From the NCBI GenBank assembly GCA_038841535.1, contig JAWBTQ010000016.1:1-13946 (forward strand): a stretch of DNA of 13,946 bases. Reading direction: 5' to 3'. The notes beneath the pieces are model-generated. The model worked only from the letters and a program-made list of their open reading frames with translations, searched no databases and had not been told where the DNA came from. Shown piece after piece: positions 1 through 13,946 of the stretch. Both the position numbers and the translations under genes were made by a program. The stretch is from Sulfolobales archaeon. Lineage in GTDB: Archaea; Thermoproteota; Thermoprotei_A; Sulfolobales; NBVN01. Each line of letters begins with the position of its first letter. The stretch's first letter is position 1.

Positions 1-551
1 TCTACGTAACAGAGTCTAGACCCGGTGGTGAGGGCAAGCTCACAGCGTCTTACTTAGGGAGGAGGGGGATCAAGGCACTCTTAGTAGTTGATTCTGCTGT
101 GAGGTACGTTATGAAGAACGTAGATAAGGTGTTAGTGAGTGCCGAAGCTATCGCCGCTAACGGGGCTGTAGTAAACAAGGTCGGGACCTCTGCTCTAGCT
201 CTAGCAGCTAAAGAAGCGAGAGTTAGGGTGTACGTAGTATCCGGTCTCTACAAGTTCGGTACTGAAACAGTCTTTGGGGAGCTCGTAACTATTGAGGAGA
301 TGGATAAGCCCGGCCTCGTGATACCCACCGAGAGAATTGGGGAACTGACCCCTTTATTAGGTAAGAGCCTCTACGTTAGAACTCCACTATACGACGTAAC
401 TCCTCCTGAGTATATAGACGCTATAGTGACAGAAAGAGGGTTGATAGCACCCCAAGCGTCTATCTACCTCGCACGAGAGCTAGTTGGTTGGCCTAAAGCA
501 CATAGAACTCTCGAAGTAATCCTATCCGAGGTGGCCTCCCTGTGGAGGTAG
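1..551 (+). CDS. eIF2B/ribose-1,5-bisphosphate isomerase family paralog, 5' part outside the window; catalytic Asp replaced by Glu
   Basis: The frame is open from base 3 (YVTESRPGGEG...DSAVRY) into the listed ORF, so 99 is not the true start. Family motifs are ESRP, SAEAIAANGAVVNKVGT, YKF and DVTPPEYIDAIVTERG. Confidence 0.9.
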   Translation, partial: YVTESRPGGEGKLTASYLGRRGIKALLVVDSAVRYVMKNVDKVLVSAEAIAANGAVVNKVGTSALALAAKEARVRVYVVSGLYKFGTETVFGELVTIEEMDKPGLVIPTERIGELTPLLGKSLYVRTPLYDVTPPEYIDAIVTERGLIAPQASIYLARELVGWPKAHRTLEVILSEVASLWR

Positions 552-1534
552 CTGGTTGTAGAGTGCCTGACGAAGTTGTCAGAATCAGGGAGGACATTAG
601 GAGCATGAAGATCCGTGGGGCTGGTAACATAGCGAGGAATGGGGCATTAGCTCTAGCTGTAGCCGCAGAGAGGTTCTGCGGTGAAGATTTAGAGGAGTTT
701 TTGAGGTACATGAAGGCTGTTGCCGACTTCGTCCGTTCTGCTAGACCTACAGCAGTCTCACTACCTAACTCCGTATCCTACGTTATGAGTAGGCTTGAAA
801 AGAGTAATCCACCGTCTGTGGAGGAAGCTAGAGAAGTGGTTGTGAGAGCGGCTCGAGAATTCGTTAAATACTCAGAAAACGCTGTGAAAGTCATTGCTCA
901 GCTAGGTGCGAAAAGAATCGAGAAAGGAGATACCATCATGACTCACTGCCACAGTACTGCGTCAGTAGCTGTAATCCTGGAAGCCCACAAACAAGGGAGA
1001 GTAGCAAGAGTCTTCGTTAAAGAGACGAGACCCGCGCTTCAGGGGCTAATAACGGCTAGAGAGCTGGCTAAGGAAGGCGTTGAAGTCGTGCTAATACCTG
1101 ATTCAGCTGTAAGGTACTACATGAAGAAAGTAGATAAGGTCGTTGTCGGTGCTGATGCTATAGCAGCTAATGGGGCTGTAGTAAACAAGATAGGGACTTC
1201 TCTCGTTGCTCTAGCAGCCAAGGAGGCGAGAGCTAGAGTATACGTTGCTAGTGAGTCATACAAGTTCAGTCCGTTCACAATTATTGGAGAACTAGTCCCC
1301 ATAGAGATGAGAGACCCTACTGAGGTAGTAGATCAGGAGTGGCTTAATGAAAACCAGAACGTTCAAGTACTCAACCCAGTATTCGATGTAACACCACCAG
1401 AGTATGTGGACGCTATCATCACAGAGATCGGAGTCATCCCACCTCAAGCGGCTATACTAATACTGGTGGAAGAATACGGAATAACACCGCTGACTGTTGA
1501 ACACTACCCCGCTCTTCACCCCGACGCCGATTAA
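542..1534 (+). CDS. Ribose-1,5-bisphosphate isomerase (R15Pi, e2b2 type)
   Basis: Motifs MKIRGA, RPTAVSL, THCHS (Cys136), ETRP, GADAI (Asp205), NKIGT and NPVFDVTP. The Cys-Asp spacing of 69 aa equals that of the Thermococcus kodakarensis catalytic pair C133/D202. RBS GAGGTG at 528-533; overlaps the upstream gene by 10 nt. Confidence 0.92.
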   Translation: MEVAGCRVPDEVVRIREDIRSMKIRGAGNIARNGALALAVAAERFCGEDLEEFLRYMKAVADFVRSARPTAVSLPNSVSYVMSRLEKSNPPSVEEAREVVVRAAREFVKYSENAVKVIAQLGAKRIEKGDTIMTHCHSTASVAVILEAHKQGRVARVFVKETRPALQGLITARELAKEGVEVVLIPDSAVRYYMKKVDKVVVGADAIAANGAVVNKIGTSLVALAAKEARARVYVASESYKFSPFTIIGELVPIEMRDPTEVVDQEWLNENQNVQVLNPVFDVTPPEYVDAIITEIGVIPPQAAILILVEEYGITPLTVEHYPALHPDAD

Positions 1535-1778
1535 GGTTAGTGGCACTATGACTACCTCCTCTTAATGTTCTATGAGGGGATACACGAAGTCCGGCCTCAT
1601 TCCTATTCATCCGCATACTTAAGTCTGAGGCGACTCGCTGTAGCCATCAACCTTATGAGCTTCCCAGTGGGGCAACGTTGTAAGTCGCGAGTAACTCAAA
1701 AGCGCTGAAGACCTTGGCAAGCTGTAGAGCAACACATATATGCTGGAGGTGTGTTAGTACTCTTAAGAGGTGGTGCTA

Positions 1779-2678
1779 GTGATAGTGCTGGGAGGGTCTG
1801 AGGGAGCGCATGTAGGCTTTGAACTGTCTAAACTGATAGGGGCAAGGTACCATGACGTCGAGGTGAAAGAGTTTCCAGATGGGGAGCTTTATGTTAGGAT
1901 CCCGGTAGATCTGAGTGGTTTAGACGTTGTCTACGTGAACTCTCTAGCTAAGCGCCCGAACGAGCTTCTTGTAGAGACTGTTCTCACTCTAGAGACCATA
2001 GCGGACGTAGGAGCTAGAACCATACACGCCGTGCTGACTTACATCCCATACGCAAGGCAGGACACCAGGTTTAAACCTGGTGAAGCCGTTAGTGCTCTAG
2101 TAATAGCAAAGCATCTGAAGTCGCTGCGAATAGACCGATTGTATACTTTCGACTTACACTTACACAGATTCAGAGACCCGAGGCACCTCTTCGGCGATAA
2201 CTTTGTAAACCTTACGGCAGTTAGAGACCTCGTTAGGTACATTAGCGCGTCCCACAAGCTGAGAAACTGCGTTATCGTAGGTCCCGACGAAGAGTCAGAA
2301 CAGTGGGCTAAAGTAGCATCAGAAGAGCTCGGGGGTCTTCCGTACACAGTCATGGAGAAAAAGAGGATTAGTGCCTCAGAGGTCGTAGTAGAGCCGCGAA
2401 ACCCCGATATCGTTGCTGGGAGATCGGCGATAGTGGTAGACGACATCATAAGTACGGGTGGCACCATAGTGGAGACAGTTAGAGTACTGAGGAACTTGGG
2501 GGTAAGAGAAGTCTACGTTGCTGTAACTCACGCCATACTTGCCGGCAGAGCACTCAGTAAGTTAACCCAACTTGAGCTAGAGGATCTCGTGGCATCAGAC
2601 ACAGTATTGAGTCCGATAAGTAAAGTACGTACAGCTCCGATAATAGCTAGGTCTTTCCTAAACCCGATTAGCCCTTGA
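1779..2678 (+). CDS. prs: Ribose-phosphate diphosphokinase (PRPP synthetase) family protein, atypical subfamily
   Basis: Motifs FPDGE, PYARQD..FKPGE and the PRPP-binding loop VVDDIISTGGT. The ORF opens at 1770. GTG 1779 (MIVLGGS) is preferred because GAGGTG at 1767-1772 lies 6 nt upstream. Confidence 0.9.
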   Translation: MIVLGGSEGAHVGFELSKLIGARYHDVEVKEFPDGELYVRIPVDLSGLDVVYVNSLAKRPNELLVETVLTLETIADVGARTIHAVLTYIPYARQDTRFKPGEAVSALVIAKHLKSLRIDRLYTFDLHLHRFRDPRHLFGDNFVNLTAVRDLVRYISASHKLRNCVIVGPDEESEQWAKVASEELGGLPYTVMEKKRISASEVVVEPRNPDIVAGRSAIVVDDIISTGGTIVETVRVLRNLGVREVYVAVTHAILAGRALSKLTQLELEDLVASDTVLSPISKVRTAPIIARSFLNPISP

Positions 2679-2778
2679 GACACGATCTCTTGAGGAGGAA
2701 GCTCCGGTAGCTCGTTGCTAAGTCCACTAGACTATTTCGTTTTTATGCTTGTTTATTCAGATGCTTAAGGGTTTTGTA

Positions 2779-3618
2779 GTGAGTTTAGGTAAGGTCTACG
2801 TCGGAACTGCGGGAATACCTAACTCTACAAAGCGGAAGAACACTATTGAGGGAATAAAGAGAGTTGCCGAGCTAGGCCTCAGCGCTATGGAGCTAGAGTT
2901 CGTCAGAGGCATTAACTTAACCCCAATAACTGCGGCTAGAGCGCGCGAGGTATCGAAAGAACTCGGCGTTGTCTTAACTGCTCACGCTCCCTACTACATC
3001 AACCTCCTCTCGGACAGGATAGACGTGAGGAAGGCATCCATTCAGAGAATAGTGGAGTCAGCTAAGGTCGCTTACATGGCTGGAGCATGGTCTGTAGTAT
3101 TTCACTCCGGGTACTACGGAAAGTGTGATCCCGAAGAAGCTGTCAGAATAGTTAGAGACTCCCTCAAGCAAGTAGTGAAGACTCTCGCAGACATGGGCGT
3201 GAAGGTGTGGGTGAGGCCTGAAACAATGGGTGGTGTGGCTGAAGTCGGTTCATTAAGTGAAGTTCTGTCTATAGTTGAGGGTGTAGAGATGGCTCTACCC
3301 GCTATAGACTTCGCACATATCTACGCTAGAAGCATCGGTAGGATAAACGACTTAGAAAGCTTTAGAGAAATTCTTGTAGAAGTAGAAAAACGTCTTGGCT
3401 CTGAAGCTCTAAGGAACTCCCACATACACATGTCCGGTATAACGTACGGAGAAAGAGGTGAGAGAGCCCACCTAAACTTCGATGAATCGGAATTCAACTG
3501 GGCTGCGGCTGTGGGAGTACTTAAGGAGTTCGATGTCGGAGGAGTAGTGATATCTGAGTCGCCAAACCTAGAGGAAGATGCCTTAAAGATCCTTAGCCTC
3601 CTGAGAGTAAGTAAGTAG
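2779..3618 (+). CDS. Archaeal endonuclease IV (AP endonuclease, TIM barrel)
   Basis: Metal-ligand motifs HAPYYINL, VVFH, PETMG, IDFAH, HIH, H(LNF) and ISESP. The start is uncertain (2749, 2761 or 2779). TTTATTCA at 2752-2759 fits a leaderless start at 2779. Confidence 0.85.
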   Translation: MSLGKVYVGTAGIPNSTKRKNTIEGIKRVAELGLSAMELEFVRGINLTPITAARAREVSKELGVVLTAHAPYYINLLSDRIDVRKASIQRIVESAKVAYMAGAWSVVFHSGYYGKCDPEEAVRIVRDSLKQVVKTLADMGVKVWVRPETMGGVAEVGSLSEVLSIVEGVEMALPAIDFAHIYARSIGRINDLESFREILVEVEKRLGSEALRNSHIHMSGITYGERGERAHLNFDESEFNWAAAVGVLKEFDVGGVVISESPNLEEDALKILSLLRVSK

Positions 3619-3690
3619 TAGCTAACGCTAGTGGATACCTTGACGTAGTGTCAGGAGTTCGCTAGTTGCCTTCCCCTTCCCCAGATCTAG

Positions 3691-5325
3691 CTAGCTCTGG
3701 TCTTCGTGTACTTCGATCTCGCTAACTACCGATAGGTCCTTTCTCCTCTTCGCATGTAGCTCCTCGGCCGTTCCCTTAGTCACTATTTCGTAGAGCCTAG
3801 CAACCTTCCCCGGGCTAGGCCTGAGGAGACGGCCGAGCCTCTGCACGAACTGCCTAGGCGAGGATGTTCCGGCAACTAGAATACCGACAGTTGCGTCGGG
3901 TATGTTCAATCCCTCATCTCCTACAGTAGTAACGACTAGGATCCCTTCTCGCCTCTCTCGGAAAGCTTTCAGGATCTCTTCACGTTTAAGTCCTTCCGTA
4001 TCCCCAGTTAAAAGCATCCCACCGACTTCTTCAGCTATCTTTCGGGCTAAGTCTACGTAATGTGCGAAGACTATGATCTTAGCTCCCCGCTCTTTTTCAA
4101 CTACCTCCCTTACCTTCTCCAGCTTAGAGTCACTCATTTGAACTATCTTCCTCATCTCCGTAACTAGCTTGAGAGCCTCTATAGCTCTTCGGTCACCCCT
4201 TCTAGCAGCCTCTAGAACATCCTCGAACTTAGCTCCATTCACTAGGTCTCTGTACTTCTTCTTTAGCTCCAGGTACTTCTTTCTCTCGTCAGGCTTGAGA
4301 CCTACCTTCAAGGTTATGACCTCGTACTGAGCTAAGTAGCCTGCTTCAGCAAGTTCTGACGGTAGCTTATAGTAGACTACACCCCCCATCAGTGGAAATA
4401 GCTCTACGTGCTTACCGTCCTCTCTATAGGGAGTAGCCGACAAACCCAGCCTCTTAGGTGCTGGAGACCCTAGCGCTATCGCCTTAAACTTCTCTGCGGG
4501 TAGGTGGTGTACTTCATCAACCACTAGGAGGCCGAAGTGAGGAGCCAGCCTGCTTATGTACCTAAAGGCAGACTGGTACGTAGTTATAGTAATAGGGGCC
4601 AACCTCTTCTCCTCTGAGTAGTAAAAACCGATCATCTCCGGAGGTACGTCCGTTGCCTTGAGGAACTCTTCGTACCACTGCTTAACGTGGTCTTTAGTTA
4701 TAACGACTATTAGCGCTCTCTCCCTAGTTTCCGCTATTGCCGCTATAGCGACTAGAGTCTTCCCCGAGCCCGTTGGGAGCGCTACCACACCCCTGTGAGA
4801 GTTCTTAATCCACCTATCTACAGCCTCCCTCTGGTAGTCCCTTAAGGCAACTTTTAGAGAGACCTGCGTTCCCAGCTCAACTCTAGTTAAAAAACCAGTT
4901 CTATCAACTACTCTAATCCCGTACTTCTTTAGTGCCTCTACGAAGGAGCTGTAGTAGTACGGGTGGAGGACGAAGAGCTTGCCCTCACGCCTATACTTCA
5001 ACTTGAACTCAGAGAAAGCCTCCCTTAAGTCCTCCCCTAGAAAGAAGTTGAACTTTATGCACACGTAGTTCGTACAGTACGTTAGGTCAGCAACCTTACT
5101 CGACGGAAAGAGATCCCTTAGTAGTGCCTCGTCAAATTCCGCCCCAACATCGTTTAGTAGAGTAACTATTTCCTCTACGTCAACTTTCTCTTTAGCCACC
5201 TTACTCTTACTAACTCTAAAGATTGAGCAACCACCTTCACGACCTACGTAGTCTGTGTACTTAATTAGCTCCTGAAATTCTTCCTCAGATAGCCATCTAC
5301 ACACACGTACTTCTAGAGATTTCAA
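3691..5325 (-). CDS. xpb: XPB/Rad25-type superfamily 2 DNA helicase
   Basis: Q motif LRDYQ, Walker A LPTGSGKT, DEVHH, LSATPYREDG (XPB RED motif), DEGLNIP and QRLGRLLR. TTG start preceded by GGAGTGG. Confidence 0.88.
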   Translation of the reverse strand: MKSLEVRVCRWLSEEEFQELIKYTDYVGREGGCSIFRVSKSKVAKEKVDVEEIVTLLNDVGAEFDEALLRDLFPSSKVADLTYCTNYVCIKFNFFLGEDLREAFSEFKLKYRREGKLFVLHPYYYSSFVEALKKYGIRVVDRTGFLTRVELGTQVSLKVALRDYQREAVDRWIKNSHRGVVALPTGSGKTLVAIAAIAETRERALIVVITKDHVKQWYEEFLKATDVPPEMIGFYYSEEKRLAPITITTYQSAFRYISRLAPHFGLLVVDEVHHLPAEKFKAIALGSPAPKRLGLSATPYREDGKHVELFPLMGGVVYYKLPSELAEAGYLAQYEVITLKVGLKPDERKKYLELKKKYRDLVNGAKFEDVLEAARRGDRRAIEALKLVTEMRKIVQMSDSKLEKVREVVEKERGAKIIVFAHYVDLARKIAEEVGGMLLTGDTEGLKREEILKAFRERREGILVVTTVGDEGLNIPDATVGILVAGTSSPRQFVQRLGRLLRPSPGKVARLYEIVTKGTAEELHAKRRKDLSVVSEIEVHEDQS

Positions 5326-5363
5326 CAGCTATACCACTCCACCATGTGAGTGTGAACTATTAT

Positions 5364-5711
5364 TTAAACACTCAACTCGTCGACACCGTCTCTCTTAGCT
5401 ACAATGTCGCCGTCACTCAACAGTACTAGCGGTTCTTCTATCTCGACTTCAGTACTTGATTCAACAGATGTCCTGAGTACTAGAGTCAGTATGAGGTAGT
5501 CACCAACTTTACTAACCTTTACTTTCCTAACCACACTGCGAGTTAGAATGTCGGACACAACATCGCTCTTTCTCGCTGATTGAAGGGAACTAGTAACGCC
5601 CTTAGTCATGCTTAGAACTCTTAGAGATAGCGGTTTATCTAGACTGACTAAAACGACTAGAGTGGCGAGTACCACTATGGTAGCTATTACTACATACTCC
5701 AGCTCCAACAC
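5364..5711 (-). CDS. Hypothetical protein with one N-terminal hydrophobic helix
   Basis: 115-aa ORF with hydrophobic YVVIATIVVLATLVVLVSL. It is co-oriented with xpb (38-nt gap), and a TTTAAA box lies about 30 nt upstream (about 5739-5744). Confidence 0.7.
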   Translation of the reverse strand: MLELEYVVIATIVVLATLVVLVSLDKPLSLRVLSMTKGVTSSLQSARKSDVVSDILTRSVVRKVKVSKVGDYLILTLVLRTSVESSTEVEIEEPLVLLSDGDIVAKRDGVDELSV

Positions 5712-5984
5712 CTACTCAGATGCTACGAGAGCCGTTTCTTTAAAGCAGTAAGTTAAATCGCTACTTAGAAGCAGTTCCTCAATAGAACACTGCGGTAACT
5801 ACTAAGGTGATGTTCTACGAGGTTTTACAGGTTTCTACCGTGTATAACCCGAGAATCAATTAGAAGTAGCTGTGGTCTAGCGCAGCCATTAGTGTTATAG
5901 AGAAGGTGGCCCTAGCTCCAGTGGCGAGAAGTTCGAGAGTCTTGGAGCCAGAACGTTGTCAAAGGGCTTTCGTTTGAGTTGAGC

Positions 5985-6038
5985 GTAGAAAAGCTTATAA
6001 GGCCATACTAATTAATCAATACGAACCAAGTCAGGTGA
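5985..6038 (+). promoter_or_regulatory. Putative BRE/TATA promoter and RBS of alba
   Basis: Purine-rich GTAGAAAAG followed by CTTATAA (5994-6000), and GGTGA at 6034-6038 before ATG 6045. Confidence 0.55.
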
Positions 6039-6044
6039 TAAGAA

Positions 6045-6341
6045 ATGAGTGGTCCAACACCCGCAGCTACAAACGTAGTCCTAGTAGGTAAGAAGCCTGT
6101 AATGAACTACGTAATGGCGACACTAACTCTGTTACACCAGGGAGTTCCTGAGATAGTGATAAAGGCTAGGGGAAGAGCCATCAGTAAGGCCGTAGATGCT
6201 GTTGAAATCGTGAGGAGTAGGTTCCTACCCGATAGAGTTGAGGTAAAGGACATTAGGATCGGGAGCCAGGTACTAACCACTAGCGACGGCAGGCAGTCTA
6301 GGGTCTCAACTATCGAGATCATCTTAGCGAAGAAGGGCTAA
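6045..6341 (+). CDS. albA: Chromatin protein Alba (Sac10b family)
   Basis: [33 protein letters not shown] and IGSQVL...[10 protein letters not shown]; 98 aa. Confidence 0.98.
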
Positions 6342-6384
6342 GAACTTCGTAATAACGCAGGCGAAAGCTAAGCAGTGTTTTTAG

Positions 6385-7062
6385 ATGAAGATAAAGGAGT
6401 TAAAACTCCCCGCACTTCAGGTAGCGCTTGACTTCACTTCTCTTAATAGAGCTATCGAAGTCTTAAGTAGAATTAGCGATTTGGATATAGGTATAGTCGA
6501 AGTCGGGACGCCGCTGATCAAGTCAGAGGGAGCGAGGTCTATATCGAGAGTTAGGGAGCTCGCTGGTGGAAAACCGGTACTTGCTGATACTAAGACCGTC
6601 GATGTGGGTGCTCTTGAAGCAGAGATAGCCATTAGAGCAGGTGCCGACTTTCTGACAGCTATAGCATCAGCTGACGATGCCGTTATAGAGTCTGCTGCTA
6701 GAGCTGCTTGGGAACTCGGTGGTGATCTAGTAGTAGACTTCATAGGGTTTAGAGGGGATGTACTAAGCAGAGCTAGAGAGCTAAGTGAGGTCGGCATATC
6801 GTCAGTAAACATACACGTAGGTATAGACGTCCAGAGATCACTCGGGCTTACGGCTACCGACATGCGCATCTTAGTGAAGCGGCTCTCAGCTGAGTTGAGT
6901 GGTTTAGTTATATCTGTGAGCGGTGGAATCAAACCAGAAGACATCCCGCAGCTCATAGATGCGGGAGCACAGATAGTCGTTGTTGGAGGAGCTATAACTA
7001 GGTCATCTGACCCGAGGGAAGCGGCAGTAAAGTGCCTAAAAGCGCTCAAGCGTATCAGATAG
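6385..7062 (+). CDS. 3-hexulose-6-phosphate synthase (OMPDC/HUMPS barrel), stand-alone
   Basis: LQVALD, EVGTPLIKSEG, ADTKTVDVG, HVGIDVQ, SGGIK and VVGGAIT; no fused PHI domain. Confidence 0.85.
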   Translation: MKIKELKLPALQVALDFTSLNRAIEVLSRISDLDIGIVEVGTPLIKSEGARSISRVRELAGGKPVLADTKTVDVGALEAEIAIRAGADFLTAIASADDAVIESAARAAWELGGDLVVDFIGFRGDVLSRARELSEVGISSVNIHVGIDVQRSLGLTATDMRILVKRLSAELSGLVISVSGGIKPEDIPQLIDAGAQIVVVGGAITRSSDPREAAVKCLKALKRIR

Positions 7063-7207
7063 CAAACCAGTCCCACGGCTTACCTCAAGTTCTTGGATTA
7101 TGTTGGTGGTAGTTAAACTCTTCGATGTATGATGGTGTTTAACTCATTATTGCCGTAGACTTAGCTACAAATATATTTCTAGAACTGAATCTAGTAGTGT
7201 GTTAACC

Positions 7208-7531
7208 ATGGCTAAGCTGAGTAAACTAATACTGGTAACAGCTGACCACCACCCGCTTCACAAGTACTTTAAGGAATTAGCTGAGGAGTTGAGTAAGAAG
7301 TATGGAGTTCCCCTAGATGTTAGAGTAGAGGACTACCTATTTCTGATAGAGCATGGAGATACAGACGAGTACGGAATGGCGTGGTTGCCTCAGCTGCTCG
7401 CAGAGCTAGATTCTGGAGAGATAGTCAAGGTCTTAACGAAGCCCGTCCTAGACTCCATGGGGAACATAAGCAAAGACAACGATCTAGGTACTTCAATAGT
7501 GAATATAGAGAAAGCCACTACCGGAAAGTAG
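7208..7531 (+). CDS. Hypothetical protein, probable thioredoxin-like fold without cysteines
   Basis: ORF 7199/7208-7531 with AAATATATTT upstream (7169-7178). The pattern LILVTADHHPLHK..KELAEELSKKYGV..GMAWLPQLL..DSGEIV parallels the Trx/Grx pattern. Confidence 0.75.
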   Translation: MAKLSKLILVTADHHPLHKYFKELAEELSKKYGVPLDVRVEDYLFLIEHGDTDEYGMAWLPQLLAELDSGEIVKVLTKPVLDSMGNISKDNDLGTSIVNIEKATTGK

Positions 7532-7550
7532 AGTAAAAGTTTTTATGAAA
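7532..7550. terminator. Possible bidirectional oligo-T terminator
   Basis: 19-nt spacer between convergent genes, AGTAAAAGTTTTTATGAAA, with T runs on both strands. Confidence 0.35.
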
Positions 7551-8090
7551 CTACGCAGTGTACTTAGTGCCAAATTTGTTTAGGTAGGCTATCTCCTCTA
7601 GCGGTCTTCTCGGCCTAGGCTGCGGCTTTTCCGCCGGGTAGCCGAGTGCTACTATAGCTATGGGGACGTAGTTCTCGGGGAGGTCGAGAAGCTTTTGAAT
7701 ATCCTCAACGTTTCTTAGAGTCTGTAGCCAGACTGTACCTAAACCTAGAGCGTGTGCTGCGAACATAACGTACATAGTTGCGTTAGCGCAGTCGACTTGG
7801 TAGGAAACTGGGGAGAGGTTCTTATCGCAAGCTACGACTATTCCCATAGGTGCCCTAAGGAGTGGTGACGAACCTGAGTGTATGCTGGCTAGCTTATCCT
7901 TTAACTCCCTATCCTTTACTACTACGAAGGTCCAGGGCTGCCTGTTACCAGCACTTGGAGCAAACCTAGCTATATCGACTATCTTTAGCACTAAGTCGTC
8001 TGGTACTGGGTCCGGCTTAAACTGCCTTATGCTCCTCCTAGTGAGGAGAAACTCTATTATGTCTTCACTCCTGCAACTCAAGGTAATCAC
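7551..8090 (-). CDS. Nitroreductase family flavoprotein
   Basis: RRSIRQF, APSAGNRQPWTFVVV, AHALGLGTVW and ALGYP. Confidence 0.93.
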   Translation of the reverse strand: MITLSCRSEDIIEFLLTRRSIRQFKPDPVPDDLVLKIVDIARFAPSAGNRQPWTFVVVKDRELKDKLASIHSGSSPLLRAPMGIVVACDKNLSPVSYQVDCANATMYVMFAAHALGLGTVWLQTLRNVEDIQKLLDLPENYVPIAIVALGYPAEKPQPRPRRPLEEIAYLNKFGTKYTA

Positions 8091-8152
8091 AAACTAGTTT
8101 ACACAGGCAAGTATTTAAAGTTATTAAAGCCTATCTATGTATTGATGGAAAA
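8091..8152. promoter_or_regulatory. Compact divergent promoter pair (nitroreductase / DHS-like gene)
   Basis: Back-to-back TATA-like boxes: TTTAAATA on the minus strand at 8112-8119 and TTATTAAA on the plus strand at 8121-8128, each about 25 nt from its start codon. Confidence 0.55.
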
Positions 8153-9187
8153 ATGGAGGTCAACCCATACCTCAAAGATAAACTTGAGTCAGTAGACGTT
8201 AAGTCCAGGAAGCTAAGTGAACTCCTGCGGTCTATGTCGAAAACAGCCTATCAAGGTAGAAAGCTTGGAGAGACCTACGAAGTCTTGCTGAAGATGTTTG
8301 AAGACCCTAAAGTCACGGTTTTCATGGGGCTAGCTGGGTCTATGGCCCCGGGGGGTATGTGGAAGATAGTGAAGTGGTTTATCGATGAGGGCTTTGTGGA
8401 TGTCCTAGTGTCTACTGGAGCCAACATCTCCGAGGACATCGTCGAAGCTATGGGGTTCAGCTACTACAGAGGGTCTCCGTGCGTAGACGACTACGACCTC
8501 CTTAAGCACAAGATTGACCGATTCTACGATGTTTACGTCTCCGAACTCGACTACCGAGCTATGGAGAACTTGATCTTAGAGTTCATTAGGGCTTTACCTA
8601 GCGGTACTTACTCTACAGCCGAGTTTCTATACCTCTTCGGGAGGTTTCTCAGTGAGAGGGGGATAGACTCCATAGTTTCGTCTGCCTATAAGTGGGGTGT
8701 CCCAGTATTCTCTCCAGCACTCGTAGACTCAGGCTACGGTATAGCTGCCGTCCTTGCTTTAAGGGAGGGAAAGAGAGTCGTAATCGACATGGTAAAGGAT
8801 TTCGACCAGCTAGTTAAATTAGCCGAGCACTCCCAAGAGTCTGCTGTGGTATATATTGGAGGGGGTGTACCGAAAGACACAATAAACTTGGTTACAGTCG
8901 CTCAAACGTTGATTGCTGAGAAGTCGGGTAAGCACGACTACTACAAGCCACACAGGCTAGCTGTTCAAATAACTACGGACTTACCTCAGTGGGGAGGTCT
9001 CTCCGGTGCTACCCTCGAGGAAGCAGTGAGTTGGGGGAAGACATCTCCGTGGGGCTATAAAGCTACGGTACACGTTGATGCCACTATAGCTCTACCGATA
9101 ATAGCTAACGCACTCTCTGAAGAAGTCACTACTAAAAGACCTAGAAAGAAACTCATAGAGCTGATAATACCAGAGCTGGGTCGGTAA
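8153..9187 (+). CDS. Deoxyhypusine synthase family protein (DHS-like)
   Basis: VSTGAN, FSPALVDS, IGGGVPK, GGLSGATLEEAVSWGK (catalytic Lys at 9038-9040) and DATIALP. Confidence 0.92.
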   Translation: MEVNPYLKDKLESVDVKSRKLSELLRSMSKTAYQGRKLGETYEVLLKMFEDPKVTVFMGLAGSMAPGGMWKIVKWFIDEGFVDVLVSTGANISEDIVEAMGFSYYRGSPCVDDYDLLKHKIDRFYDVYVSELDYRAMENLILEFIRALPSGTYSTAEFLYLFGRFLSERGIDSIVSSAYKWGVPVFSPALVDSGYGIAAVLALREGKRVVIDMVKDFDQLVKLAEHSQESAVVYIGGGVPKDTINLVTVAQTLIAEKSGKHDYYKPHRLAVQITTDLPQWGGLSGATLEEAVSWGKTSPWGYKATVHVDATIALPIIANALSEEVTTKRPRKKLIELIIPELGR

Positions 9188-9479
9188 CTGAGCAGCAAGT
9201 GATATATAGTTTTTAAGTACTCACTATTGCGGGTTTAGCTCCTACATATGCCCATATAGGCCAATACCTCAACTACATTCCTGTGCGAGTAGGTCTTTAG
9301 TTAGGTCATCCCTTGAAAGCAACTGTGTTGGACATCGACACGCTTGCTTTAGCATGCCGACCGATCATCAGAGTCCATCAGTTAGTTGCGTACAGTGTTA
9401 ACAGATGTGGAAACGATAGGTGAAACCGCCTTAACAGCTCTAGCCGATGCCGGATGTTGGGAGAGGTTTATTAAGAGAT

Positions 9480-10643
9480 CTACGATGCCACGATAGATGC
9501 GACAATGTGGCCCATTATAGAGAGCACGATTACGTACTCTATGCCGAAGTATAGAGCCAAGAAACCGCCTACAATAGACCCTACAGCACTCCCCAGTTCT
9601 ACCGCCACTCCGTAGAGAAACGTTCTCCGGCCGGAGGCAGAAGTTATGTATGCGTTATAACTGGAGGTATTGAATACGTTGAATAGTATTGCCGTTGTGA
9701 GTAGGTAGGCTACGGCCTGCTCTACTCCAGCAATAAACGTAACTAGCGGGATTACGAGCGCCCTAGCTAGACCTGATAACAGGGTGGTGAGCCTACCTTT
9801 AGAAACTCTCGAAATAGCTACTAAAGCTAGTGCTGAAGCCAGAGAGGATATTCCATAGACCAGCAAGGTCTGTTCTCTACCTATGTAGTTAGAGATCAGC
9901 CTCGGGACTATGATGAACAGCGCATCAGAGCTAGTAACTAAAATAAAAGCTCCTAGTAGAGGCTTGTAGCTAGCGACCTCCTTTTCGACGCTCCACCTAA
10001 GCTCTAAGGCTCTCGAAGCAGTTAGACCCGTATCCACGACATCAGGGAGTATGGAGGTAAACTTCATGTATGTATGCACTCTATCTAACTGCTTAGCTAG
10101 TCTAAACAGAGATCTCTCTACGGAGAGGACGACCGGTGGTAGAGTTATTGCGTACACAGCCGACACCGACAGTGTGAGTAATAGCAGCGATGTAGGAGAT
10201 AGTAGCTCAAGGTAAACCAGTACGAGTAGTAGACCTCTCACTGAGAGGGTTACGTAGTTAAAGAAGTAGTTGTACTTCGACCAGGCCTCGTAGTTCACGT
10301 ACTCAAGTAATGTGACGTTAACAGCCGAGCGACCTAAAGACGCCGAGATCGAGTGTAGTAAGGAGTAACCCACTGCAACCTCTACAACCCCCCTAGAGTT
10401 TACAGTAGTGAGGATAGCTAGACAAAGCAAGGCGGATGAGGCTAGAGCAGCTGTTTTGTTAAGTCCCTCCTCTACGAACCTCCCGAAGAAGATGTTAGAA
10501 GCAACGAAGACGATGCTCCATAAGGAGCTAGCTAAACCTAGCGTGAGTGGGTCGGCCTTAAGGAACAGCGCTAGGTAAAGAAACAACCACGTATCTGTGA
10601 GAGACAGAAACGCAAGGTATATTGATGATGCCGCTAGCCACAC
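9480..10643 (-). CDS. Multi-pass membrane protein, probable divergent MFS transporter
   Basis: 387 aa with about 11-12 hydrophobic segments. There is a degenerate motif A (FFGRFVEEGLNK), a central hydrophilic loop and a C-terminal GSAVGSIVGG helix. Confidence 0.7.
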   Translation of the reverse strand: MWLAASSIYLAFLSLTDTWLFLYLALFLKADPLTLGLASSLWSIVFVASNIFFGRFVEEGLNKTAALASSALLCLAILTTVNSRGVVEVAVGYSLLHSISASLGRSAVNVTLLEYVNYEAWSKYNYFFNYVTLSVRGLLLVLVYLELLSPTSLLLLTLSVSAVYAITLPPVVLSVERSLFRLAKQLDRVHTYMKFTSILPDVVDTGLTASRALELRWSVEKEVASYKPLLGAFILVTSSDALFIIVPRLISNYIGREQTLLVYGISSLASALALVAISRVSKGRLTTLLSGLARALVIPLVTFIAGVEQAVAYLLTTAILFNVFNTSSYNAYITSASGRRTFLYGVAVELGSAVGSIVGGFLALYFGIEYVIVLSIMGHIVASIVAS

Positions 10644-10730
10644 TCGCGACCCTATCGAGCTCTTTCCTTTACTTCGAATTTAAGCTAGGAAGCACTTACC
10701 GCAGTATAAATAAGGTTCATACACTTAGGC
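10644..10730. promoter_or_regulatory. Divergent promoter region (MFS / PAP2)
   Basis: TATAAATA at 10705-10712 before the 10731 start, and TTAAAT on the minus strand near 10679-10683. Confidence 0.45.
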
Positions 10731-11627
10731 TTGGTGCGTGAGTTGAACTCTGCTCACGCGATTTCACGGTATCTGGGGCCTGCTTGCTACTCTATTGCCG
10801 CCGTTATCGCAGGGATACTGACTGCCGCAATACTACTCGACAGTGTACCTCTGTGGTCACTCCTCTCAGCACTCGGAGAAGAGTTTGCCTACATAGGGCT
10901 CACTCTAGTGCTAATGTATCTAGCCAGTCCTGAGTTAGGGATCACGGTACTAGTAGCTATACTTTTCACCGGCTCATTAAACGTATTCTTGAAGTACTTA
11001 CTCGATATTCCACGTCCTCCCCCAGAGCTGTGGAGGGCTCCAGCGTCGGGTCCGGGTCTACCGAGTGGGCACGCACAGGTCTCTACTACGTTTTGGTCTA
11101 GCGTGTCTATTGCTGTGAGGAGAAGGTGCGTTGTAGCTCTATCAGCAGTAACCGTGCTATCGATATCATCTTCAAGAATAGGTCTCAGAGTTCACGGCGT
11201 CTATGATGTACTGGCGGGTGTGGCAGTAGGACTCGCTGTTGGCTATGTATCTACGTTACTACATAAGCGTCTTGGAGTAGAGAGAGTGGCTCTATTACTA
11301 GCTCTTGCTAGTGCGGCACTATCCTATAGAAACATGGTCTTAAACTACGAGAGCAGTGTCTCAGCTTCTCTCTTAGGGCTTGGAGTAGGGATAACTTTGT
11401 CGACTCCCTTGCTAAAGAAGTCCATTCGGACTCTCAAGGTCCTCACTCAACTGGAAAAGTATTTATTACTGCTCCTCGTTATCGCTTTCTCAGTAGCAGT
11501 AACGGTTTTCACGAGAAACACCTCACTAGGGCTTAGGGTCGCAGCGCATACTGTAGTGGGCTTCCTCGTAGTTGCCAGCCCTATAATCAAGAGCGCGGTA
11601 AGGCAGTCCTACCGCACGGTAAGTTAG
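10731..11627 (+). CDS. PAP2 family integral membrane phosphatase
   Basis: All three PAP2 motifs are intact: KYLLDIPRP (KX6RP), PSGH and SRIGLRVHGVYD (SRX5HX3D). Many TM helices. Confidence 0.92.
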   Translation: MVRELNSAHAISRYLGPACYSIAAVIAGILTAAILLDSVPLWSLLSALGEEFAYIGLTLVLMYLASPELGITVLVAILFTGSLNVFLKYLLDIPRPPPELWRAPASGPGLPSGHAQVSTTFWSSVSIAVRRRCVVALSAVTVLSISSSRIGLRVHGVYDVLAGVAVGLAVGYVSTLLHKRLGVERVALLLALASAALSYRNMVLNYESSVSASLLGLGVGITLSTPLLKKSIRTLKVLTQLEKYLLLLLVIAFSVAVTVFTRNTSLGLRVAAHTVVGFLVVASPIIKSAVRQSYRTVS

Positions 11628-11660
11628 AGTAAGCTATTTAATCCGGCCGGGTCATACTTA

Positions 11661-12101
11661 GTGTGTGATGAGTATATGATAGTAAACACACGTGACTTAC
11701 CGGAGTATAGGGTGCCCAAGCCCTACGAGAGGTCGATGAGAGTAGTTCTCGACCCGAGATTGAGTAACTACGATAAAGCCACGGTCCTATCGGTTACGAT
11801 AGAACCTGGTAGTACTACGGGGCTTCACCAGCACACATCCGATGAGATAATATATGTGGTGTCTGGTAAAGGAACTTCCGTTCTAGTTGATGGAGATAAG
11901 ACCACGGAGTCTGAAGTGAGAGAAGGGTACTTAGTGCTCGCGAGAGCAGGAGTTAAGCACGAGATGAGGAATACGAGTAGTGAGCCACTCAAACTGCACT
12001 GCGTGTTCATTCCCCCACTCCCAGTAGAAGGTTACTTTGCAGAAGCACTTAAGGCAGCTACTAGTAGGAGTCAAGCTATCGCTCGGGAGAAAACCAGTTG
12101 A
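11661..12101 (+). CDS. Cupin domain protein
   Basis: GLHQHTSDEIIYVVSGKG and ARAGVKHEMRN give a 3-His/1-Glu site. The start may be ATG 11676. TATTTAAT at 11635-11642. Confidence 0.9.
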   Translation: MCDEYMIVNTRDLPEYRVPKPYERSMRVVLDPRLSNYDKATVLSVTIEPGSTTGLHQHTSDEIIYVVSGKGTSVLVDGDKTTESEVREGYLVLARAGVKHEMRNTSSEPLKLHCVFIPPLPVEGYFAEALKAATSRSQAIAREKTS

Positions 12102-12177
12102 TTCCTAGTCAGTCGAGTCAACGCCGAGAACTACGGTGGTGAACTAAGTAACTAGTTGGTTTACTGAGTCTACTTCA

Positions 12178-12438
12178 TTACTCTTTACGCAAAACTATCC
12201 TTAAGTACTGGTAATTCTCGAGGAATTCTATGCCCGTCAAGCGAGAAATCTCCGTGCTTAGTTCCGTCACTATTACCTCACCCCACTTGGTTAGCTTCTC
12301 CGCTATGTTGGCAGGTATTTCGCTTAAACTATAGACACCTCTAGATACGCACCTAGAAACCACAGCGTACACGTGTCTATACGTCGAGAGCTCAGGTATG
12401 TCGGCACTACACACATACACTTCAGCTCTCAGAAGCAA
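12178..12438 (-). CDS. Hypothetical protein, last gene of the hydrogenase operon
   Basis: 86-aa ORF overlapping the end of the small-subunit gene, with GAGGTGA directly upstream. No recognisable motif. Confidence 0.65.
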   Translation of the reverse strand: MLLRAEVYVCSADIPELSTYRHVYAVVSRCVSRGVYSLSEIPANIAEKLTKWGEVIVTELSTEISRLTGIEFLENYQYLRIVLRKE

Positions 12439-12931
12439 TCACCTCAGCCTTCTTCGACTTTTGCTCTACTAGCCCCAGAAGTAGAAGCATTCCGTATATT
12501 ATGGCCTCAGGTCTCACCGGGCATCCGGGTACGTAGACCACTCTATCTATTTCTACGCCGTTATCACGGAGTAGTTCCTCAAGCTTCTTAAACCCCCCTA
12601 GCGTTGAGTACGTGTCCCACCAGATACCTCCCCCAACACCGCACGATCCTAGGACTAGGATGAGCCTAGGTCTCGGCATGGCCTTAATGGTCTTTACGAC
12701 CTTCGGTAATGACTCCCTAGTTACGGGGCCCGTGAATAGGATGACGTCGGCATGCCTAGGGGAGCCAACCAGCTTTATCCCAAACCTCTCTACATCGAAG
12801 TAGGGAGTCAGAGCGTCTAGAACTTCTATGTCGCAAGCGTTGCAGGAGCCACTATTGAGGTGGTATACCCACACACTCCTCTTAATTGCTCTCAGAGCTT
12901 TAGCTATGTTAACACTACTCACTACCAGCAC
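12422..12931 (-). CDS. Group 4 [NiFe]-hydrogenase small subunit (HycG/HyfI/NuoB-like)
   Basis: SGSCNACDIE, SPRHAD, GSCGVGGG and PGCPVRPE. The start could be GTG 12922. Confidence 0.93.
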   Translation of the reverse strand: MLVVSSVNIAKALRAIKRSVWVYHLNSGSCNACDIEVLDALTPYFDVERFGIKLVGSPRHADVILFTGPVTRESLPKVVKTIKAMPRPRLILVLGSCGVGGGIWWDTYSTLGGFKKLEELLRDNGVEIDRVVYVPGCPVRPEAIIYGMLLLLGLVEQKSKKAEVIASES

Positions 12932-13430
12932 CCAATCTAAGCTTAGCTGCTTTTACGAGCTTCTCCCTCCTGCACTTCGGGCAAACCAGAGTATACTCTT
13001 CAGCTATAGGTGAAGACTTAACTACAGTCCTCAGTTCGGCTTCAGTCCATATGGGTGAACCACATATAGAGCAGCGAGTCAGTCTATGGATCACTCTTGA
13101 CTTAAGATCATCGAGTGAGGCTGAGGAAAGCTCGAACTCCTTAGTTACCTCTATAGCCCCAGCCGGACACACTTCGGCGCACATACCGCAGAAGATGCAC
13201 CTACCCACAAAGTACTCGAGTGTAACCTCCTTTCCAGCAGGCTTAAGGGTTAGAGCATTGGGTGGGCAGACCTTCACACACGCCCCACAGCCCCAACACT
13301 TCGATGGATCTATCTTCACCGCACCTCTAAACTCGGGAGTCAGTAGAGGTGGCTCGTAGGGGTACCTCCTAGTGACCCTCCCAGTCCTTAAGGCTATTTC
13401 GAGGATCTTAGCTATAGACATGTTGAACAC
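12915..13430 (-). CDS. 2x[4Fe-4S] subunit (HycF/HyfH/NuoI-like)
   Basis: CWGCGACVKVCP and CIFCGMCAEVCP, N-terminal TRRYP...FRG, and extra C-terminal CSIC...CPKC. Confidence 0.92.
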   Translation of the reverse strand: MFNMSIAKILEIALRTGRVTRRYPYEPPLLTPEFRGAVKIDPSKCWGCGACVKVCPPNALTLKPAGKEVTLEYFVGRCIFCGMCAEVCPAGAIEVTKEFELSSASLDDLKSRVIHRLTRCSICGSPIWTEAELRTVVKSSPIAEEYTLVCPKCRREKLVKAAKLRLGAGSE

Positions 13431-13431
13431 C

Positions 13432-13946
13432 CTACTTTAGTCGGATAACCCCCATCCTACCAGATTTCACGTCTAGGACGATAGCCCTATCTGTACAGGA
13501 GAAGCAGGGGTCTATACTAGCTATCGTAAGTGGTGCGTCAGCTAGAGGGTTTCCCCTCAGCATTGCTCTCAGCGCAGGTATGTTCTGATATGTTGGTGCT
13601 CGAACTCTCCACCTATACGGCCTGCCGACTCCGGTGATCACGAAGTGTACGTCCTCCCCCCTAGGTGCCTCGATGGCTGCCACAGCCCTCCTACCTGGAG
13701 GTATATCGTACTCTTCGACCATTATACTACCATCTGGAAGTACGTCAATGAGCTGCTTTATTATCTCGATGCTCTCAAAGACCTCGTCAACTCTAACAAG
13801 TAGTCTAGCTAGGTTGTCTCCCTCAGTATACAGTGGAACCTTAAACGACACCCTCCTATAGGCTAAGTACGGATAGTCTTTTCTCACGTCTCTGTAGAGT
13901 CCTGAAGCCCTAGCGACAGGACCTACGACACTGAGGGCTCTAGCTT
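13432..13946 (-). CDS. Group 4 [NiFe]-hydrogenase large subunit, C-terminal part (5' end outside the window)
   Basis: The frame is open to the window edge (ARALSVVGPVARASGLYRDVRKDYPY). Motifs EAPRGE, RVRAPTYQN and the L2 motif DPCFSCTDR, followed by a short tail. Confidence 0.93.
   Translation of the reverse strand, partial: ARALSVVGPVARASGLYRDVRKDYPYLAYRRVSFKVPLYTEGDNLARLLVRVDEVFESIEIIKQLIDVLPDGSIMVEEYDIPPGRRAVAAIEAPRGEDVHFVITGVGRPYRWRVRAPTYQNIPALRAMLRGNPLADAPLTIASIDPCFSCTDRAIVLDVKSGRMGVIRLK

Follow-up and report, generated by a model that had tools for sequence, protein, structure and literature searches.

A conserved paralog lacking the catalytic cysteine, encoded with ribose-1,5-bisphosphate isomerase in archaea, as a candidate ligand-binding partner of the enzyme

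Two overlapping paralogous genes

The window analysed here, a stretch of 13,946 nucleotides of contig JAWBTQ010000016.1 from a Sulfolobales archaeon, begins with two overlapping genes of the PF01008 family, designated A and B. These genes, the codons and motifs discussed below, and the genes that follow are located as listed (window coordinates).

3–551, + strand: gene A, 3' part; open frame from base 3, stop codon TAG at 549–551
30–32, + strand: GAG in gene A, Glu replacing the 1-phosphate ligand Gln166, within ESRPGGEG
144–146, + strand: GAA in gene A, Glu replacing the catalytic and sugar-binding Asp204, within SAEAI
243–245, + strand: GGT in gene A, Gly replacing Glu237 of E(S/T)YKF
528–533, + strand: GAGGTG, putative Shine-Dalgarno-like motif within the final part of A, 8 nt ahead of the GTG of B; we take it to match the archaeal anti-Shine-Dalgarno sequence
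542–1534, + strand: gene B, predicted ribose-1,5-bisphosphate isomerase, 330 aa, GTG start at 542
947–949, + strand: TGC, predicted catalytic Cys136 of B (Cys135 in PH0208), motif THCHS
1154–1156, + strand: GAT, predicted catalytic Asp205 of B (Asp204 in PH0208), motif GADAI
1770–2678, + strand: ribose-phosphate diphosphokinase (PRPP synthase), TIGR01251 at 232.8 bits, cut-off 113
2749–3618, + strand: xylose-isomerase-like TIM-barrel protein, role unassigned

What is present of gene A encodes the C-terminal 182 residues of a PF01008 protein whose 5' end is open. As the window begins at the contig start, the missing part was cut off by the assembly and not by biology, and DNA contigs from two other sequencing runs reach 328 and 148 nt beyond base 1 on the upstream side. 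The window or part of it occurs in 13 runs, all hot-spring or sediment metagenomes, which served for this extension and for the junction contig described below. Orthologs of A are 330–345 residues long, and the closest one (locus L003) is 90% identical over the 182 residues of the window; what is said of the N-terminal half of A in the window itself, which lies outside the contig, refers to this ortholog.

The original prediction of two paralogs that overlap by 10 nt and share 44 of 56 residues in their core was reproduced by the reading frames and the alignment: the stop of A and the start of B overlap as described, the segments at 90–257 and 1100–1267 differ at 12 residues, and the two proteins are 54% identical over 162 residues (E = 1e-53). 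In loci L003 and L004 an ATG stands at the corresponding position, which supports the GTG start of B. Both proteins match PF01008 far above its gathering cut-off of 22.4 bits (A, 156.7 bits, E = 9.2e-46; B, 299 bits, E = 4e-89), and their likeness is attributed to homology, not to chance. All the peculiarities that had been noted in the upstream copy are present, namely SAEAI, SGLYKF, TPLYD, an insertion in the arm loop (5–6 residues ahead of TPLYD) and the phosphate-binding NKxGT, here NKVGT. Scans of the window for tRNAs and Rfam families gave no match.

Judged by its sequence, B is a ribose-1,5-bisphosphate isomerase (R15Pi), predicted to convert ribose 1,5-bisphosphate (R15P) to RuBP. It scores 391.9 bits against TIGR00511, above the cut-off of 314.1, and 218.9 bits against the MtnA model TIGR00512 (cut-off 279), and it groups with the solved enzymes of Thermococcus kodakarensis (3a11/3vm6) and Pyrococcus horikoshii (PH0208, 5yfj), with 338 bits to 3a11 and 334 to 5yfj. 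The Cys136 and Asp205 previously read in B are encoded at the codons listed above, and R22, R65, C135, S137, Q166, D204, N214, K215 and K240 (PH0208 numbering, used here for residue positions unless stated otherwise) occur in 38 of 38 B proteins including the window's, so that all substrate and catalytic positions are canonical. B would be the working R15Pi of the archaeal AMP/nucleoside-to-RuBisCO route.

Residues lost and retained in A

In R15Pi, the 1-phosphate is bound by R22, R65, Q166 and K215, the 5-phosphate by S137 and K240, and the sugar by D204, N214 and K215 (PMC5789824). We read full-length A from 39 orthologs, which also served for the missing 5' part. The catalytic Cys135 is present in none of them, being replaced by Ser in 36, Ala in 2 and Thr in 1; Arg22 is lost in 36 and kept in 3; position 166 holds Glu (35) or Asp (4) and never Gln, the residue found in 38/38 B proteins; and position 237, Glu in 38/38 B, is Gly in 28 A proteins, Pro in 9 and Ser in 2. 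Thr161 is Ser in all 39, Asn278 is found in none, and the IRGAG motif is replaced by (L/P/M..)GSTE, with RPT retained. The view that A is a pseudo-enzyme is backed by the absence of the cysteine from all orthologs and is stronger than it was from the window alone. The Asp-to-Glu change on which the original prediction drew fares less simply: Glu is found at position 204 in 28 of 39 orthologs, the other 11 have Asp, with a sub-clade back at this residue, so the position stays acidic throughout, and the change is not decisive, that weight falling on the Cys-to-Ser replacement, the loss of Arg22 and the Gln166-to-Glu replacement.

The rest of the pocket is well preserved in A: R65 and S137 in 39/39, K215 in 38/39 and K240 in 37/39 with Arg in the other two, as well as the AMP-site residues R229 and D290 (39/39), R124 (38/39), R190 and N209 (37/39) and K194 (33/39). 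Because R65 and K215, two of the 1-phosphate ligands, persist, an anionic group at the 1-phosphate subsite could still be accommodated. Compared with the solved R15Pi enzymes, A has the same fold, length, 5-phosphate and sugar ligands and AMP-site residues (186–195 bits), shares the hexamer contacts R229, Y288 and D290, and differs in the lack of Cys135, Arg22, Gln166, Glu237 and Asn278. The best match of full-length A (L003) in the PDB, at 195 bits, is 5yfs, an engineered inactive C135S form of the P. horikoshii enzyme, in an alignment that places the Ser of A opposite Cys135. The C135S protein is inactive and still binds R15P (Kd 13.8 uM), with R15P and RuBP held at Kd 7–14 uM without turnover (PMC5789824). 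With no cysteine base and two of the four 1-phosphate side chains gone, the R15P reaction is probably beyond A.

Profile scores agree with this placement. TIGR00511 gives 172.4 bits for the window fragment and 239.6, 242.7, 207.7 and 243 bits for four full-length A proteins, all below 314.1; the aIF2B model NF006210 gives 66.2 bits for the fragment and 95.3–129.9 at full length (cut-off 339), and TIGR00512 gives 99 and 85–114 (L003, 109). All four full-length proteins thus score below every NCBIfam enzyme cut-off. MtnA belongs to the same superfamily as A and B, and both miss its cut-off of 279; against MtnA proteins A reaches 65–75 bits and B 116–144, whereas human eIF2B-alpha gives 96 bits to A and 93.6 to B. 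A thus stands much further than B from the enzymes, yet matches human eIF2B-alpha about as well. The aIF2B protein of the PH0440 type (1vb5) shares the fold, with a score of 91 bits to A, which exceeds it in length by some 55 residues and, unlike it, is linked to R15Pi.

A close parallel in residues is with eIF2B-alpha, in which, as in A, the catalytic Cys is lost and followed by a Tyr (THSYS in A, A129-Y130 in the human protein), the 5'/6'-phosphate ligands are kept and the 1-phosphate ligands lost (PMC8187479, PMC5789824). The human ligand residues A129, Y130, E198, N208 and K234 (PMC8187479) are matched in A by THSYS with E198, N208 and K234 (L003 numbering). The sequence of A thus presents the pattern of the eIF2B type, a lost catalytic Cys with a retained sugar and 5-phosphate pocket. 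Unlike eIF2B-alpha, A keeps R65 and K215, it is encoded and co-occurs with a predicted active isomerase and RuBisCO, and it is not known to be linked to translation. The eIF2B regulatory subcomplex, alpha2(beta-delta)2, is a hetero-hexamer whose paralogous subunits go back to a homohexamer of the R15Pi type (PMC4787765). Its subunits are non-catalytic paralogs of the same fold, as A appears to be, and A is proposed to sit in an R15Pi-type hexamer; in the modelled A–B assembly, one partner would remain an enzyme.

Ancestry, conservation and genomic context

In a tree that covered eIF2B-delta among the eukaryotic subunits (alpha and beta were absent from the 150 representatives retrieved), A falls within a Cys-less clade of 30 rows, together with Asgard and TACK proteins and eukaryotic eIF2B-delta (support 100/99). 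This clade stands apart from canonical R15Pi, and A is clearly separate from MtnA (100/100); a third PF01008 gene, of the MtnA type and located elsewhere in the genome of the window, served as outgroup. By their source names, the members come from Thermoproteota, Baldrarchaeia (Asgard), Aigarchaeota/Nitrososphaeria and Nezhaarchaeales. Membership of a characterised clade would have spoken against the original prediction, but both the tree and the NCBIfam scores leave A in none, and none of the outcomes that the prediction named as refuting it was seen. The identity of A and B might suggest a recent, lineage-specific duplication of B; an AU test rejects a clade uniting the two (p = 0.0022, lnL difference 60.4; the group was named after the tree had been seen), and A is an old, separate lineage rather than a local duplicate. 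The placement of eIF2B-delta is not significant, since a tree joining it to canonical R15Pi is retained (p = 0.237). Nor is a nesting of delta inside the prokaryotic Cys-less group needed, a tree in which its 24 rows form a clade without delta being kept (p = 0.464).

Gene A is under strong purifying selection. In comparisons of the window with L003 and L004, dN/dS is 0.055 and 0.078 for A and 0.055 and 0.057 for B, and 62 columns are invariant across 19 A sequences; these ratios and the class-wide conservation rule out a decaying duplicate or pseudogene. In 37 of 39 loci (19/19 in one set and 18/20 in another), the gene immediately upstream of B, and on its strand, is A, so the tandem arrangement that the original prediction staked its case on, like the Glu in most orthologs, is conserved. 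The codon of an invariant Pro9 of B starts between −8 and +36 nt past the stop of A in 37/37 pairs (14 nt in the window), and the stop/start overlap is conserved across the class. The Cys-less gene is found away from the canonical one in one family (f7, genomes G030 and G344), in genome G290 and in two Baldrarchaeota genomes, each of which has four unlinked PF01008 genes in whole-genome searches; the two Baldrarchaeota loci gave no view of their neighbours, being too short or ending with the contig. One contig of an RNA library spans window positions 66–675 and bridges the A/B junction, which is a weak hint of a joint transcript, as the library may hold DNA; positions without such contigs (745–1736 and others) carry no evidential weight.

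The genomic company of the pair points to the nucleotide route to RuBisCO. Among 41 relatives, 26 have the A and B genes, and RuBisCO was found in 22 of the carriers, as against 2 of the remaining 15. A lies beside type III RuBisCO in the closest relatives, which belong to the window's own genus, and in genome G002 the RuBisCO gene adjoins A divergently (618 bits). RuBisCO was not found in the window's own assembly, which is 84% complete and whose contig breaks inside A, where close relatives have it, so that its absence is not implied; AMP phosphorylase is present in this genome (565 bits, cut-off 535). The PRPP synthase gene follows B after 235 nt, and it and the TIM-barrel gene stand in the same order in G002. 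In a broader survey of 351 genomes, about 145 (an approximate hand count) have a best match of E = 1e-60 or better, nearly all of them with 2–4 matches, and the remainder have none, a single one or two weak ones (E = 1e-22 to 1e-54); these counts do not separate A from B where loci were not fetched. All 44 genomes of family f13 that have a match show a single one.

A proposed role for A and its alternatives

We consider it fairly likely that A binds a ligand and serves R15Pi as a non-catalytic partner. A would be a full-length, folded paralog unable to carry out R15P isomerization that retains the 5-phosphate and sugar contacts and the AMP-site residues between the subunits of the hexamer. One transcript and translational coupling would supply A and B in fixed proportion, and the two would form a mixed oligomer through the C-terminal dimer interface and the hexamer interface of the family. 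The dead pocket of A, with its 1-phosphate subsite replaced by a hydrophobic residue at 22 and an acidic one at 166, would bind a ligand of the ribose 5-phosphate type; candidates, guessed from the chemistry of the residues, are AMP or a different NMP, ribose 5-phosphate and possibly PRPP. Ligand binding would tune the output of RuBP through the open/closed domain motion, by the same logic as sugar-phosphate sensing in eIF2B-alpha. A structure model of B with A reached an ipSAE of 0.85 in each of three runs (best control 0.00), a mark that 58 of 80 solved complexes attain, as do 2 of 110 mismatched pairs, counts that hold only roughly owing to the custom alignments; the pLDDT of the partner was 85, the runs shared at least 98% of contacts, and the interface was the canonical C-terminal one. 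Since R15Pi homodimers are already solved, this result shows likeness and not binding, and A with A or B with B would probably pass as well; the co-assembly of A and B is inferred. The known R15Pi enzymes, unlike the A–B pair, are encoded by single genes, and those of Thermococcus and Pyrococcus function as homohexamers with no partner of this kind (PMC5789824, PMC4787765).

The conserved pocket of A could also be that of an enzyme. An active isomerase or other enzyme of altered specificity, with a base other than Cys (e.g. Glu/Asp at 204, or Tyr136) and a sugar phosphate substrate without the 1-phosphate or with a different group in its place, would account for the conservation of S129, Y130 (Tyr in 28/39), S131, E160, K209 and K234 (L003 numbering), for a dN/dS as low as that of B, and for neighbours that handle related sugar phosphates (PRPP synthase, a PfkB-type kinase, the TIM-barrel protein). 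To our knowledge, however, every characterised enzyme of the family, be it R15Pi, MtnA or a relative, acts on a 1-phosphofuranose with a Cys/Asp pair, and none of the four full-length A proteins scored passes an enzyme cut-off. The position of the catalytic base moreover varies among Ser, Thr and Ala, with Gly in sister clades, and so fits a catalytic residue poorly. The same Cys-to-Ser change inactivates PH0208 (PMC5789824), and we regard this reading as unlikely. A might instead form its own homo-oligomer and, without being a subunit of B, buffer or carry R15P, RuBP or some related compound close to RuBisCO: inactive PH0208 C135S binds R15P and RuBP without turnover (PMC5789824), A keeps the oligomer-contact and AMP-site residues, and its gene adjoins RuBisCO in the genus of the window. 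With Arg22 lost and an acidic residue at 166, however, binding of a bisphosphate should be weakened, and the tight coupling to B suggests a stoichiometry matched with B rather than with RuBisCO; we judge such a carrier very improbable.

A might, apart from B, bind aIF2-alpha and regulate translation as an archaeal eIF2B-like protein, for example sensing sugar phosphates to set translation, with a link to R15Pi that is only genomic or regulatory. Binding of aIF2-alpha has been reported for archaeal eIF2B-like proteins (Dev et al. 2009, cited in PMC4787765 and PMC8576121), A shares its strongly supported clade with eIF2B-delta and the Cys-less Asgard and TACK proteins, and in some lineages A does not lie next to B. 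Yet a general factor should not be absent from the many genomes with only an MtnA-like gene, such as the 44 of family f13, nor should it track B and RuBisCO so closely; the class-wide stop/start overlap and the non-significant placement of eIF2B-delta likewise count against a role in translation, which we judge quite unlikely. A partnership of A with R15Pi is the reading we retain.

The regulatory core of eIF2B is considered to have evolved from a homohexameric enzyme resembling R15P isomerase (PMC4787765), eIF2B-alpha still senses sugar phosphates in its dead active site (PMC8187479), and the function of the archaeal eIF2B-like proteins is called unclear in reviews (PMC7531240). We found no paper describing the A–B pair, although a second homolog might appear in the supplementary trees of PMC8576121 or the tables of PMC9700705. 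In their sources, A-type proteins are labelled, for instance, "ribose 1,5-bisphosphate isomerase" or "initiation factor 2B", and one Cys-less Baldrarchaeia protein lies above the TIGR00511 cut-off (338.2 bits), so that pathway reconstructions that count R15Pi may be wrong. A more speculative proposal, which we hold tentatively and consider somewhat doubtful, is that the Cys-less clade is the surviving archaeal lineage ancestral to the eukaryotic eIF2B regulatory subunits, with the A–B pair as a living intermediate in which a dead, ligand-sensing subunit already stood beside a catalytic one before translation took over the complex. If so, the passage from a homohexameric enzyme to a hetero-oligomer with sensors would have arisen in archaea, in the pathway from nucleotides to RuBisCO, and the step from homohexamer to sensor would be open to study in cultured Thermofilum and Infirmifilum. 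A predicted active R15Pi and its conserved, apparently dead paralog form a natural and widespread archaeal pair, coupled beside RuBisCO, that makes the transition from enzyme to regulator directly testable, cultured species included.

Two overlapping paralogs and the active site of gene A

The window spans bases 1 to 13,946 of contig C16 and opens with two genes:

3-551, + strand: gene A, open frame from base 3 to the TAG at 549-551, 182 amino acids, 5' end off the contig
542-1534, + strand: gene B, GTG start at 542, 330 amino acids

The two overlap by 10 nt and both match Pfam family PF01008, the fold common to ribose-1,5-bisphosphate isomerase (R15Pi), 5-methylthioribose-1-phosphate isomerase (MtnA) and the eIF2B subunits; a pairwise protein alignment gives 54% identity over 162 residues (E 1e-53). 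The sequence observation behind the original prediction, of overlapping PF01008 paralogs with distinct motifs, holds: a recount of the core again yields 44 of 56 identical residues, SAEAI (GAA at 144-146), SGLYKF, TPLYD, NKVGT and the loop insertion are found in A, and THCHS and GADAI in B. Judged from its sequence, B is a standard R15Pi. It scores 391.9 bits on the NCBIfam model TIGR00511 (ribose 1,5-bisphosphate isomerase; cut-off 314.1) and, compared with the T. kodakarensis and P. horikoshii enzymes, whose structures are solved, 334-338 bits. All catalytic and substrate-binding residues of the P. horikoshii enzyme (PH0208), as listed in PMC5789824, are present in B and in all 38 B-type sequences.

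Since only the C-terminal 55% of A lies within the window, 39 full-length A sequences (approximately 330-345 residues) and 38 B sequences were aligned in PH0208 numbering. The original prediction had left the catalytic Cys to be sought in the missing 5' half, and Cys135 occurs in none of the 39 orthologs (Ser 36, Thr 1, Ala 2). Around it, His136 is Tyr in 28 of 39, Thr161 is Ser in all, Glu237 is replaced by Gly (28), Pro (9) or Ser (2), and Asn278 is never Asn. The ligands of the 1-phosphate are partly lost: Gln166 has become Glu (35) or Asp (4), and Arg22 is retained in only three sequences, being mostly Leu, Pro or Met, while Arg65 (39/39) and Lys215 (38/39) are kept. The 5-phosphate ligands are maintained, Ser137 in every sequence and Lys240 as 37 Lys and 2 Arg, as are the AMP-site residues R124 (38), R229 (39), D290 (39), R190 (37), N209 (37) and K194 (33). 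The fragment in the window carries, within its half, Ser161, Glu166, Glu204, Gly237 and Thr278. The Asp-to-Glu change proposed at Asp204 stands for 28 of the 39 sequences and fails for 11, which keep Asp; these are genome G290 and 10 of the 19 loci fetched from relatives, the 10 all lying outside the window's genus. Among PDB entries, full-length A is closest to the engineered C135S mutant of PH0208, which according to PMC5789824 is inactive and still binds R15P and RuBP at 7.5-14 uM. No NCBIfam family takes in A, since all four full-length A proteins tested score below every cut-off.

Selection and descent

In the two closest comparisons (dS near 1), A has dN/dS values of 0.055 and 0.078 and B has values of 0.055 and 0.057; more distant pairs are saturated. 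Overall A evolves somewhat faster, with a mean column identity of 62% vs 76%, and 62 columns are invariant among 19 A sequences, including the A-specific Ser129, Glu160 and Gly231 (numbered on the full-length ortholog at locus L003) and a GSTE motif. The low dN/dS and the invariant columns rule out a decaying copy. A is a conserved, selected, full-length paralog that lacks the catalytic base and has a remodelled 1-phosphate subsite.

Searched against 1.84 billion representatives, a profile of A retrieved 1,043 proteins with E values of 1e-30 or lower; among the best 150 of these the catalytic position is Cys in 79 and another residue in 71. A quick tree of 112 rows and a careful one of 68 rows, the latter computed with a site-heterogeneous model after removal of 12 diagnostic active-site columns and without eIF2B-alpha and -beta, agree in putting B among the canonical Cys-bearing R15Pi and A in a clade of its own (16 rows, support 100/100). 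This clade is nested in a Cys-less clade of 30 rows (100/99), whose members include, by source names, Baldrarchaeia (an Asgard group), Aigarchaeota/Nitrososphaeria and Nezhaarchaeales, together with six long proteins identified, by a score of 338 bits to human delta, as eukaryotic eIF2B-delta. A single clade of A and B with its nearest canonical relatives is rejected (AU p 0.0022, lnL difference 60.4), and A is therefore an old lineage rather than a local copy of B. Similarity scores fit this picture: A is less similar to MtnA than B is (65-75 vs 116-144 bits), and the two are about equally similar to human eIF2B-alpha (96 and 93.6 bits). The pocket motif THSYS and residues E198, N208 and K234 of A match ligand residues of eIF2B-alpha named in PMC8187479. 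The data favour a kinship of A with eIF2B-delta but do not establish it: neither a clade of the 24 prokaryotic Cys-less rows without delta (AU p 0.464) nor delta joined to canonical R15Pi (AU p 0.237, lnL difference 13.5) is rejected, and long branches, along with a shared relaxation of enzyme constraints, could pull the A and delta groups together.

Two Cys-less proteins with Gly at the catalytic position, P0127 and P0135, whose sources name Baldrarchaeia/Baldrarchaeota, pass TIGR00511 with 338.2 and 348.2 bits (cut-off 314.1) and carry the label 'ribose 1,5-bisphosphate isomerase', probably a mis-annotation of a non-catalytic protein. The Baldrarchaeota genomes G351 and G352 (loci L060-L066) each have four unlinked PF01008 matches. 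Among the intact, readable matches, G351 has two MtnA-like genes, no canonical R15Pi and one Cys-less type, its fourth match (L067) being a short fragment; G352 encodes one MtnA-like gene, two intact canonical R15Pi, one of which (in L062) is followed by a 439-residue ORF that is RuBisCO-like by eye, and one Cys-less type. G352 thus shows the same co-occurrence as the window's class, without linkage. A separate Cys-less clade (P0165, P0217, P0227-P0229, P0257) has Ser-Tyr-Ser and Glu166, with Asp204 kept, and includes proteins of 418-453 residues whose N-terminal extension is some 140 residues long; its top PDB matches, scoring only 139-149 bits, are R15Pi.

Linkage of A and B and the RuBP pathway

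The tandem arrangement that figured in the original prediction is widespread: in all 19 loci fetched from relatives A is immediately upstream of B, and so it is, on the same strand, in 18 of 20 further loci drawn from other families of the class; the exceptions, G290 and G344, have an A gene with no B next to it. The codon for the invariant Pro9 of B begins between -8 and +36 nt after the A stop in all 37 tandem pairs (14 nt in the window); as about eight residues precede Pro9, the B start overlaps or directly adjoins the A stop throughout the class. GAGGTG stands 8 nt before the GTG of B. An RNA-library contig covering window 66-675 bridges the junction, a weak hint of co-transcription only, as such libraries can contain DNA. 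In family f7 (G030, G040, G344) the two genes lie apart or on different contigs, and A adjoins a PfkB-type kinase.

Among 41 genomes (40 relatives plus the window's own, related and often incomplete), the pair, scored as three or more PF01008 matches, occurs in 26, and RuBisCO in 22 of these 26 vs 2 of the 15 without the pair; the four pair-bearing genomes without a RuBisCO match are 56-89% complete. Across 351 genomes of the class, the number of matches follows a bimodal distribution, with either three or four (A, B, MtnA-like) or one weak match (MtnA-like only) in most of them; by hand count, approximately 145 have a strong match. G027 and G038 (genus g16, family f4) have a RuBisCO large-subunit gene and a single PF01008 gene of the MtnA-like score class, neither A nor B being found in them. 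A match of the A/B score class in G188 (C11:4152-5078, 284.6 bits) contains three in-frame TAA codons and may be a broken copy.

The window's genome encodes AMP phosphorylase (565 bits, cut-off 535) and, on another contig, an MtnA-like gene as its third PF01008 member. A search for RuBisCO in this assembly, which is 84% complete, gave no match. By gene coordinates, the relatives G002, G003, G004, G007, G008 and G009 carry a divergent type III RuBisCO gene immediately upstream of A (618 bits on TIGR03326 in G002), and since these are the closest relatives, the gene is probably hidden by the contig break inside A. The order A, B, PRPP synthase, TIM-barrel protein, helicase is common to the window and G002. 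Outside the window's genus the RuBisCO position is occupied by a PfkB-type sugar kinase (L011, L012, L013, L021; L030 78-977), which, by analogy with the PfkB kinases linked to R15Pi in PMC9700705, we would guess to be a candidate ribose-1-phosphate kinase. A 3-hexulose-6-phosphate-synthase-like gene at 6385-7062 (+) (PF00215; TIGR03128 170.7 bits, below the cut-off of 200) could belong to the pentose-phosphate supply of this neighbourhood. Between B and the PRPP synthase gene, the 235-nt spacer (1535-1769) shows single-base indels among strains from other runs (a C inserted after 1601, a base lost at 1698), and Rfam and tRNA scans found no RNA family or tRNA in it. ORFs at 5364-5711 (-; 115 residues, 78% identity kept in G002) and 7199-7531 (+; 110 residues) have no Pfam or NCBIfam match.

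Possible pairing of A with B and proposed role of A

The complex of B with A was modelled from the G002 proteins with alignments, in three runs with three controls. It reached an ipSAE of 0.85 in each run vs 0.00 for the best control, with a partner pLDDT of 85 and at least 98% of contacts common between runs; 58 of 80 solved complexes pass the same mark, as do 2 of 110 mismatched pairs, counts that apply only roughly because the alignments were self-made. The modelled interface is the usual C-terminal dimer interface of the family, of which R15Pi homodimers and eIF2B heterodimers have been solved, so the pass means that A still looks suited to family-type pairing, and says nothing of a preference for B. 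The AMP site of the PH0208 hexamer is formed by residues from three protomers, as PMC5789824 describes, and the retention in A of these inter-protomer and of hexamer-contact residues is independent support, at the sequence level, for a place in an oligomer of the R15Pi type.

The original prediction saw in A a pseudo-enzyme or altered-specificity subunit assembling with R15Pi, parallel to the eIF2B regulatory core. We propose that A would be dead for R15P isomerisation, would bind a ligand with a 5-phosphoribose moiety and no 1-phosphate, and would pair with B, modulating RuBP formation via the open/closed motion known for the fold. AMP or another NMP, ribose 5-phosphate and PRPP are candidate ligands, given the pathway and the neighbouring PRPP synthase. 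AMP reportedly activates the T. kodakarensis enzyme (Aono et al. 2012). Less probably, A could be an enzyme of new specificity, a free-standing regulator binding aIF2, or a metabolite-holding homo-oligomer.

A Cys-less R15Pi paralog paired with R15Pi was not found described in the openly readable main texts searched; 'two homologs' in some haloarchaea are mentioned in PMC9700705, in a table legend. The pair is best described as a probable pseudo-enzyme paralog in the R15Pi/eIF2B family, coupled to its active relative.

Follow-up and report, generated by a model that had tools for sequence, protein, structure and literature searches.

A second, atypical PRPP-synthase-type protein in a hot-spring archaeon and its link to AMP phosphorylase and RuBisCO

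In a hot-spring archaeon of the Sulfolobales, the gene downstream of a ribose-1,5-bisphosphate (R15P) isomerase gene encodes an atypical protein of the PRPP synthase (Prs) fold. The protein carries two signature motifs, has a canonical paralogue in the same genome, and belongs to a sequence-defined clade—here termed the HLHR type—that is linked, by co-occurrence and by gene neighbourhood, to AMP phosphorylase and further enzymes of the archaeal RuBisCO pathway. The stretch of DNA analysed, referred to as the window, is 13,946 nucleotides long. Judged from sequence and genomic context, it is about an even call that the protein is a true second PRPP synthase isozyme from a distinct clade, dedicated to a shunt of AMP phosphorylase, R15P isomerase and RuBisCO and not to general nucleotide synthesis.

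The gene and its signature motifs

The relevant features of the window, all on the forward strand, are the following:

3..551 (+): second e2b2-family paralogue, C-terminal 182 aa, cut by the contig start (TIGR00511, 172.4 bits for the partial sequence)
542..1534 (+): R15P isomerase (e2b2 family), catalytic-looking copy with THCHS and GAD (TIGR00511, 391.9 bits vs. a cut-off of 314.1)
1535..1778 (+): 244 nt of spacer separating the prs-like gene from the isomerase gene, from sequence
1767..1772 (+): GAGGTG, putative Shine-Dalgarno-like site, separated by 6 nt from the GTG at 1779, from sequence
1779..2678 (+), stop included: coding sequence of the HLHR-type PRPP-synthase-fold protein, 299 aa, GTG start (open reading frame list, Pfam, TIGR01251, 1u9y)
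1872..1886 (+): FPDGE, residues 32–36, nucleotide-binding motif of PRPP synthases, from sequence
2049..2063 (+): YARQD, residues 91–95, flexible loop, from sequence
2151..2168 (+): DLHLHR, its first His being the conserved His for nucleotide β-phosphate/Mg, followed by a clade-specific second His and Arg (sequence, alignments)
2280..2309 (+): GPDEESEQWA, with the conserved PD followed by an acidic E-E-S-E-Q-W that replaces x-G-(G/A)-x-x-(R/F) (sequence, alignments)
2358..2366 (+): K194-K195-R196, catalytic flexible loop, aligned with the K-x-R of solved enzymes
2439..2465 (+): DDIISTGGT, ribose-5-phosphate (R5P) binding loop, from sequence, with D221, D222 and T229 invariant in alignment A1

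The open reading frame spans positions 1770..2678 (+) in full and contains an alternative GTG start at 1770; the GTG at 1779 is the likely start codon, supported by the Shine-Dalgarno-like GAGGTG and by the database cluster representative P0001, a 100% identical protein of 299 aa that begins at this codon, too. The encoded protein is a member of the ribose-phosphate diphosphokinase (PRPP synthase) superfamily with two PRT-type domains. It comprises the Pfam domains PF13793 (73.1 bits; cut-off 25), PF00156 and PF14572 (42.2 bits; cut-off 27), scores above the cut-off of TIGR01251 (232.8 vs. 113 bits), and aligns end-to-end with its closest solved relative, 1u9y (E 3.3e-52). When its AF2 model (pLDDT 90.4) was submitted to Foldseek, the top matches were all PRPP synthases (1u9y, 5mp7, 4twb and 3mbi; probability 1.00, TM 0.81–0.88).

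The motifs FPDGE, (Y)xRQD, DxH, PD, KxR and DDxxxTGGT are all present in the window protein and are either invariant or at least 90% conserved in alignment A1, which holds 59 diverse HLHR-type members with a mean column identity of 35% (numbering according to P0001). Specifically, P33, D34, R93, K194 and R196 are invariant, and F32, E36, Q94 and D95 are conserved to at least 90%; invariance extends to H127, H129, R130, P169, D170, E172 and W176. The original prediction had singled out DLHLHR and GPDEESEQWA; its coordinates for both are exact, and both are near invariant among the 120 best homologues, where D.HLHR is found in 116 proteins and GPDEE[AS]xQW[AV] also in 116 (88 GPDEEAEQWA, 17 GPDEESEQWA), the crude GPDEE pattern having fallen elsewhere in the protein in the remaining four. 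As sequence motifs, the two are thus of non-chance nature. In the wider clade the tryptophan is not universal, with some members reading GPDIESEKLV, GPDIESEQYV or GPDDEAIEFA.

The roles given to individual residues derive partly from general knowledge of the family and partly from the Mycobacterium smegmatis enzyme (PMC5395218). The first His of DLHLHR aligns with His138 of that enzyme, which binds the nucleotide β-phosphate, and H129 aligns with Asp140, the positional counterpart of human Ser132, an allosteric-site residue (PMC5395218). Next to the His and the Asp that hold the nucleotide phosphates and Mg are H129, R130 and E172, which are invariant and clade-specific; these three residues probably change either regulation or phosphate/Mg handling. 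The label "PP loop", given to differing segments from one paper to the next, is avoided here.

Paralogy and subfamily placement

The gene is not the sole, housekeeping prs of its genome, in line with the original prediction: a canonical class III prs, reading DAHNPH and APDQGATDRA, is located on another contig (G000:C11:15058-15930). Among relatives, a canonical-type prs match was obtained in 41/41 genomes searched, and an HLHR-type paralogue in 10 of the 41. With the class III enzymes of Methanocaldococcus jannaschii (1u9y/1u9z) and Sulfolobus solfataricus (4twb), the window protein shares the two-domain fold, the length, and FPDGE, YARQD, KxR and DDIISTGGT. It differs in DLHLHR, where 1u9y reads NPHETH, and in the absence of the (A/S)PDxG(A/G) segment, its GPDEESEQWA aligning to APDKGALEFAK of 1u9y and APDRGALDRAR of 4twb; on the PRK00934/NF002095 equivalog model it reaches 241.2 bits and remains below the cut-off of 296.

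A resemblance to the bacterial PRK07199 subfamily (NF005537) had also been proposed, and it holds for the motifs but not for formal membership. Members of PRK07199 share with the window protein D-P-H-L-H-R, G-P-D-x-E-S-x-Q-W, the tree clade and a partner family of the AMP/thymidine phosphorylase type. The combination of HLHR and PDxESxQW, both found in the window protein, serves here as a working definition of the signatures and is not a curated one. The cut-off of NF005537 (322 bits) was passed by 9/9 motif-bearing bacterial-type representatives (333–403 bits; two with named bacterial sources), whereas the window protein reached 219.9 bits, and seven archaeal-type representatives scored 252–320.5 bits. 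In a FastTree phylogeny, all 76 motif-bearing rows fell into one clade of 87 rows that includes PRK07199, at a node with a local support of 23%, and the canonical prs of the genome was placed in a separate clade with 98% local support. The tree thus lends weak support to the HLHR type being one clade and an archaeal relative of bacterial PRK07199.

Genomic partners in archaea and bacteria

Directly upstream of the prs-like gene, the window contains two e2b2 paralogues and no TIGR02645-type phosphorylase gene. The partial paralogue reads SAE where the catalytic-looking copy has GAD, and its full-length orthologues in five syntenic loci (L009-L013) have THSYS replacing THCHS. In these five loci, a divergent RuBisCO-cluster gene—recognised by a Pfam run on the L012 representative and assigned in the other loci by blastp clustering—lies immediately upstream of the e2b2 pair, at the point where the window contig ends. 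DNA contigs of other runs continue for 148-328 nt past this contig start. No match to a sigma-70-type promoter or terminator was obtained in the 244-nt spacer or near the gene with a scan that does not cover archaeal promoters. In DNA contigs of other runs, single-base indels occur at 1601 and 1698. From one metatranscriptome library, a contig of 495 nt maps to 1787-2278 with 16 differences, and further contigs map to 66-675 and 2793-3599; such contigs are no proof of transcription, and stretches left uncovered carry no meaning.

Elsewhere in the genome, an AMP phosphorylase is encoded on another contig (C6:56067-57533; TIGR03327, 565.1 bits vs. a cut-off of 535). RuBisCO gave no PF00016 match in the assembly, which is 83.8% complete. 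An adenine-phosphoribosyltransferase-like gene of the archaeal type is present on contig C7, scoring below the cut-off (171.8 vs. 184 bits); the bacterial type (TIGR01090) was not found in the genome (29 bits), and ribokinase (TIGR02152) gave no above-cut-off match there.

Across the phylum, the HLHR type was detected in 45 of the 301 genomes sampled, spread over 11 family codes; the score threshold used agreed with the motif for 15 borderline matches (5/5 above, 10/10 below). AMP phosphorylase is found in 45/45 carriers vs. 84/256 non-carriers, and RuBisCO in 44/44 carriers other than the window genome vs. 67/256 non-carriers; since related genomes are not independent, these counts overstate the support. 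Of 81 HLHR-type loci fetched, 22 contain an e2b2 gene, with either gene order and several phyla represented, and RuBisCO is located within 4 kb of the HLHR-type gene in 12 loci. The linkage of the motif to R15P-pathway genes, which had been anticipated, is thereby borne out. Many genomes of one family (f20) have the order prs-like gene, isomerase, RuBisCO, AMP phosphorylase. Of the 41 relatives, serving here as a control, only 1 (G010) has its canonical prs at a distance of up to 5 kb from the e2b2 pair, whereas of the 10 genomes with the paralogue, 6 have it next to the pair. At one locus (L020), the HLHR-type gene is found two genes from a ribokinase gene (TIGR02152, 361.7 bits vs. 299.65), together with RbsA/RbsC-like transporter genes, and PfkB kinase neighbours occur in 12 loci. 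In most Desulfurococcaceae loci, the HLHR-type gene does not adjoin pathway genes. The HLHR type occurs in 44 of the 111 RuBisCO-positive genomes sampled, and many genomes positive for both RuBisCO and AMP phosphorylase are without it (e.g., 7/13 in family f10); hence, the shunt does not need the HLHR type.

In some incomplete metagenome-assembled genomes (MAGs), the HLHR type is the only Prs found (4/4 Hadesarchaea MAGs) or the only full-length Prs found (Baldrarchaeota MAG G336, and G323). In Hadesarchaea, the gene occupies the same prs–methyltransferase synteny as the canonical prs of the window genome.

For the bacterial type, the predicted proximity to a homologue of the archaeal-type AMP/thymidine phosphorylase was recovered: in 56/59 PRK07199-type metagenome loci with enough upstream DNA, a TIGR02645-type gene precedes the prs-like gene directly, and in 33 loci the two overlap by 4 nt, pointing to translational coupling. 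In this respect the window gene differs, since it is placed behind the R15P isomerase gene, with AMP phosphorylase on another contig. A β-CASP RNase gene lies upstream of the phosphorylase/prs-like pair in 38/80 PRK07199-type loci, which suggests NMP breakdown; an e2b2 gene was found in 0/80 of them, nor was any other conserved candidate for an R15P consumer. Low oxygen induces a Bradyrhizobium gene triad that carries these three annotations, as given in the accessible text of PMC6515984. In the literature searched, no assay of any member of the HLHR-type/PRK07199 clade was found, and the accessible text of a preprint on PRPS classes leaves the new ones without an assigned function.

A PRPP-fed shunt and its alternatives

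In the genomes sampled, the HLHR type was found only together with AMP phosphorylase and, the window genome apart, with RuBisCO; a role in feeding their pathway is therefore probable. Its likely substrate is R5P, based on the ribokinase and PfkB neighbours, and PRPP would probably still be the product, given that no second full-length Prs was found in the Hadesarchaea MAGs, G336 and G323. Under this proposal, the HLHR-type enzyme would most likely convert R5P + ATP → PRPP + AMP; an adenine phosphoribosyltransferase would then form AMP from PRPP and adenine, and AMP phosphorylase would release adenine and R15P from AMP and Pi. The isomerase encoded just upstream would turn R15P into RuBP, which, together with CO2, would yield two molecules of 3-phosphoglycerate by RuBisCO. 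In sum, R5P would be converted to R15P with adenine acting catalytically, so that R5P supplied by ribokinase or by the ribulose-monophosphate route could be burned through RuBisCO. Some observations stand against the proposal: the genomic partners—the AMP-phosphorylase-type enzyme in PRK07199-type loci and the R15P isomerase in archaea—have R15P in common and not PRPP; NMP breakdown in PRK07199-type loci would leave a PRPP synthase without an obvious role, with the R15P consumer missing; the invariant H129, R130 and E172 could re-position ATP; and the window assembly has no RuBisCO match and only a sub-cut-off adenine phosphoribosyltransferase candidate.

One alternative is a changed chemistry on the same scaffold, essentially the idea of the original prediction, by which the enzyme would make or use R15P directly, either as an R5P 1-kinase (R5P + ATP ↔ R15P + ADP) or as an analogue of PhnN (R15P + ATP ↔ PRPP + ADP), and would provide a missing direct link from the pentose-phosphate or PRPP pools to the R15P pool. 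We consider it unlikely, albeit deserving of serious weight, and regard as similarly doubtful the general claim that HLHR-type enzymes, PRK07199 included, are not (or not only) PRPP synthases and interconvert R15P with R5P or PRPP while ATP is spent or gained. It would explain why the alternative partners, i.e., the isomerase in archaea and the coupled phosphorylase in bacteria (56/59 loci, 33 with the 4-nt overlap), both handle R15P, and it would fit the PRK07199-type loci, which have no e2b2 gene (0/80) or other R15P consumer and in 38/80 cases a β-CASP RNase gene. H129, R130 and E172 are directly beside the His and the Asp for nucleotide phosphates and Mg, and a ribokinase neighbour suits an R5P 1-kinase as well as a PRPP synthase. 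PRPS-like folds can, moreover, switch substrate: according to the accessible text of PMC13586617, phage Adps, on a PRPS scaffold whose donor-site loops have been remodelled, plays a non-canonical role, pyrophosphorylating ADP-ribose in a phage counter-defence pathway, a likeness to the HLHR type at the family level; however, this precedent altered the acceptor and not the transferred group. All recognised catalytic and ligand motifs, including those needed to transfer a diphosphoryl group from ATP and release AMP, are kept. A switch of reaction or the use of an unusual phosphoryl donor, as originally proposed, finds no direct support. A transfer of the γ-phosphate instead of the β,γ-diphosphate would require a shift of ATP in the site, and the genomes in which the HLHR type is the only Prs found would need another PRPP route or a bifunctional enzyme. 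E. coli PhnN, the fold of which is unrelated to PRPP synthase, would be the functional analogue if this chemistry were true. Its reaction, R15P + ATP → PRPP + ADP, is mentioned in the accessible part of PMC9700705.

Intact catalytic motifs are equally expected of an ordinary, redundant PRPP synthase isozyme, perhaps with other regulation or heat stability, for which the adjacency to the isomerase would be incidental and which would have no pathway-specific role. The H129 position, corresponding to the class I allosteric site, fits such a regulatory difference; within the genus, the gene is preceded by a spacer of 244 nt and by a Shine-Dalgarno-like site of its own, which means that co-transcription with the isomerase is not required; and most Desulfurococcaceae loci are not beside pathway genes. 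Yet redundancy appears improbable in view of the restriction of the type to genomes with AMP phosphorylase (45/45) and RuBisCO (44/44 others) across 11 family codes, the recurrent e2b2 or RuBisCO adjacency in both gene orders and several phyla, the translational coupling of PRK07199-type relatives to the AMP phosphorylase homologue, and the adjacency of the canonical prs in only 1/41 genomes. A non-catalytic, regulatory Prs-like subunit, comparable to the eukaryotic PRPP-synthase-associated proteins and modulating the canonical Prs or AMP phosphorylase, would have precedents in existing regulator paralogues (PAP39/41 are among the PDB matches, 2ji4 and 2c4k), and 4-nt overlaps such as those in PRK07199-type loci may often accompany complex formation. 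We deem it very improbable, however, as no catalytic residue is lost, several MAGs have this type as their sole Prs, and the 299 aa of the window protein align end-to-end with 1u9y without PAP-like insertions.

The preferred reading, a dedicated PRPP synthase isozyme, has to be seen against known pathways. The NMP shunt (pentose bisphosphate pathway) of Thermococcus kodakarensis is described in PMC9700705, the accessible part of which lists no PRPP synthase among the pathway enzymes; here, AMP phosphorylase, R15P isomerase and form III RuBisCO co-occur, and often cluster, with the HLHR type, and the dedicated Prs clade would be a fourth, optional component. Routes to RuBP that start from PRPP were put forward earlier, by Finn and Tabita (2004; as cited in PMC5113843) in the case of methanogens and by bioRxiv 10.1101/2019.12.22.886556 in that of marine Thaumarchaeota of the pSL12-like group, the latter work noting co-localised genes. 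Given these published routes, the “undescribed branch” of the pentose bisphosphate pathway claimed initially is an overstatement, unless the chemistry really differs. As far as their accessible texts go, they have in common with the present proposal the sequence R5P → PRPP → (AMP or direct dephosphorylation) → R15P → RuBP, and they treat Prs as an ordinary enzyme, with no mention of a distinct clade, a signature or a strict co-occurrence with AMP phosphorylase.

At the step from R5P to R15P, the archaeal RuBisCO (pentose bisphosphate) pathway has a weak point, for which the HLHR type offers a concrete enzyme to assay. Published schemes invoke either an ordinary PRPP synthase together with salvage enzymes or a heat-driven or Nudix-mediated breakdown of PRPP. 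What emerges here is a sequence-defined Prs clade, which in the sampled genomes occurs only with AMP phosphorylase and is often clustered with R15P isomerase, RuBisCO and ribose-uptake genes; as the same clade is present in both domains, a result obtained in either would explain a widespread bacterial operon. If the interconversion of R15P proved true, the clade would supply the missing coupling enzyme between NMP phosphorolysis of the AMP phosphorylase type and the pools of pentose phosphates and PRPP: in archaea, HLHR-type enzymes would feed or drain the RuBisCO shunt, and in bacteria they would be part of a two- or three-gene, stress-induced module for RNA-to-pentose salvage, made up of β-CASP RNase, NMP phosphorylase and the Prs-like protein. 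A non-canonical chemistry would thus mean a new reaction on a textbook scaffold, and a canonical one would make the HLHR type a marker gene for ribose-fed RuBisCO shunts.

The HLHR-type protein and its clade signature

The prs-like gene and its two motifs are located as follows:

1770..2678, + strand: open reading frame of the prs-like gene (ORF list of the window)
1779, + strand: likely GTG start, with GAGGTG 6 nt upstream
2151-2168, + strand: DLHLHR
2280-2309, + strand: GPDEESEQWA

Both motifs are encoded where the original prediction had placed them, and the observation itself is real. The cluster representative P0001 (299 aa, 100% identical to the prs-like protein; used for residue numbering) begins at the same GTG. 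The protein is matched by PF13793, PF00156 and PF14572 (Pfam) and by TIGR01251 (NCBIfam; 232.8 bits, cut-off 113), and falls below the NCBIfam cut-offs of the archaeal PRK00934 (241.2 vs. 296 bits) and of the bacterial subfamily PRK07199 (219.9 vs. 322 bits). Its top solved relative is the Methanocaldococcus jannaschii Prs 1u9y (E 3.3e-52), which has NPHETH and APDKGALEFAK at the positions of DLHLHR and GPDEESEQWA. An AlphaFold2 model (30 homologues as input) reached a mean pLDDT of 90.4, and its top Foldseek matches were all PRPP synthases (TM 0.81-0.88). The 32 nt at 2430..2461, which code for the DDIISTGGT loop, have a further match, with 2 differences, in another contig (a 9751-nt record of run X5), and the loose ends at this stretch are identical in three DNA runs; the other contig presumably carries another PRT-family gene of the community.

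Among the top 120 homologues (identity to the prs-like protein 48-100%), GPDEE[AS]xQW[AV] and D.HLHR are each present in 116, the crude motif pattern having hit another part of the protein in the remaining four. In a scan of 1.84 billion representatives, H[LR]HR and PDxE[SA]xxW occurred together in 69 of the best 150 matches. A diverse alignment of 59 both-motif proteins (A1; mean column identity 35%) has the invariant columns P33, D34, Y88, R93, H127, H129, R130, P169, D170, E172, W176, K194, R196, D221, D222, T229 and H251. Given this conservation, the usual PRPP-synthase motifs FPDGE, YARQD, DxH, PD, KxR and DDIISTGGT are all retained, with H129, R130, E172 and W176 added as clade-specific invariants; W176 is absent from some members of the wider clade, which read GPDIESEKLV, GPDIESEQYV or GPDDEAIEFA instead. 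In a FastTree phylogeny of 150 rows, all 76 both-motif rows fall inside one 87-row clade, whose node has a local support of only 23%; the enclosing 102-row clade has 86%, and the canonical Prs of the host genome (G000) belongs to a different clade (25 rows, 98%). DLHLHR / GPDEESEQWA is a clade signature, not noise.

Genomic partners in Archaea and Bacteria

The host assembly (1.56 Mb, 40 contigs, 83.8% complete) does contain the second, canonical archaeal prs that the original prediction had asked about, at C11:15058-15930, with DAHNPH and APDQGATDRA. A canonical-type match was found in 41/41 relatives (29-38% identical to the prs-like query) and an HLHR-type paralogue (≥45% identity) in ten of them, namely in 6/10 genomes of the genus and four others. 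By hand comparison of coordinates, the paralogue adjoins the pair of R15P isomerase family (e2b2) genes in six of these ten genomes; as a control, the canonical prs lies ≤5 kb from the pair in one of the 41 relatives (G010). Two Woesearchaeota genomes (G332 and G333; loci L085 and L088) encode a class I-like Prs (DLHVxQVQ / SPDAGGAARA) plus an HLHR-type Prs reading MDPHLHR / GPDEES(Y/H)KWA.

In the window, the e2b2 genes precede the prs-like gene:

3..551, + strand: second e2b2 paralogue, C-terminal part only (TIGR00511)
542..1534, + strand: e2b2 gene upstream of the prs-like gene (TIGR00511 391.9 bits, cut-off 314.1)

This tandem pair is conserved (L009-L013, L049, L052, L059, L071). The downstream copy carries THC(H/N)S and GAD, the Cys and Asp of which we take to be catalytic from work on the Thermococcus kodakarensis enzyme. 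The upstream copy, with T(H/Y/V/I)SYS or CYG(H/Y)S, looks non-catalytic or altered, since the Cys is missing and AE replaces AD in Thermoproteota.

Among 80 fetched archaeal loci with prs-like relatives (81 counting the window), both motifs are seen in 76; of the other four, three escaped the crude pattern or are incomplete, and one (L087) is canonical. An e2b2 gene lies inside 22 of the 81 loci (blastp; one, L069, weak), in both gene orders relative to the prs-like gene and under labels including Thermofilaceae, Nitrososphaeria, Bathyarchaeia, Methanomethylicia and Baldrarchaeota. Neighbour clusters within 4 kb comprise e2b2 (23 loci), an ABC ATPase (16), a 444-aa family (12) and a PfkB kinase (12), the 444-aa family being the RuBisCO large chain (PF00016, 291.5 bits; Pfam, one representative per cluster). 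In L009-L013, five loci syntenic with the window, the e2b2 pair is immediately preceded by a divergent gene of the RuBisCO cluster (Pfam-confirmed for L012 only). The window contig starts inside the upstream e2b2 gene, exactly at the point beyond which these loci carry that gene; the failure to find a RuBisCO gene in the 83.8% complete host assembly is therefore likely due to the contig break. DNA contigs of other runs reach 148-328 nt beyond the window start.

Across 301 genomes drawn evenly from the phylum and scored with the A1 profile, a high group of 46 matches (≥309 bits; 45 genomes, 11 family codes) was separated from all others (≤276 bits). HLHR and PDxES were present in 5/5 of the lowest high-group matches, and neither motif in 10/10 of the highest low-group matches examined; nine further loci were also motif-checked. 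Presence tables, compared by hand, place RuBisCO in 111/301 genomes (44/44 HLHR-type genomes other than the host vs. 67/256 without the HLHR type) and AMP phosphorylase (TIGR03327) in 129/301 (45/45 vs. 84/256), counts that are descriptive and carry no statistical test because related genomes are not independent. Together with the e2b2-bearing loci, they bear out the claimed linkage of the motif type to R15P-pathway genes. At least six RuBisCO-positive genomes without AMP phosphorylase (G113, G027, G038, G302, G261, G266) have no HLHR type. The HLHR type is optional: 7/13 f10-family genomes with RuBisCO do without it. Many f20-family genomes have the prs-like, RuBisCO and AMP phosphorylase genes within ~5 kb on one strand by coordinates, as in G054:

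316115-316984: prs-like gene
318525-319340: RuBisCO
319421-320905: AMP phosphorylase

The suggested resemblance to bacterial PRK07199 proteins paired with AMP/thymidine phosphorylase homologues also held. Motif-bearing clusters have Pseudoxanthomonas, Lysobacter, Luteimonas and Thiohalocapsa as named sources, and 9/9 bacterial-type representatives scored pass the PRK07199 cut-off. A metagenome scan with their alignment yielded 80 loci (L111-L190). With the host AMP phosphorylase as query, a same-strand homologue was found upstream of prs in 56 of the 59 loci having >1500 nt upstream, overlapping it by 4 nt in 33; three such partners scanned passed TIGR02645 and NF003338 and scored 437-491 bits for AMP_phos (cut-off 535). 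An e2b2 gene was found in 0/80 of these loci. A beta-CASP metallo-beta-lactamase RNase gene neighbours prs in 38/80 (one representative per cluster scanned), and universal stress protein, P-type ATPase, phosphoketolase and ATP-cone/Mrr-like genes recur. The recurring module order is RNase, TIGR02645-type phosphorylase, PRK07199-type Prs. In one study (PMC6515984), three Bradyrhizobium diazoefficiens genes annotated like this module are listed as microoxia-induced: they encode an MBL-fold hydrolase (bll3115), a ribose-phosphate pyrophosphokinase (bll3116) and a member of the thymidine phosphorylase family (bll3117).

Further genes of the window

2749..3618, + strand: xylose-isomerase-like TIM-barrel protein (PF01261 114 bits; weak endonuclease IV similarity only)
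3691..5325, - strand: XPB/Rad25-type helicase (library match)
6045..6341, + strand: Alba (library match)
6385..7062, + strand: 3-hexulose-6-phosphate-synthase-like protein (TIGR03128 170.7 bits, below cut-off 200; PF00215)
7551..8090, - strand: nitroreductase-family protein (library match)
8153..9187, + strand: deoxyhypusine synthase (NF002006 458.7 bits, cut-off 434)
12422..13944, - strand: three ORFs, by eye small-subunit-like, 4Fe-4S ferredoxin-like and large-subunit C-terminus

The TIM-barrel gene starts 71 nt after the prs-like gene, a position kept in L009-L013 and in no other locus. The synthase-like protein, encoded 3.7 kb downstream of the prs-like gene, could be a ribulose-monophosphate-route enzyme and a source of pentose phosphates. 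The helicase, Alba, nitroreductase-family and deoxyhypusine synthase genes are ordinary housekeeping genes; on visual inspection, the three terminal ORFs resemble components of a putative membrane-bound [NiFe] hydrogenase or complex-I-like module.

Reaction and metabolic role

For canonical chemistry, all recognised PRPP-synthase motifs are intact in the prs-like protein. In one locus (L020), a ribokinase gene (361.7 vs. 299.65 bits) stands two genes away from the prs-like gene, and ribose-type ABC transporter genes are present; therefore, R5P is the expected substrate. No Prs other than the HLHR type was found in 4/4 Hadesarchaea MAGs (0.8-1.0 Mb), where the next gene encodes a TIGR01177-family methyltransferase with homology (31% identity, E 2e-41) to the one encoded after the canonical host prs. 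A Baldrarchaeota MAG (G336) likewise has the HLHR type as its sole full-length Prs; in G323 (94% complete) both Prs copies are of this type, and in G305 (97% complete) the only Prs is a variant, HLHR with PDDEAIEFA. The route R5P → PRPP → AMP → R15P → RuBP has already been published as an idea, and it is feasible in the host because an AMP phosphorylase gene and an adenine-PRT-like gene (171.8 bits, under the cut-off of 184) are present. Canonical PRPP synthesis is the more likely chemistry of the prs-like protein.

A direct action on R15P is the less likely reading, but several points speak for it. R15P, not PRPP, is the metabolite common to both kinds of genomic partner, and no other conserved gene in the PRK07199-type loci could consume it. 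The neighbouring RNase gene hints at breakdown of NMPs, the clade-specific residues adjoin phosphate/Mg ligands, and phage Adps illustrates that PRPS-like folds are able to accept new substrates. A simple ion pairing of H129/R130 with E171/E172 would be another possible explanation of the conserved residues. H129 aligns with Mycobacterium smegmatis Asp140, at the position of the human allosteric-site residue Ser132, and the preceding His with His138, which binds the nucleotide beta-phosphate (PMC5395218); this alignment is no less compatible with changed regulation than with a changed reaction.

Earlier work has described PRPP-fed RuBisCO routes and genes that co-localise, and tandem isomerase genes have been reported "one gene upstream" of bathyarchaeal RuBisCO. 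The available text of a 2026 preprint sorts PRPS into twelve classes without functions, naming Archaea for classes III and XII only. Our literature search returned no paper naming the clade signature, the strict AMP phosphorylase pairing or an assay of any member. The full explanation, joining the shunt link with canonical PRPP chemistry, is an evenly balanced proposition; that the prs-like gene encodes an accessory Prs, specific to its clade and linked to the shunt formed by AMP phosphorylase, R15P isomerase and RuBisCO, is highly probable.
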